DNA from: an uncultured Chlamydiae bacterium
GTDB taxonomy: Bacteria > Chlamydiota > Chlamydiia > Chlamydiales > SM23-39
Direction of reading: 5' to 3'
NCBI GenBank assembly: GCA_963730605.1
Contig: CAVSSM010000001.1
Location: 1-64,000, forward strand
Length of the DNA: 64,000 nucleotides
Shown: positions 1 through 64,000 of the stretch, piece by piece
How the letters are laid out: each line of letters opens with the position of its first letter
Position numbering within the stretch: the stretch's first letter is position 1
The notes under the pieces: model-generated
Told to the model about the DNA's origin: nothing
Databases searched by the model: none
What the model saw: only the letters and a program-made list of their open reading frames with translations
Program-made: the position numbers and the translations under genes

Positions 1-1548
1 TTCTGTATAGGCAATATTAAACCCATAGTTACCATCTTCCGAGTGAAGGGTGTTATTCGTAAAAAGATAAGATGCGTTTGAGATGGGATTAGTAGTTATT
101 GATGTTCACACACGCAGCTTGATACATGATCGTATTTGAAGAAGCAGAAACAGTCCCTGTGACGTTGTCGAGCTCAATTCCGTTATAAGTTGTGCTATTT
201 CCCTGGACGTAGTTTTGTATAAGGGTGGCATTACTTGATCCGCTAGCCAAAATCCCAGCGCCAGCTGTGTTTTGAATGTAGAAGCCTGAAACAACGTTAT
301 TATTTCCTAGCGTCACAACAGCTCCTGCTCCATTGCTAAGAAGGGGAGGCATTGTTTCCAGAGGCTTGCGCAGGTAGGGTGATCTGGCCTGCTGTCGTTA
401 TCAGAGCTTGATTAATTGTAGCTCCAAGGAGTTGTTGTCCATTTTTTAGTGTGACCCCACTTGATAGACCTATGCTTGTTAAGTCTCCTGGGTAGACATA
501 GATGATATCATTGGCCTGAGAGGCGCTTTCTGCCGCAGCGAGTGTTGAAAACGGACTCTCATAGGTCCCTGCTGAGTGACTTAAGTTATTGACAAAGTAT
601 ACGGTATAAGGTTGTCCTGTAGCTGGATTGATCGCTAGTTTTTTATTTTTCTTGGTCGTTACGGGGATGATCTCGCTTTTCCCGACAGGCTCGATCATTC
701 GTTGGCACAAGAGGTAATTATCCATGCAAGAACGCCCCTTGCTCTCTCTTACCTTTCCTTTCGGTCCTAATGGTAAAGAAAGGAATACTTGTCCTTGGAC
801 GATATTTTTAAAGGTATGGTCGTAAGAATAGCTCAACTCGGCTCCGACGTATTCTTTCCACATCGCTTTAGCACGTGTTTGCCCTCCCCACACGGCACCT
901 CCAACAGGCCCTTTCAAGTAGTAGGGGCCGATTCCGGTATAGAGAGTAACGTCTTTCATTTTTAATGGATAAAAGCCTACTTCTGCATTTCCCCCTGAAA
1001 GGGCATACTGAAATTTCTGAGTGTAGAAGATGTTATTGCCTGCAAATTGACTAAACTGGGTGTCATATGGTCGGCTTTGTCGACTTCCAACAACGGCATA
1101 TCCGTTGAAGCGCAGATCCCAAAAGGTTCCTAATGTTTCTAAGCCGAAGCTTACTTGGTTATAGCCTTTGCGTTTAGTATCGCGATAGTCGTAATAGGCA
1201 TAAGCGCCGTAGACACGGTCTTTCAGGAGAGAGCGTAGCCCAAGGCCAGCATTTGCAGCCCAATGGCCATCGTTAAAAATATGTCCTCTTAAATCAACAA
1301 ATGGCATTACAGGCCAGAGGTCTGTAGGAGCTGCTAAGAATGCTTCCAGAGTTGTGTAGCCGGTGTTGTAGCCAATCCCTTTATTTTCAATATGGCGAGC
1401 TGAGATGCGGAAGGGTTGACACTCGATCATTACATGTTGGCTGGGAGGAAGGGCTTTTTGATGGATTCGCTGCTTCAATAGTGCTGTAAGGCAAGGAGAT
1501 GCAGACTAAGGGCAGAATAAATAACTTTTTGAGCGAATCGTTGAGCAT
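1..1548 (-). CDS. Inverse-autotransporter-type beta-barrel outer membrane protein with beta-helix-like passenger (frameshifted; runs off the left edge)
   Basis: ATG at 1548 gives a signal-peptide-like start (MLNDSLKKLFILPLVCISLPYSTIEA). ORF 336-1478 has barrel motifs (DLRGHIFNDGHWAANAGLGLR, YYDYR, QVSFGLE, WDLRFNGY) then VYFVNN..GTYESPF..DIIYVYPG and Asn/Gly/Ser-rich repeats continuing in ORF 89-352 and beyond. Confidence 0.75.
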
Positions 1549-1618
1549 AGAAGGTCCCTTGTTTTAAACCCTCTATATTTTTTTTTGATTTATAAGTAAA
1601 TGTTTTTTATATATCGCC

Positions 1619-1861
1619 CTAAAGTCCATTCAGCATATTCTTGCTAGTTTTGATGAGTTCCATCACCTCTTTGTGCTTCGCCTTGGCTTCTTTGGTATAA
1701 CCTCCATGCTTGAGGACAGCGTGACGCGCGTGCTCTCTCCCTGCTAGTGTTTTTGGCCCTCTAGAACATCCACCATGCATCCGGCAGGTTGTCCTCTTCC
1801 GGACAGCCCAATTTCGACACTGCCGTCTTGATCTTTTGCTTGTAGCTATACATTGTCCCAT
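1619..1861 (-). CDS. HGGxSTG-domain protein
   Basis: C-x9-C..CRMHGGCSRGPKT..G...LKHG motif pattern typical of this mobile-element family. Confidence 0.85.
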   Translation of the reverse strand: MGQCIATSKRSRRQCRNWAVRKRTTCRMHGGCSRGPKTLAGREHARHAVLKHGGYTKEAKAKHKEVMELIKTSKNMLNGL

Positions 1862-1873
1862 GATGCAAGGGGT

Positions 1874-2503
1874 TCAATCCAAGGATTTTTTCCCCATCCC
1901 TCCCCCCGCCGCTGAAACATTCTGAGCAACAATTGCCTGCCCCTCATTGTGAACATGGACCACTTGCACGGTTTGTTGGCCTCTGGTTCGGTATTTCAAC
2001 AGGGCTTGCATAGTCTGGTTTGCCACGTTGAAAAGTTTGGTCGATAAATTGATGTAGCGCTCTATATGGTAAAAACCCTCTTGGAAATGGGCTTGACGTA
2101 AGCAATCCATGGCCGAGTTTTGCAAAGTCAAAAATTGCCCTGCAAGAAGTGCTTCAGTCTCATCTTGTGGCCTGAGAGTGGGGAGTAATGAAGACATACG
2201 AGTCAAGCGCTGTTCTTCCGTTGAGTCACACATGCCACGAGACACTTGTGCAAGCAGAGCAACGGAATAATTGAAATCACCAGCGCCCGTGGTCTTTTTG
2301 AAAGCTTCAACAAACCGTCCCTTTGATTCATGGGTCAGTCTCGTACCATCCGACAAAACTAAATCCAACTGCCCCTTACTCAATTTATCATCCGACCCTT
2401 TCTGAAATTTTAGGGACGGCCCTAACGGCTCTACACTCATCGGCAGTTTTTGCGGTAGGTCGGCATTAACAACAGCCTTTTGCTCTTGTACATTCTCTTT
2501 CAT
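1874..2503 (-). CDS. Hypothetical protein of the type that accompanies HGGxSTG genes
   Basis: 209-aa ORF with P(Q)DETEALLAGQ and C-terminal RGQQTVQVVHVHNEGQAIV. Confidence 0.7.
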   Translation of the reverse strand: MKENVQEQKAVVNADLPQKLPMSVEPLGPSLKFQKGSDDKLSKGQLDLVLSDGTRLTHESKGRFVEAFKKTTGAGDFNYSVALLAQVSRGMCDSTEEQRLTRMSSLLPTLRPQDETEALLAGQFLTLQNSAMDCLRQAHFQEGFYHIERYINLSTKLFNVANQTMQALLKYRTRGQQTVQVVHVHNEGQAIVAQNVSAAGGGMGKKSLD

Positions 2504-2518
2504 ATTTTTCGCTCCCTT

Positions 2519-2755
2519 GGTAACGCTTCAAAGTTACCGCTTAACAGTTTCATAAATAACACATTACAGATGTCGGTAGCTGGTAACATCAATTTACATC
2601 TATTCTTTGAACAATGTGGCAGTAAACTTACCCACGCCCCCATTTCACTTTGCCGCAGAAATTCTCTGCTACCGCGCTACTGTAAAAATATAACAATATA
2701 AGCCACAATATATTACACCTAAAAATCAAGCGTTACCTTGTGGTAACATAGTAGC
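2519..2755. repeat. Cluster of G(T/C)TACC-type hexamers in both orientations; putative iteron origin of the element
   Basis: GGTAAC 2519, GTTACC 2533, GGTAGC 2575, GGTAAC 2582, CTTACC 2627, GCTACC 2668, GCTACT 2676, GTTACC 2732, GGTAAC 2742, AGTAGC 2750, with AT-rich stretches between, directly downstream of the helicase gene. Confidence 0.55.
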
Positions 2756-2757
2756 GT

Positions 2758-4323
2758 TCACACACACAAAACCCGTTCCACTGGAATCAAGACACAACGC
2801 TGATTGATACCGGCCATTTTCACCTGAGCACTCCCAACCGCACCTTCGATCCTCGCCAAAGGACTCCGGATGTCCAAGACAGCGTACTCCGTATCCTTGA
2901 GTAGGTGCCTCGTCACACTTTCGCATCGAAGCGCCAAAAAATCTTTCGATTTGTGCATTACCATCTTCAGTCCGTATCGCTCCAATTCATCAACGTAGCG
3001 CCCAGCCTTTTGCAGCATCTCTCCGACAGAAACCTTGTTGCCATCGACATAGATAAGGCTCGCCAAAATCGTATCAAGAAGCTTATCGCCGTCATCTTCT
3101 GATTGAAGGGTCGCCCATCTTGGGAAAATATCCTCTAGTCCCTCAGGGGCCACTACCGCTAACAGCGCAGAAGCATACATGAAGTTTTCCACAGTACGAA
3201 CCTCGATCCCCTGCTGCTCTTGTATGAATACCTGCTCGATCTGCATTGATCTCTTGCGCCTTTGCCTCAATCTCAAGCCACGCAAGAATCATTGTCACCA
3301 CGATTTTGGCTGCAATAACAGCTCCTTCTCCGACACCAAATCGTTCAAGAGGAGGCGAAGCATTCGTCAGCTTTTTCAGCTCGAATTTGATGATCCTCGA
3401 CTCCTGTGCCGCATCCTGCATAACCTTCTTAGGCAAATAGATCGATCCGAACCAAGGTATGTGATGCAAATGAAACCGATGCGCCTTATCGGAGCCCGTG
3501 CCGCTGGTTTTTTGACCACCTCGGTTGAAGAGTTTAGCCAGCTCAAGGATGTCAGGAATGTGCTTATGCTTCTCGAACTCGTCGAACACGGGGATGCGAC
3601 CGCTATTACCGATGGTTTGGGCAGTGGCATGTGCCGTACTCTTGTCCAAACGCTCAACCTGTCCGCCATAGATGCCCTGCAAAATGTCCTCGAAAAAAGT
3701 GGACTTGCCGGTTGACTTCGCCCCCGTTAGATAAATCCAAGGCCGCCAGGGCATGGCTTGCTGCATAATCGACAACATGACGAAAGCTGTTACAAAGGCA
3801 CTCATTGATGGATCTATCCAATTCCATTGTTTTACTCTGGCCATAAATGAGATTGAAAACGCTCTTTAGATCGCTATGCTCCATTCGCATAGCCTCTTCA
3901 ACGTATTGACCAATTCAACCAAGACGCCCCTTCTGTTTCGATCAATTTACCTTCAAAGATAGGCTCTTCGAGATACTGCAACCGATTTCCTTCGACGATG
4001 GCAGCTTTCTTGCCAGAGATAATCAACCACCTCTTGTTGATGCACCAAACACCCGCTTTCAAAGGCGCCTGATCGTCAATAAATCCCTTCTTGTGCGCCG
4101 TGTCGATCAGTTGGAGCTTGAGTGCCTTTTCTGCACCCTCCTCCCGAAACCATTCGGAATCACCCCCAACATAGAGCCGAAGTTCATCCTTGTTCAACCG
4201 CCCTGCAGGAAGCGCTATGAGACGTCCATCTTTCCAAATCAAAATCTCGCGTTGGGCATTGTGGCCAAGGACATAGAAAGGTAGCTTGACCTCCGTCTCT
4301 TCAGCCATCTCAAGCAGCCGCAC
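2758..4323 (-). CDS. P-loop NTPase, putative replicative helicase of the element (split over ORFs 3898-4323, 3143-3844, 2758-3285)
   Basis: Walker A LTGAKSTGKS and Walker B PVFDEFE; consecutive overlapping frames indicate one frameshifted gene. Confidence 0.65.
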
Positions 4324-4324
4324 A

Positions 4325-4817
4325 CTATTCCGCAGCTGCTATGATTTCTTCCATCAAAACACCCTGCGCTTTGTCGCGGACATCCAATTGTTCCGACCTC
4401 ATTTTTACGTCAGGGTCTTCTAGAGAAAGTCCTCTTGCCTCCATCTCGCGTTCAAAGGCCGTGCGATCAACGAGCAAGGCGGTAGATTCGACGTAATGCC
4501 TCTTCTCCAAGATATCGATTTGCGTCCATACTTTGTCCGCTTGTTGACCTCTCTCATCCTTGCAAAAATAGTCGTCCTGAAAAGGCGTTAAGGTAACACC
4601 GATGTGCTTCTTGTTTAAAAGTGTTTCAATCGTCTCTTTAGTCCTCGCAGGACAGCTCCAAGCTCCCTGCTGCCGGCTGCCAATGACAACCGGCCGCTTT
4701 TAAATCATTCTTTACCACCTTTAAAGCCTTCACCGCCCCTTTCTTGGGATAGATCAAAAAGGCATTTGCCGATATTGGGTCTGGTGGTGTATCCGTAGGT
4801 GTAGTATTATCGCTCAT
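4325..4817 (-). CDS. Small hypothetical protein(s) of the element, probably frameshifted
   Basis: ATG at 4817 (MSDNTTPTDTPPDP...) and ORF 4325-4510 on the same strand. Confidence 0.4.
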
Positions 4818-5037
4818 TAAAAAGTCTCGTTCTTGTGGTTGATAAAAGTCCCTCCCAAGTTGACGCTTGGGAGGAACAAGGCTTAAAGTCCTAAGATTTC
4901 AGCCACTTTGCGCGCTTCAGTTTCGTACTTTCTGGGCACTGACTGAGGCGCTTTTTTTGCCATTCATATTCAATCCAGATCACTTTTACGAGTGCTGCAC
5001 ACGACCCGATTGCATCTTGATCTTTCTTGACATTTCC

Positions 5038-5311
5038 TTAGCATCTTCTACCTCCTTTATGGGCATATTGGTTTTGCGATTGAGAAAGACGAGCTAAGCA
5101 GGCATCCCATGCAACCTGATCGATAAGAACCCGTCTGTTGATATCTGAGAATAGCGGAGGCAAAAGGACTTTGCTCCCCTTGTTGAACGATGGCACGCAC
5201 TGCGTGCTCGCTAGAAGGCCATGCCCCTGTCTCGCGGTTCTTTTGGCAAAACTCGCGTACAGTGCGAACGATTTTGTTATTGGTAATTTCTGATGTTTGA
5301 ATTGTTGTCAT
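5038..5311 (-). CDS. Excisionase/AlpA-like small DNA-binding protein (one frameshift)
   Basis: MTTIQ...TVREFCQKN..WPSSEHAVRAIV...SAILR continues in another frame as INRRVLIDQVAWDACL. Size and position downstream of the integrase fit. Confidence 0.55.
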
Positions 5312-5459
5312 TACACGCTCCTTTATTTGGTTTTTCCGCGTATGCCCTCATTTTACTTATTTTAGGCCAGCGGCAAAGGAGTCGTCTAAAAATAGACGTT
5401 TAGATAGGAGGAGGTTGCATGGAGGGGAAAATTTTTATAAAAAATCCCCTCTTCTAAAT

Positions 5460-6723
5460 TTAAACACCCCCCTCTTCGATAGAATAGCCTTTCTTGAAGC
5501 CTAGGCAACGACCGTTTTCCCAATGACGAGGATCGGTTGCTTTGGCCGCTTTAGCATAACGAGCAGACACATCACGATAAAGTCGGATACCACGAGCTTT
5601 AACCTCCTGCCTGATTTTATTCGCTATATCATTCTGAGAAAGGTTCTTTAGCGCCTGCAACGGAACATTGTGCACAGCCTGACGCCAAATCTTCCTTCCA
5701 ATGGAATCAAGTATTTTTGATCAGCTTCTTCTTTCCACGTATGACCATGCGTCTTTTTAGCAACATCAGATGGAGGGGCTCTACGCTCTCTTGCGAAGTA
5801 GATTGCGTTGCTGCTGCACCCGTCTTCGCTCTCTCTGAAAAGAAAAAGAATTGATTGATGACAATGTTGACCTGTATGGGAGATTTTGCATCGTTCGGTG
5901 TATCGAACTCAAGCCTTTGCTCGAGCATATACAGAAACCGATCTATCCATTTGATCAATTCGACAATGGATAGAGGATGCTTCCTAGAGTCGGGCGATCT
6001 GAATGCGCTGAGGTAATACCCTACAGTAGCTTGGTATTGCCTCTCCTCTAATTGGAGTAGATTTTTTGGCAAACTATCGACAGTCGGTCGAGCTGGTAGT
6101 GTAAGGGGGGTAAACGTTGGATAGAGAGATAATATTTTCAAGAATCGAAGTAGGCACGGCAGAGAAGTATCCGCCTTTTCTTTCCATTGGTGCAACTGTT
6201 GATCGGGAGGAAGTGAGTTAAGGCTCTTGTCCACATAATCAGGCCAATCAAAAACCTCCACAGAGCAACCACGCTTTTTCTCGGTCCGCATCCAACCTTC
6301 GAATAGGAGGCAATTTTTTTCTTCTTTGGCAACTTCCGAATACAAGTGTCTGAGTTGAAAAAGAAGGCTGCCAGCATAGCCATTGGCATTAAGAGACAGG
6401 GTGTGAAAGTTGAGTAGCGCGTTTACATCAGCCATCGCAAATGAGTCAGGCGCCCATTTGACGTGCGGTAACAAAATTCTGATTTTCTCATGGAACCATG
6501 CCACGGCTTTTTCGAGATTTTCAAAAGCAATGCGATCTTCCTCTGCTAGCTCGGTTTCTGCGGAAGCTATGATACAATCGATATGGGGCTGACGGCGAAC
6601 CTTTGCAATGAGAGCCCCGAGATGGGTTAGCGCTCCTCCAATCGTTTCCGAGGTTTTGATGAGGTTGAATTCCGTAGAGATCGCATCTCGTAAACAGCGC
6701 TTATCCTTTTGCTTCGCTTCCAT
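5460..6723 (-). CDS. Hypothetical protein (ORFs 5707-6729 and 5460-5675 possibly one frameshifted gene)
   Basis: Long ORF immediately downstream of the integrase; no recognisable motif. Confidence 0.55.
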
Positions 6724-6731
6724 TGTCACTC

Positions 6732-7796
6732 CTAATTCAATAAATTTGCCTGTGTGCGTTCCATCACGTTTGCGATGTGTTTCTGGCTATAGTGGGCATA
6801 ACGCCTAGTCATTGTCGGCGTTTTATGTCCCAGAATGGCCATTAATTCTCCCTGCGTTGCACCACTCATCGCTAAAAAAGATGCCGCAGCATGCCTGAGG
6901 TCGTGAAACCGAAAATTTGGAATTTTTGCTCGATGAAGAGCTTTTACAAACGCATTCCGAATGTCTACCAATCCTGATCGATTGGTTGGACTGGTCGGTT
7001 TGAAAATCAGTCCAGATGCTATATCGGTCTTCTGCCAATTGACCAAAATCTTTTCTACCGTATCAGTTAAAGGGAGAACTCTTCTTTCCCCATTTTTTGT
7101 TTTTTCAAGAGTGATAGTCCGATTCTGACGATCGACGTCTTCCCATTTCAATCCAACAATTTCTCCAAATCGCATCCCTGTCAAAAGAGCCAAAGAAACA
7201 ATAGGAAAAAGATGGGGATTAGGGGAAAGCTTGCATTCCTGTAAAAGACGATCCTTCTCTTCTAGGCTAAGAAGCCGATTCCTTCCGTTCCCTTCAGATG
7301 GCTTTGAGACTTTTCTCATGGGGGTGTCATCAATCCATCCCCACTCTTTCATCGCAATAGTCAAAGCTCTCGAAAAAGCAGCTAGATATCGGTTAACCGT
7401 CGCTGGGTTTCGTAACTTTTGCCTAGTAGTGACCTCCGAGAGCAAAGAATCTCTCGCTTCAGCGATAACGGATGGAGTTAAATCCGCTAGGAGTAAATGG
7501 CCGAGCCTATCTTTCCACCAAGCAAGATAAGCCGTCTGTCTCACTACTCTCTCAGGAAACTGCGGCAACCACTGAGAAACGAACCTATCTATTAAATCTT
7601 TGACCGTATGCTTTTTGGCTTCAGCGATTCGAAAATGCCTACCGTCTCTAATCGACGATTCCGTGTCCTGAACCCATTTCTTTGCTAAAGTCCTGGTTCG
7701 GAAACTCTCCCTTTGAGGAGGGTAACCTTTTAGGCGGACTTCTGCATGGTAAGTGATTGTTCCGTCGTCCTTCTTGTATTCCCGAATTGTTGCCAT
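6732..7796 (-). CDS. Tyrosine recombinase / site-specific integrase
   Basis: Catalytic set TGMR, KTKNG, FHDLRH, LGH, RRYAH; N-terminal arm-binding-like region. Confidence 0.97.
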   Translation of the reverse strand: MATIREYKKDDGTITYHAEVRLKGYPPQRESFRTRTLAKKWVQDTESSIRDGRHFRIAEAKKHTVKDLIDRFVSQWLPQFPERVVRQTAYLAWWKDRLGHLLLADLTPSVIAEARDSLLSEVTTRQKLRNPATVNRYLAAFSRALTIAMKEWGWIDDTPMRKVSKPSEGNGRNRLLSLEEKDRLLQECKLSPNPHLFPIVSLALLTGMRFGEIVGLKWEDVDRQNRTITLEKTKNGERRVLPLTDTVEKILVNWQKTDIASGLIFKPTSPTNRSGLVDIRNAFVKALHRAKIPNFRFHDLRHAAASFLAMSGATQGELMAILGHKTPTMTRRYAHYSQKHIANVMERTQANLLN

Positions 7797-7926
7797 GACC
7801 CTCCAGATGCAAAGGGGTCATTCTAGAAAACACTGGAATAAACAGCAACAAGAGACGTATATTCTCACAGCCTTCAAGATGCATATACCTGATATTCAAT
7901 GATAAATAGATATTGCTATGTGCTGA

Positions 7927-7944
7927 TTACGCACTTATTACGCA
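7927..7944 (+). promoter_or_regulatory. TTACGCA-N4-TTACGCA tandem; putative integrase arm-type site
   Basis: Heptamers at 7927 and 7938; inverted counterpart at 9334/9345. Confidence 0.5.
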
Positions 7945-8132
7945 TTACAAGAATGTTTTACCATGTCCTGTCGCAAGGATTCCAGAGGGAGATGCTAAAT
8001 CTCCAAAAAACGAGTTGTTAAAATTCATACCCTTAGATATCCTCGTATTTAACTGTTTTTAAGACACTTACAATATATTGTGTTAAACTTTTGACGCTAC
8101 GGATGTTAAAGATCGACGGGAGGGGATGTTAA

Positions 8133-9281
8133 ATGACAAAGGCCGAATTTAAACACTATGACTTGACCTTGGTAGAGCCTACTTTTGACTCTCCTTTAAC
8201 GGACCTTATCATCGATTTGAACCATCTTCGAAAAAAACGTTTAGATGGGACGACTCCTTCCCAGGTTTTCTTCAACCTCAAGAGCATTTTTCATATGCTG
8301 GAGAGTATCGGCTCAGCTCGCATCGAGGGAAATAACACCTCGCTTCTTGAGTATATAGAGACCAAGTTGGAAGAGAAGGTTGATGTGCCTATGGGGGTCA
8401 AAGAGATCCAAAACATCGAAAGTGCCATGGATTTCATTGAAAACAACGTAAAAAAGCATCCGATCAATCGAGCTTTTGTCAGCGAAATTCATAGAATGGT
8501 TGTCGAGGGATTACCCACTTCGCCAAAGGGAGAGGGGGATAAAACTCCAGGTCAATACAGGAAGTCAAATTTACAAATCACAAAATCTAAGCATCTACCG
8601 CCAGAGTGGGTACTCGTTGATGAATATATGAATGAATTATTCGACTTCATCAATCAGGACAGCGGCGCAAAATTCGATCTGTTAAAAACAGCGATTGCTC
8701 ACCATCGATTCGTATGGATACATCCATTTGGCAATGGCAACGGACGCACAGTACGTTTATTCACTTACGCAATGTTGATCAAGCTCGGCTTCAATGTAAA
8801 CGTAGGGAGAATCATCAACCCTACGGCCGTTTTCTGTAATCATCGAAACAATTACTACAAATACCTCGAACAGGCTGATACTGGAGAAAAATCGGGCATT
8901 CTGGCTTGGTGTGAATACGTGCTCCGCGGTCTAAAAGAGGAGATCGAAAAAATCGACAAGCTTCTCGACTATGACTATCTAGCCAAGGAAATTTTGGTAC
9001 CCACAATCAACCACTCTCTCGAAAGAAAGTATATCACAGATGTCGAGGCAAAAATATTGAGAATGGCTGTCGAGAAAAAAATGATCCAATCGAGTGACTT
9101 GAAAGAGATCTTTCAAGGAAAACACGGCGCAGAACTGTCTCGACAAATCAAGAGGCTTGTGGATAAGAAAATGCTTCAACGCATCGGCTTCAAAGACTAC
9201 GTCATCAGTTTTGGCGACAACTACTTACTTCGAAGCATCATGAAGGTGCTGGGAGACAAAGGATTTTCTGCCTCACCTTGA
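8133..9281 (+). CDS. Fic-domain protein (class II-like, with N-terminal inhibitory motif)
   Basis: HPFGNGNGRTVR Fic motif; SARIEGN matches (S/T)xxxE(G/N). Confidence 0.95.
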   Translation: MTKAEFKHYDLTLVEPTFDSPLTDLIIDLNHLRKKRLDGTTPSQVFFNLKSIFHMLESIGSARIEGNNTSLLEYIETKLEEKVDVPMGVKEIQNIESAMDFIENNVKKHPINRAFVSEIHRMVVEGLPTSPKGEGDKTPGQYRKSNLQITKSKHLPPEWVLVDEYMNELFDFINQDSGAKFDLLKTAIAHHRFVWIHPFGNGNGRTVRLFTYAMLIKLGFNVNVGRIINPTAVFCNHRNNYYKYLEQADTGEKSGILAWCEYVLRGLKEEIEKIDKLLDYDYLAKEILVPTINHSLERKYITDVEAKILRMAVEKKMIQSSDLKEIFQGKHGAELSRQIKRLVDKKMLQRIGFKDYVISFGDNYLLRSIMKVLGDKGFSASP

Positions 9282-9333
9282 TGGAAAATAGAAGGTCTTT
9301 CGAGAAATTTTACTCCAGTTTCATCCTATCTAG

Positions 9334-9351
9334 TGCGTAAAAATTGCGTAA
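9334..9351 (-). promoter_or_regulatory. TTACGCA-N4-TTACGCA tandem on the minus strand; putative arm-type site next to the att core
   Basis: TGCGTAA at 9334 and 9345 on the plus strand, about 60 bp from the core at 9408. Confidence 0.5.
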
Positions 9352-9407
9352 ATGGACGTGAAATTTGAGTTGATTTGTCTATATAAACTAGCTCACCACC
9401 CAACCCT

Positions 9408-9428
9408 GTTCGATTCTCTCCACCTCCA
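9408..9428 (+). repeat. att-like duplicate of the tmRNA (ssrA) 3' end, copy 1
   Basis: GTTCGATTCTCTCCACCTCCA is a T-loop plus acceptor strand, matching the chlamydial tmRNA 3' end as I recall it (…GTTCGACTCTCTCCACCTCCACCA). Confidence 0.8.
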
Positions 9429-9437
9429 AAACACAAG

Positions 9438-9463
9438 GCCGGGAAATATCCCGGCTTTTTTTT
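9438..9463 (+). terminator. Intrinsic terminator after att copy 1
   Basis: GCCGGGA-AATA-TCCCGGC followed by T8. Confidence 0.85.
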
Positions 9464-9596
9464 ATTGCATTCAGAACATTTTTGTGTTAAACATGATCCG
9501 TTCGTTAGGGATCATATGCCCATCTCTCTTCTTCAAAATCCGATTTAAGGCTTCACTTTTCGGAGTGAGGCTTTTTGTTTTAATGACATACAACGA

Positions 9597-9680
9597 GAAG
9601 AAGGATTGCTCAAGCACGTTGAGAAATTTCTATCTGAATTAGGTCAGAGCTTTTCTTTTGTTGGTAGGCAAGTCAATTTA
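9597..9680 (+). pseudogene. Remnant of a YhcG/DUF1016 PD-(D/E)XK gene
   Basis: Frame reads EEGLLKHVEKFLSELGQSFSFVGRQVNL, the typical LxxHxxxFLxELGxGFxFVGRQ segment. Confidence 0.65.
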
Positions 9681-9711
9681 CTTACAAATTTCACCCAAAA
9701 CCAGGCGCAAA

Positions 9712-10260
9712 ATGTCTTCATCCCAGCAAATAATTGATCAAACGATAATCTGGATCAATAAAGTAGTGGTAGCCTGTAACTTCTGTCCTTTTGCCGCTAA
9801 GACCTTACAACACAATAATGTTCATTACCAGGTTGAAGCCAATACGGATGTAACTTTATGCCTGGATGCTTTTTTAAAGGAAATTGCCCGCTTGGATAAA
9901 GAACTCCACATTGAAACTAGTTTTCTAATCTTTTCCAACGCTTTTCAACAATTTGATGATTACCTGAATCTGGTATCCATCGCTGAGCATTTATTAAAAG
10001 AAAAAGGATATACGGGAGTTTATCAACTAGCAAGTTTTCATCCAATGTACCGGTTTGCCAGTTCAGTAAAAAATGATGCGGCTGATTATACTAACAGATC
10101 CATTTATCCGATGCTGCATATTTTACGGGAATCCAGTATTGACAAAGCAGTAAAACACTATGAAAACCCGGAAAATATTCCAGAACGCAATGTTGACTTT
10201 GCCAGGAAAAAAGGATTGACCTTTATGAAATTGCTGAGAGATTCCTGCATCAATTCATGA
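9712..10260 (+). CDS. DUF1415-family protein
   Basis: WINKVVVACNFCPFA, YQLASFHP, DYTNRSIYPMLHILRE, IPERN. Confidence 0.85.
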   Translation: MSSSQQIIDQTIIWINKVVVACNFCPFAAKTLQHNNVHYQVEANTDVTLCLDAFLKEIARLDKELHIETSFLIFSNAFQQFDDYLNLVSIAEHLLKEKGYTGVYQLASFHPMYRFASSVKNDAADYTNRSIYPMLHILRESSIDKAVKHYENPENIPERNVDFARKKGLTFMKLLRDSCINS

Positions 10261-10275
10261 TATACCACGCCCGCT

Positions 10276-10700
10276 TAGGTTGTGTGAATTTTGACAGCGG
10301 ATTTTGCGTTCCAGTAGCGTTGCGGAGATCGCCGTAAACTTTAGTATGTTAACAAGATCGAGCAATGCGCTGGGGCGCAAAAGGCGCTCAACAAAATTCA
10401 CTCAAAATGAGTGGGCGCGGTATAGTATTATATCCGTTATCGATCCTCAGCTTCAGGCCACCTGCGATCCCCTTGGCGATAGAGCCGTACACATTCTTCA
10501 CCGCCTGAGTAACGGGCTCTAGAGCAGCGAACCTGTCTCCTATCTTGCAGACGGTCCAGCCAAGACACTCGGCATTCCAGTGTTCCTCCACTGAGAAGAC
10601 CCATACCCAGCCGTCATCTACCGTGAAGATTTTGGTTCCATCAGAGCACCACATGATATTGGGTTCATTAGTGATGATCGTCCCATCATGAGGATCCTGA
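10276..10700 (-). pseudogene. IS3-family transposase (integrase-core) remnant
   Basis: HDGTIITNEPNIMWCSDGT...WVFSVEEHWNAECLGW...LKLRIDNG; truncated at the 5' end and internally deleted. Confidence 0.75.
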
Positions 10701-10799
10701 GATGGAGAACGACTAGAGCTTTTTCATCAAAGAGTAGCAGAAACAATCTCGCAAATCAATCGGATCAGCCTGTCCTTGAATCTTTAAAATTTAGCGTGT

Positions 10800-10854
10800 G
10801 ATTCTCTCCACCTCCAAAACGATAAGCATGGGAAATTCCCGGGCTCTTTTTTTT
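10800..10854 (+). repeat. ssrA 3'-end duplicate copy 2 with terminator-like hairpin
   Basis: GATTCTCTCCACCTCCAAAAC identical to copy 1, then AGCATGGGAAATTCCCGGGCT and a T-run. Confidence 0.75.
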
Positions 10855-10895
10855 CCGCACTTCCCTGTATGCCGCTTTTCTGGCAAAATCGCTCT

Positions 10896-12686
10896 ATGAG
10901 CTTACTTTTTAGCTGCCAGGCCGTTTCTAAATCTTATGGAGCGCGACTTCTTTTTGAAGATTTATCCCTCAGCATTTTTTCGGGCGACCGAATCGGCCTG
11001 ATAGGACTCAACGGCTGTGGAAAATCGACTTTGTTGAAAATTCTGGCAGGACTCGAAGTTCCTGACTCTGGAATTCTCTCTCCTAAACGTGATTTAGTTG
11101 TGGGATACGTTCCTCAAACATGCGATTTTCCCGATCTGAGTCCGAAACAGATTTTGATCGACGCTCTGAAAAAAGAGATTCCTCTCTATGAGCGCGAGCG
11201 ACTCGCTGAGACTGAGCTCAGCAAGCTGGGTTTTACGGAAAAAGAACCCTCTGCGGCTTTTCTCTCAGGAGGATGGAAAAAACGGCTTCGCCTTGCAGTT
11301 GAGCTGATCGCCTCGCCGGATCTGCTCCTCCTCGATGAGCCAACCAACCACCTCGATTTGGAAGGAATCCTCTGGCTTGAAGCGTTTTTGGCGAGAGAAT
11401 CGCCCACCTATTTGGTTGTGAGTCACGACCGTTATTTTCTGCAGCACGTGACGAGCCGCATCATTGAAATCGATAAGGTTTATCCGAAAGGACTTATCGC
11501 AATCGATGGATCCTATGGAGAATTTCTCGCTCGCAAAGAGGCATTTCTCAAAGGACAACTTCAAAAAGAGCGGAGAATCGCCACCAAAGCCCGCCGCGAA
11601 ACGGAGTGGCTCCGCGCAGGAGTGAAAGCTCGAACCACCAAATCCCAATCCCGAATCGATGAAGCAGAAGAGATTCTACAAGATTACGCCGACATCCAAG
11701 CTCGAAACCAGCAAAAACGGGCAAAGATCCATTTCGCTGCAACAGAAAGAGAGACAAGAAAGCTCCTCGTTGTCAAAAATCTCACGAAACAGCTTGGAGA
11801 GAGACCTCTTTTTCGCAATCTCGATTTCACGCTATCGCCCGGCACTCGAATGGGCCTCATGGGCCCCAATGGCTCAGGAAAAACGACGCTCTTGCGAATG
11901 CTTGCCGATGAAATTCAAGCCGATCTCGGCACGATTAAGCGAGCTGAAGGACTCCAAGTTGTCTATTTTGATCAGCACCGATCTCTTCTTCCGCCGAATC
12001 TTTCTCTCAAAGAAGCCCTTTCGCCCAAGGGAGATTTTGTCTTATTTCGAGGCAATCCAATCCATGTCAACGGATGGTGCAAACGCTTTCTCTTTTCGCC
12101 CGATCTTCTCCCCCTTCCCATCGAAAGCCTCTCGGGAGGTGAGCGAGCGCGAATCTCCATTGCCCACCTCATGCTTCAACCAACCGATATTCTCCTTCTC
12201 GACGAGCCGACAAACGATCTCGATATTCCAACCCTCGAAACTCTGGAGGAAAGCCTTCTCGAATTTCCAGGAGCTCTCGTTCTCATTACGCATGACCGGT
12301 GCATGCTCGACCGAATCTGCAACTCCGTCTTAGGATTAGGAGATCCAGAAAAGACTGAGATTTTTCCCGATTACGCCCAATGGGAAGCTTCCTCTAAAAA
12401 ATTGCCCAATCCAAAAGAGAAAAAAAAAGTCCCTCCAGCTCCAGAGCGTCCAAAGTCAGAGCTTTCGTATCAGGAGAAAAAAGAATTCGATGGGATAGAG
12501 CGAAAAATCACAAAATTCGAAGAAGAAGTGCGCTCGCTCAACCACCTTCTCGAAGAAAAAGAGATCGCCGAAAATTCAGCACGTCTCTCTGAAATCTGCA
12601 CTGCGATCAGTCTTGCGGAAACACAGATTGAGCAGCTCTACCTTCGTTGGGAAGAACTAGAGAAAAAAGCGAACCCAAAAACATGA
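10896..12686 (+). CDS. uup: ABC-F family ATPase, Uup-like
   Basis: Two ABC domains (GLNGCGKS, LSGGW, LLLDEPTNHLD; GPNGSGKT, LSGGE, DEPTNDLD), ARTTK linker and a C-terminal coiled coil ending LYLRWEELE. Confidence 0.9.
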   Translation: MSLLFSCQAVSKSYGARLLFEDLSLSIFSGDRIGLIGLNGCGKSTLLKILAGLEVPDSGILSPKRDLVVGYVPQTCDFPDLSPKQILIDALKKEIPLYERERLAETELSKLGFTEKEPSAAFLSGGWKKRLRLAVELIASPDLLLLDEPTNHLDLEGILWLEAFLARESPTYLVVSHDRYFLQHVTSRIIEIDKVYPKGLIAIDGSYGEFLARKEAFLKGQLQKERRIATKARRETEWLRAGVKARTTKSQSRIDEAEEILQDYADIQARNQQKRAKIHFAATERETRKLLVVKNLTKQLGERPLFRNLDFTLSPGTRMGLMGPNGSGKTTLLRMLADEIQADLGTIKRAEGLQVVYFDQHRSLLPPNLSLKEALSPKGDFVLFRGNPIHVNGWCKRFLFSPDLLPLPIESLSGGERARISIAHLMLQPTDILLLDEPTNDLDIPTLETLEESLLEFPGALVLITHDRCMLDRICNSVLGLGDPEKTEIFPDYAQWEASSKKLPNPKEKKKVPPAPERPKSELSYQEKKEFDGIERKITKFEEEVRSLNHLLEEKEIAENSARLSEICTAISLAETQIEQLYLRWEELEKKANPKT

Positions 12687-12691
12687 ATATA

Positions 12692-13000
12692 CCGAGAGTG
12701 ATTGAAAAAACGGGAATTGGGCACTGCGGACACTCAAAAACAGTCCGGGGGACTGTTTTTGAGCGAAGCAGCTCCTCAGATTTTTCAGCTGGAGCGAGGG
12801 ACATTGCCAAAGGCAAGGCTGCGGAAACACGAGAAGGTCCAGTGGACCTTCGCAGTGAGGAGCAGATGAGCGCAGCGAATCGCCTCGGAAGCGAAGATGA
12901 AAAATCTGAGTCAAAGCTGACGCCGCCACCGGGGTCCCCAGAAACGCATCGTTTTTGGGGTGGGGCGTCGCACCAAAACCGATTTTTCAATCACGAGCGG
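12692..13000 (+). mobile_element. MITE-like element family A, expanded copy with two extra internal modules
   Basis: TA-flanked terminal inverted repeats CCGAGAGTGATTGAAAAA / TTTTTCAATCACGAGCGG; colinear with the reverse complement of 48947-49143 apart from inserts at about 12819-12887 and 12925-12969. Confidence 0.85.
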
Positions 13001-13030
13001 TATACATCGCATGTATTTTTACCATTGATT

Positions 13031-13984
13031 TTGGATAATGAGGATAAAAGCTCTCCGTTGAAAAATCGGATACGGAAAAACTACCGTCATTTGAGAAAAT
13101 GGGCCGCTCGAACAAAAACAAACTGCTTTCGAATCTATGACAGGGACATCAAGGAATATCCGCTAGCCATCGATTTTTATGATGGACGTTTCTGCGTCCA
13201 CTATTTTACCAGCACTCGCGAGAGCGAAGAGCCTCGCCAAGATCTCTACGAAGAAGCAATGAGCGCCATCGACTCGCTTTTTTCTACCTCGCCCGAATCG
13301 ATCTATTGGCGGACAAGAATCAAGAGGGAAAAGACAGAGCAATATGAAAAAACAGGCGGGACGAAACAGTTTTTTTCCGTTCTTGAGTATGGACTACAGT
13401 TCAGAGTCAATTTGACCGATTATCTCGACACGGGGCTCTTTCTCGACCATCGAGAAACACGTCGCTTGGTCGCTTCAATAGCCACTGGAAAACGGCTCTT
13501 GAATCTTTTCGCCTATACCTGTTCTTTCAGCGTTCATGCTGCAGCTGCAGGAGCTCTTTTCACCAAAAACGTGGACCTTTCAAATACTTACACTGAATGG
13601 GGCAGGGAGAACTTTCTATTGAATTCACTTCCTCTGACAAACAACCTTATTGTCCGAGAAGATTGCCTTCGGTTTCTCGAAAAGGAACGAGGCGTCTATG
13701 ACTTGATCGTGATTGATCCTCCGACAATTTCTCGTTCCCAAAAAATGGATCAAATGTTTGATATTCAAAAAGATTATCCCTTTTTGATTTCCAAGGCGCT
13801 GGCCCTTTTATCTCGGGATGGGACTCTTTTTTTCAGCACTAACTCTCGCGATTTTGCTTTTGATGAGAGTCTATTTAATGGATGCACGATCATCGATATC
13901 TCTAAGAAAACGATCCCGATTGATTTTCACCAAAAAAAAATCCACCGCTGCTGGAAGATTTCTTCGACCCGGGAACTCCCGTGA
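13031..13984 (+). CDS. SAM-dependent 23S rRNA methyltransferase, RlmK-like (C-terminal half of RlmKL)
   Basis: NRIRKN..CFRIYDRDI, YLDTGLFLDHR, LNLFAYT, IVIDPPT. Likely TTG start at 13031; the longer ORF from 12647 runs through the MITE. Confidence 0.85.
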   Translation: MDNEDKSSPLKNRIRKNYRHLRKWAARTKTNCFRIYDRDIKEYPLAIDFYDGRFCVHYFTSTRESEEPRQDLYEEAMSAIDSLFSTSPESIYWRTRIKREKTEQYEKTGGTKQFFSVLEYGLQFRVNLTDYLDTGLFLDHRETRRLVASIATGKRLLNLFAYTCSFSVHAAAAGALFTKNVDLSNTYTEWGRENFLLNSLPLTNNLIVREDCLRFLEKERGVYDLIVIDPPTISRSQKMDQMFDIQKDYPFLISKALALLSRDGTLFFSTNSRDFAFDESLFNGCTIIDISKKTIPIDFHQKKIHRCWKISSTRELP

Positions 13985-14005
13985 CCTACAAAAGTTCTGA
14001 ATGCG

Positions 14006-14052
14006 TCTCTCCACCTCCAATCCGGCCGGGTAAAAATCTGGCCTTGTTTTTT
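14006..14052 (+). repeat. ssrA 3'-end duplicate copy 3 with terminator-like hairpin
   Basis: TCTCTCCACCTCCAA then GGCCGGG-TAAAAA-TCTGGCC and a T-rich tail. Confidence 0.65.
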
Positions 14053-14188
14053 ATTCGTCTTTGCGTAAACTGTAGACATGTTTAGTTTTCTTTGCCCCTG
14101 TACTTTTTGTTGTGTGCTTCTGCACACAGATCTATAAAAAAATTTCCTACTCGCAATTTATAAACATTTTTTAATCTTCACAGGTGTT

Positions 14189-15400
14189 ATGGAAAAATTC
14201 AAACTCTCATATCTTGTTTTAGCCGTGGCTATGATTCTCGGCATCGGGACTGGTCTTCTAGAAGAGACGATCAGTCTTAAAACCGCCGAAATAGTCTCTA
14301 CCCTCTTTTTAAATCTTCTTTCTATGATCGCGGCACCGATTGTCGGGCTTGCCATTCTCTCTACACTTCTCAATATGCAAAATATCGCTCAGATGAAGGG
14401 ATTAGGCAAAAAAGTACTCATCTACACACTTTTAACCACAACCTTAGCATCGCTAGTCGCCCTCGGGCTTTTTGTATTTCTAGATCCTGTCTCGTCAGCT
14501 GCAAAAAATGGAGGCATAACGCCGTCAGCGCCCCAAGCGACCTACATTCATTTCCTCACGGAAATCGTCCCTTCCAATATCTTTAAAGCCTTTATGGAAA
14601 ATAAAGTGATTTCCATAGCTTTTCTTGGTTTCATATTTGGGATTGCAGCACACCTTCTTCCTCAGGAAGAACGCGGGACGCTTAGAAAGGGTTTTGCTGC
14701 TTTGTTTCAGCTCTTTTTGAAGGTCGCTGGACTGGCAAGCAAAGTTATGCCGATCGCTGTTTGGGCCTTTATGACTTTGCTCGTAAAAGAATTACGGGAA
14801 CAAAGAGAAGGAGTTGAAGGGATCTGGACTTATTTGGGTGTCATCGTTTCGGCAAATTTAATCCAAGGGCTACTGGTCATCCCGATCCTTTTAAAACTGA
14901 AAGGGCTTTCGCCCATAAAAATCGCCAAAGGAGGAATCCAGGCAATTCTCTTAGCCTTCTTCACAAAATCTTCCAATGCCACACTTCCTATGAGCTTAAA
15001 AGTTTCGAGGGAAAAATTGGGCATTCGGCCAGAAGTCGCGAACTTTACCTTGCCGCTTTGCACAGTCATCAATATGAACGGCTGCGCAGCGTTTATTTTA
15101 ACAACGACTCTGTTTGTCGCCGGGGTGCATGGTCATGTTTTCTCCTTCCTTGATCTAGGGTTTTGGGTTTTAATGTCTGTCTTGGCTGCGGTTGGGAATG
15201 CAGGCGTACCCATGGGATGCTTTTTTCTTACCAGCGCCTTTCTCATTGGAATGGGAGTTCCTTTGACAACAATGGGACTCATCCTTCCCTTTTATACACT
15301 AATCGATATGGAAGAGACGGCCTTAAATGTCTGGTCCGACTTAAGCGTGGCCGCGATGGTCGAACGGGATATGAAGGAAGTTGTCGCCCAAATCGAATGA
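14189..15400 (+). CDS. Dicarboxylate/amino acid:cation symporter (DAACS)
   Basis: AFFTKSSNATLP, PLCTVINMNG, AGVP, ETALNVWSD; multiple TM helices. Confidence 0.92.
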   Translation: MEKFKLSYLVLAVAMILGIGTGLLEETISLKTAEIVSTLFLNLLSMIAAPIVGLAILSTLLNMQNIAQMKGLGKKVLIYTLLTTTLASLVALGLFVFLDPVSSAAKNGGITPSAPQATYIHFLTEIVPSNIFKAFMENKVISIAFLGFIFGIAAHLLPQEERGTLRKGFAALFQLFLKVAGLASKVMPIAVWAFMTLLVKELREQREGVEGIWTYLGVIVSANLIQGLLVIPILLKLKGLSPIKIAKGGIQAILLAFFTKSSNATLPMSLKVSREKLGIRPEVANFTLPLCTVINMNGCAAFILTTTLFVAGVHGHVFSFLDLGFWVLMSVLAAVGNAGVPMGCFFLTSAFLIGMGVPLTTMGLILPFYTLIDMEETALNVWSDLSVAAMVERDMKEVVAQIE

Positions 15401-15616
15401 GTAGCCCTTGTCCGAGGCGCTGGAATTCCCATGGCCCCGGGCATCCGGCATGACAACATCGTAATCTTCCTCCAGCGTCCGCGCCAAAGGAGCCCAACAC
15501 GCTCCATTTAACATGAGTCCATGCAGCAGTAGAATAGAGAGTTTGCTGCCACCGGTTCGGAGGTAGTGTACCTCAATCCCATTTGCTTCACAGATCCCCT
15601 CTGTCCATCTAGCCAT
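15400..15616 (-). pseudogene. Truncated alpha/beta hydrolase (N-terminus only)
   Basis: LLLHG..W...DARGHGNS, then similarity ends at the symporter stop codon. Confidence 0.75.
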
Positions 15617-16026
15617 TCGGCAGCCTTTTCAACATCTCCTCCATCTCTAGGGGAATCTTTTTCTTAATAAATCGACGAAGCATACAGGCATAGAAAAAGG
15701 ATAATAGCCCTCGAATCTCTACTTGGAAAGTCACATGCGTAGTACCTTCAGCTTGGCTCATCGATTGGATGCTGATCACCTTCGCAAAAGAAAGATAGGC
15801 TTCTTGAACCACTAACTGATAGGGCTCAATTTTTGTTAATAGAGTTTTGAAAAGAAGGGTCCCTCGGAATTTGGTGCAACCGGTTGTCCCTGTCTGAAAT
15901 GGGCCATCGAGTCGACTTAACTCAATTTGCTCATCCCAAGTTTTCCAGTTTTCAACGTCTTCCCAAATTCTCCAAATTTGCTTGGGAGTGGCTTTTGTCT
16001 CTTACGGTATGTTTAACGATAAGCAT
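15609..16026 (-). CDS. SRPBCC/polyketide-cyclase-like protein (frameshifted)
   Basis: MLIVKHTV/ETKATPKQIWRIWEDVENWKTWD...LDGPFQTG continuing into ORF 15609-15812. Confidence 0.65.
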
Positions 16027-16546
16027 ATTGTAAAATTCCTTCCTTTAACCATTTGATTTCTAATGTAAGTTGAGCAATCCCGTATCTCAACGACATGAGA
16101 CGAATTGCTTTTCGAGGATAATCGCTTAAGGTCTCTAACCTATCTTCGATTTTCCTGTATTCTTCATAAGTTTTTTCGGCTTTCTCTAATCTTTCCTGAA
16201 ACAGCCGAACCATTTCCTCTCGATGGGTGACGAAAAAGAGCTTGAGTAGAAATTCGTTGCGGGGTGTTTCTGATCCTGTGGGTCCGTCGAGCCAAGCCTT
16301 AAATTCCGCTCTTCCCAATTCCGTAATGGAAAAAACCTCCTTTTTTTTCTTTCCCACATACGCGATCTCGGACAGGACCTTCCCTTCTTTTGCCAGAACC
16401 TTCAACATGGGATAGATTGTCGAATCAGATTCCCGCCAAAAATAGGCTGTCGACCTTCCCATCAGAGACTTGATCTCATATCCTGTGCTAGGGTCCTCGA
16501 GAAGCACCCCCAAAATGGCATATCTTGTTTTGTTGACCGATCTCAT
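16013..16546 (-). CDS. PadR-family transcriptional regulator
   Basis: YAILGVL..TGYEIK..FW..IYPML..FSITELGR..EFLLKLFF. Confidence 0.92.
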   Translation of the reverse strand: MRSVNKTRYAILGVLLEDPSTGYEIKSLMGRSTAYFWRESDSTIYPMLKVLAKEGKVLSEIAYVGKKKKEVFSITELGRAEFKAWLDGPTGSETPRNEFLLKLFFVTHREEMVRLFQERLEKAEKTYEEYRKIEDRLETLSDYPRKAIRLMSLRYGIAQLTLEIKWLKEGILQYAYR

Positions 16547-16630
16547 TAAAATACCCAGTTTCTGGCCATTTTACAGAAACGGCCGATTTTCCGACTATAC
16601 AAATCAATTCTTGATTTTTGGGTAGGAGAT

Positions 16631-17623
16631 TCATTTCACCGAGGTAACTCTTCGTACTGGATCTTTCGGACTCTGTGAAATTTCGGTTTCTTTGCTCTTA
16701 ACTTCTTTTGTTATTTCAGTGCGCAGACGTGGTAAAGAGGCTGGGTGATTTTTTTGGAGATAAGAGATCATATGCTCTCGGATGGCGCATCGCAAATCAA
16801 ATGAGGCTTCAGAATTGGGAGAACTAGTCAAGATACGAATTTCCATTGTATGTTCAGTCGTATTTGTCACTTGGACCACTTTGACTTTTCCATCCCACAA
16901 ACAGTTTCCTTCTAATAATCGATCCAATTCCTCTCGAATGAGTGTCACAGGACTAGTGTAGTCGACATACAGCATGACCGTTCCTAAAATATCTGCTGTT
17001 TTTTGCGTCCAATTTTGAAAAACATGGTCTGTAAAATAGGTGATTGGAACGATCAGTCTTCGTAGATCCCATAATTTGACGATCACATAGGTGAGGTGGA
17101 TTTCTTCGATTCTGCCCCATTCGCTTTCTACGACAACCACATCATCCACCCGAATGGGCTGAGCGATCGCAATTTGAAGACCCGCAAAAAAAGTGCTCAT
17201 TGTTTTCTGTGCAGCCAGTCCAATGAGAATGCTCAATATCCCAGCTGAGGCTAGTAAGTGAATACCCTGAGAGCGCACCGACTCAAAAGTGAATAAAATT
17301 CCACTGACACTCAAAAAAATGACAAAAACTACGGCCAGACGTTGTAAAATTCTTATTTGAGTATGGACTTGTCGAGCTCGATAATTGTCTTTTCGTTGTA
17401 AATCAAAATGATGAAGCAGGAGAGAAGAAACTAGATAGATCACTTTGATCAGTAACCAACCAAGGCATATCATCGCTACGATAGAATAGATCTGCAGGGC
17501 GGTGGAGTGAGCGATCCACTGGGGTTTAAGAGTTTTAAAACCGAAGTAGAGCGCGCCGAGCAAAAGCAATAGCTGTAAAGGGCCACGTACATTTCGTACA
17601 ATTATTTTAAAATTTCCATTCAT
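16631..17623 (-). CDS. Small-conductance mechanosensitive channel family protein
   Basis: GLAAQKT..AGLQIAIAQPIRVDDVV..GRIEEI..WDLRRLIVP..FQNW. Confidence 0.92.
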   Translation of the reverse strand: MNGNFKIIVRNVRGPLQLLLLLGALYFGFKTLKPQWIAHSTALQIYSIVAMICLGWLLIKVIYLVSSLLLHHFDLQRKDNYRARQVHTQIRILQRLAVVFVIFLSVSGILFTFESVRSQGIHLLASAGILSILIGLAAQKTMSTFFAGLQIAIAQPIRVDDVVVVESEWGRIEEIHLTYVIVKLWDLRRLIVPITYFTDHVFQNWTQKTADILGTVMLYVDYTSPVTLIREELDRLLEGNCLWDGKVKVVQVTNTTEHTMEIRILTSSPNSEASFDLRCAIREHMISYLQKNHPASLPRLRTEITKEVKSKETEISQSPKDPVRRVTSVK

Positions 17624-17641
17624 TAGATTGACGAATCTTTC

Positions 17642-18029
17642 TTATTTCACAATGATGAGTCCAATCGTTGTTGTTGCATCTGGTTCATTACCATCTGCGT
17701 CTTGCCAGGCATCAAAAGCTGGTGAATTGAAAATGATCTTTGCTGGCCTTAAACGAATTTGATATGTCCCTGTTCTTTCTGGCGCGACTAGTGTAAATTC
17801 TTCCTTAGTTTTTCCATCGCCTAATCCCGCGTTCCTAATCACAGCTTGAGGACCTTCACCTTTAAGGCCTATGACAATCTCGTAGTGGCCAAAAAAAGTG
17901 GATTTATCAGGGTCAAAAGTACATACCGCCTCGGCCTCTATTTTTTGCCCCGGAGTGACAACGATCGCTTTAGGATGCCCATTCAGTATTAAATGTCCTA
18001 CAGTAACGGGTCCTGAGGTTGCTTCTGTC
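17642..18029 (-). pseudogene. Hypothetical gene truncated at the 5' end by the IS insertion
   Basis: Open frame (…TSGPVTVGHLILNGHPK…TTTIGLIIVK) extends up to the IS boundary with no clear start. Confidence 0.55.
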
Positions 18030-18036
18030 TTCTGTA

Positions 18037-19187
18037 CTACAGCGTTTCATTAATTTTGCCAATTGTGGGGTAAAGCTTTTTTAGCTTGATTCTTGCGTCC
18101 TCAACTGTGAAGCGCCAGTCTATAACATGCGCATCCTTGTTTCTGCCCTCTAGCCAGGAGGCAACTTCTTTTTTAACCTCGACTATGTCTCTTAGGCGTC
18201 GGTTTAAACATTGCCTGGAAAGGTGGCTTAATTCGATTTCTGCCATGTTTAACCAGCTCCCATGTTTCGGCGTATAACGAAATTCCAGACGGTCTACGAT
18301 CCTTTTCGCCTCTTTGGGCGGCAGAAGCTCATAAAGAGCAGCACCTGTATGGATATTTAAATTATCGCAGACCAAGAGGATCTTTTTTGCCTTGGGATAA
18401 TGCTCCTCTACAAGTTTCTGTATATGTTTGGCCCAATCCAATCGAGTCCTTCTCTCCGAAACATCAATGTATCGTTTCCCTGTTAGTGGCTCAAAACTCA
18501 GCAGAATATTACTCACGCCATTGCGCTCATATCCTGTATCAAAGCGTTCAACCTTACCTCGTTTTGCTGGAATGTTATCCAGCTTTCCTGCCTCGTGTTG
18601 CTTACTCGACTCATCCATGCAAATCATTGGATATTCTGGATTGTATGGGCACTTATAGAGGCCTAACACATTTTCCATTCGGCAAACAAAGTCAGCGTTT
18701 TCCTCAGGAGGAATACACCATTCTTTCTTTAGCCAGGGCTTAAGTTCATTTTTTTTAAAGTGCGATGGACTGTGCTTCTGGAAATAGAATCAATAACTTC
18801 TAGCTGAACCAGTCTTTCGCTTAACAATCTCAAGGTCCATTCTTTGCGCCCTTCCGGAGGGGCCCCGCAACATATGGCAACCAGATGGGCTTCTTGATCA
18901 CCATCGAGTTTTCTTGGTTTGTATTGGCGATGTTTTTTTCGGTGCAAAGCAGCTTCCAGTCCATCGTTTGCGAAAGATTCTCTGACTCGATGTACAGTGC
19001 GTTCGTGAATATTCAACCCTGCCGCAATAGCTTTTGCTCTCAAACCCGGCCCCTCTTCACCAGAATCTGCCTGCAATAGTATTCGAGCATGAGTGATTGT
19101 TTTTGCCTTCTGCTTTCCTTTATGCACAACTTCGAGTAATTGCTTGCGCTGACTAGGTGTTAACTTGACTTTATACTTCTTTCGCAT
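18037..19187 (-). CDS. IS630 transposase in two ORFs (HTH and DDE) joined at an A-run
   Basis: ORF1 MRKKYKVKL..WTLRLL; ORF2 CMDE, CDNLN, YTPKHGSWLNMAEIE; slippery TTTAAAAAAAATG near 18746-18759. Confidence 0.9.
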
Positions 19188-19268
19188 ACCTGCACTCCCA
19201 CGAATTTTACAAGGCGTCAAGTATATTTTTTATCAAGAAATTATGTCAAAATTAATGAAACGCTGTAG
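18037..19268 (-). mobile_element. IS630-family insertion sequence
   Basis: 22-bp inverted repeats CTACAGCGTTTCATTAATTTTG / CAAAATTAATGAAACGCTGTAG with TA duplication at 18035-36 and 19269-70. Confidence 0.95.
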
Positions 19269-19348
19269 TACTGGACAAAAAATAAATTGATGAAAACAAC
19301 TCGCTGAAGAGCGATCATATCTCGTTGGTTATCAAACAGCGAGGTACA

Positions 19349-20425
19349 ATGAAACACATCAGCGAGTTGCGAGCAATTTTATCCCACTTCTTTGATTGGC
19401 ACAAGTGCCGTCTCGACTGTCTAGGGCAAATCATTCAGGCTCTGTTCGTCGTCAGAACCATAAACCTGACCCAAGTCGCTTCAGCCTTCAAGTCAGAGGT
19501 CAAGGAGGAGTCATCGTATCGTAGAGTCTGCCGATTCTTCACTGGTTTTACCTTCGACATGAGTAGGATCGTCCTTCTGGTTTTCCGCCTGTTTCCACTC
19601 GGAGATAAGTGCACCCTAATCCTGGATCGCACGAACTGGAAGTGGGGAAAAACTCCCATCAATATCTTGATGCTCTCGATTGCCTACAGAGGTATCGGCA
19701 TTCCACTGTTCTGGGTGTGCTGAATCTTGAAGGCAACTCATGCGCGGAGGACAGGATCGATCTCCTAAAGCGGGTCGTGGAACGCCTCGGGATCAGCAGA
19801 ATCGAGGTACTCCTCGCGGATCGCGAGTTCATAGGAACGCAGTGGTTTCTCTTTCTGATCGAACAGAAGATCCCGTTCATCATCAGGGTTAAACAGAACT
19901 CCATGGTCGAAATCGGAGAGAACGGCAAACTTCCAATAGGACGCCTACGGAAATGGCTCTCACGGAAAAAAGTTGTGAATCACCCCATTAATCTCTGGGG
20001 TCTTTCCCTCTACGTTTCGATCGAAAAGAGAAAAGGCGCCAAGGAGCAAATGATCGTGGTCTCCAACTTCAAATTCGAGGATTCTCTGGGGATGTATAGG
20101 AGGCGTTGGGAAATCGAAACCATGTTCGGTTGTTTGAAGACCCGTGGGTTTCGAATGGAGGACACTCACATCACCGATCCAGACAAGATTGAGAAGGTGG
20201 TGTTCGTCCTGGCGATCGCTTTCTGCTGGGCATATCGAATGGGGGATATCCAGGATTCAGATACAGGCGATAGAGGTCAAAACTCACGGGAGAAAGGCGA
20301 GGAGCCTCTTTAGGGAGGGGCTAAATCTGATCCGTAGGGCGATTTTTGGGAGGTGGGTTCTGAGAAAATTCAGGCGACTACTTTCGTGTTTTACGTGTTC
20401 AGAACCAAGGACTTGCTCGGTATGA
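19349..20425 (+). CDS. IS4-family DDE transposase split over three frames
   Basis: LILDRTNWKWG, LLADREF, YRRRWEIETMFGCLKTRGF, KTHGRKARSLF. Confidence 0.88.
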
Positions 20426-20514
20426 AATTATTTTTTGTCCAATACAGAGCTCTCTCCGCCGACTTACTAACATTTTTAACTAGTAAAATATTAACTATAT
20501 AAATCAAACAGAAT

Positions 20515-20543
20515 TTGACTTTAATTAATAAATAAAGTAAAAT
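20515..20543 (+). promoter_or_regulatory. Sigma70/66-type promoter
   Basis: TTGACT-N17-TAAAAT upstream of GAGGAG and ATG 20572. Confidence 0.6.
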
Positions 20544-20571
20544 TAGACAGATTTTTTAGAGGAGTACTACC

Positions 20572-21423
20572 ATGCATGGCGTAAATCAATTGAGACATAT
20601 TTGTCCCTTCCCAGCGCAAACTGGGATCGCGGCAGCTGCAGTATTCACTGGTTTGTTCATTACCGGCACCCTAAAGCAAATACAAGATGCTGTAGCTCGA
20701 ATTTTCGACCCACCTTCAATTACGGTGGATGTATATGATGAATTCAGATCGAAATGCACGCCGCGCTCATCTCATCCCTCTATTAGGTATGTAGCTGAAG
20801 ATAAAACAATGACTTGCAATGAGCGGCTAAACCTCGCGATCCGCAACATAGAAGCTTGTCCCGAAGCCAAAAAATTACTAGATAAACTCGACGCAATTGA
20901 CCCGATCTGTTTCCTCTGTGTTCCAAACCAACACGCCCCGCGCGGTGCAAAAACCTGGATGCATAACCGAACTATTGTATTTTCAAATGACCGGATTCAG
21001 CAAGATCCAGGAACCACCCTTTTGCTTTATGAATTGAAAAATGCAGAAAGAGAACGTGACTTTTTAGGTGCAATTGGAGATGCAGCCAATGGACTATCGG
21101 ACAAACATAGGTTCATCTATGAAATCGAGTCCTTGGAATATTTGTCTGCCCTGGGGCATTACGAGATTGCAACAGCCTGTACAAAATCAAGCGAGTGGCC
21201 AACCGAAATCGCCGACGCCTTCGCATACGCCGCCAAAAACACCTTCTCAAAAGCTAAAAAAGACGTGGAGCACTGGAGAAAAACCTCGAAAACAGCTTCC
21301 CATATCAAGCCTAGCGATTCATTCGAGAAGATCTTTACTCTCATGATCAATGAGAAATCCGGGCACTCAAAGATTGTAGGGCACAAATTTGATGAGATTC
21401 AACTCCAATCCAAATCTGATTGA
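20572..21423 (+). CDS. Hypothetical protein, paralog-like to 45828-46646
   Basis: Strong RBS and promoter; shares CPxAxxLL, L(Y/F)ELxNAE and EYxS motifs with the other ORF. Confidence 0.75.
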   Translation: MHGVNQLRHICPFPAQTGIAAAAVFTGLFITGTLKQIQDAVARIFDPPSITVDVYDEFRSKCTPRSSHPSIRYVAEDKTMTCNERLNLAIRNIEACPEAKKLLDKLDAIDPICFLCVPNQHAPRGAKTWMHNRTIVFSNDRIQQDPGTTLLLYELKNAERERDFLGAIGDAANGLSDKHRFIYEIESLEYLSALGHYEIATACTKSSEWPTEIADAFAYAAKNTFSKAKKDVEHWRKTSKTASHIKPSDSFEKIFTLMINEKSGHSKIVGHKFDEIQLQSKSD

Positions 21424-21599
21424 ACCTCGACTTTGTACAATTTTTGGCGAGCAGATCCAGAGGAAGCGCTCTGCAATTTTTTTCTTTTTTTGCGAAATTC
21501 ATAGCCGAAGGCGCTATTTATGAGCAAAAAAAGGAAAAAAGGGCCAGCGATTCTCTCGGAGATGCCGTCACAAAATTGTACAAAGTCGAGTGAACCCGT

Positions 21600-22652
21600 T
21601 CAACTGCGAGTTGAGATCTTTTCCGGCAACCCATCTTGCAAAAAAGCAAGAATCTCCTCCCATTTTTCTCTTGGCAATTCGGCGCCGATGTGTTCGATAA
21701 TCGAGCTGCCAAGCCGATGGCCGATCTCTGCGCACACAGGCAAGGGCAATTGATGGAGATAGCCGTAGATGAAGCCCGCTGTGAAATAATCGCCCGCTGC
21801 CGTAGTGTCGATGACTTTTGCAGAAAAGCTAGGAATATGGGTCAACTCCCCTTGACATCCGACCAAACACCCATCGCCTCCCATCGTTACGACAACGATT
21901 GGGCAGATCTCTTGAAGCTGCATGCAGCCATCGTCTGGCGCCAAACCTGTCAAAGAGCGGATCTCGGTTTCATTTCCGAACACCACATCGACATATTTTC
22001 CCAGCCATTCGAGAAGTTTTTCCTTAAACTGCTGAGCGACGAGAAAATTCGACAATTCTAAAGACACCGGAATTCCTGCCTCGTGCGCTAAAAAGAGGCT
22101 TTGTTCGATAAAATCGGGCGCTTCCCAGAGTAAAAATGACTCGAAATGAACCCATTTTACATTTTGGTAGTGTTCAAGAGAGGGCTTAAAATTCCAACCG
22201 ACCGCTTTATGAGAATGGAGAAACGTTCTCTCTCCTTCCGGCGTGATCAAGCAAAGAATGCGGATCGTCGTGAAATCGGGATCGCTAACAATACCTGGGA
22301 TCCCCATCCCTTGCATCTCATCGCAGTACCTCTTTCCATAAAGATCTTCTCCAACAAAACTCATGAAAGTAGACTGCACTCCGAGCTTTGCCATCGTTCT
22401 AACCGCATTTCCCGCGCTTCCTCCAAGAGCAATTTTTGGATTCGACCTCATCGCTGCAAGGACTCGATTAAACGTCTCCGGATCGCAAGGAACGCTTCCC
22501 CCTTTTTGTCCTGGGATATGCTGTGCGATAAAATCGTCGTCCACCTGGACTATCAAGTCGATGATAGAACTTCCCACCCCCATAAAATGGGAGGGCTGAT
22601 TGGCGATGAGATGCAGAGAGAAAAAGAGACACATAGCAACACGATGAAACAT
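21600..22652 (-). CDS. PfkB-family sugar/nucleoside kinase (adenosine-kinase-like), possible N-terminal signal
   Basis: GGSAGN, GERTF, FGNETE, VTMG, DTTAAGDYF. Confidence 0.9.
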   Translation of the reverse strand: MFHRVAMCLFFSLHLIANQPSHFMGVGSSIIDLIVQVDDDFIAQHIPGQKGGSVPCDPETFNRVLAAMRSNPKIALGGSAGNAVRTMAKLGVQSTFMSFVGEDLYGKRYCDEMQGMGIPGIVSDPDFTTIRILCLITPEGERTFLHSHKAVGWNFKPSLEHYQNVKWVHFESFLLWEAPDFIEQSLFLAHEAGIPVSLELSNFLVAQQFKEKLLEWLGKYVDVVFGNETEIRSLTGLAPDDGCMQLQEICPIVVVTMGGDGCLVGCQGELTHIPSFSAKVIDTTAAGDYFTAGFIYGYLHQLPLPVCAEIGHRLGSSIIEHIGAELPREKWEEILAFLQDGLPEKISTRS

Positions 22653-22697
22653 AGGCAGCTCCTAAAAAAGTGAAAGGGTATACTCTCATTTGTCATT

Positions 22698-23225
22698 ATG
22701 GCAACGAGTATCTTTTTCATTTTCCTTTTCGCTTGTTTCGCCTCCATTGTCATTTACTCCGTCCTTTTAGGAATCACCCCAATGCCTAGCAGCAAGAGAG
22801 CCAAGACAATGATCCTGCAACTCCTTCCAAAGAACATTGAGGAGGGTGTGATCTACGAACTTGGGAGCGGATGGGGAGGCTTAGCGCTTCTATTAGCCAA
22901 GCATTATCCCCATGTAAGAGTCATCGCCTTTGAATTATCGCCCGTCCCCTACTTTTTTTCACGCATCGGCCAACTTATTTTGCAAAGGACTAACTTACTC
23001 ATCCTGCGTAAAAACTTCTATGGCCACCATTTTTCCGATGCGAAGGCGGTCGTTTGTTATCTTTATCCAGGCGCCATGAAAAGGCTTGCCCCTAAATTGA
23101 AAAATGAGCTGCCAGCCAAAAGTACGATTATCAGCAATACCTTTGCCCTCGCAGGATGGGATGGCGGCTCCCTCTTTTTCGCAGATGATTGGGCAGCCAC
23201 TCGAATTTACAGATACGATCGGTAG
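22698..23225 (+). CDS. Membrane-anchored class I SAM-dependent methyltransferase
   Basis: N-terminal TM, GITPMPSS, YELGSGWG, VVCYLYP. Confidence 0.85.
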   Translation: MATSIFFIFLFACFASIVIYSVLLGITPMPSSKRAKTMILQLLPKNIEEGVIYELGSGWGGLALLLAKHYPHVRVIAFELSPVPYFFSRIGQLILQRTNLLILRKNFYGHHFSDAKAVVCYLYPGAMKRLAPKLKNELPAKSTIISNTFALAGWDGGSLFFADDWAATRIYRYDR

Positions 23226-23237
23226 CAGGGTAGAACT

Positions 23238-23410
23238 TCACGCAAGAGTTGCCATATCGATCACGAACCGGTATTTCACATCGCTCTTCAGCATCCGCTC
23301 GAAGGCTTCATTGATTTTTTGGATCGGGATCAGCTCAATATCCGCCGTAACATTGCGACCCCCGCAGAAGTCGAGTATCTCTTGCATTTCTTTAAGACCG
23401 CCAATGTCCC
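23238..23410 (-). pseudogene. C-terminal remnant of an NAD(P)-dependent zinc alcohol dehydrogenase
   Basis: [35 protein letters not shown]. Confidence 0.8.
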
Positions 23411-23428
23411 GCAAGGCTTCTTCTCTTA

Positions 23429-23629
23429 TCAATGTTCAATTACAAAAGAAATTTTCGCATTGACCCTGTACTTTGTAATTTTATTGTTCTCCACATGCCC
23501 GTGAATCCATTTCACATCTATCTGCTTGATGTTCTTGAGGGTTTTCGAAGCTTCCATAACCCCAGAATTCATCGCGTCTTCAATGCTCTTTCCTTCGCAA
23601 CTCACTTCGATCACTTTGACAATAGACAT
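23429..23629 (-). CDS. Dodecin-family protein
   Basis: 66 aa; [35 protein letters not shown]. Confidence 0.9.
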
Positions 23630-23699
23630 GAGCCTACCTCCATTTACCTCCTTTTAATAGGATTTCGAGTTATACTCAAATTAAACAATGCTCCAATGG

Positions 23700-24266
23700 C
23701 TATTCGTAAATTTTTCTCAACAGCTCTTTGCCTTCGTTCCACTCGCCCACATCAGAATTGCTCCCGATATGGCCTTTTTTCCCGACATTGATGAACTCGC
23801 TGCCGAGGCGGGAGGCAAAATAACGGGCTTTTTCGAGAGAGACAAAAGGATCGTTCGAACTTGTGACGAGTATGCTGGAAAAGGGTAGCCTGTTCAAAGG
23901 CAGAGGATCAAAACCGTTGATCGCTAAAGCTCGATAGGCAACAGATGCGGGATCTGGGAGAGCCACAAGAAAGGCTCCCTTAATTATCCCGATGGATTCT
24001 TTGCCTCGGTTGCTACTCGCCCAATGAACGATCGCTGTGCTGCCCAGGCTATGGCCTACTAGTACCACTGACAGGATCGCCGATCTGATCGCGGCGTCCA
24101 AAGCTTGCACCCATGCGTCTCGGTTAGGATTGATCCAGTCCTCTTGAATGACTTTGATCGAATTTGGGAAAGCCGCAGCCCAAGCGAGCTGCCAATGACC
24201 AGGTCCTGAATCGGCGTATCCTGAGGAAATGAGGAGGGTGAATTGATCCTCCTTCATCCATTTCAT
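23700..24266 (-). CDS. RBBP9/YdeN-family alpha/beta hydrolase
   Basis: SGPGHWQ, VGHSLG, SSNDPF, GHI. Confidence 0.9.
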   Translation of the reverse strand: MKWMKEDQFTLLISSGYADSGPGHWQLAWAAAFPNSIKVIQEDWINPNRDAWVQALDAAIRSAILSVVLVGHSLGSTAIVHWASSNRGKESIGIIKGAFLVALPDPASVAYRALAINGFDPLPLNRLPFSSILVTSSNDPFVSLEKARYFASRLGSEFINVGKKGHIGSNSDVGEWNEGKELLRKIYE

Positions 24267-24388
24267 CGTAAACTTTCAACAATAAAATTTACAGAGCGAA
24301 GAAGAGACATACTGGGATATTGCTTTATATATTTTTAATTAGACGTAATTTATAATAAATGAAACAAATATAAATGAAATAAATATAT

Positions 24389-25537
24389 ATGTTAATTGAA
24401 AACTTTAATTTATTCGCCCATGCGACTTCCGCGGTCTTGCCAATGCTGACTCGGACGGGTTCTATTCCGCGCATTGTCGATCTTGTGCTAAGCTTGATGC
24501 CTCTGACAATGTCTGTGGGGTATCAGCTTCAGTCTCTGGGGTATCAGCTTCGGGCTTGGAACACTCGTTACCCATACTCTGATAACGCAGCCCCATTCTA
24601 TGCTAAGTTGTCCTGGTATTTACTCCCCGAAAGTTTGACTTTTGTGCATCTTCTATCTCAAGTGGTTCCGGAAATACTGGAAAAACAGACAACCTTGTGG
24701 GCAGATGCTGGGGTGCTCGCAGCGGGAGCAATAGGAAGTCTCCGTCTCCTCCAAATCGGAATCACGGGTAGGGATCGCACCTTAGGTATTCCTTACACAA
24801 GTCCGTCCCAAAGAGCCATTTTTAGCATCATTGGAACCCTGGGCCTTGCCAAAGTGGCGGATGCCATCAAAAACTTAAAGCTAGGTTTATTCGCATTCCA
24901 ATCTCTTGATCCTGAGCAACAATACTTCATTTTGAAACACCGCTCTCTAGAGACCCTTGGCGGGCCGGTGAAAAGTTGCCGCGCAGTCATTATCGATGGA
25001 GGTTCAACCGAATGGGGCAAGAGTTTAGATGATGCTTCTTGCCCTCTGGCAGAAGCACTTTATCGCAATTGCGATGTAAAGACATACCGGGTCGATCCTA
25101 ATTCAACTGTTCCTGTATGCGATGCTGCCGAGAAGGGAAAAAAAGCGCTTGGAGAACCTTTGGATATCCTCGCGCTTCTTGGCCATGGGAGTAAAGCTCA
25201 CATAACTCTCAACAAGCGTACCTACTTTATGGGGAGTAGTGATCAAACCGCATGCTTAAGAGAACACTTACAACCCGATGCGCAAATGATCCTCGCCGGC
25301 TGCAATACTGCGACCGGAACCGATTCTTTAGCAGAAAAGGTCTCCCGCCATCTCAACGGCATAGAAGTCGTTGGATTCTCCGCTTATTTCAATCCGGTTT
25401 TTAGTACTACCTCGTGGGACGGAAAAAAATTGAATATATGGAGCTCTTTCCCTAGAGATTCCCAAGGAAACTGGATCTTCCCATGGACCAATATCGCCCG
25501 CACTTTTAAGAACATGCCGAGCAACGAGCAACCGTAA
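24389..25537 (+). CDS. Hypothetical membrane-associated protein with possible His/Cys peptidase-like C-terminal domain
   Basis: Hydrophobic segments, then LALLGHGS and MILAGCNT. Confidence 0.65.
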   Translation: MLIENFNLFAHATSAVLPMLTRTGSIPRIVDLVLSLMPLTMSVGYQLQSLGYQLRAWNTRYPYSDNAAPFYAKLSWYLLPESLTFVHLLSQVVPEILEKQTTLWADAGVLAAGAIGSLRLLQIGITGRDRTLGIPYTSPSQRAIFSIIGTLGLAKVADAIKNLKLGLFAFQSLDPEQQYFILKHRSLETLGGPVKSCRAVIIDGGSTEWGKSLDDASCPLAEALYRNCDVKTYRVDPNSTVPVCDAAEKGKKALGEPLDILALLGHGSKAHITLNKRTYFMGSSDQTACLREHLQPDAQMILAGCNTATGTDSLAEKVSRHLNGIEVVGFSAYFNPVFSTTSWDGKKLNIWSSFPRDSQGNWIFPWTNIARTFKNMPSNEQP

Positions 25538-25709
25538 GAGGGTGTCTACAATGTGAGGTTCTGTCGATTTTTCGGTTCTTTTGAGCCGATTTTCGATTCA
25601 AGACTTGGGGGGCAATATCGACAATAGTATATGGCCCCCCAAGCTTTGAAGTCGAAAAGCGGCCAAAATAATCCAAAAACTCGGGCGTTCCCTCACTTTG
25701 TAGACCCTC
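25538..25709. mobile_element. MITE family C copy 1 (IS5/IS1031-like ends)
   Basis: GAGGGTGTCTACAA…TTGTAGACCCTC flanked by TAA/TAA; near-identical to 42827-43001. Confidence 0.88.
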
Positions 25710-25732
25710 TAAAAGAAATTATTTTTAAATGA

Positions 25733-25761
25733 TTGACTTTAAATAGGATTTATTCTATCAT
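25733..25761 (+). promoter_or_regulatory. Sigma70/66-type promoter of the thioredoxin pair
   Basis: TTGACT-N17-TATCAT, then GGAGG and ATG 25787. Confidence 0.6.
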
Positions 25762-25786
25762 ACCTTATATTTTTTTATGGAGGAAT

Positions 25787-26470
25787 ATGACCACATCTGT
25801 AAATGCGAATCAAAAAAACTCTTACTCTCAAGCATCTCTCCCATTGACTCAGAGGGTATCTCAAGCCGCTATTGGATTTGCGCAGCCCTGGGTGCTCATG
25901 GGGCAGGTCGTGGGCACTTTCGCCCTGACCATGGGCAAGATCGCTCTCAGCCCAAGCGTCATCGGGCTGGCAACAAGTTCCTACGTTTTATCCCGGATGT
26001 TAAATATCCCCATGAGGCAAGTCGTTCCCGCTCAGCTTATTTCATGGGGCGCAGGAACCAGCGCTTTCCTCGTTACGGCAACGTTTTGGGGGTTGATTGC
26101 CCGGTCAAGAAGCCCGGAAGTTACGCTCACCACAAAAACACAGGATAGTTTGGTAGAGACGGTCACTGGAGCTAATTTTAAAAAGGAAATGCTCCAATCG
26201 AAAATGCCCGTGGTTGTAGACGCCTATGCCACTTGGTGCCCGCCGTGCAAGGCTGTAGCCCCCGTTTTTGCCAGCTTAAGCTCGGAAATGAAAGGCAAAA
26301 TCAAATTCGTTAAATTCAATGTCGACGAAGAAAGGTCGCTTGCTAAGGATCTCAACATTGAAGCGATGCCTACCTTCCTCTTCTATAAAAACGGCCAATG
26401 CGTAGGAAAACACGCAGGGGCGATGGATAGAGACGGTTTTAAGGCAGAGTTTGTAAAGTATTTTGTATGA
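25787..26470 (+). CDS. Thioredoxin with long hydrophobic N-terminal extension
   Basis: C-terminal Trx domain (VVVDAYATWCPPCK, AMPTF) after about 120 aa with hydrophobic segments. Confidence 0.9.
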   Translation: MTTSVNANQKNSYSQASLPLTQRVSQAAIGFAQPWVLMGQVVGTFALTMGKIALSPSVIGLATSSYVLSRMLNIPMRQVVPAQLISWGAGTSAFLVTATFWGLIARSRSPEVTLTTKTQDSLVETVTGANFKKEMLQSKMPVVVDAYATWCPPCKAVAPVFASLSSEMKGKIKFVKFNVDEERSLAKDLNIEAMPTFLFYKNGQCVGKHAGAMDRDGFKAEFVKYFV

Positions 26471-27588
26471 CCAGTATTAGTTATTATCCGCTTCATTTTT
26501 TAAAAAGCGAAGGGGTCTATTACGATCGGACTCTTCACTCTACGCTTTCTCGAGGGGCCAGGTTCGCCGCAACGCTTGCACTCGAGCTTTTTCAAAATGG
26601 GATGAAATGGGCGGCCAACAGCCTGATTTGGATGGCAAACCGCCAAGCTTCAATAAAGAAGGATGGCCGCGTCGTCGTTATTGGGTCAGGTCCTGCCGGC
26701 TACACCGCGGCCCTTTATTTGGCCCGGGCCGGGTTAAAGCCCTTGATGTTGCAGGGCTCTATGTCTGGCGGCCAACTGATGACGACCGAACGGGTGGAGA
26801 ATTTCCCCGGATTTCCGAATGGAATTCTAGGTCCCCGCTTGATGGCAGATTTCTCCGCTCAAGCAAAAAGGTTCGGCGCCGAAATGGTGGAAATGGATGC
26901 GACAAGGATCGATTTCTCCAGGTACCCTTATACGGTGGAAACCTCAAACGGCAAGATTGCCGCCAAAGCCATCGTGATCGCAACAGGCGCCTCTGCCAAA
27001 CGCCTTGACGCCCCTGGAATGAGAGATGGGGAATTTTGGCAAAAGGGAGTGTCTACTTGCGCCGTTTGCGACGGCCCGCTCCCTGTTTTTCAAAACCAGC
27101 CTCTTTTTGTGATCGGCGGGGGCGACTCTGCCCTTGAAGAGGCGATGTTTCTTTCAAAATTTGCAAGTAAAGTCTTCGTGGTCCACCGCCGAGGAAATCT
27201 CCGCGCATCGCAGATTTTAGTCGAAAGGGCGATGAGCAATCCCAAGATCGAAATCCTCTACAACCGCGAAGTGGCAGAGGTGCGCGGGACAAAGTCCGTG
27301 GAAGCCATTGTGTTAAAAAATAGCGAAGGACAAAAGGAGAAACACACAGCACGCGGCGTCTTTATGGCCATCGGACATACTCCCAATACGCAATTTCTCA
27401 AAAACCAACTGGAAACCGACTCCCAGGGGTACATCCTAGTGGAAAGAGGGTCGGCCAAAACCAGCATGCCAGGCGTATTTGCTTGCGGAGATGTCCAAGA
27501 TCCCTATTATAGGCAAGCGGTCACTGCCACCGGCACCGGCTGCATGGCAGCCACCGATGCCGTTCACTTTCTGTCCGAAAGTCTCTAA
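26467..27588 (+). CDS. trxB: Thioredoxin-disulfide reductase with N-terminal extension
   Basis: IGSGPAG, ENFPG, CAVCDG, GGGDSA, GVFACGD; overlaps the Trx stop (ATGA). Confidence 0.93.
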   Translation: MTSISYYPLHFLKSEGVYYDRTLHSTLSRGARFAATLALELFQNGMKWAANSLIWMANRQASIKKDGRVVVIGSGPAGYTAALYLARAGLKPLMLQGSMSGGQLMTTERVENFPGFPNGILGPRLMADFSAQAKRFGAEMVEMDATRIDFSRYPYTVETSNGKIAAKAIVIATGASAKRLDAPGMRDGEFWQKGVSTCAVCDGPLPVFQNQPLFVIGGGDSALEEAMFLSKFASKVFVVHRRGNLRASQILVERAMSNPKIEILYNREVAEVRGTKSVEAIVLKNSEGQKEKHTARGVFMAIGHTPNTQFLKNQLETDSQGYILVERGSAKTSMPGVFACGDVQDPYYRQAVTATGTGCMAATDAVHFLSESL

Positions 27589-27593
27589 CCCTC

Positions 27594-27971
27594 TTACTGG
27601 GAAAATCCGCAGTAGGTCAAATAGGCTCCCAGCACTATCAGGATGAGTGAAAGGAGGGGCAGCCACTCGGTCATTTTAGAAACGCACTTTTTTACGTACA
27701 TTGGAAAGGCAAACCGCAAAATCCCTTTGAGGATCATGAGGTATCCTAACACCGTAATCAACCCCCTCCAACTGGTTTCCCAGACAGTGTGATCGATCGC
27801 AATCACCAAACCGAAAAGCAGGCTGATTTCTCCTGAAACGGCCAAAAGGCCTTTCGAGGCGCCTATTTCCTTGGCCAATGACACGGTCTGTTTTCTTCCC
27901 CAGAGGCTCAAAAGGCCAAAAATCAAGAAATAGAAACCGATTAGTTTTGCTAAAAATAATGAGGTGTCCAT
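27594..27971 (-). CDS. Small integral membrane protein
   Basis: About four hydrophobic helices; AGGAG RBS. Confidence 0.7.
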   Translation of the reverse strand: MDTSLFLAKLIGFYFLIFGLLSLWGRKQTVSLAKEIGASKGLLAVSGEISLLFGLVIAIDHTVWETSWRGLITVLGYLMILKGILRFAFPMYVKKCVSKMTEWLPLLSLILIVLGAYLTYCGFSQ

Positions 27972-28108
27972 GACGCTCCTATTTTGCACCTATCTAATCC
28001 CCATCTATGAGAAACCTGAGAAAAGATCCAGCAGAACTTGAGTATATCGCTATCCCACTGAAATTTGCTGCTTGGACTGCTTTGAAAACCAATGACTTAA
28101 GATTTTTA

Positions 28109-28138
28109 TTGTAATAAATAGAGACTATTTTGTATAAT
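28109..28138 (+). promoter_or_regulatory. Putative leu operon promoter
   Basis: TTGTAA-N18-TATAAT. Confidence 0.55.
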
Positions 28139-28176
28139 TGAGTTATATAGTTAAGGTTTCTTTAAAACGACGGATT

Positions 28177-28287
28177 ATGAACACTCAGAAAAACAACAGT
28201 CCTTCGGCGCCAGCAGCTTCTCTGCGAAGCAATGCTTCGGCACGTCGTTATTCTTCTCTTTTATCTCTCCTCCTTCTTAGCCTGTAA
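28177..28287 (+). CDS. Leucine-rich leader peptide (LeuL-like attenuator), 36 aa
   Basis: MNTQKNNSPSAPAASLRSNASARRYSSLLSLLLLSL*; 7 of the last 9 codons are Leu; ends 130 bp before leuB. Confidence 0.8.
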   Translation: MNTQKNNSPSAPAASLRSNASARRYSSLLSLLLLSL

Positions 28288-28417
28288 GGGCTAACACATT
28301 TATCACCAAATCAGATTTTTGTAACTAGATAGCTCGGATAAAACGAGATCACTGCTTTGTTCATTTTGTTAATTACAAATTGCAATCAAGCAGGCAATAA
28401 CTTTAGGAGAGATAACA

Positions 28418-29509
28418 ATGGATAAAACTATAGCAATTATTCCCGGAGACGGGATCGGCCCTGAAATCATGGCCGAAGCGATCAAAGTATTGAAAGAAAT
28501 CGAGGCCGCCTTTGGGCATCGGTTCATCTACCGCCATGGCGTGATTGGCGGCGCGGCGTGGGATTTGCATGGCATTCACTTCCCCCAAGAGACGGCCGAC
28601 CTTTGCCAAAATGCGGATGCCATTCTTTTCGGATCTGTGGGCGGCCCGGTTGGAAAGGACTCCGCTCCCAAATGGAAAGACTGTGAAAAGAATAGCATCT
28701 TAAGGCTTCGCAAGCAGATGGGATTGAGCTGCAATCTACGTCCGGTTCAGGGAATGGGGAATGGCGTCGATCTTTTATGTGTGAGGGAGCTTTCGGAAGA
28801 CATCTATTTTGGCTCCCACGAAACAACGGGCAAAGTGGGAGATCGGATAGCCAAAGACGTGATGTTTTACAGTGAAAAAACCATTCGCCAGATTGCCCGC
28901 CAAGCCTTCCAGTTTGCCTGCCAGCGCGGCAAAAAGGTGACCTCTGTGGACAAAGCAAATGTTTTGGATTGCAGCAAGTTGTGGAGGGAAGTAGTCGATG
29001 AGGTCTCAAAAGAATATCCCGCATGCAAGGTGCAGCACCTCTTGGTCGACAATGCCGCGATGCAAATTGCCAAAAACCCTCTTGAGTTCGATGTCCTTTT
29101 GATGCCGAATTTATTCGGGGACATCCTCTCCGATTTGGCAAGCGTGTGGGGCGGCTCTTTGGGAATGCTCCCTTCCGCTTCTCTCAACGGAGAGGGGCTT
29201 GGGCTTTATGAGCCGGCTGGAGGCAGCGCGCCCGACATCGCCGGGATGGGAATCGCGAACCCCATCGGTCAAATTCTCTCAGCGGCTATGATGCTCAAAT
29301 ACTCGTTCGGAATGGACGCGGAGCATGATGCGATCGTTGAGGCCGTAGAAAAAGCGATCGCAAAGGGGCATCGGACCAAGGACATCGCTCACTCAAAGAA
29401 GGTCTCTACCACAGCGGCTATGGGAGATGCCATTGCCGAGAACATTAGGAACCGAAAAGGAAAGGAGAGCATATATGGCGAGTGTCTGCGTTATGCCTTT
29501 TGCTTTTAA
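28418..29509 (+). CDS. leuB: 3-isopropylmalate dehydrogenase
   Basis: PGDGIGPE, SVDKANVL, NLFGDILSD, GLYEPAGGSAPDIAG. Confidence 0.96.
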   Translation: MDKTIAIIPGDGIGPEIMAEAIKVLKEIEAAFGHRFIYRHGVIGGAAWDLHGIHFPQETADLCQNADAILFGSVGGPVGKDSAPKWKDCEKNSILRLRKQMGLSCNLRPVQGMGNGVDLLCVRELSEDIYFGSHETTGKVGDRIAKDVMFYSEKTIRQIARQAFQFACQRGKKVTSVDKANVLDCSKLWREVVDEVSKEYPACKVQHLLVDNAAMQIAKNPLEFDVLLMPNLFGDILSDLASVWGGSLGMLPSASLNGEGLGLYEPAGGSAPDIAGMGIANPIGQILSAAMMLKYSFGMDAEHDAIVEAVEKAIAKGHRTKDIAHSKKVSTTAAMGDAIAENIRNRKGKESIYGECLRYAFCF

Positions 29510-30431
29510 AGGAGGTCGAATCGTTCCAAAAGAACAGGCGACCGTCAGCGTGGCGAGCCATAGCCTGCAGTATGGATCGACCTGTTTTGCAGGAATCCGA
29601 GGGTATTTTCGCGAGGGCAAAGTCCGGATTTTTAGGTTGCGCGATCACCACGAGAGGCTCATGAAAGCATCAAAGATCATGGGGTTTGGGTTCCATATCT
29701 CCTATGAGGACTTTGAGGAAATCATTGCGAATCTCATCGAGCTCAACCGGCCCGAATCAGACTTTTACATCCGCCCTTTCCTTTATTCGGAAAATGAAGT
29801 CATCGGCGTGGGTTACAACGGGCTCAAGTTCGATCTCGCTGTGTATATGATCCCTTTGAAATCCTATTACAATAGCGATAAAGGACTTCGGTTCCAGATC
29901 TCAAGTTGGCAAAAGATCCCCGATGCGGCGATGTCCACCAAGGCCAAAGCCGGAGGATGCTATGTAAACTCTTCTATGGCCACAACAGACGCGAGAGCTT
30001 GCGGATATGATGAAGCATTGATGATGGACCACAATCAAAATGTCGTGGAAGCCAGCGTCGCGAACCTCTTTATCGTCTATCGCGGCGAGATCTTCACGCC
30101 GCCGGTCGGCGCAGATGTATTGGAAGGGATCACAATGCGAACGGTGATCGAGCTTTTGAAAGCCCAAGGCTACACAATCCGCTACGAGCCGATCAGCAGA
30201 TCTATGGTTTATTCCTGCGATGAAATGTTTTTAACAGGGACTGCGGCCGGGGTCATCTTCGGCGAGTCGGTAGATGGGAGAATCATTGGCGATGGGAAAG
30301 AAGGGCCGCTGACCGCTCGAATCAGGAAAGAGTTTCAAAGTCTCATCGAGATGGATCATCCCAGGTCCAAAGAATGGGTCAGAGCGTTCTCTATAGCGGA
30401 GGTGTGTCATGAAGCATATTCGTATTCTTGA
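29475..30431 (+). CDS. ilvE: Branched-chain amino acid aminotransferase
   Basis: HSLQYG, FRL.DH, AKAGGCY, YDEAL, LEGIT, FLTGTAA. Confidence 0.93.
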   Translation: MASVCVMPFAFKGGRIVPKEQATVSVASHSLQYGSTCFAGIRGYFREGKVRIFRLRDHHERLMKASKIMGFGFHISYEDFEEIIANLIELNRPESDFYIRPFLYSENEVIGVGYNGLKFDLAVYMIPLKSYYNSDKGLRFQISSWQKIPDAAMSTKAKAGGCYVNSSMATTDARACGYDEALMMDHNQNVVEASVANLFIVYRGEIFTPPVGADVLEGITMRTVIELLKAQGYTIRYEPISRSMVYSCDEMFLTGTAAGVIFGESVDGRIIGDGKEGPLTARIRKEFQSLIEMDHPRSKEWVRAFSIAEVCHEAYSYS

Positions 30432-31569
30432 TACGACCCTTCGAGACGGCGAGCAAGCCCCTGGTTTTGCGATGAGAAAAGAGGAGAAAGTCGCTTTTGC
30501 CAAAAGGCTTGAAGCTCTTGGCGTGGACATAATCGAGGCAGGATTTCCGGTCGCGTCAAAACAAGATTTCGAGTCCGTTTTTGCGATTGCGGAAAACTGC
30601 CAAGATGTTGAGGTATGCGCTTTGGCCCGCTGCAATGAAAAAGATATCGATTGCGCAATCCGGGCCTTGGAAAAGGCATCCCGCCCACGGGTCCATGTTT
30701 TCATCGCCACGAGTGAAATACACATGCGGCATAAATTGAAAATGACTCGAGAAGAGGTCCTCAAAAGAGCCGTGGATGGCGTTCGCCAGGCAAGAGGTTT
30801 TACCTCTAGAGTTGAATTCACACCGGAAGACGCATCTCGCACAGAGAGGGATTTTCTCGTAGAGGTTCTCGAGGCGGCCATCCAGGCCGGGGCCGATGTG
30901 GTCAATATCCCCGACACAGTTGGATACATGACGCCGGAAGAATATGGAGATTTGATCGCCTACGTAAGCGCCCATGTAAGAGGGATTGAAAAGGTGATTA
31001 TTTCAACCCACTGCCACGATGATCTTGGCCTCTCGGTTGCCAATAGCCTCGCAGGGATATTGAATGGCGCATCCCAAATCGAATGTACCATCAATGGGGT
31101 GGGCGAAAGAGCCGGCAATGCCGCGCTGGAGGAGATCGTGATGGCGATCAAAATCAAAAGAGATGTCTACAAAGCCCAAACCTCCATCCACACACCGGGG
31201 CTTGTGAGCATCAGCCAATTTTTAACAGAGATCACGGGTCATAAGGCGCCGCCAAATAAGGCCATCGTCGGTAAAAACGCTTTTGCGCATGGTTCCGGGA
31301 TCCACCAGCATGGGATGTTATCGAACGATCAGACCTACGAGATTATGGACCCGAAAGAGGTGGGTTTTGAGTCGACGGAAATCGTATTAACCAAGCATTC
31401 TGGCAAGCATGCGTTGAAGTATCGGCTGGAGCGTTTGGGGATTGATGTTGGCGGGGCCTTAGATGTCCTATTTACCTCTTTCAAGGATCTCGCAGACCGC
31501 AAAAAGTGTGTCTATGACGAAGACTTGAATGTTCTAATAAGAAGATTGAATGCAAAGGAGATAGTATGA
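30409..31569 (+). CDS. leuA: 2-isopropylmalate synthase, short form lacking the C-terminal regulatory domain
   Basis: DTTLRDGEQ, IPDTVG, HCHDDLG, GERAGN, GIHQHG, KHSG; 386 aa. Confidence 0.93.
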   Translation: MKHIRILDTTLRDGEQAPGFAMRKEEKVAFAKRLEALGVDIIEAGFPVASKQDFESVFAIAENCQDVEVCALARCNEKDIDCAIRALEKASRPRVHVFIATSEIHMRHKLKMTREEVLKRAVDGVRQARGFTSRVEFTPEDASRTERDFLVEVLEAAIQAGADVVNIPDTVGYMTPEEYGDLIAYVSAHVRGIEKVIISTHCHDDLGLSVANSLAGILNGASQIECTINGVGERAGNAALEEIVMAIKIKRDVYKAQTSIHTPGLVSISQFLTEITGHKAPPNKAIVGKNAFAHGSGIHQHGMLSNDQTYEIMDPKEVGFESTEIVLTKHSGKHALKYRLERLGIDVGGALDVLFTSFKDLADRKKCVYDEDLNVLIRRLNAKEIV

Positions 31570-32321
31570 AAAAAGAGAATTGGTCAAAAGGAAACGATGA
31601 TGTGCTCGATAGAGCGGCCGTTCTGCTCTTGCAAGGCGGCGTTGCGATCGTAACGCCGACGAAGGTGGGTTATATCATTGCGACGACCGATCGGAAAGGA
31701 TTGGAAAGGAAGTTTATACTGAAAGGGCGGCCGCGAACAAAGCCGGGCGTCGTTCTTTGCAGCGGCATCGAGCAACTAGAAAAGCTAGCGGTGCTCAATG
31801 ATGAGATCAAACGGCTCTATCAAGCTTGTGAAGAGAAAGAGATCTTGCTCGGGTGTATCTTGCCCTGGCAGAAGAGCGCGATCCAGCGATATATTCCCAA
31901 TGACGGCTCATCCGAGCTCATTATGGATAGCCGCAATACGAGTTGTTTTGTAATCTGTTTTGGCAAACCGTCGGAAGCGATTTCCAAACAGCTCTGGAAG
32001 GATCATGGACGGCTGGTTTTTGCATCGTCCGCAAACCCCTCAGGGAAGGGAAATCGGGGTCGGTTGGATGGTGTCGGCGAGCAAATTTTAACCGGCGTCG
32101 ACATGGCCATCGACGCCGATGATTATGTGGCAAAGCAGCAGCCGCATGCGGATGAAAAAACGCGGTATGAACAGGGAGTCATGGTTTCCATGGTCGATGA
32201 TCAGGGACAACTGGCAAACGTTCCCGTTGTTATTCGCAAAGGGCTTGCGGTGGAAAAAATCATGCTCGAGATGAGCCGCATCTGGAATCGGTTTGACTAC
32301 AGCCACGGCTCATATCATTAA
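31566..32321 (+). CDS. Divergent YrdC/Sua5 (TsaC-like) family protein
   Basis: PTKVGY, KGRPRTKP, SSANPSG; overlaps the leuA stop (ATGA). Confidence 0.8.
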   Translation: MKKENWSKGNDDVLDRAAVLLLQGGVAIVTPTKVGYIIATTDRKGLERKFILKGRPRTKPGVVLCSGIEQLEKLAVLNDEIKRLYQACEEKEILLGCILPWQKSAIQRYIPNDGSSELIMDSRNTSCFVICFGKPSEAISKQLWKDHGRLVFASSANPSGKGNRGRLDGVGEQILTGVDMAIDADDYVAKQQPHADEKTRYEQGVMVSMVDDQGQLANVPVVIRKGLAVEKIMLEMSRIWNRFDYSHGSYH

Positions 32322-32461
32322 GAAAACTCAAAGGACTTATTGTCAACGACCTCATTTCTTCAAGACCTCATCAGGGTCGTAACGACAAAGTATCCGCTTA
32401 GATCTGAAGGAAACATCCATACATTTTCCAAAAATCTCCAGGCGACTGGCGCAAAAAGGAG

Positions 32462-33067
32462 TTAGAGGGAATTAGCTTGAACGGGCAGCTCGAGGAAGAT
32501 ATTTTGCCGATGCCGCCCGTCAAATTCCCGAATCTTTTGCATCCGGGAAAGTAGAAAGTCGAGGTTGTCGATCTCGTTGATCAGAGCATGCTTGTCATAG
32601 CCATTGATTTCGAATGAGTAACTTGTTCCATCGGGAAGCGTAATCTTTTGCTCCATGAGATTCACATCTACGATATATTCGACGCTTTCCCTCTCTTTTG
32701 CAAAAATGTGTTCGATCGTCTCGGGGGCTAAAGCGAGCGGAGCCAAGTGATTTTTGATCGCGTTGCTGTAAAAAATATCCCCAAAGCTCGGCGCAACGAT
32801 CACCCGGATCCCATGGTCCACTAAGGACCAGGCGGCATGTTCCCTCGAGCTGCCGCAGCCGAAATTGCGGCGGGCGACGATGATTTTTGCAGCCCGATAT
32901 TTTTTCAGGTTCATCGGAAAAGAAGGATCCATTTTCCGAAGTTCGGAAAAAAGGTGCTCTCCTAGCCCCCGCGTTACAGTGGTTGTAAGATACTTGGCTG
33001 GGAGAATCAGATCGGTATTGATATCGGCATAGGGAAGGGGGAGGATTTGCGATTTGATTTCCTTCAT
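32462..33067 (-). CDS. leuD: 3-isopropylmalate dehydratase small subunit
   Basis: DINTDLILP, NFGCGSSREHA, SFGDIFYSN. Confidence 0.95.
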   Translation of the reverse strand: MKEIKSQILPLPYADINTDLILPAKYLTTTVTRGLGEHLFSELRKMDPSFPMNLKKYRAAKIIVARRNFGCGSSREHAAWSLVDHGIRVIVAPSFGDIFYSNAIKNHLAPLALAPETIEHIFAKERESVEYIVDVNLMEQKITLPDGTSYSFEINGYDKHALINEIDNLDFLLSRMQKIREFDGRHRQNIFLELPVQANSL

Positions 33068-34461
33068 AGAAATGTTCTCGCATCGGTAATCTTCCCTGTA
33101 ACGGCGGCGGCGGCGGCCATAATCGGGCTCATCAGGTGGGAAAGGGCGCCTGGCCCTTGCCGTCCGATAAAGTTCCGGTTGCTTGTGCTCGCGACCCGTT
33201 TTCCCGGCGGGCATTTATCTTCATTCATCCCAAGGCACATACTGCATCCCGGCTGCCGGAAATCGGCTCCCGCTTCGATAAAGATCCGGTCCAACCCTTC
33301 CTCAATCATTTGGTTGCGGACAGCTTCGCTGCCGGGCACGACAAAGACAGTCACTCCTTTTGCCACCCGTTTTCCTTTCAATATCTTGGCCGCTGCCCGA
33401 TAATCGGAAATCCGGGAATTAGTGCAAGAACCGAGAAAGACGTAGTCGATAGGGACCCCTTCCAAAGACTGCCCCGCTTTTAGGCGCATATATTCTAACG
33501 ATTTTTTTGCCAGCTCCCCTTCTTCAGGCGTCATGGTCTCAGGGGCTGGAATTTCCTCATCGATCCCGATCGACTGACCCGGGGTTGTTCCCCATGTAAC
33601 TAGCGGGGCAAGAGTGTCCAATTCGATTTCAACACTCTCGTCGTAAGTCGATTGGTCTGTGCTTGCTATTGACTTCCAATAAGTCAAGGCAGCGTTCCAA
33701 TGAGATCCTTTTGGCGCGCACAAAAGACCCATCATGTACTCGTAGGTTGTTGCATCGGGCGAGACCAGCCCGGCCCTGGCCCCGCATTCAATGCTCATAT
33801 TGCAAATGGTCATCCGCTCTTCCATTGACAATTTCCGAACGGCAGGTCCGCAATATTCCAAAACATATCCGGTCGCCCCATGAACGCCGATGATTTGGAT
33901 CAGCTTGAGGATCATATCTTTCGCGGCGATCCCTTTTCCCAACTGTCCATTGAATTGGATTTTCATCGTTTTGGGCCTGGGAAGCAAGAGACAGCCCGTT
34001 GCCATCACATGGCCAATTTCAGTGGTCCCTATCCCCAAAGCGAGAGCGCCAAAGGCGCCGTGAGTGGAAGTATGGCTATCTCCGCAGACAATCGTCATCC
34101 CTGGCTGAGTAAGCCCCTGTTCCGGTCCGATGATATGAACGATCCCTTGCCGCCCTGACCCCATATCCCATAGTCTGACTCCGAAATCCTCGCAATTCTT
34201 CCGAAGCGCCAGAATTTGTCCGCGGCTCACCAGGCTTGGCAGGCTTTTGCGGTCGGGGGTCGTCGAAACATTATGGTCCACTGTGGCGATCGTCCGATCC
34301 AAAGCATGGATTTTCAACCCCCTTTTCCTTAAGACATCAAAAGCTTGAGGCGAAGTTACCTCATGAAGAAGATGAAGATCCATGGAAACGATATCGGGAA
34401 ATTCCTCTTTGCTCTCTACGACGTGCGCATCCCAGATCTTATTGATTATGTTTCTCTTCAT
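33064..34461 (-). CDS. leuC: 3-isopropylmalate dehydratase large subunit
   Basis: HEVTSPQAF, CGDSHT, GSCTNSR, GCSMCLGMN, STSNRNF. Confidence 0.97.
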   Translation of the reverse strand: MKRNIINKIWDAHVVESKEEFPDIVSMDLHLLHEVTSPQAFDVLRKRGLKIHALDRTIATVDHNVSTTPDRKSLPSLVSRGQILALRKNCEDFGVRLWDMGSGRQGIVHIIGPEQGLTQPGMTIVCGDSHTSTHGAFGALALGIGTTEIGHVMATGCLLLPRPKTMKIQFNGQLGKGIAAKDMILKLIQIIGVHGATGYVLEYCGPAVRKLSMEERMTICNMSIECGARAGLVSPDATTYEYMMGLLCAPKGSHWNAALTYWKSIASTDQSTYDESVEIELDTLAPLVTWGTTPGQSIGIDEEIPAPETMTPEEGELAKKSLEYMRLKAGQSLEGVPIDYVFLGSCTNSRISDYRAAAKILKGKRVAKGVTVFVVPGSEAVRNQMIEEGLDRIFIEAGADFRQPGCSMCLGMNEDKCPPGKRVASTSNRNFIGRQGPGALSHLMSPIMAAAAAVTGKITDARTFL

Positions 34462-34593
34462 ATGGGGGCAACTGTACCATATCTCTACGGTGAAGGTAAA
34501 GTTCAACCGCAGCGTCGAAGCTGGAGCTAAAAAAATCTCCATCAAGAGGGCATGAATTTTCTTTACTTATTAATAATAAGAAACTTATGAACT

Positions 34594-34621
34594 ACTATTT
34601 TAACGTGCATGTTAAAATAGT
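34594..34621. promoter_or_regulatory. Palindrome between divergent leuC and oxidoreductase; possible operator
   Basis: ACTATTTTAAC-GTGCAT-GTTAAAATAGT with perfect 11-bp arms. Confidence 0.4.
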
Positions 34622-34681
34622 CGCGACCAAAATAACATACCAGTATCATAGCCCTTTGGTTTTCTGCCCCCGAGAGAAAAT

Positions 34682-35743
34682 ATGACTTTTATTGCAGCCA
34701 TCACAGAATTTATCACCTGCATAACGATAGGCTATGGAAGCGTAGCGCCTATTCATCATGACAAATTAAGTTCGTGTAATGTAAAACCTGTCGGAATTAT
34801 TGAAACGAATGCAGACAAGCATGATGCGATTCGAAAAAAAGGACTTCGAGTCTGTGATACCTATGAAGAGGCTCTGGAATTAACGCCTGACTTTTGGGAT
34901 ATTTGTTGTCCGGTGAATGACCACGTCACTGTCATAGAAAATATCATTGCTCTAGATCCCCATGCCCGCATTATTGTCGAGAAACCCATTTGCAATTTTG
35001 AGGAGATTCCCAAACTGCAACGCCTCTTGAAGAACTTTCTTGGGAAAATTGTAGTCAATGAGAATTACCTAAGTTCGGCAACGACTCAAAAAATAAAAGA
35101 CCTCGTGATGCAACATGGGGTAGTCATCCAAAATATCTACATAGAAATGGACAAGAATCGAACTCGAGATTTCCAAGCCGGCAGATATGTTGATGCGAAA
35201 GGGGCCTTCTACTATGAAGGCACTCACATGATCACGATCTTAGGGGATATTATCGATAAATATACCCCAACCGGAGAAATTGCCAAAAAATATGAAGATC
35301 TCGAAGCATCCGGCAAAAAATGGGAGCGCCAAGGATTAGCGGAGATTGAGTACAACACTGATGAACTTTCGATCCACCTATTTACCTCTATGAAAGGGGA
35401 TATTAAGCATTCCTATCCTCCATTCAATTTGAAGAATATTCCCATCGATGCCACCGCCACCCGTTACCGTATCGCAGCCGTGAAGGGAATCAATCCACTG
35501 GAGGAGGAAATCACAGTGGTTGGATTTTTTGAACCGATCCAAGGCTACAAAAGAAGTCAAAGCGCTGTCGCTGTGTTAAAAAACAATGCAGTCATAGAGT
35601 ACATAGGACCTCTTGAAGACGACGCTATGGGATCTCATCTAAAAAGAGCCGTCGATTACCTGATGGGTGAATCAGATCGGAATCCTTGTTCTCCCGAAGA
35701 GGGCATCGAAATGGTCCATGTATTAAACACCTTATCTCCTTGA
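34682..35743 (+). CDS. Gfo/Idh/MocA-family oxidoreductase
   Basis: IGYGSVA Rossmann start, IIVEKP, YEGTH. Confidence 0.8.
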   Translation: MTFIAAITEFITCITIGYGSVAPIHHDKLSSCNVKPVGIIETNADKHDAIRKKGLRVCDTYEEALELTPDFWDICCPVNDHVTVIENIIALDPHARIIVEKPICNFEEIPKLQRLLKNFLGKIVVNENYLSSATTQKIKDLVMQHGVVIQNIYIEMDKNRTRDFQAGRYVDAKGAFYYEGTHMITILGDIIDKYTPTGEIAKKYEDLEASGKKWERQGLAEIEYNTDELSIHLFTSMKGDIKHSYPPFNLKNIPIDATATRYRIAAVKGINPLEEEITVVGFFEPIQGYKRSQSAVAVLKNNAVIEYIGPLEDDAMGSHLKRAVDYLMGESDRNPCSPEEGIEMVHVLNTLSP

Positions 35744-35752
35744 GCCTAAATT

Positions 35753-37652
35753 TCACTTCTCTGCCGGAGCGACGACTTTTTTTACCTTTTGGGTGGCGAT
35801 GCGAACCCCGCGAGTGTGAGCTCCTTTGACAGGCGCCTCATCCAGGGCATAGACTAGGCTTTTCACTTTCTGCTTGCTTGGGATGAAAAGCAGTTCGACC
35901 GTAAGGCTTGGCTTATCCGAGATGTGGAGCAGCTCGCCATTTTCATCAAAATAGCGGTAGGGCTTGTCGAGGATGAATTTTTCGACGACAAACCGTTTGG
36001 CCCAAGCCTGCCCCGATTCTTTCATCTTGTAGATGACATTCATCATCGTTTTTTTATCAGCAACCCCTACCCAGACGGCCTGTTCAAAATACTGTTTCTC
36101 AGGGATATTGACCACTTTGTAGGTGCCATCTTTGTGAAAGATCAGTAGTTTGTCGAAATTGGTGCAATGGAACTGGACGGGGCCTGAGATTTTGGTGCCG
36201 ACAAAGCCTGAGTCGGGATCAAAGCCCACTTTGATGTTCTTTGTTTCGATCGCGCGGCGGTCGATCTCTTCGATGGCTTTGATCCGGTTTTTCTGAGGAA
36301 AGTCTTTCCCGAACTTTTCGATGAGGCTTTCAGATGTACCGAATGGTGAACTTTTTGACATTTTTGAGATTTTTTTCCACCTCCTGCTGCGACTCTTAGG
36401 AGCCTGCGATCTCCTCTAGGTTCTTATCGATGTCAAAGTGGGAGATGCGCCGGATCGGGATTTGGAGCAGTTTTTCCCGATCATCATGCGTAGGATCGCG
36501 AAGAAGTTTTTTTCGGAACGGCTTGAACGAGGCTTCGAGGGTCTCATGGATCCCTTCGAGGGTTTTGACCGTCTCGATTTTCTTATAGATCTGATTTTCG
36601 ATAAAAATTCTCTCGAGCGTCCTGATAGAAGATCTTCTCTTCGAGCCGCTCTCTTTCGATTTCAAGCTCCCGCTTGAGAAAATCGACGAGTTTTGCCGCA
36701 TTGTAGACAAGGATTTCATGGACATCGGTCTCCCAAGGGAGGCCGTCTTTGATCACGATGATCTGAGAGTTGAGCGAGACTTCGCACTCGGTAAAGCCAT
36801 AGAGCGCATCGAGAATCTCTTCGGCATATTGTCCCCGCGGCAGCTTGATCTCGATTTCGATCGTCTTCAGCCGTGTAGTCGTTGATCGCCTCGATTTTGA
36901 TCTTGCCTTTTTTCGCAGCCTCGTCAATCGAGCGGATTAGGCTCTCGGTCGTCGTGCCGTAGCAGATCTCCCTGATGACAAGAGTTTTCGGGTCTTTGAT
37001 TTCGATTTTGGCGCGGAGTTTGACTTTGCCGCGCCCCTTGTCATATTCGCTCTTGTCCATGATTCCCGCCAGTCGGGAAATCAGGAAAGATCTTGAAAGG
37101 CTTTTCCTTCGAAGGTAAGCGATCTCCGCTTCGAGAAGTTCTGTGAAATTATGAGGCAGGATATGAGTCGCCATCCCGACTGCGATCCCGTCGGCCCCTT
37201 GCATGAGCAGAAGAGGGATTTTCGCGGGAAGGGTGACGGGCTCGAAATTCCTCCCGTCATAGGAGGGGATTTTTTCGGTGATGTCGGGATTGAAAAGCGT
37301 CTCGCTGGCTAGGGGAGAAAGGCGCGTTTCGATGTAGCGGGCGGCGGCCGATGGGTCTCCCGTGTAAATATTGCCAAAATTTCCCTGCCGATCTAACAAC
37401 AAAGCCTTTGTTGGCGAGAGTGACCAGCGCTTCATAAATCGGAGCGTCACCATGGGGATGGAGCTGCATCGTTTGGCCGACGATGTTGGCCACTTTATGA
37501 AGCTTGTCATCGTTTTGCCGCCATAGGGTTTCGAGAATCCGCCTTTGGACAGGTTTGAGACCATCGATCACATTGGGGATGGCCCGATCGAGAATGACAT
37601 AGGAGGCGTATTTGATGAAGTGATCCTTCATCTGGTTTTTCAGATCATCCAT
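35753..37652 (-). CDS. parC: DNA topoisomerase IV subunit A (chlamydial GyrA-2 type), multiple frameshifts
   Basis: RAIP..DGLKPVQRR, HPHGD, AAARYIE, GIAVGMAT across five ORF fragments. Confidence 0.9.
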
Positions 37653-39456
37653 TTACTCTTCGCTCACAAGATTGTTCATGATAAAGTCTTTCCTCGCAGG
37701 CGTATTTTTGCCCATGTAAAATTCAAGGGTCGGCTTGATATCGGAGAGATTTTGGATCATCACGGGCAAAAGCGGATATCTTTCGCGATAAATTGCTTAA
37801 ATTCATTGGGAGAGATCTCTCCAAGCCCTTTAAAGCGGGTGATTTCAACCCCTTTCTTGAGTTCTTTGGCCGCTTTTTCCTTCTCTTCTTCTGAATAGCA
37901 ATAGATCGTCTTTTCTTTATTTCTCACTTTGAATAGAGGCGTTTCAAGAATATGAAGGTGGCCGTTCAAGACGAGCCCTTCAAAATAGGTCAAAAAGAAG
38001 GTGATGAGCAGGTTGCGGATATGCATGCCGTCGACATCGGCATCCGTTGCGAGGATCACTTTGTTGTAGCGAAGATTGGAAAGATCCTCTTCGATATTGA
38101 GCGCCGACATGAGATTGTACATCTCTTCATTTTTATAGAGCTGATCGAGCTTCATCCCATGGACATTCAGCGGTTTGCCGCGAAGAGAGAACACGGCTTG
38201 GGTCAGCGGGTCGCGGGTCATGACGATCGATGCGGAAGCCGACTCTCCTTCCGTGAGAAAAATCACCGAGCTTTCCCCTTCTTTCGAGCCGTCGCCGAAA
38301 TGGAATTTCGAATCGCGCAGTTTGGGGATCTTGAACGAGATCTTTTTTTGCTTTTCTTTGGCCTCTTTTTTGACTGCCGCTAGCTCTTTCCTCAGCTTTT
38401 CATTGAAAAGGATCCGCTCGACGATCTTCTTGCCGGTCTCCTCATTTTTATAGAGAGGTTTTGGACAGCGTCTTTGACCTCTTGGACAATGGGAGCGCGG
38501 ATCTCGCTGTTCGACAATTTATTCTTCGTTTGCGATTCAAAGACGGGATCTTTGACTTTGATCAAGATGGTCCCCACAATCCCCTCGCGCACATCGACCC
38601 CTTGGAAGTTTTTCTTTCGCGTACTCATTGACCCCTTTAAGATCCCCTCCCTAAAAGCCGAAAGATGGGTTCCTCCATCTTGGGTATATTGCCCATTGAC
38701 AAACGAGAAATAGGTCTCTCCATAGCTCGAGGAATGGAGGAAGGCGAACTCGATGTGCTTTCCCCTATAGTGCAGCGGTTCATAGAGGCGGTCCTCTTTG
38801 ACCTCTCCGTTCAAGAGATCGAGAAGCCCATTTTCCGAACGGATCTCCTCTTGATTGAAAATAAGGGTCAGCCCCGCATTGAGATAGGCATAGTGCCAAA
38901 GACGTTTGACGATCAGTTCCTTTCGGAAGGAAAACTTCTTGAAGATCTCAGTATCGGGAGTAAATTCGACCCACGTCCCGTTCTCTTCCTTGGTTTTCCC
39001 CTTTTTCTTTTCCTTGAGAACGCCTTTGAGAAAGCGGGCTTCGACAAATTGCCCATCGCGGGAACTTTTCACGATGAACTGAAAGGAGAGGGCATTGACG
39101 GCTTTCGTTCCGACTCCATTCAACCCAACAGAAAACTGGAAGACGTCGTCATTGTACTTGGCGCCCGTATTGATCTGGCTGACGCACTCGATGACCTTGC
39201 CTAAAGGAATTCCCCGCCCCCAGTCCCGTACGGTCACCGTTGACGTCTTCTCATTGAGGCCGATCTCGATCTTCTTGCCATGGCCCATGATGAACTCGTC
39301 GACGGAGTTGTCGATCACCTCTTTGATCATCACGTAGATCCCATCATCCGGATGGGAACCATCTCCCAACCGGCCGATGTACATCCCTGGACGGAGCCGA
39401 ATATGGGCCAGGGCGTCCAGAGACAAGACGGTACTCTCGTCGTATTTTTTAGCCAT
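37653..39456 (-). CDS. parE: DNA topoisomerase IV subunit B (GyrB-2 type), frameshifted
   Basis: RPGMYIG, EVIDNSVDE, GLNGVG, TEGESA, LRGKPLN, TDADVDG, RFKGLGE. Confidence 0.92.
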
Positions 39457-39548
39457 GTTTTAGGTCATACCACGTTTCTTCGACTTTGTAAAATACGGCC
39501 AAAAAATCCAGGCAGACCGGAAGGGCATGCTAAAAAATATAGGGAAAG

Positions 39549-39755
39549 CTAGATCATTCTTACATCGGTAGCTTCAGGGCCTTTCCGTCCTGGGCCTTCA
39601 ACGTACTCGACCTTCTGCCCTTCACGAAGAGACTTAGGGTCGCCATGGACGTTGTTAGCGTGTACGAAGAGATCCTTGCCGCCGTTATCTGGCGTAATGA
39701 ATCCAAAACCTTTTTGCACATTGAAAAACTTAACTGTACCTGTAGACTTTGACAA
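39549..39755 (-). CDS. cspA: Cold-shock protein
   Basis: GTVKFFN..KGFGFI..DLFVH; TTG start with AAGGAGGG RBS. Confidence 0.93.
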   Translation of the reverse strand: MSKSTGTVKFFNVQKGFGFITPDNGGKDLFVHANNVHGDPKSLREGQKVEYVEGPGRKGPEATDVRMI

Positions 39756-39881
39756 AATTTCCCTCCTTAGGATGTCTCTAGAAAGTTTATAAACTCCTAT
39801 GATATGCAATGAGACACTATTTTTCCCATAGAAAAAAGTAAAGGCGGGCGTTCAGGGTCCCAGTACAAAGGCAAAAATCAT

Positions 39882-41330
39882 TCAAATAATCTGATGAAAG
39901 TCGATGTGGCCTTTGAGGACATCGACATGGGCGAGCCTGACTCGGAGATAGTCGCCGACGTCTAGGTCGCAGCCCCCCTTCGTCAGCTTCCCCTCGACGG
40001 GAAATTCCATGAGCCGGACCCAAGTGCCCCGGTCGGTCTTTCCCGTGACCATCGCCTTGAACTGCCGGCCGATCTCTTTGGCAAGGACCATCGCCGCGGC
40101 GCACTTGGCAAGCCTCCTTTCCACTTTTTCAGCATCGGCTTCCTTGGCCGTGCATTGAGCGGCGATGGCAGCGAGCTCGCTCTTCGTGTAGAGATGGGGC
40201 TCGCCATAAAGATGGCTTTTCAAAAGCCTTTGCATGATCACATCGGGGAAGCGTCGGTTGGGAGCTGTCGTGTGGGCGTATTCCAGTTCCGCCAAGTTAA
40301 AATGGCCAAGATCTTTCGCGCGGGTCGAACTAAGAATATATTCCCCGCGGCCGATCAGTTTGATGACCGCAAGGGAAAGCTCGGGAAACGAAAGGGGGTT
40401 TTGTTCTTTTTGACGAAGAAGAAATGCCCGAAGGGCCTTGGGATCAGGTTTTGGGGGAAGGTCTTCCCCTAAAATTTTTGCTAGGCTGACGATCCGGTTC
40501 CAACGTTTTGGGATTTTGACGACCCGACTTAAAGTAGGAAGCTTATGTCGATGGAGAAATTCAGTTACGCATACGTTTGCTGCGATCATATAGTTCTCGA
40601 TCAATTTATGGGCCCGGTTCACAGCCCTTTCTTGCAGGCCGACGGGGATCCCATTGACTACGACCGCCTCCAATTCACCGATCCCGAACTCCAGCGCCCC
40701 CTGGGTATTGCGAAAGGCCTGGATCTTTACCGCCAGTCGATCTTGCAAGGCGAGTTGCTTGATCAGTCCGGGGACGCTCGGGATGAGATGTCCCAAACAG
40801 ATCCCCTTTTCAACGCAGCCCGCGGCATTATGGTAGGTCAGCTTGGCCCGGTTGCGCACCAGGGCGGGATAGATGCCCCTCAGCGCGAACCTCCCATCGT
40901 TTGCGATTTCCATCTCTACTACGATGGCGCACCTGTCGGTATTTTCGTTCAGGGACGTAAGGTCGTTCGATAATTTGAGGGGCAGCATGGGAAAGATGAT
41001 GGTCGGCGTATAGACCGATGTCGTATTGTGGGCGGCCCTGGAGTCGATCGGCAGCCCTTTCTTCACGATCGCGTCGACATCGGCGATCGCTACATAGATC
41101 CGGTTATCCTCAGCATAGGTCAATTGATCGAGATCGCGGGAGTCATCGTTATCGATCGAGACCCAAAGGAGATCCCGCATATCGCGAAAAATGGGAGCTG
41201 TCCGCGGCTCGGCAGGAGCTTTGATCGAAGCCAATTCCAGAGCGACATCCTTTGGAAAGTCGGGGATAAAGCCCCGTTCGATCATCGCCTCTTTCGCAAT
41301 TTCAACAAGCGTTAAGATTGGACCCCCCAA
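39882..41330 (-). CDS. RNB-domain exoribonuclease (RNase II/R family); 5' end interrupted by a MITE
   Basis: SIDNDDSRDLDQ, VAIADV, ENYMIAAN, HTTAPNRRFPD. Confidence 0.92.
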   Translation of the reverse strand: MGGPILTLVEIAKEAMIERGFIPDFPKDVALELASIKAPAEPRTAPIFRDMRDLLWVSIDNDDSRDLDQLTYAEDNRIYVAIADVDAIVKKGLPIDSRAAHNTTSVYTPTIIFPMLPLKLSNDLTSLNENTDRCAIVVEMEIANDGRFALRGIYPALVRNRAKLTYHNAAGCVEKGICLGHLIPSVPGLIKQLALQDRLAVKIQAFRNTQGALEFGIGELEAVVVNGIPVGLQERAVNRAHKLIENYMIAANVCVTEFLHRHKLPTLSRVVKIPKRWNRIVSLAKILGEDLPPKPDPKALRAFLLRQKEQNPLSFPELSLAVIKLIGRGEYILSSTRAKDLGHFNLAELEYAHTTAPNRRFPDVIMQRLLKSHLYGEPHLYTKSELAAIAAQCTAKEADAEKVERRLAKCAAAMVLAKEIGRQFKAMVTGKTDRGTWVRLMEFPVEGKLTKGGCDLDVGDYLRVRLAHVDVLKGHIDFHQII

Positions 41331-41332
41331 TA

Positions 41333-41622
41333 CACAAACAACTTCAAAAGTTGGTTTCTGCCTTCGTCGGACAGCCACTGTCTTTGAGCCCGCCTGCACC
41401 CCATCCCAAAGACGATGCGTCTTCGGGGACCTCGGCGCTCAACTTATTCAAGTTGAGCTGCAACGGCCCACCCCAAAAACGATGCGTTTTTGGGGACCCC
41501 GGACCCGGCGCTGCAAAGCCTGGCTTAAATTCAGGTCTGCTTCCCTTGAAAAAGCTCGAATCCCCGAGCTTTTTCAAGTGTCCGCAGCCTCGGCATATTC
41601 CCAACTTTTGAAGTTGTTTGTG
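41333..41622. mobile_element. MITE-like element family B with internal palindromic modules
   Basis: Perfect 22-bp inverted repeats CACAAACAACTTCAAAAGTTGG / CCAACTTTTGAAGTTGTTTGTG with TA on both sides. Confidence 0.88.
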
Positions 41623-41683
41623 TATATCTCTAGACATCTATCTTTTCCAGGAATATCATAAGCGGATATTTTTTGAAGTTATT

Positions 41684-42124
41684 ATGCCATCCCCGCTCCT
41701 ACAAATCACATCACCGCCCTGCTGCAGCGGCCATACTTACGCGCCGCCTCTAAACGACCAGCTTTTTTATCTTCTCGAAAAAGTCAGCGCGGTCGCGCTT
41801 GGGGTCATCGCCGCCCAAGTGAGCATAGCACTTTTCCTGTCATACTTTTTATTAGGAACAGCGATTGGCCTTTATCAATATTTTTACACCAATGCCGCCG
41901 AGCGAATCGCCAAGAACCGCGCATCCACCTGTTCGCAAGGACTGCTCGAGCAACTGACCGGAGCCAAACTGCCGCCTCTCGCTTCCCTAGCCGCCAATTT
42001 AGCTGTTACTTGGTGCCATATCCAGCACCACTCTGCGATCTTCGTCCCGATCATCGGTGTATCCCTAGGCGCTTGGGCAGGACAAACGGTCGGAGACCTG
42101 TCGCGTTTGTCCCGGAGAACCTGA
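41684..42124 (+). CDS. Hypothetical membrane protein (Inc-like hydrophobic pattern)
   Basis: Two long hydrophobic stretches. Confidence 0.6.
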   Translation: MPSPLLQITSPPCCSGHTYAPPLNDQLFYLLEKVSAVALGVIAAQVSIALFLSYFLLGTAIGLYQYFYTNAAERIAKNRASTCSQGLLEQLTGAKLPPLASLAANLAVTWCHIQHHSAIFVPIIGVSLGAWAGQTVGDLSRLSRRT

Positions 42125-42128
42125 ACTG

Positions 42129-42722
42129 TCAACTTTTGAATGTTTTTTCAGAGGAGCGAACCTGATCGGCCTCTCTAGAGCCATCCCAGGCTATGACGCT
42201 TCCCATCAAACCAACGAAGATAGGATCTATTTTTTGCATTGCTCCGACCCCGGCCACCCAGTGTGCGATCATGGCAGCCTCCGCTCCTGTAGCGATTCCA
42301 ACGCCAATGCTTCTACGAGCGATCCGATCGATGCCTCCTATTGCGGCAATCCCTTCTCCTCCAACCACTCCCGCGATCAGCGATCCTATAGCTGTTACAC
42401 CCCACTTCCAGTCTCCAGAGATCATGGCCAGCCCCAAGAACAGGAATCCATGCAAGGCTACCATATTCGCTTTGACTTCGGTGTCTCCTTCTCCTAACCC
42501 TACTCCAATTCCAAGGGTTAGGAGTCCCGGATCGATCCCTATGGCTCTTGCCCCAATCCAAGCGGCGACCCCAAGACAGCCCGCACAGGCTGCATGAATA
42601 AGAGCATCCTTCGACCCTGAACAGCCCGCACAGGCTGCATGAATAAGAGCATCCTTCGACCCTGAAGATTCGGCGGGGCGAAAGGGGGGTTGCGCGACTG
42701 TAGTGTCAGATTGAACTCTCAT
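42129..42722 (-). CDS. Gly/Ala-rich hypothetical membrane protein
   Basis: AGGAG RBS; hydrophobic; internal 15-aa duplication. Confidence 0.6.
   Translation of the reverse strand: MRVQSDTTVAQPPFRPAESSGSKDALIHAACAGCSGSKDALIHAACAGCLGVAAWIGARAIGIDPGLLTLGIGVGLGEGDTEVKANMVALHGFLFLGLAMISGDWKWGVTAIGSLIAGVVGGEGIAAIGGIDRIARRSIGVGIATGAEAAMIAHWVAGVGAMQKIDPIFVGLMGSVIAWDGSREADQVRSSEKTFKS
42576..42665. repeat. Perfect 45-bp tandem duplication inside a CDS
   Basis: ACAGCCCGCACAGGCTGCATGAATAAGAGCATCCTTCGACCCTGA x2, encoding SGSKDALIHAACAGC x2. Confidence 0.95.
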
Positions 42723-42826
42723 TATTTACTCCTGTTAATTTGGACAACATTTTATCAGAAACCGAAATTAAAAACAAACTATTCTTACCAATAAGTCATT
42801 TCTTGAAAAAACTCATAAGAGGCTGA

Positions 42827-43001
42827 GAGGGTGTCTACAATGTGAGGTTCTGTCGATTTTTCGGTTCTTTTGAGCCGATTTTCGATTCAAGACTTGGGGG
42901 GCAATATCGACAACAGTATATGGCCCCCCAAGCTTTGAAGTCGAAAAGCGGCCAAAATAATCCAAAAACTCGGGCGTTCCCTCACTTTGTAGACACCCCT
43001 C
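42827..43001. mobile_element. MITE family C copy 2
   Basis: Same ends as 25538-25709, flanked by TGA/TGA. Confidence 0.88.
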
Positions 43002-43216
43002 TGATATTCGGTGAGTTTGAGATGGCCTTGAGAGGTGCAAGAAAACGATTTAACGATAGAACTATAAAAAAATATAAAGGCAGAACGCGTCCTTGCCGCG
43101 TAATCTCCTCATCGTTACATCGTTATATCGTTTTATCGTTCCTCTTTGCTTTTTAAACACAGATTTTTCCCATGTACCCCCTTCTCTAATAAACCGCCTC
43201 CGAGTAAAAGACAGAT

Positions 43217-43846
43217 ATGAAACGGCTGCTCCATCTCATAGCGAGCCCCAGGGAGGACGAATCGCGCACGTTGCAGGTGGCGGGAGCATTCCTAGACGCC
43301 TTTGTGGAAAAGCATACCGAATGGGTCATCGATGAATTGGACCTATGCAAAGAAGACCTCCCCTCCATGACGGCAAAACAGGTGGGCGGCAAATATGTGC
43401 TCCTCGGCGGCAAAGATTTATATGGGAGATTGAAGGAAAATTGGGTAGAGATCCTGCAGCATATCGAAAGGTTCAAAATGGCCGATTTCTATCTTATCAG
43501 CTCCCCGATGTGGAATTTTTCGATCCCCTATATGCTCAAACAGTATATCGATCTCATCGTCCAGCCGAGATTCCTTTTTCAATATGGGGAAAACGGGAAG
43601 GCGGAAGGACTTCTCAAAGATAAAAAAATGGTGGTGGCCACCTCGCGCGGGGGCCAGTATACAGGTGAGACGATAGTCTTAGATTTTCAAGAGCCGTACC
43701 TTCGGGCCATTTTTGGGTTTGTGGGGATCACGGACATCGAGTTCATCAAGGCCGAGCCGATGGATATGGGATCGGCGCTTGCTAAAGAAAAACTCTTCGA
43801 CGCCAAAACCGCCGCAAGAGAGCTTGCGAGGCGCATCGATGTCTAG
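43217..43846 (+). CDS. FMN-dependent NADH-azoreductase / flavodoxin-like protein
   Basis: ASPR, PMWNFSIP..LKQYID, SRGG, YLRAIFGFVGI. Confidence 0.9.
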   Translation: MKRLLHLIASPREDESRTLQVAGAFLDAFVEKHTEWVIDELDLCKEDLPSMTAKQVGGKYVLLGGKDLYGRLKENWVEILQHIERFKMADFYLISSPMWNFSIPYMLKQYIDLIVQPRFLFQYGENGKAEGLLKDKKMVVATSRGGQYTGETIVLDFQEPYLRAIFGFVGITDIEFIKAEPMDMGSALAKEKLFDAKTAARELARRIDV

Positions 43847-45810
43847 GGATCTGCCGATCGGCAATGGCTCTGTGTTAATCGCATTCAATCATGATTTTCT
43901 CTTGAAAGAGTTTTATTTCCCTCATGTGGGCGAAGAAAACCACGCAGGCGAACATTTCAAAGTCGGGGTTTATGCAGATGAGCGGATGGCCTGGATTCCG
44001 GACGGCTGGCAAATAGAAAGAGATTATCTCGAAGACACCCTCATCACAGACGTCTCTTTACTCAATGATGAGCTGGGGCTTAAAATCGTGTCGAACGACC
44101 TTGTCGATTTCGAGGAGAATCTCTACCTCAAGAAACTGACGGTCGAAAACCTCCGAGACGAGAAAAGGGAAGTTCGCCTCTTCCTCTGCCAAGATTTCGA
44201 AATCTCCGGCAATGATGTCGGAAATACGGCCGCCTACAAACCTGAAAATAACAGCTTGCTCCACTACAAGGGCGAGAGATATTTTTTAGTGAATATCTGG
44301 GCCAATCACAAGTTCGGGATCGATTTTTTCGCCACGGGAAGTCATGAGACTTGGAAAGATGCGGAAGATGGAGTTTTGAGCGGCAACCCGATCGCGCAAG
44401 GCTCCGTCGATTCGGCGCTTGCCATACCACTTGTTTTGGAGCCGCGCGGAAAAGAGATTTGCTATTATTGGATCTCCATCGGGAAAAATTGGGAAGAGGT
44501 CAAGGCCCTCGACCTCATCGTCAAAAAAAAATCGCCCGAAGAGATTTTCCGCAGGACGAGAGACTATCTGGAAATTCTGGGTCTATAAGGAAGAGCTGAA
44601 TTACGACCTTCTCCCTGAAAAAGTCGGGCGGGTCTATCAAAGAAGCCTTCTTATCTGCCGCACTCAAATCAACAACACCGGCAGCATCATCGCGGCAAAC
44701 GATTCTGACGCGATCCGGTTTAACCGCGATACCTACAGCTACATGTGGCCGCGCGATGGAGCGCTCGTCGCTTATGCCATGGCTCTTGCTGGATACGAAG
44801 AATCCGAGAAATTTTTTTACTTTTGCAGCAAAATCATCGAAAAAGATGGGTATTTCCTCCATAAATATTCCCCAACGGGCTCTTTAGGAAGCTCTTGGCA
44901 TCCTTGGATCAAAGATCATCGGGCCCAGCTGCCCATCCAAGAAGATGAAACGGCGCTCGTTATCTGGGCGCTTTGGCAACACTACCTTCTGTACAAGAAA
45001 CTCGATCTCATCCGCGTCCTCTACGATCCTCTCATTAAAAAAGCGGCCGATTTCATGATGAATTACCGCGATCCCCGCACCAACCTTCCCCTCCCCAGCT
45101 TCGATCTTTGGGAAGAGCGCCAGGGCGTTTTGACCTTCACCGTTTCAGCCGTCTACGGAGGGCTCATGGCTGCAGCCCGCTTCGCGGAAAAGTTCGGCGA
45201 GGCGGGCCTGGCCAAAGACTATGCGGAAGGGGCCGCGAACATGCGTGCCGCAATGGATGAATACCTGTATCTTCCGAATGAAAAGCGGTTTGCCCGAATG
45301 GCAGAGTTTGGCCGTGACGGATCCATCCGGCACGACTCTTCCATTGACGCGAGCTTATATGGGATTTTTGCTTTCGGGGCGTATCCGCCGGACGACCCAA
45401 AGGTCAAGAGCACGATGGAGCAAGTATTTAGCGCCCTGGAAGTCAATGGAGGGATCTCGCGGTATGAAAACGATCCCTATTATAGGGTTGAGGGGCAATC
45501 CCAAAGCAACCCCTGGTTCATCGCCACCTTATGGAAGGCGCAGTACCTGATTGCTCTTGCCAAGACCGAAGAGGAACTGAAAGGCGCAAGCGATCTTTTG
45601 GAATGGGTCGCAGACCGGGCCATGCCAAGCGGGGTCATGGCGGAGCAGATGCACCCTCAAACCCTCGAGCCCCTTTCCGTGTCTCCTTTGACCTGGAGCC
45701 ATGGGGCGTTCATCGCTGCCGTACAAGAATATCTCAACCGGCGGGTCGCATCCTGCCCTTGCCCCCATTGCAAGGGTCCCCAACATTCCAAAACGAAGGT
45801 CTTAGACTAA
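43839..45810 (+). CDS. Glycoside hydrolase family 15 (glucoamylase-like), one frameshift near 44570
   Basis: YSYMWPRDG, IQEDET, DLWEE, RYENDPY, AEQ, PLTWSH. Confidence 0.9.
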
Positions 45811-45827
45811 AGACGCGAGTTAAAGAC

Positions 45828-46646
45828 CTACAAATCGGTTTTGGCTTCTTGGGACAATTGAGCGCAATCCTCTACCGAGGAGGCATACTTTTGCTGTAAA
45901 GTATGCTGTAGTTCCTTAGAGCTTTGAGAAAATAAATCGCAAAATCTTTGTTTCATCCATTTTTTTGTATCCACTGACTGTTTTTTCATAAACTGAAATG
46001 GTCTTGGATCGCAGAACTTTCTTGGAGGACCTATACATTCTGGATCTTTAGGATGGACTTTACAAAAAACAGGCTTGAACATCCTTTGCCAATCTTCTCG
46101 ATATGCATCCATTGCGCACTGCCATTCCGCTTCAAAGAGGAATTCTTCCAGTGTGGGATCCTTCATACCAAATTTTTTAAGGTAGTCAGGTCCCTTTCCC
46201 CAATCGCGATTGCAGCGCTTAGCTATATCTTTCCTTCCCTTATACGACACATATTCTTCCGTGCAAATTTGTTTGGCATATTCATCTATGTTCTGCATTC
46301 CGTTTTCAGCAAGAGTCGTATTCTGCTCCCCCATCTCGGCATTGAAGAGCTCAAAAGCGAGGGTGGCTAGAGGATCAGGCGCTTCGGGAGCCATCATGAT
46401 CCAAGGGCCTACATCTGTATAGAATGTTGACGAGATCACATTGGGCTTGAGCTTCTCTCCTAAAATCAGATTTCTCCGGCTTGCGACGCGAGACAAGAGT
46501 TCGTCTGCGGCGGGACATTTGCGAAAGTCATCGAGTAAGGAAACGAGAGCCTTAGCGCCATTCCACACATAAATATGCGATTGGGCAACCGGGTACTTCC
46601 AAGCATCAATCGTCATTCCCTGAACAGTCAGTGGTACATTCTCCAT
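45828..46646 (-). CDS. Cys-rich hypothetical protein, paralog-like to 20572-21423
   Basis: GGAG RBS after an AT-rich promoter region; shared motifs with the other ORF. Confidence 0.75.
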   Translation of the reverse strand: MENVPLTVQGMTIDAWKYPVAQSHIYVWNGAKALVSLLDDFRKCPAADELLSRVASRRNLILGEKLKPNVISSTFYTDVGPWIMMAPEAPDPLATLAFELFNAEMGEQNTTLAENGMQNIDEYAKQICTEEYVSYKGRKDIAKRCNRDWGKGPDYLKKFGMKDPTLEEFLFEAEWQCAMDAYREDWQRMFKPVFCKVHPKDPECIGPPRKFCDPRPFQFMKKQSVDTKKWMKQRFCDLFSQSSKELQHTLQQKYASSVEDCAQLSQEAKTDL

Positions 46647-46801
46647 ATAACAATCTCCAAAATTTATTTAAATATTGTACAACATATTAATTTTCGAATC
46701 AATACAAATATTATTTTTAATAAAACAAAATTTTTCATATTATTTTATTTATTTAATTAATCAAGTATAATATGAGATGAGATGAAAATCAGGATAAAAT
46801 A

Positions 46802-47788
46802 ATGGCAGTACAATTAAGTCGCATTTCCGGAGCGCAAACTCTAAAGCGGCCTATTCCCCAAGAGGCGAGGGCCTCTTCCCCCACTTCCAGAGTCTCCAAA
46901 GCCTACAGGGCCGTGGAAAAAGGGTGGAGCTACGGAGGAAAATCGCTGACAGTGACTCGGCATATCTTGAACGCGGGCCTGCGCGCCTCCCTTTGGGAAG
47001 GGAAAGAGACGACGGGAAAAGTCCAAAGCGTCATCTCACGCTCCAAATTATTCGCCGCGCTAGGTGTTGGTTTCAATCTGGCCACCTTCTCTACCCATGT
47101 GGGAAAAATACGGAAAAACTTCGAGCGGAGCGACATTGAGGGGCTCTCTCTTGCGCTGCTCACTTTTACCATTCTGATTGGAGACACCCTCGATTCTATA
47201 TTGACTTCTGTCAATGGAGCGATCGAGACTCTCGCCCTAACGCCCAGCCAATGGATTGCCTCTATCGGCTTGCCCCTTGGATTTGCCATCATGAGTTTGG
47301 GATCCCTCTCGCGCGCAGTGCGGCTTTATCATCTCCATCAAGCATCGAACGCGCTGGCCCATGTTGACTTTATGAAGACATCCGGCATGAGGCCGCAGGA
47401 AATCCATAGAGCGGTCACCCGATTTTTGAAAACCTTAAGGCTCGATGACCCGAAAGAGCTGGCCGCAATAGAGAGACATACCACAGACGGTGCGGCAAAG
47501 CTTTTGAAAGACCTCTCCTCTTCTTTGGAGAAGATCGACTCGTCCAATGAAAAGAACATGGCAGAAGTTGTGGAGACCTTTCATCGCATCCAAAGACACC
47601 TCCGCGAGGAAATGGCGATCCAAATAGCTTACAGCGCGACAAACCTCCTGCTCTTTACGTCGCTTTGCCTCATGGTCGCTTCCGCCGCAACGGCTCTGCC
47701 CTACATCCTCTTGGGGACGGCCTGGACCGCAAGGCTGCTCATCCAGGCCTATCAGGACCTCCAGCAAGATACTCTCCCTTACGCATAG
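46802..47788 (+). CDS. Hypothetical membrane protein (Inc/effector-like)
   Basis: Ser/Pro-rich N-terminus and several hydrophobic hairpins. Confidence 0.7.
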   Translation: MAVQLSRISGAQTLKRPIPQEARASSPTSRVSKAYRAVEKGWSYGGKSLTVTRHILNAGLRASLWEGKETTGKVQSVISRSKLFAALGVGFNLATFSTHVGKIRKNFERSDIEGLSLALLTFTILIGDTLDSILTSVNGAIETLALTPSQWIASIGLPLGFAIMSLGSLSRAVRLYHLHQASNALAHVDFMKTSGMRPQEIHRAVTRFLKTLRLDDPKELAAIERHTTDGAAKLLKDLSSSLEKIDSSNEKNMAEVVETFHRIQRHLREEMAIQIAYSATNLLLFTSLCLMVASAATALPYILLGTAWTARLLIQAYQDLQQDTLPYA

Positions 47789-48249
47789 ATCAGAAGAAGA
47801 ATCGACATAGCGACCATTCCCAGATCCTCGGTCAAGGTCACAGTCGAAAGAGGCACATCGAGGATAGTACCCATGCAGGCGCACTTGACATTAAGACTTT
47901 TCATCAAAGCCAAGATCACCCCAAGAGCCCCGGCGCCCAGAATAAGGATGGTCAGGATCGCGGTCGCAGTCGGCAGAAAAAAAGCCAGGTAGCTTAAGCC
48001 TAAAACAAGCTCGATTAAAGGGTAGGCAAGAGCATAAATGCGGCTTTTTTTTGCGATGATATCGTACATCTGGAACCCATCGGCAAACTGGATGGGATTG
48101 AAGAGTTTCAGAAGAGCGAATTGACAGAGGAAAAATCCCATGAAATAGGACATCCAGCTCATCCAGCCTTTCTGGGAGCCCCAAACAATGGCCCCAGCTG
48201 CAATGGCAGCGATGAGTATCAGACAAACTAAGGGCCAATATTTTTTCAT
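47779..48249 (-). CDS. MauE/DoxX-like membrane protein
   Basis: FMGFF..F.LLK, F..YDIIAK, YPLIELVLG, CACMG, TLTEDL. Confidence 0.85.
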   Translation of the reverse strand: MKKYWPLVCLILIAAIAAGAIVWGSQKGWMSWMSYFMGFFLCQFALLKLFNPIQFADGFQMYDIIAKKSRIYALAYPLIELVLGLSYLAFFLPTATAILTILILGAGALGVILALMKSLNVKCACMGTILDVPLSTVTLTEDLGMVAMSILLLIYA

Positions 48250-48260
48250 GAAAACTTATG

Positions 48261-48653
48261 TTACCAAAATGAGGATATGTCCAGCTCAAGAATATAGGGC
48301 TCCCCAAACTCCTTCTGATAGAGGATCGAGGTCAAGCCCCTCGCCTCTTCCATGAAAGCTTTTTCCTCGGGCCGAGATTTCCTTGCCGGGGTGTGATGCA
48401 GGTATTCCCCGAAAATGTTCAAACAGTCGCGCGTGTACTCCACTGTGTGGAGGATGTGCTCATGCCAAGCTTCGTCGATATCCGCCGCCGGCGCGAGCAC
48501 CTTTTCGGGGTGCCTTGTCAAAAGAATGAGGAAATTCTTATATCTCCTCACCGTCTCTTGAGCATCCTGCTCACCCCATTCCTTGAGATCTATCAACCTT
48601 TCCTCAAGAAACCTAAGATCCAATTCCTTTATCCGGGCTTCTTGGGACAGCAC
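48261..48653 (-). CDS. GRDP/DUF1399-like protein with clustered His residues
   Basis: YKNFL, P..DIDEAWHEHILHT..Y..DC..FG.YLHH.P. Confidence 0.8.
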   Translation of the reverse strand: MLSQEARIKELDLRFLEERLIDLKEWGEQDAQETVRRYKNFLILLTRHPEKVLAPAADIDEAWHEHILHTVEYTRDCLNIFGEYLHHTPARKSRPEEKAFMEEARGLTSILYQKEFGEPYILELDISSFW

Positions 48654-48925
48654 TTGGCCTCCTGCATCTCTCCTAATGCGGCCCTATGCAGCGCTTCCTC
48701 GGAAAGTTCCTTGAAATTCATGGGGCGGTTATGGAGGCGGATGACCCACTGGTCCTTCTCTTCGACAGCAACGCGCACATCGAGCGCATGGGGGATTTTC
48801 TCCATCCCCATCTCCTTCAGGGCGGCTTTCGGGTTTACCTTGAGCTTATCTTTGAAAGCCGGATCTTTCCAAGCGCGTATGTTGATTTTCGCTTCCGTTT
48901 GACGACGATCGAATGGTTCGGACAT
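48629..48925 (-). CDS. NHLP (nitrile-hydratase-like leader) RiPP-precursor-like protein
   Basis: EAKINIRAWKDPAFKDKL..NPKAAL..VEE..ELSEEAL..AALG then a short tail; AAGGAAGG RBS. Confidence 0.85.
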   Translation of the reverse strand: MSEPFDRRQTEAKINIRAWKDPAFKDKLKVNPKAALKEMGMEKIPHALDVRVAVEEKDQWVIRLHNRPMNFKELSEEALHRAALGEMQEAKCCPKKPG

Positions 48926-48946
48926 AAGACACCTTCCTTTTTAATA

Positions 48947-49143
48947 CCGCTCGTGACTGAAAAATCGGTTTTGGTGCGGCGTCGGCTTCTACTCAGATTT
49001 TTCATCTTCGCTTCGGTCCTTGCCCTTGGCAATGTCCCTCGCTCCAACTGAAAATTCTGAGGAGCTGCTTCGCTCAAAAACAGTCCCCCGGACTATTTTT
49101 GAGTGTCCGCAGTGCCCAATTCCCGTTTTTCAATCACTCCCGG
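48947..49143 (-). mobile_element. MITE-like element family A, basic copy
   Basis: TA-flanked inverted repeats; reverse complement matches 12692-13000 minus two inserts. Confidence 0.85.
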
Positions 49144-49264
49144 TATATGGTCTTAAAAAATTTCTTTAACAGAGAGGCTCTCCAAAATCAACCCCTGCCC
49201 GTTTATATCAATTGCCATTAATCCCATAATTAGTTAAATTACAATGAAAAAGATAAGGCGATTT

Positions 49265-49660
49265 ATGAGTTCTATCTTTCCAATTTTTAACTATCCAAAT
49301 ACAAACGAACCAAAAAATAAAGAAAACATCGTCTATCATTATCATAGAATTGAAATCGTAAATCCCAAACAATCAAACTCCTCTGAGCCAGGCTTTCCTC
49401 CAACGCGTATCGCTACGATCAAAAGTATCGGGGCCGATGTCCTGATTTGCCTGGGATCGCTGATCGGACTAATAGCCGGGATGGCGCTCGCCTTGCAAAG
49501 CGCAGGGCTTGCCTCGCCGGCGCTTACAATCCTCGCTACTCTTCTCATGCCCGCGGTTGCGGCCATCCTAGCCGGATCCCATTTGTCTAAACCCGATTTA
49601 AAACCCGATACAAAGCTCAGACTCTCTACTGGGATACCTGGCCTTACCTTCAATTCATGA
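49265..49660 (+). CDS. Putative inclusion membrane (Inc) protein
   Basis: Hydrophilic N-terminus and an uninterrupted bilobed hydrophobic stretch of about 45 aa. Confidence 0.65.
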   Translation: MSSIFPIFNYPNTNEPKNKENIVYHYHRIEIVNPKQSNSSEPGFPPTRIATIKSIGADVLICLGSLIGLIAGMALALQSAGLASPALTILATLLMPAVAAILAGSHLSKPDLKPDTKLRLSTGIPGLTFNS

Positions 49661-49699
49661 AGAGGTTGCAAAATAATTAACAAATTTTGTTATTTTAAT

Positions 49700-49729
49700 T
49701 TGACTTTAATTATATAATTATTGTATAAT
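49700..49729 (+). promoter_or_regulatory. Near-consensus sigma70/66 promoter
   Basis: TTGACT-N18-TATAAT. Confidence 0.6.
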
Positions 49730-49883
49730 TTAGTCATGAAAAACAAAAGTTTGTTTATTTTTCATTCTAAGTCCCATCCGCATAAGCGCCGCTTCGGCGT
49801 AGCTTAATTTTCGGCAGCTTTCGGCTGCATTCCATTTTTTTAAAACCAATTTAAACAAGAACAAAAAAAGAGAGAACATTCTT

Positions 49884-50987
49884 ATGTGTACACAAGTTAT
49901 TTCGGCAATCCAAGAATTGGGCGGAGTCCTCGGTTGCCAAAGTCCTCTGGCTCCAATAGAGGAGGAAAACAAAGTCGCCGAAGCCGCCCAAAAAGTCCTC
50001 GATGCGAAAAAAGGGCATGTAAAGACGGCGCTCGATAACAAATGGGAACGGTACAACCCCATCCTGATCGGAGGGGACTTCTTTAGCGTCGGTTATTTGG
50101 CGTTCCAGGGAGTTCAAAGCCTAGTGCCGAGCGTGCAACAGATTGCCGCTATCGCAATTGCAGGCCTTGTTTGCGGCGTTATCGCTGGCGCGATCAACGT
50201 CGGGGTCGGACTGATCTCATTGAAAGAAGCCATTCAAGCGTTTCATAACGGCGACAGGGTGTTAGGCCTTAGGCTGCTGCTCGATTTCTTCTGTTGGACT
50301 TCCATCGGTGTAGTCATGATCCTGGCGTCGCTTGCGATCAAAGTGACCGCCCTTGCGGCGATCGGCGCGTTTTTCGCCGCGCATCCTTGGGTCCTTCCGG
50401 TCCTCTTCTTCGTCGCTACGATACCGCTCTTGGTTGAACTCGGCTACAGGATCCAACAGGTCTTTGCATCGAAAGATCTGGGCTCCAAATTGAATTTGAA
50501 CGAGTTGGAAACTCTTCTCAAAGCTGCAGCGCCGGATTGGGAGAAAATCAATAGGCTAAATCCATTCAACCTGAAAGGATTAGAAAAAAAGAGCGAGGAG
50601 CTCCAATCCTTAAGCGGGAAAATGGAAGAACTCCAAGCCGATATGGGCGTAGAGGCAGCGGTCGAGGTTTTTGAGCTGCTCAAACTGATTCAGGAAAAAA
50701 ATGAGATCAAAGCGCTCGAGCAAATCAAAACCGCAAAACAAAAGATCGAGGAATGGAACCGGTCCCTCTATCTCAGGATGTTCCAGCAGATCCTCTATTT
50801 CGTCGGGTTCATTGTGAGCATGGCGGCCCTTGCACCCAATGTAAATGCAGGCCTGCTCAATGGGACGCAAAGCTTTTTCCTCGTAGGGGCGAACGCCATT
50901 CCCCTCTACATGGATGGGTTTTGGCCCTTTAGACGAAATACGCCCATGGTCGTTCCGAAAGTAGAAAATGCGGAAATTACTGCCTAA
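49884..50987 (+). CDS. Hypothetical multi-pass membrane protein with coiled-coil region
   Basis: 367-aa ORF with hydrophobic hairpins and a Glu/Lys-rich helix; architecture resembles 46802-47788. Confidence 0.7.
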   Translation: MCTQVISAIQELGGVLGCQSPLAPIEEENKVAEAAQKVLDAKKGHVKTALDNKWERYNPILIGGDFFSVGYLAFQGVQSLVPSVQQIAAIAIAGLVCGVIAGAINVGVGLISLKEAIQAFHNGDRVLGLRLLLDFFCWTSIGVVMILASLAIKVTALAAIGAFFAAHPWVLPVLFFVATIPLLVELGYRIQQVFASKDLGSKLNLNELETLLKAAAPDWEKINRLNPFNLKGLEKKSEELQSLSGKMEELQADMGVEAAVEVFELLKLIQEKNEIKALEQIKTAKQKIEEWNRSLYLRMFQQILYFVGFIVSMAALAPNVNAGLLNGTQSFFLVGANAIPLYMDGFWPFRRNTPMVVPKVENAEITA

Positions 50988-50993
50988 GAGTCT

Positions 50994-51278
50994 CTAACCG
51001 CCGCCTCTTTTCGGCCAGCGGCGGACGCCATCGACCGTGAAGCTTTCAGGCTCGCGGCAAGGCATTGGCGTTGTGTCGAATTCGACGCCTTCCTCGTAAT
51101 CAATATCCCAATCGGCCCTCTTGCCTTTCCGCCCCGCTTTCGGGTTCATGGAGCCGGCCGGTTTTTCCTCCCTGAGATGGGATATTTGATTGGCGCTTAG
51201 CGGCTTCGCTTTGGCAATCGCATCCCTTGCCGCCCGGCCGCTTGAAGCTGGTTTACCCGGTCTATATCTTGGTTTCAT
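50994..51278 (-). CDS. Small basic hypothetical protein
   Basis: AAGGTG RBS; 94-aa ORF downstream of pyk. Confidence 0.5.
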   Translation of the reverse strand: MKPRYRPGKPASSGRAARDAIAKAKPLSANQISHLREEKPAGSMNPKAGRKGKRADWDIDYEEGVEFDTTPMPCREPESFTVDGVRRWPKRGGG

Positions 51279-51335
51279 AGTTCACCTTTAATTTAATAAT
51301 ATATGAATCCGTAATTAAATTAACGGGTAATCTTA

Positions 51336-53132
51336 TTACATTGAAAACACGGGACAAGCGGGAGATTCTTCGCTGCCCCGATAGACCAGCCCCCTTTGCG
51401 GATCGAGGGTGATCTCTTCCCCCTCTTGGAGCAGGCTCATGGCGCCGTCGGCGCGGGTCATGACCGGGATCTCGAAGGTCTTAGCGACGAGCGACGCGTA
51501 TTTTTCGGAGGTTGTATCGCCGACATAATTTTGAAGGATCACCCCTGCCGCAGATTTGAGCACTGGCAAAAAAGTGGGATCGCAGTGGAGAATCACCGCG
51601 AGGCGTCCCTCCAACGATTCCGGATCCAGGGCTTCGGGCGACAAGACGATCGATACTTTTCCGGTGACCTTAGAGCCGAACCCTTTATGGCCGCGGACGA
51701 GCACCTCGCCGATGCTTTGAACCGTCATCATGTTGGTCGTCCCCTTTTTCCCAAAAGGAACCCCGGCGGTAACGATGACAATATCTCCGAAAGAGATCAG
51801 CTTCCCAACAAGCGCGGCGGCTGTGGCCGCGGCAAACGCTTCCTTTGCGCTCTTGCATCCGGGGCAATGGATCGGCACGACCCCCCAGTTTGACGCGAGC
51901 TGATGGTATACTTTTTGGTTCGAGGTTACTGCAATGATGGGGATCTGAGGCCTCAGCCGAGAAACCAGGCGGGCTGTCATACCGCTGGCTGTAAAGGCGA
52001 AAATCGCTTTGGCATTTGCGCTATAGGCGGTCTTGACCGCGGCCATGGCCACCGCCGAGGAAAGATCGTGGTAATCCCTCTGGGAATGCTGCTCGAAAAA
52101 GACCCGGAAAGGGAAATCGGCCTCCGCCTCTTGCGCGATGCTCTTCATCCTGAGCACCGTCTCGATCGGATAATTTCCCACAGCGCTCTCCCCCGAGAGC
52201 ATAATCGCGGATGTGGAGTCGTAGATCGCATTGGCGACATCGGATACTTCCGCCCTCGTCGGCCTTGGGTTGACGATCATCGATTCGAGCATTTGGGTCG
52301 CAGTAATCGAAGGTTTGCAGGCTTGATAGCACTTCCGGATCATCATTTTCTGCAGCTTCGGGACGAGGGCCAAATCGACCTCCACGCCAAGGTCGCCCCT
52401 TGCAATCATGATCCCGTCCGCCACTTGGACGATGCTATCGAAATTTTCAACACCGTGGCTGTTTTCGATCTTTGCGATGACGAGGATGTCGGGTTTGCCT
52501 TCTTTCGCCAAAAACTCCTTATAGGAAAGGACGTGATGGGCAGAGCGGATAAAAGACGCGGCGACAAGGTCGACATCCTCCTCGCAGGCAAATTTAAGGT
52601 CGGCAATGTCCTTCTCGGTTACGGCGGGAAGATCGAGACGGGCGCCTGGCATATTGATCCCTTTTCCGCTCTTCAAAACACCCCCGTTTTGCATCTCGAT
52701 CACGGCTGAGTCCCCCTTTACGTCCACCACAGTCGAGATAATGTTCCCGTCGTCGAAAAGGACTAACATGTCCTGCTTAAGAGCCTGAAACGCTTCGAGC
52801 GGGCGCATGGGGATTTCATCGGGAGCGGCGGCCGATACGCTCACGGGCACGAGTTTGAAGCGCTGCTTCGGCTTTATGGCGAGCGCGTCTCCGGACACTT
52901 TCCCGACCCGGATCTCAGGGCCTTTGATGTCGATCATGATCGCCATGGGCTGCTTGAGCGCCGCGCGCGCTTTCTTCAAATTTGCGATATTGCGCCTGTG
53001 TTCTTCGGGAGAACCATGGCTGAAATTGAGGCGGGCGACATTCATGCCGGCCTCTATCAACGCGACCATTTTTTCATAGGTGGCCACAGCAGGGCCGATC
53101 GTACAGACGATTTTTGTACGTGTAAACGTCAT
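51336..53132 (-). CDS. pyk: Pyruvate kinase with C-terminal PEP-utiliser-like domain
   Basis: TKIVCTIGP, ARLNFSHG, KGPEIR, IAKIEN, MIARGDLGVE, ATQMLESM, PTRAE. Confidence 0.97.
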   Translation of the reverse strand: MTFTRTKIVCTIGPAVATYEKMVALIEAGMNVARLNFSHGSPEEHRRNIANLKKARAALKQPMAIMIDIKGPEIRVGKVSGDALAIKPKQRFKLVPVSVSAAAPDEIPMRPLEAFQALKQDMLVLFDDGNIISTVVDVKGDSAVIEMQNGGVLKSGKGINMPGARLDLPAVTEKDIADLKFACEEDVDLVAASFIRSAHHVLSYKEFLAKEGKPDILVIAKIENSHGVENFDSIVQVADGIMIARGDLGVEVDLALVPKLQKMMIRKCYQACKPSITATQMLESMIVNPRPTRAEVSDVANAIYDSTSAIMLSGESAVGNYPIETVLRMKSIAQEAEADFPFRVFFEQHSQRDYHDLSSAVAMAAVKTAYSANAKAIFAFTASGMTARLVSRLRPQIPIIAVTSNQKVYHQLASNWGVVPIHCPGCKSAKEAFAAATAAALVGKLISFGDIVIVTAGVPFGKKGTTNMMTVQSIGEVLVRGHKGFGSKVTGKVSIVLSPEALDPESLEGRLAVILHCDPTFLPVLKSAAGVILQNYVGDTTSEKYASLVAKTFEIPVMTRADGAMSLLQEGEEITLDPQRGLVYRGSEESPACPVFSM

Positions 53133-53236
53133 GTTGATAATTTAACCTTTCTTTAATTTATAGGCAAAAAAGAGCTGCTGTTGTCCTAAAAAAGGGAGTT
53201 CCTGTAAAATCTCCCCACGTTTACTGGAATTTTTCG

Positions 53237-54214
53237 ATGCAACCGATCCTATTTACCAAGAATTTGAAAAAAGGGTTTAAAACCAATAAAGGCTTCCAGG
53301 AGGCCGTCCGCGGGGTCGATCTATCTGTTTCCTCTGGGGAAATCTTCGGTTTTTTGGGTCCGAACGGTGCAGGAAAGACAACGACTCTCCGCATGCTCAC
53401 AACTCTTCTGCAGCCCGACAGCGGCGAGGCCTTTGTCGCCGGTTTCGACGTCCAGAAAGATCCGCAAGAAGTGAGGAAGCGGATCGGCTATGTCAGCCAA
53501 TCGGGCGGGGCAGACCGAGATGCAAAGGGCCTTGAGAACCTGATCTTGCAAGGGCGGCTCTACGGCATGAGCCAAACCGATGCCAAAAAGCGGGCGGGCG
53601 AGGTGATCGAGATTTTGAATCTTGGTGACTGCGCCGATCGGTTTGTCAGGACATATTCAGGCGGGCAGAGGCGGCGGCTCGATATCGGCCTCGGGATTAT
53701 GCAGCGGCCCCAAATCCTCTTTTTAGATGAGCCGACCACCGGCTTGGATCCGCAGAATCGGGCCAATCTTTGGGATCAGATCCGCGTGCTTCGCGGCCAG
53801 GGAACGACCGTTTTTCTCACCTCCCACTATTTGGACGAAATCGATTCCCTAACAGATCGCCTTGCGATCATGGACCAAGGGCGGATCGTCACTGAAGGCT
53901 CTCCGAGAGAATTGAAAAAGCAAATCGCGGGCGATGTGGTCACGATCGGACTGAAGAGGGACGAGATGGCGAATATTCAGGCTCTCGAGCTTTTTAAGCG
54001 CCACTCGTTCGTTCGGGAAGCGACCCAGGAAAATGAGAGCATGCGCCTTTATGTGGAGGATGGGGAATCTGCGATCCCGCAAATTTTGCGCCTCTTGGAC
54101 CAAGAAAAAATTCATCTTCAGACGATCGCGCTTTCCGTGCCCACGCTCGACGATGTATTTCTCAAAAAAACGGGCCGCTCACTCAGTGAAGACGCCCTAA
54201 GGGGAACCCGATGA
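53237..54214 (+). CDS. DrrA-type ABC exporter ATP-binding protein
   Basis: GPNGAGKT, YSGGQRRR, LFLDEPTTGLDP, PTLDDVFL. Confidence 0.93.
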   Translation: MQPILFTKNLKKGFKTNKGFQEAVRGVDLSVSSGEIFGFLGPNGAGKTTTLRMLTTLLQPDSGEAFVAGFDVQKDPQEVRKRIGYVSQSGGADRDAKGLENLILQGRLYGMSQTDAKKRAGEVIEILNLGDCADRFVRTYSGGQRRRLDIGLGIMQRPQILFLDEPTTGLDPQNRANLWDQIRVLRGQGTTVFLTSHYLDEIDSLTDRLAIMDQGRIVTEGSPRELKKQIAGDVVTIGLKRDEMANIQALELFKRHSFVREATQENESMRLYVEDGESAIPQILRLLDQEKIHLQTIALSVPTLDDVFLKKTGRSLSEDALRGTR

Positions 54215-54972
54215 ATCTTCTCACCGAGATTTCTTTATTGTATAAGAGGAAACTCCTCGAGCTGCTAAGAAACCCTGCCTTCATTTTCATGGGCATTTCC
54301 ACTCCGATCCTCTATCTTGCTCTTTTTTCGCCACTCTTGAAAAATTTTGCCGGCTCGCCAGGGTTCCCTTCGGGTAATGTGATGAACACCTTTGTTCCCG
54401 GCATGCTGATTCTGACGGCCTTTTACAATGGCCTTTTTGCTGGATGGGGAGTGATCGACGAACTCCGCAGCGGGCTGATCGAGCGTTTTCGAGTGACGCC
54501 ATGCAGCCGTTTCGCGTTTTTGGCGGGCACCGTTTTGCGAGATTTGGTGGCTGTGCTCTTCCAGAATCTCTTTTTCATCCTGATCGCGATCCCGTTTGGC
54601 TTCCGGTTCGACATCTTAGGGATGGCCCTCTTGTTCCTACTTTTCTCATTGCTCCTCGCCGCCTCTTCGACCTTAGCCAACTCTCTCGGCCTGATCACCA
54701 AAAGCGAGGATAAACTCGCGCCGATCATTCAGGGCATCACTTTGCCGATCACGCTCCTTTCCGGGATGCTCTTGCCCATGGAACTCGCTCCAGGATGGCT
54801 CAGGGTCGTCGCCCACTGCAATCCGCTCTATTATGTCGTGCAGGCCGCTCGAGAGCTCTCTGCCGGCCATATTGGAGCTCCGGTTGTCGCCGAGGCCTTC
54901 CTGATCATGGCCGCTCTTACCGTGATCACCCTTCGGTGGGGAACCAACCTATTCCGCAAGGCCGTGGCTTGA
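54211..54972 (+). CDS. DrrB-type ABC-2 permease
   Basis: Six TM segments; FVPG, LLSG..P..PGWL..NPLYY. Confidence 0.9.
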   Translation: MNLLTEISLLYKRKLLELLRNPAFIFMGISTPILYLALFSPLLKNFAGSPGFPSGNVMNTFVPGMLILTAFYNGLFAGWGVIDELRSGLIERFRVTPCSRFAFLAGTVLRDLVAVLFQNLFFILIAIPFGFRFDILGMALLFLLFSLLLAASSTLANSLGLITKSEDKLAPIIQGITLPITLLSGMLLPMELAPGWLRVVAHCNPLYYVVQAARELSAGHIGAPVVAEAFLIMAALTVITLRWGTNLFRKAVA

Positions 54973-56688
54973 AGCGTTGCTTCGACATGCGGTCAAGTCA
55001 GCTTGCGCTTTTTCTTGGCCATAAATTTCCGCGAGGTATTGAGAGGCGGGCGTTTGATTCCAGCCGGTCATTTTCCGGTTTTTATCCACAACCGGATCGA
55101 GAATCGCCAATCTGCATTCAAAGCCATTTTCCCATTCCATCTGGCGGCGAAGATCGCTCCAGCAAAAGATCCCCTTGATTTCTCGGCGCTTTTCTAAGCT
55201 ATAGTCGCGGATTTTCTCTGTGAGCTCTCGCAAATAGTTCGCTTGCGCGGTATCATCTAGCTCGAATCCTGGCCTGCCCCATTTTTGAACGCTCGCGTCA
55301 GAGCCATACTCCGTGATGGATATTTGATCTGTGAGAGCAAAAGCTTCGTCGAGGATTTCATCCATGGCCTCAGCTCTCCAACGGGGGCCAAAACGCATGA
55401 CAGTACCTCCAGGCTCTACGGTCGAGCCAAAAGTGAAGAAGGGGAGGTTGTGAATTGCAGAGGGCAATCCCGGGTAGGTTTGCCCATGGTTCAGCCCCAT
55501 CTTAAACATAGCCTGAGGATACGCCTGCACCCCAAGTCGCATGAGGAAATGGCCGTTTCTCTCGAACTCTTCTTTGGGAATCACGAACTGAATGTTCGCC
55601 ATAAAGGGAAACTCAAAAGAATAGCGCCCCTCTTTGAAGAAGTGATAGACAGGAGTGAAGGCGAATTTCGTGAAATAATAAGAGAAAAGTTTTTCGAGCC
55701 AGTTTCCAGCCGCTGTATCAAATTTAAGCCATTGGTGGGTCACTCCCACCTTTTTATCGGGGTGCAGCCTTGCCGCTTCTTGGTGAAGTTTGCAGTGGGC
55801 GATCAACATGTTCCTTGTGGCTATGCCTGCCGCATACACCCGTTTAGACAGAGAACTGCCGCCCTTCAAGTCAGTGGGATACACTTCCCGCGCCTGCTGA
55901 AAAGCTTTCACTCCAATTTCATTGAAGGACCACCAATCTTTGACGTCAGGAAAAAGCTCCATCGCTTTCAGTGCAAAATCGACGAAGAGATCGATATTTT
56001 CCATCTTCTGAAAATTCCCCGATTCATAGAACCATTCGGGAAGGACAAAGTGGCTAAGAGTAATCGTTGGGGTGATGCCCGCGTTGAGCAATTTTTGAAT
56101 TAAGTTTTGATAGAGAGCGACTGCATTCATGTCGATCTCCCCTCGCCTTGGCTCAATGACAGACCATTCAAGCGAGAAGCGGTGGGCTGTGACATTTTGG
56201 CTTTTCAACATTTCGATATAAGCTGTTGGATCAGATAGAACGTCGGTAAAAAAGTTTTTATAGTCAAAACCCTCGGGATGGAGGATATGCGCAGGCTTGT
56301 CCATCCATTTGTCCCAGTCGCATTTCCCTGGAAGCGGAGGAGCTGCGCTCCATTTCGTTCCGAGACCCGATGTTTGAAAAAGAGATGTGGCAAAGCCCCT
56401 CTGGACTGGCGGCCAAGCGGGCTGAGGAGGCGAGATATCGGGGATTCTTCGAAGAGGAGCTATCTCTTTCTTAGTCAGCCACTCATGAGTAAGGGTGAGA
56501 GGAGAAACAAGAAAGAGGCATGTAAATGTAAAGAAATTCTTAACATAGTGGCTCGCTTTTTGCACCGTAGAGCATTTCTCGAACGCGAGGTTCCCTCGAT
56601 CCCAACGGACAGTTTCTGGAGGAGGAAGCAGGCACCTCTCCAGTCGAGCCAATGCAACCATAATCCCTTGAATTTTAATAGCAGGCAT
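54949..56688 (-). CDS. Glycoside hydrolase family 1 with N-terminal extension
   Basis: HRFSLEWSVIEP, TLSHFVLPEW, acid/base SFNE, nucleophile ITEYG, MEWENGF. Confidence 0.88.
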   Translation of the reverse strand: MPAIKIQGIMVALARLERCLLPPPETVRWDRGNLAFEKCSTVQKASHYVKNFFTFTCLFLVSPLTLTHEWLTKKEIAPLRRIPDISPPQPAWPPVQRGFATSLFQTSGLGTKWSAAPPLPGKCDWDKWMDKPAHILHPEGFDYKNFFTDVLSDPTAYIEMLKSQNVTAHRFSLEWSVIEPRRGEIDMNAVALYQNLIQKLLNAGITPTITLSHFVLPEWFYESGNFQKMENIDLFVDFALKAMELFPDVKDWWSFNEIGVKAFQQAREVYPTDLKGGSSLSKRVYAAGIATRNMLIAHCKLHQEAARLHPDKKVGVTHQWLKFDTAAGNWLEKLFSYYFTKFAFTPVYHFFKEGRYSFEFPFMANIQFVIPKEEFERNGHFLMRLGVQAYPQAMFKMGLNHGQTYPGLPSAIHNLPFFTFGSTVEPGGTVMRFGPRWRAEAMDEILDEAFALTDQISITEYGSDASVQKWGRPGFELDDTAQANYLRELTEKIRDYSLEKRREIKGIFCWSDLRRQMEWENGFECRLAILDPVVDKNRKMTGWNQTPASQYLAEIYGQEKAQADLTACRSNASSHGLAE

Positions 56689-56731
56689 GAGATTATCTCA
56701 GGGTCTTAATAACTATACAAGGCGTTTTTTA

Positions 56732-57928
56732 ATGGCCCGCATCGGACAAGCTTCTTCTCAAGGACAGGATCGAACCTTCCTTAATCTCTCATCAAAGATG
56801 GCAGAGCCATTTTGCGCTGTATGGGGTCTTCTCCGCTTTCGATTGGTCGCACCTCTTGACCCTAAAAAGTTTGAGAACTGCGCATCGAGAGAGAAAGAAG
56901 TTGCGGTTAGAGCGATGATCGGACTCGGCGCTTGCTTAAGCGCTTTTCTTCTACGTATAAGACCGGTTCCAATACTCTCGAGTCTCGTCATCTTGGGGTT
57001 GGGAAGCAAGGTGATGCGAGCGATTGGGTTCTCCATGCAAAAAGGAGGCTATACTCACATTCAGGGCGAGGTGCCTGAAAAATCGCTCGACGCTCGGGAC
57101 CCGCAAGTGAAGGTGATGAGCTGGAATATCTGCGGGGTCGGCGGCGGGCTATCTCTCGATCACGGAGGCGTCATAAATTGGCGGTCTCGATTGGACGCTA
57201 TTGTCGAAAAGATTAAAAATGAAAATCCCGATGTGCTGGTTCTACAGGAAATTTACGATGCCGCCCTAGGAGAGGCTCTCATAGAGAGGCTCAAAAAAGA
57301 TTATGCCCATTTCTATACGCATCTCGGTCCAAACGTGTGGGGAAGCGTCGGGGGATGCATGGTCCTTTCAAAATGCGCTGTGCATGACTTTTCACATACC
57401 TCATTTTCCAACAACAAATGGACTCTCAATCGAGGCTTTGCGGTTTTAGAGTTGAAAGCCTCCCCACAAGATTTTTTGCCCATCGCCCGCATTATCGGTA
57501 CTCACTTAATCCATGGAGATGCCCCGGAAGATAAAAAAAATCGGGCGGAGCAAATTGGGCAAATTGTAAACAATGTGATGCGCCGAGTCCTACTCCTGCC
57601 CACGATTCTAGTTGGCGATCTGAATATGGAACGGGATCAAGAAGAAGGCGCCATCCTCTCTACATTTCTTCATCACGGATATCGAGGCATTGAGCCGACT
57701 TGCACAAATCGGCTAGTGGCTCAATGGGACTATAAGGCTAAAAGCGTGTGGGGAGAAACAATCGATTATATTTCGCTTTTCAAAAGCGCTTCAGCCGAGG
57801 CAAACATCTCGATTAAGGACTGCCATCTCGTAAAAGCTTTCGATAAGTCCTATAACACAAAAACCGCCCTCTCCGACCATCATGGTCTTTCGGCCACTCT
57901 AAAGGGGTTCTCTCTTGGACTATCTTGA
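56732..57928 (+). CDS. Endonuclease/exonuclease/phosphatase protein, sphingomyelinase-like, with N-terminal membrane hairpin
   Basis: MSWNI, PDVLVLQE, GTHL, GDLN, IDYI, SDH. Confidence 0.82.
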   Translation: MARIGQASSQGQDRTFLNLSSKMAEPFCAVWGLLRFRLVAPLDPKKFENCASREKEVAVRAMIGLGACLSAFLLRIRPVPILSSLVILGLGSKVMRAIGFSMQKGGYTHIQGEVPEKSLDARDPQVKVMSWNICGVGGGLSLDHGGVINWRSRLDAIVEKIKNENPDVLVLQEIYDAALGEALIERLKKDYAHFYTHLGPNVWGSVGGCMVLSKCAVHDFSHTSFSNNKWTLNRGFAVLELKASPQDFLPIARIIGTHLIHGDAPEDKKNRAEQIGQIVNNVMRRVLLLPTILVGDLNMERDQEEGAILSTFLHHGYRGIEPTCTNRLVAQWDYKAKSVWGETIDYISLFKSASAEANISIKDCHLVKAFDKSYNTKTALSDHHGLSATLKGFSLGLS

Positions 57929-58498
57929 TTTCTGATCTTCGAGCGCTAATTTCTTTTCCAGTTGATCTAGCTCTTGGATCAGTTGCTGGAGTTCGCTCAT
58001 CTTCGGGGGCCCCTGTTTAGCGAGCATTTTGGCAATGCCATCCATCAATTTTTTCATAGATTGCTCGATCTCATCGGCTTTTTGAAGGGTTTGGAAGAGT
58101 TGCAATTCGTTCTTCTTCACTTGCGTTATTTCTTCGTCTAGGAACCTTTTAACCTTAGAATCTGGCCGTTCCTTTTGTATGGCGTCCCCAAGCCCAGCGA
58201 ACTCTGTTTTGGCGACAAGCCCATTGCCTTCCTCTCGCAAATTGTTCATTTTTGCCAGAGCCATATCCATCTGTCCCATGATTTGAGCCAATTGGTCTGA
58301 GGTTGGTGGGGTTTTGGAGCCGACGAATGCCGTCAGTTCTTGAACGAGTTTCGTGATCTCTTGGATGATTTGCTGCATTTTATCTAAGAGGGCATCGAAT
58401 TCCTTCTTGGACTTCAAATAGTCAGTCTCTAACTGTGCGAGTGCATTCTCTTGTAATAAAATATTAGCATCCGAATTAACTTTAGCAACGCCTGTCAT
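57920..58498 (-). CDS. Coiled-coil hypothetical protein
   Basis: Gln/Glu/Lys/Leu-rich helices; GAGGTGG RBS. Confidence 0.7.
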   Translation of the reverse strand: MTGVAKVNSDANILLQENALAQLETDYLKSKKEFDALLDKMQQIIQEITKLVQELTAFVGSKTPPTSDQLAQIMGQMDMALAKMNNLREEGNGLVAKTEFAGLGDAIQKERPDSKVKRFLDEEITQVKKNELQLFQTLQKADEIEQSMKKLMDGIAKMLAKQGPPKMSELQQLIQELDQLEKKLALEDQKSR

Positions 58499-58614
58499 AA
58501 CCACCTCATTAATCACCTTGTCTTGATCATAACATTATAAAAGATTTTTTTAAATTATATAAAATCCCAATATTGTTTGCGTTGTCTCTTTCCGACCATT
58601 AGAATATTGGGATT

Positions 58615-61600
58615 ATGGATCAGCCCATCCTCCTTAAGAATGTCAAGGTGCATAACCTGAAGGGGGTCGATTTGACGTTAACGCCGGGGAGCTCGTCGTA
58701 TTTACGGGGGTCTCCGGCTCGGGGAAATCGTCGCTTGCGTTCGACACGATCTACGTGGAAGGGCAGAGGCGCTACATCGAATCCCTCTCCCACCAGGCGC
58801 GCCGCCACTTGGCCGAGCTGCCGAAGCCCGACGCGGAGAGCATTTCCGGGATAGCGCCGACGATCGCGATCGAGCAAAAACTCTCCGCTAGGACGCCCCG
58901 TTCTACCGTCGGCACGCTCACAGGCATCTACGACTTCCTCAGGGTCCTCTATGCGCGGATCGGCATCCCCCACTGCCCCGTGAGCAAAGAGGCCGTAGGC
59001 GCTTTGAGCAAAGAAAAAATCATCGCCCAGATTGCAGCCTTTCAGAAAGGCGCCAAGATCCTCATTCTCGCACCGTTTGCGAGAGGAAAAAAAGGGGAAT
59101 TCATCGAAGAGTTCAAAGAGCTCTTGAGCAAAGGGTTCACCCGTGTAAGAGTCGATGGGGCCGAGCTCGATTTATCGGATCCCGTCCAGCTCGACGGCAA
59201 AGCGGCGCATGACGTCGATATCGTCATCGACCGTCTGAAAGTGGAGGATGAATCGCGCTCCCGGATTGCCGAGTCGGCCTCTTTGGCCCTCGAGATGGGA
59301 GGCGGCATGTGCAGCGTTTTGAATGCCGATACAGGGAAAGAAACCCTGTTTTCCCAAACGGCCTATTCAAAAAAGTCGGGACTCTCCTATGGGCCATTGC
59401 AGCCGCACGATTTTTCCTTCAACCATCCTGAAGGGATGTGCCCGACTTGCCATGGCCTCGGCGAGGCGTCTGAATTCGACCTCGAGAAAATCATCGACCC
59501 CTCTTTAAGCATTGCGGAAGATTGCTGCAAGATCGCAAGCTCCTACAAAACGATCCGCTACGGCAATATCTACGACAATTTAGCCAGGATCTTCAAGTTC
59601 GATATCGTTGAGCCCTGGAAGGAGCTTCCGGCAAACGCAAAACACGCCTTCCTTTACGGCTTGGACCAAAAATGGACCCGGATGCAGTTCTACCATCCGG
59701 AAAAGAAAACCAGGTGGATGGAATATGTCCGCTGGCCCGGGGTCATCCATGAGGCAAGAGAGAGGCTGAACTCCGCCACAAGCGAACTTTACCGAAAGAA
59801 AATGGGCGAGCTGATGACGAAGGGGGTTTGTCCAGCATGTCAGGGCGCCCGGATCAAACCCTATCCCGCTGAAGCGCGGCTGCAAGGAAAAAAAATCGCC
59901 GAAACGACGGCGATGCCTCTTGCGGAGACCCTTTCTTTTTTCCATAAGCTGAAACTTTCGGATCTCGAGGCCCAAATCGCGAGTGAGCTTTTGAAAGAGA
60001 TCCGGATGCGGCTCAAGTTTTTGATCGAGGTCGGCCTCTCCTATCTTTCTCTTGACCGAACCTCCCCCACATTAAGCGGAGGCGAATCGCAGAGGGTCCG
60101 CCTCGCCTCGCAAATCGGCGCGCCCTTAGCGGGGGCGATCTATGTGCTTGACGAACCGTCGATTGGACTTCACCCCGCCGACCATCACAAGCTGATCGGC
60201 ACGCTCCTGCATCTCCGAGACCTCGGCAACACGGTCCTCGTCGTCGAACACGACCCCGATACGATCATGGCTGGAGATACCGTGGTCGACGTGGGGCCGC
60301 TTGCCGGCCAGCATGGAGGAGAAATCCTTTGCTGCGGATCGGTGAACGAACTGATAAAAGAGCCCCGTTCTTTGACGGGAGGGTATCTCTCGGGGCGCTT
60401 ACGTATAGAGCCGCCGATAGAGAGGCGCAAACTCGACAAGGGGCTCACCATCGCCGGGGCTGTCCACCACAACTTGCAGAATCTGACGGTCTCGATCCCT
60501 CTTGGAGGACTCATTTGCGTCACCGGCGTTTCAGGATCGGGGAAATCGTCCCTCATTACCGACATCCTCTATCCAGCCCTCGCGAATCAGTTCCACCATG
60601 CGAATATGCCTGTAGGGAAGCACAAATCCATCACCGGGCTGGAATGGCTCGATAAAATCATCGCCGTCGACCAGTCGCCGATCGGGCGCACTCCCCGATC
60701 GAACGCAGCCACCTACATCAAGCTCTTCGATGAGATCCGGGATCTTTTCGCCGAGCTTCCAGAGAGCAAACTGAGAGGGTTCAATGCTGGCTATTTCAGT
60801 TTCAACGTGAAAGAGGGCTCCTGTTCGTACTGCGGCGGCAATGGGAGCACCCGGATCGATATGGATTTCATGGAAGACGCCTGGATCGAATGCCCCCAAT
60901 GCAAAGGGCGCCGCTTCGATCCGGAGATTTTGGCTGTCCAGTTCAAAGGCAAAAGCATCGCCGATATCTTGGCGACCGACGTCGAACACGCTCTTCCCCT
61001 CTTTGACGCGATCCCAACGATTCGCCGGAAATTGGAAGTATTGAGTTTGGTGGGGCTCGATTATTTGACACTCGGACAACCGTCCACGACGCTCTCGGGG
61101 GGGAGGCTCAACGGATCAAACTCGCCAAAGAACTTGTCCGACCAGGCTCGGGGAAAACGCTCTACATTCTTGACGAGCCGACGACAGGGCTCCATTTCCA
61201 CGATATCAAAAAACTGATTGCTATTTTGCAAAAGTTGGTCGATCAGGGAAATACCGTCCTCGTGATTGAACATAACCTCGACCTGATCAAGACGGCCGAT
61301 TGGATCGTCGACCTCGGGCCGGGAGCGGGAATTTATGGAGGGACGCTCGTCGGAGAGGGTCCGCCGGAAAAAATCGCAAAACTGGATACTCCGACAGGAA
61401 TTGCGCTCAAGGGGCTCCCCCGCTATAAAAAACCGCCGGCTCCCCTTTCCGAGAGGCCGAATTCGATCGAAGTCGTGGGCGCCTCGCAAAACAACCTCAA
61501 ATCGGTCTCCCTTTCCTGCCCAAGGGGGCAGATCAGCGTCTTCACGGGACCCTCCGGTTCGGGAAAATCGTCGCTTGCCTTCGATACGCTCTATGCGGAA

Positions 61601-64000
61601 GGGCAGCGCCGGTACACCGAAACCCTTCCCGCTTATTCGAGGGCGATGGTCAAACAGCTGCCCAAACCGCTCTTTGAGAGGATCGAGGGGCTCTCCCCCT
61701 CCATCGCGCTCGAACAGAAAACCGGAGGGCTAAATCCGCGCAGCACCATCGGCACGATCACCGAAATCTACGATCTTCTCCGCGTACTCTATGCCCATCT
61801 CGGCACGGCTTACTCTCCCGAGACGGGAGAAGAGATCCGCCACATCAGCAAAGAATTCGTCGTAGAGAAAACGCTAAGCTTGCCAGAAGGTGAAAAAATC
61901 CAGATCCTCGCCCCCGTGGCCATGCAAAAAAAGGAGCCCTTCGAAGAGATGGTGGAGAGGTTGAACCGGCTCGGATTTTTAAGGATTCGGCTCAACAAGA
62001 CGACCTACGAGCTGGATGCTCCCATTCCTTTCGATAAACACCGGAAAAACGAGCTATTCCTCGTGATCGATCGGCTTATCGTCGATAAAAAAAATCAAAA
62101 ACGGCTCTTCGAAGCGGTGGAGAAAGCGACTGGAGTTTCCGATGGCATCGTCTTAGTGGCTCGGGAAAAGGAGGATCTCTATTTCAATTTGTCGTTTGCC
62201 GAGATGAGCACAGGCAAATCCTACCCGCCCATCACGCCTCAGACCTTTTCTTTCAACCATGACGCTGGGATGTGCTTGGAGTGCCAAGGATTGGGGCTCA
62301 CTTACGGGGTCCAATTCGTGAACCAAAAAAGCGTCATGCGTCTCTCCCTTTCCGATCTTTGCCTTCGCCTTTTCAAAGACAAAGCGACCAACGGTGCTCT
62401 AAAACGAGTGGGAGAATACTTTAATGCCTGCGGCATCGATCCAGACTCCCCCCTGAAAGACCTCGCCCCCAAAGAGCTCCATCTCATTTTCAATGGCGGG
62501 CCTGAAAAAGCGATCAAAAAATTCGGGTCTCTAAAGTGGATCGGGCTGCAGCCTCTTTTTGCGGGAGCGGTCCGGATGGGGAGCCGGGAGATGAAGGAAG
62601 CGCTGCTCCCGCTCATGGTCGCATCGACTTGTCCCGGATGTGGCAGCGCCCGCCTAAACCCTCTCGCAAGAAACGTTAAGATCCAAAATAGATCCATCGT
62701 CGATTTCTGCCGACTCGAGATCGAAAAAGCCTACACGTTCATCCAAGGCATCTCATTGAAGGGCGCCTCCTTTTTGCAAGAGACCCGCTCCCAGATCTGC
62801 AAATACCTCGAATTTCTCCTCTCGATCGGCCTCGGCTATCTGACGCTCGAGCGCTCCGCTCCCAGTTTAAGCGGCGGCGAGCTACAGCGGATCCGCCTGG
62901 CGCGCCAGCTCGGGTCGGGTTTGACCTCGTGCCTCTACCTTCTCGATGAGCCGACGATTGGCCTCCATCCGTACAATAACGAGCTTTTGAACCGCGCTCT
63001 CAAAGATTTGGCCGCTCTCGGAAATACCCTAGTCCTTGTCGAACACGACCCGATGACTCTCCAGATCGCAGATCAGATCTTCGATTTCGGGCCCGGGGCG
63101 GGGCGCCTTGGCGGGAGAATCGTTGCCTTTGGCACCCTCCCGGAAATTCTTGAATGTGAACATTCGCTGACCGGCGCATATCTCAGCGGGCGTAAAAGGA
63201 TCCCTATCCCGACAAAGCGGCGCCCCTTCCAGCCCGATATCCGGATCGAAGGCGCTCAGCTGAACAATTTGCAAAATCTAACAGTTGCCTTTCCCCGAGC
63301 GAGCCTAACCTGCTTGACAGGAGTCTCCGGATCGGGAAAATCATCGCTCATGCGAGGACTCCTCAAACCCGCGGCGGAAATCGCTGTGAACGCCCGCAAA
63401 AAAATGGAGCCAATCGAATTTTCCGGGGCGAAGTTCTGGGGCTTAAGTCCTTTCGAAAAAGTGATCTCCATCGACCAAAGCCCGATCGGCCAGACGGCGC
63501 GCGCCGATGTGGGAAGCTACGCCGACATCATGCCTTTCATCCGGGGGCATTTTGCGCAAATGCCGCTCGCCAAAGCGAAGGGGTTGCAGCCGGGCCATTT
63601 CAGCCCGAACCACCTCCGAGGGATGTGCCGCACCTGCTGGGGGATGGGATATAAGACGATCGACCTCCAGTTTCTTCCTGCCGTTAAAGTGACCTGCGAA
63701 GCGTGCCGCGGTTACCGCCTCAACCCGATTTCTCTCGAAGTGCGCTACAGAGGCAAGAACCTCGGAGAGATCCTCTCGATGACCGTGCAAGAAGCGATGG
63801 GGCTTTTTTCTGAAATTCCCAAAGTCCTAAAGAGGCTCCAATGGGTCGATGAAGTCGGCCTCTCTTATCTTCCTCTCGGCCAAGAGCTGGCATCCCTTTC
63901 TGGCGGAGAAGCGCAGCGCCTCCGACTTTCCCGCGAGCTTGCCAAACGGGAAGCGGGCAAGACGCTCTATCTCATCGACGAGCCCACGGTTGGGCTCCAC
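58615..64000 (+). CDS. uvrA: Excinuclease ABC subunit A, chlamydial double-length form (frameshifts near 58690 and 61100; runs off the right edge)
   Basis: First unit HNLK..[14 protein letters not shown]..DEP; a second full unit starts near 61470 ([31 protein letters not shown]) with no stop between them. Confidence 0.95.

Follow-up and report, generated by a model that had tools for sequence, protein, structure and literature searches.

An NHLP-like precursor gene and an overlapping gene for a small GRDP-like protein, both located in a 64,000-nucleotide stretch of DNA from an uncultured chlamydial bacterium (called the window here), are supported by genome comparison as a functionally linked unit. 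Judged from gene neighbourhoods, the conserved unit is this pair rather than the trio that it forms with a gene for a MauE-family membrane protein. We propose that the pair is a two-gene RiPP-like module in which the GRDP-like protein would represent a candidate new maturase family acting on cysteine of the precursor, a proposal to which we assign about an even chance. The original prediction, made from the window's letters alone, had envisaged a peptide-modification or metal-handling cassette of three genes, and its peptide-modification interpretation is partly supported by the comparisons described below.

The three tightly packed minus-strand genes of that prediction are all present as open reading frames, with the motifs quoted for them in their translations (Table 1). 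Likewise, the AGGAGG-N4-GTG start claimed for the overlapping gene was found inside the NHLP-like gene, with CCAA as its spacer, and the overlap is consistent with translational coupling of the NHLP-like and GRDP-like genes. The GRDP-like and MauE genes are separated by 11 nt, and in the window's genus the three genes are probably one transcript.

Table 1. Positions in the window of the genes and sequence features discussed in the text.
Feature	Position	Strand	Basis or remark
NHLP-like precursor gene, 98 aa	48629..48925	minus	ORF and family scans
GRDP-like / UCP032817-like gene, 130 aa, GTG start	48261..48653	minus	ORF and PF07173
MauE-family membrane protein gene, 156 aa	47779..48249	minus	ORF and PF07291
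Putative core/tail of the NHLP-like protein, stop codon included	48629..48670	minus	C-C-P in 12/12 loci
AGGAGG ribosome-binding site of the GRDP-like gene	48658..48663	minus	Inside the NHLP gene, in the tail's Q-E-A codons
GTG start of the GRDP-like gene	48651-48653	minus	After AGGAGG and CCAA spacer; inside the NHLP gene
NHLP-like/GRDP-like overlap, 25 nt	48629..48653	minus	ORF coordinates
GRDP-like conserved motif block, D58 to P89 (D-x-D-x-x-W-H-x-H-I-L ... Y ... C ... H-H-x-P)	48387..48482	minus
MauE CxCMG motif, residues 123-127	47869..47883	minus	Kept in aligned orthologues
Dispersed repeat copy, ~200 nt	48944..49150	n/a	blastn within the genome

It had also been suggested that a frameshift in the assembly split what is really one leader-enzyme fusion, which would make the Cys-Cys tail of the precursor an artefact. 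One added A near 48654 would indeed mechanically join both frames, and split genes do occur in this assembly, for example prfC, which lies in three ORFs (L084:8017-9605), and the gyrase/topoisomerase pieces at window positions 36719-39456. Against this stands the length of the GRDP-like homologues, 21 of 31 being exactly 130 aa and the longest 166 aa, with none of fused length within the 71-228 aa that were searched; a word search among longer proteins, which is weak evidence, found no NHLP/GRDP-like fusion either. The same two-frame overlap of 25 nt recurs in 12 of 12 aligned assemblies (L003-L014). At the read level, a 470-nt contig from run X1, which may stem from the source sample, agrees with the sequence as given over 48222-48691 (0 differences, 0 gaps); the contigs of runs X2 and X3 do not span the overlap. 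The missing-base fusion is therefore refuted by homologue length, recurrent overlap and matching contig, and we consider an assembly artefact exceedingly improbable.

In the NHLP-like protein the first ~85 aa form a nitrile hydratase alpha-like leader, after which comes the tail EMQEAKCCPKKPG; the gene is the sole NHLP match in the genome. The TIGR03793 profile aligned over positions 2-76 of 77 with 47.4 bits (E 1.3e-12), which is below its curated cut-off of 50.9, and PF02979 (NHase_alpha) scored 33.3 against 27.2 over profile positions 40-85 of 184 only. In genomes with the same gene spacing the TIGR03793 scores range from 46.7 to 57, on both sides of the cut-off. In the portion available to us of the paper that described the family (Haft et al. 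2010, PMC2887384), NHLP systems are characterised by a leader homologous to nitrile hydratase alpha and a three-gene export cassette, the NHLPs are without the nitrile hydratase active site, and a Gly-Gly type motif stands at the leader end. The window's protein, ending at 98 aa, similarly has nitrile hydratase alpha homology without the metal-binding active site. A Gly-Gly cleavage motif is absent from it and from its orthologues, which always have a single Gly (A-A-L-G-E-M in the window; A-A-G-E, A-M-G-E and A-S-G-E/D in the orthologues). The resemblance to the NHLP export systems (TIGR03793 with TIGR03794/03796/03797) lies in the nitrile hydratase alpha N-terminal-like leader followed by a short Cys-bearing C-terminus, and in the fact that relatives of the window's pair adjoin this very cassette. 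The differences are the score under the cut-off, the missing Gly-Gly, a core that is conserved and not hypervariable, a genome of its own without the cassette or a C39 peptidase, and an accompanying gene that is GRDP-like and not YcaO, LanM or radical SAM.

Aligned orthologues of the NHLP-like protein share 55-66% identity, and the Cys-Cys tail singled out earlier is conserved among them, the consensus being Q-E-A-K-C-C-P-K; all 12 aligned loci have the same C-C-P. The QEAKCC codons double as the Shine-Dalgarno sequence, the start codon and Leu2 of the GRDP-like gene (the Q codon is CAA in 6 of the 12 loci, giving AAGAGG), so that conservation of the tail is under double constraint. A possible reading is that the two genes are mere neighbours with no common function, the tail being kept only because translation of the downstream gene starts from it, with ribosome-binding site, spacer and start codon all sitting in the Q-E-A-K-C codons; in line with this, the residue ahead of the first Cys is variable (K, S, E, T), its third base always completing a start codon. 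However, the third bases of the Cys2 and Pro codons also vary, and these changes are silent for the NHLP frame and alter residues 3 and 4 of the GRDP-like protein. The 13-nt core of the overlap shows eight single-base variants: four are silent for NHLP and change GRDP, none does the reverse, one is silent in both frames and three change both; as far as these aligned variants tell, substitutions in the overlap spare the NHLP frame. Moreover, Cys-bearing cores persist in chlamydial relatives whose genes are ordered differently and do not overlap. Together with the adjacency and the fusions described next, these observations argue against mere neighbourhood, which we regard as distinctly unlikely.

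A GRDP-like gene was found in 18 of 401 genomes of the phylum, and in 14 of the 18 a TIGR03793 match lies within ~1.1 kb on the same strand, four having no adjacent NHLP match; for comparison, any NHLP match at all occurs in 38 of the other 382 scored genomes. This adjacency, which bears on the question of co-occurrence raised with the original prediction, extends over several families of the phylum and three different gene orders. In two loci the GRDP-like domain is even fused behind TIGR03882, annotated as a 'TOMM precursor leader peptide-binding protein'. The first fusion (L018:3270-4646, 459 aa) scores 73.9 bits against 36.9 for TIGR03882 and has a winged helix at its N-terminus and a PF07173 match at its C-terminus; the second (L085:4986-6389, 468 aa) scores 71.5 bits against 36.9, and its C-terminus is 45% identical to the window's GRDP-like gene product over 115 residues. 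The second fusion gene is followed by an NHLP gene (53.7 against 50.9), an HlyD-type TIGR03794 gene, a TIGR03796 C39-ABC gene (890.7 against 853.3) and a TIGR03797 gene, and YcaO was not found in that genome (90% complete). Similarly, GRDP-like genes adjoin NHLP genes and the same transporters at three further loci (L020, L087, L088), so that the NHLP export cassette is present in five relatives in all. In a TOMM cyclodehydratase complex, a YcaO D protein is joined by a C protein that binds the leader or by a TIGR03882 domain. The fusions of L018 and L085 are like these complexes in that TIGR03882 is fused to an effector domain beside NHLP precursors and transporters, and in the Cys-containing cores of both; they are different in that the effector is a helical GRDP-like domain of ~120 aa without similarity to YcaO, and in that YcaO is lacking from the search results for both the window's genome and genome G244. 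Cyclodehydratase-docking fusions are mentioned in the available portion of Haft et al. (2010, PMC2887384).

The absence of a known maturase at the cassette, which had been part of the original prediction, extends well beyond the window. No YcaO, LanC-like or C39 peptidase gene was detected in the whole 2.2-Mb genome (83% complete), and tblastn of that genome with the export cassette of L085 returned only generic ABC matches, at most 31% identical over the permease/ATPase part, and no HlyD match. Across genomes with window-type spacing of the pair, YcaO occurs in 0 of 9, MNIO in 3 of 9 and a LanC-like gene in 1 of 5, there on another contig. YcaO is present in 3 of the 18 GRDP-bearing genomes; in one of these (G159), where it is ~9 kb away from the GRDP-like gene and has further NHLP genes beside it, the GRDP-like protein could be an accessory. 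On these counts, no canonical maturase tracks the pair.

The window's own genome does encode an MNIO enzyme (PF05114, 321 bits) with a DUF2063 partner and, 2.3 kb away, an rSAM/SPASM protein, all on another contig (C7). Either of these might modify the Cys-Cys motif in trans, with the GRDP-like protein incidental, and the C7 cluster is without the DoxX gene usual for bufferin clusters, MauE being of the same clan as DoxX. Yet the C7 MNIO has its own adjacent precursor, a 111-aa protein with a signal peptide and Cys-rich repeats; MNIO is found in 4 of the 18 GRDP-bearing genomes as compared to 139 of 401 overall, and no MNIO or partner gene lies next to the pair. The rSAM scores below every NCBIfam cut-off and, used as a query, was not found in any of six window-type genomes. 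Because of this weak co-occurrence with the pair, modification by MNIO or rSAM in trans is judged very unlikely. According to the parts of the literature available to us, MNIO enzymes target Cys (PMC12452194), and a bufferin/MNIO cluster consists of precursor, MNIO, DUF2063 and DoxX (PMC12452194, PMC11626156). The window's pair is comparable as a putative Cys-targeting small-peptide system with a DoxX/MauE-type membrane protein nearby, and one such cluster does exist elsewhere in the genome; it differs in having no adjacent MNIO or DUF2063 and no co-occurrence with MNIO, in an NHLP-like precursor without a signal peptide, and in a membrane protein that is MauE (PF07291) and not DoxX (PF07681).

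The GRDP/DUF1399-like assignment based on clustered histidines proved correct, PF07173 scoring 37.1 against a gathering threshold of 22.7 (E 6.1e-9), for positions 95-143 of the 143-position profile only; in a six-frame search of the genome the gene scored 34.6 bits. PF27765 (UCP032817-like) appears in the precomputed labels of all 31 homologues found, one of them 95% identical, and on 54-90% of the members of the nearest Atlas clusters. The window's protein carries D58, D60, W63, H64, H66, C77, H86, H87 and P89. Among 80 ORFs, Y38, D60, W63, H64, H66, I67, Y73 and H87 are present in every one, C77 in 75 and H86 in 68, the invariance of D60, W63, H64, H66 and I67 being partly the result of selection since these belonged to the scan pattern. 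The plant proteins GRDP1/GRDP2 (DUF1399) have the PF07173 motif region W-H-x-H ... H-H-x-P in common with it; they are long, multi-domain proteins with stress and development phenotypes in the excerpts available to us, whereas the bacterial protein is a stand-alone domain of 130 aa that covers only the last third of the profile. Its structure model is all-alpha with six predicted helices (pLDDT 82, pTM 0.79). Foldseek against the PDB gave nothing at E <= 0.001, the top Z from VIA-align over 48,161 chains was 4.1, which is far below a meaningful level for helical bundles, and a profile search of PDB sequences reached an E of 1.1 at best; after these null results no claim of DinB-like, HD or ferritin-like kinship is possible. 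An Atlas look-up returned the family's own clusters only. The family is very large, counting 14,647 clusters at E <= 0.001. Outside Chlamydiota and the proteobacterial MAGs described below, most of the members that were examined have no peptide-like neighbour, and the general function of the domain therefore cannot depend on NHLP. Thirty long members that were scanned mostly carry tandem GRDP-like domains, with single cases of fusion to a tyrosine-phosphatase, chorismate lyase or SUMO-like domain and no recurrent enzymatic fusion partner.

A second association with small peptides was found in proteobacterial, mostly gammaproteobacterial, MAGs, where GRDP-like genes are followed by tandem peptides of ~20 aa with a penultimate Cys. 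The collection comprises 39 peptides from 21 loci, roughly 17-34 aa long and most of them 19-22, in the pattern of A at -7, A at -4 and C at -2; 33 lie within 1500 nt of a GRDP-like gene, 31 are on its strand, 33 have a Shine-Dalgarno match and 34 carry Cys at -2. The seeds of this profile search were picked downstream of GRDP-like genes and are thus ascertained; in its final form the search ran over the complete loci, both strands included. In a naive test, small ORFs with a Cys tail were not enriched around GRDP-like genes (59 of 79 loci versus 84 of 134 displaced control windows), and a strict regular expression for such peptides matched one locus only. Pfam assigned no family to 12 convergent single-pass membrane proteins (of 22 scanned) from these loci. 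The tandem peptides are a second candidate precursor type, unrelated to the first.

Co-folding of the precursor with the GRDP-like protein, a check proposed with the original prediction, gave a pass of the weak kind: with alignments for both, ipSAE was 0.45 (0.42-0.49 in three runs) against 0.00 for the best control, with contact agreement of at least 86% and partner pLDDT of at least 82, a result that the tool itself terms 'weak support'. Of 157 solved complexes 116 attain the mark applied, as do 2 of 215 mismatched pairs; at values of 0.60 or below, only 18 of the 157 and both mismatches do so. Such contact would also suit a GRDP-like protein that is a non-catalytic partner of the NHLP-like protein, for example a chaperone, an immunity or sequestering protein, or the second subunit of a small metal-binding heterodimer; in this last variant, which would parallel nitrile hydratase alpha with its partner or activator, the Cys-Cys tail would be a ligand to the metal instead of being modified. 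Further in its favour, the leader part is itself well conserved, the missing cleavage motif, C39 peptidase and export cassette suggest that the whole protein may be the functional unit, and the GRDP-like family is huge and mostly free-standing. On the other hand, fusion behind a dedicated leader-binding domain makes a second, purely binding module redundant and puts the GRDP-like domain where YcaO stands in fused TOMM enzymes; the invariant His/Asp/Tyr set resembles an active or metal site more than an interface, and the single conserved Cys of the proteobacterial peptides would alone be a poor metal site. We therefore consider a non-catalytic partner somewhat unlikely.

The membrane protein of the original three-gene cassette was correctly recognised, PF07291 matching at 48.4 against 27 over profile positions 6-127 of 128 and the sequence CACMG lying at the place listed in Table 1; among 12 aligned sequences (the window's and 11 orthologues), 11 retain the CxCMG motif. 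Its membership of the cassette, in contrast to the linkage of the pair, did not hold outside one genus. MauE follows the pair only in the window and two other loci (L003, L004), all from the window's genus; of 101 genomes of the family, 18 have an orthologue of it, in most cases with no such pair, and in a sister species (G241) MauE stands alone at the syntenic site. Read from this distribution, MauE is a genus-level add-on and no conserved member of the module. MauE is a maturation protein of methylamine dehydrogenase. Common to that protein and the window's are the family score, a predicted multi-pass membrane topology and the CxC motif retained among chlamydial orthologues; the window's MauE differs in following a cytoplasmic peptide/partner pair, in one genus only, and neither the window's Pfam matches nor the surroundings of the 11 orthologues revealed a methylamine dehydrogenase or MauD context.

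Returning to the GRDP-like protein as a maturase, the following mechanism may be envisaged, in which we infer binding, catalysis, metal use, the targeting of Cys and the part played by MauE. Translation of the NHLP-type precursor, whose C-terminal tail is short and conserved, would be coupled to that of the small all-helical GRDP-like protein. The latter, alone or as the catalytic half of an enzyme, would tailor the bound precursor at the cysteine or cysteines near its C-terminus, with a metal or redox site probably formed by His64, His66 and His87 with Asp60, Tyr38 and Tyr73. MauE, through its conserved CxC, could pass or take up redox equivalents, and the module elsewhere would not require it. 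Since the genome has neither an NHLP export cassette nor a C39 peptidase, the product may be retained inside the cell as a small modified protein instead of being secreted as a bacteriocin. More broadly, and only tentatively, the GRDP-like / UCP032817-like domain could be the class-defining enzyme of an undescribed RiPP class that modifies Cys near the C-terminus and was recruited at least twice: to NHLP precursors in Chlamydiota, free or as a leader-binding fusion, and to tandem basic A-x-x-A-x-C-x peptides of ~20 aa in uncultured Gammaproteobacteria.

NHLP members occur in some species without TOMM or lanthionine enzymes, as stated in the available portion of Haft et al. (2010, PMC2887384). 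Ever since the family's description, NHLP precursors for which no maturase is identified have posed a question, and the GRDP-like protein offers a concrete candidate: no other gene accompanies these precursors as it does, it occurs in fusion with a leader-binding domain, and in other bacteria it has a second, independent candidate substrate set. The open-access literature (subscription journals lying outside its scope) held no link of GRDP-like, DUF1399, PF07173, UCP032817 or PF27765 to RiPPs or NHLP. If correct, the proposal would supply a first biochemical function for a family of >14,000 sequence clusters, the plant GRDP stress proteins included, define a new peptide chemistry and annotate thousands of genes, and it would reveal the making of modified peptides in obligate intracellular chlamydia-like bacteria that have no export system for them.

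As to transcription of the locus, a scan of 47500-49400 revealed no sigma-70-like site on the minus strand from the NHLP gene to 49240, chlamydial promoter types being outside the scan, and no terminator 3' of MauE. A single 250-nt contig from an RNA run covers MauE only, with 11 differences in 248 nt, and hence derives from a relative. On its upstream side the NHLP-like gene is abutted by the dispersed repeat, for which blastn gave 62 rows including the self-match on eight contigs of the genome, the longest copies being 90-95% identical; contigs of other runs end within or at this repeat (48944, 49014-49018 and 49065), and it may carry the promoter of the NHLP-like gene.

The original prediction described three tightly packed minus-strand genes, and open reading frames for all three were indeed found, together with every one of the motifs it had quoted. 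The end of the NHLP-like gene contains AGGAGG, four further bases and GTG; this gene overlaps the GRDP-like gene by 25 nt, and 11 nt separate the latter from the MauE gene. Profile searches bore out the two downstream assignments, as the Pfam thresholds were passed for both GRDP-like (37.1 vs 22.7, over the last third of the profile) and MauE (48.4 vs 27). The NHLP assignment fared less well: TIGR03793 (NHLP leader) aligned over profile positions 2-76 of 77 with 47.4 bits (E 1.3e-12), yet below its curated cut-off of 50.9. Pfam NHase_alpha passed on the same protein (33.3 vs 27.2), matching by the N-terminal portion of the profile only. Curated NHLP membership further looks for a Gly-Gly motif and an export cassette, and the window's genome offers neither these nor the score. 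The 98-aa protein is therefore not a clean NHLP family member by these curated tests, but it is clearly of the NHLP clan and its relatives operate in an NHLP context. Genome-wide (2.2 Mb, 12 contigs, 83% complete), NHLP and GRDP-like each matched once, both times at this locus. Of the explanations considered, the best supported is a RiPP-like module of two genes: the GRDP-like protein would act as a tailoring component for the Cys-bearing C-terminal tail of the precursor. In the window's genome the module has no export system and is joined to a resident MauE gene.

Coordinates of the features discussed (window, CAVSSM010000001.1; L-numbers, loci of other genomes, except L084, from contig C7 of the window's own genome)
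Feature	Location	Strand	Details
NHLP-like precursor gene	window 48629-48925	minus	98 aa
GRDP-like gene	window 48261-48653	minus	130 aa, GTG start
MauE gene	window 47779-48249	minus	156 aa
Dispersed repeat, ~200 nt	window 48944-49150		just upstream of NHLP-like gene
Copy of ~200-nt repeat	C7:123654-123963		near MNIO cluster
Second repeat, ~150-190 nt	window ~42818-43019
Phage-type integrase adjoining Fic-domain gene; three transposase-type ORFs	window 6735-9278 and 18040-20310		DDE_3, HTH_32, DDE_Tnp_1
Gyrase/topoisomerase-type genes	window 36719-39456		in pieces
prfC	L084:8017-9605		three ORFs
Bufferin-like cluster	L084:5813-7953 (C7 ~117812-119952)	minus	precursor, MNIO, DUF2063 partner
Radical SAM/SPASM protein	L084:9843-10712		290 aa
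Glycosyltransferase, GRDP-like and NHLP genes	L017:4776-6687
Adjacent GRDP-like paralogues (Parafilimonas MAG)	L031:3438-5011
Tandem basic-peptide loci	L024:6425-7119; L033:4899-6890; L045:7926-8899; L038:5293-5768; 17 more
Single-pass membrane proteins	L051:7015-7701; L059:6913-7674; L057:6770-7528; L030:6855-7556; L070:6634-7236; L036:6671-7498; L068:6875-7279		convergent to GRDP-like/peptide genes

As an alternative, a missing A near 48654 had been proposed, which would have split a single leader-enzyme fusion, but this frameshift is refuted by three lines of evidence. First, a homologue search with the 130-aa protein that admitted lengths of 71-228 aa, and in which a fused form (~215-225 aa) could have shown up, yielded 31 sequences, of which 21 are exactly 130 aa long and the longest has 166 aa; a word search among longer proteins, in itself weak evidence, found no fused form either. 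Second, in loci L003-L014, from species-representative genomes, the NHLP frame stops 22-25 nt past the GRDP-like start, and in a DNA alignment of 12 loci every one showed an identical two-frame overlap. Third, a 470-nt contig from another sequencing run, possibly of the source sample, spans 48222-48691 with 0 differences and 0 gaps. The broader worry about assembly errors was fair in general, since prfC and gyrase/topoisomerase-type genes elsewhere in this genome are split, as either assembly indels or pseudogenes; right at the overlap, however, the sequence is correct, and an assembly artefact behind the overlap and the Cys-Cys tail is unlikely.

To place the pair within its phylum we searched 401 Chlamydiota genomes, of which 18, including the window's own, carry a GRDP-like gene; the four same-genus genomes sampled all lack it. 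Of 400 genomes scored for NHLP, 52 have a match. Among the 18 GRDP-bearing genomes, 14 have a same-strand NHLP match no more than ~1.1 kb from the GRDP-like gene, nine of them (window counted) with the window's spacing, while the remaining four (G130, G273 (contig edge), G106 and G038) have no adjacent match. The orthologous precursors share 55-66% identity and end in Q-E-A-K-C-C-P-K plus two or three variable residues, and in more distant chlamydial relatives the NHLP gene is found downstream of the GRDP-like gene and carries different Cys-bearing cores. The conserved unit is thus the pair. NHLP-type precursor genes are common in the phylum generally, reaching 12 or 13 matches in some genomes, frequently in tandem (for example G253, G323, G031 and G099), and several adjoin fused YcaO genes of 735-793 aa.

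MauE, by contrast with its original description as an integral third member, is a local add-on. It lies downstream of the pair only in the window and in L003 and L004, which by coordinates belong to the same-genus genomes G426 and G423, respectively. Of the family's 101 genomes, 18 have a MauE orthologue, as do four of six other genomes of the genus. The neighbours of the orthologues vary, and CxCMG is retained by 11 of the 12 sequences aligned (the window's and 11 orthologues). G197 and G241 possess MauE and lack the GRDP-like gene; at the syntenic site in G241, MauE has the same two neighbours as in the window, an inclusion-membrane-like gene and a 94-aa gene, and between them there is no pair, no repeat and no 138-aa ORF. 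In this genus, therefore, the pair has either entered or been kept at a site immediately upstream of a resident MauE gene. Judging from the 11-nt spacing, MauE is likely to be co-transcribed with the pair; a function shared between them is only a possibility. The ~200-nt repeat just upstream of the NHLP-like gene gave 62 blastn rows, self-match included, spread over eight of the genome's contigs. Its longest copies are 90-95% identical, and contigs from other runs end at its edges. The second repeat has dozens of matches in same-genus G197 (75-97% identity, often at contig ends) and is probably a genus-wide dispersed element. Mobile-element genes are also found in the first third of the window.

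The genomic contexts of other Chlamydiota provide the strongest evidence for a functional link between the genes of the pair. For example, L018 encodes a 459-aa protein in which an N-terminal winged helix (PF21084) and TIGR03882, the 'TOMM precursor leader peptide-binding protein' family (73.9 bits vs 36.9), are followed by a C-terminal GRDP-like domain, and its gene comes directly after a TIGR03797-type NHLP export ABC subunit. Similarly, a 468-aa fusion of the same kind in L085, from G244 (TIGR03882, 71.5 bits), precedes an NHLP precursor (53.7 vs 50.9), an HlyD-type TIGR03794 protein, a TIGR03796 C39-peptidase ABC exporter (890.7 vs 853.3) and a TIGR03797 subunit; its C-terminus is 45% identical to the window's GRDP-like protein over 115 residues. 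Free-standing GRDP-like genes lie beside NHLP genes and the same transporters in L020, L087 (G159) and L088 (G088). In L017, a family-1 glycosyltransferase gene that overlaps the GRDP-like start, with the NHLP gene following, may represent an extra tailoring step of that lineage. Mere adjacency of NHLP-like and GRDP-like genes is an unlikely account of such arrangements. No YcaO was detected in G244 (90% complete), and in its cluster the GRDP-like domain is the sole component that is neither transport nor precursor. It sits behind a leader-binding domain, where an effector enzyme would be expected. The main rival to a tailoring role is that the GRDP-like partner is non-catalytic, as a chaperone, an immunity protein or one half of a metal-binding heterodimer.

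None of the canonical maturases follows the distribution of the pair. YcaO is present in 35 of the 401 sampled genomes, 3 of the 18 GRDP-bearing ones and none of the nine with window-type spacing; the corresponding figures for MNIO are 139, four and three, and a LanC-like protein was found in one of five window-type genomes, on another contig, and not in the window's own. Contig C7 does encode an MNIO (PF05114, 321 bits) in a bufferin-like cluster of the kind described in PMC12452194, with no DoxX gene adjacent, and 2.3 kb away lies a radical SAM/SPASM protein that is below every NCBIfam cut-off (best, tungsten-cofactor oxidoreductase maturase, 79 vs 380). It is unlikely that either modifies the tail in trans, because the MNIO has its own adjacent precursor (111 aa, with a signal peptide and Cys-rich repeats of G-C-x-G-K type) and occurs in so few window-type genomes, and the radical SAM query found no match in six of six other window-type-pair genomes; for other chlamydial genomes, the count without a match to this query is 10. 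In G159, a YcaO with its own NHLP genes lies ~9 kb from the GRDP-like gene. These may form one large cluster and the GRDP-like protein may have only an accessory role there, which counts against our reading.

The Cys-Cys tail has a double role that had been overlooked. The Q-E-A codons of the NHLP tail form the ribosome-binding site of the GRDP-like gene, whose start codon (ATG, GTG or TTG by locus) is composed of the third base of the following codon and the TG of the first Cys codon, and most of whose Leu2 codon comes from the second Cys codon; two constraints thus bear on the tail at once. The 13-nt overlap core holds eight single-base variants. Four of them alter the GRDP-like protein alone (one is simply GTG to ATG) and none alters the NHLP protein alone, whereas a further three alter both and one alters neither. 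Across loci C-C-P never varies while GRDP-like residues 3 and 4 do, the GRDP-like N-terminus is not conserved beyond the window's subgroup, and relatives without gene overlap retain Cys in the core. Small as the numbers are, these observations suggest that the peptide frame itself is under selection.

The GRDP-like family is large: clusters (50% identity) that match a subgroup profile number 14,647 with a cut-off of E <= 0.001 and 6,728 with one of E <= 1e-10, and most are proteins of 125-185 aa. In 80 ORFs of the fetched loci Y38, D60, W63, H64, H66, I67, Y73 and H87 (numbered as in the window's protein) are invariant, although D60, W63, H64, H66 and I67 were part of the locus-finding pattern and only Y38, Y73 and H87 are free of this bias; C77 is kept in 75 and H86 in 68. 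AlphaFold predicts a six-helix all-alpha protein (pLDDT 82, pTM 0.79) with no meaningful match among solved structures. Newer Pfam labels place the bacterial form in UCP032817-like (PF27765), for which we found no literature, and the DUF1399 literature, to the extent available to us, concerns plant GRDPs. Co-folding with precursor and GRDP-like alignments gave an ipSAE of 0.45 (0.42-0.49 in three runs; best control 0.00), with contact agreement of at least 86% and partner pLDDT of at least 82. The tool grades this 'weak support': 116 of 157 solved complexes and 2 of 215 mismatched pairs reach its mark, and those that do so with a value <= 0.60 number only 18 among the solved complexes but include both mismatches. 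Taken as a RiPP-type cluster, the locus would hold a candidate new maturase family, and it stands a fair chance of defining a new class. Two single representatives, P0065 (248 aa) and P0070 (298 aa), follow a window-like GRDP-like domain with a protein-tyrosine-phosphatase or chorismate-lyase domain and could be true fusions or gene-calling run-throughs. In L031, one of the two adjacent paralogues has a Cys-rich C-terminal tail, and after them comes a peptide of 71 aa that carries CxxC zinc-finger repeats of DnaJ type.

Proteobacterial MAGs, mostly gammaproteobacterial ones, offer a second set of candidate substrates. After the GRDP-like gene come one to five genes in tandem that encode basic peptides, ~17-34 aa long and in most cases 19-22 aa; 21 loci yielded 39 such peptides. 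Of these, 33 are encoded no more than 1500 nt from the GRDP-like gene, 31 share its strand and 33 have a Shine-Dalgarno match. They end in A-x-x-A-x-C-x, with A at -7 in 31, A at -4 in 34 and Cys at -2 in 34, and of 154 codons with a single difference between paralogue pairs, 69 are synonymous. Since the peptide-profile seeds were taken downstream of GRDP-like genes, and a cruder test for Cys tails near such genes showed no enrichment, this result calls for an unbiased repetition. A convergent gene in many of the loci encodes a single-pass membrane protein of 134-275 aa, in which two Cys are conserved and which belongs to no Pfam or NCBIfam family; homology was detected in at least seven of 12 compared. 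In L026 (Legionellales), a peptide of 50 aa with three Cys towards its end is encoded directly upstream.
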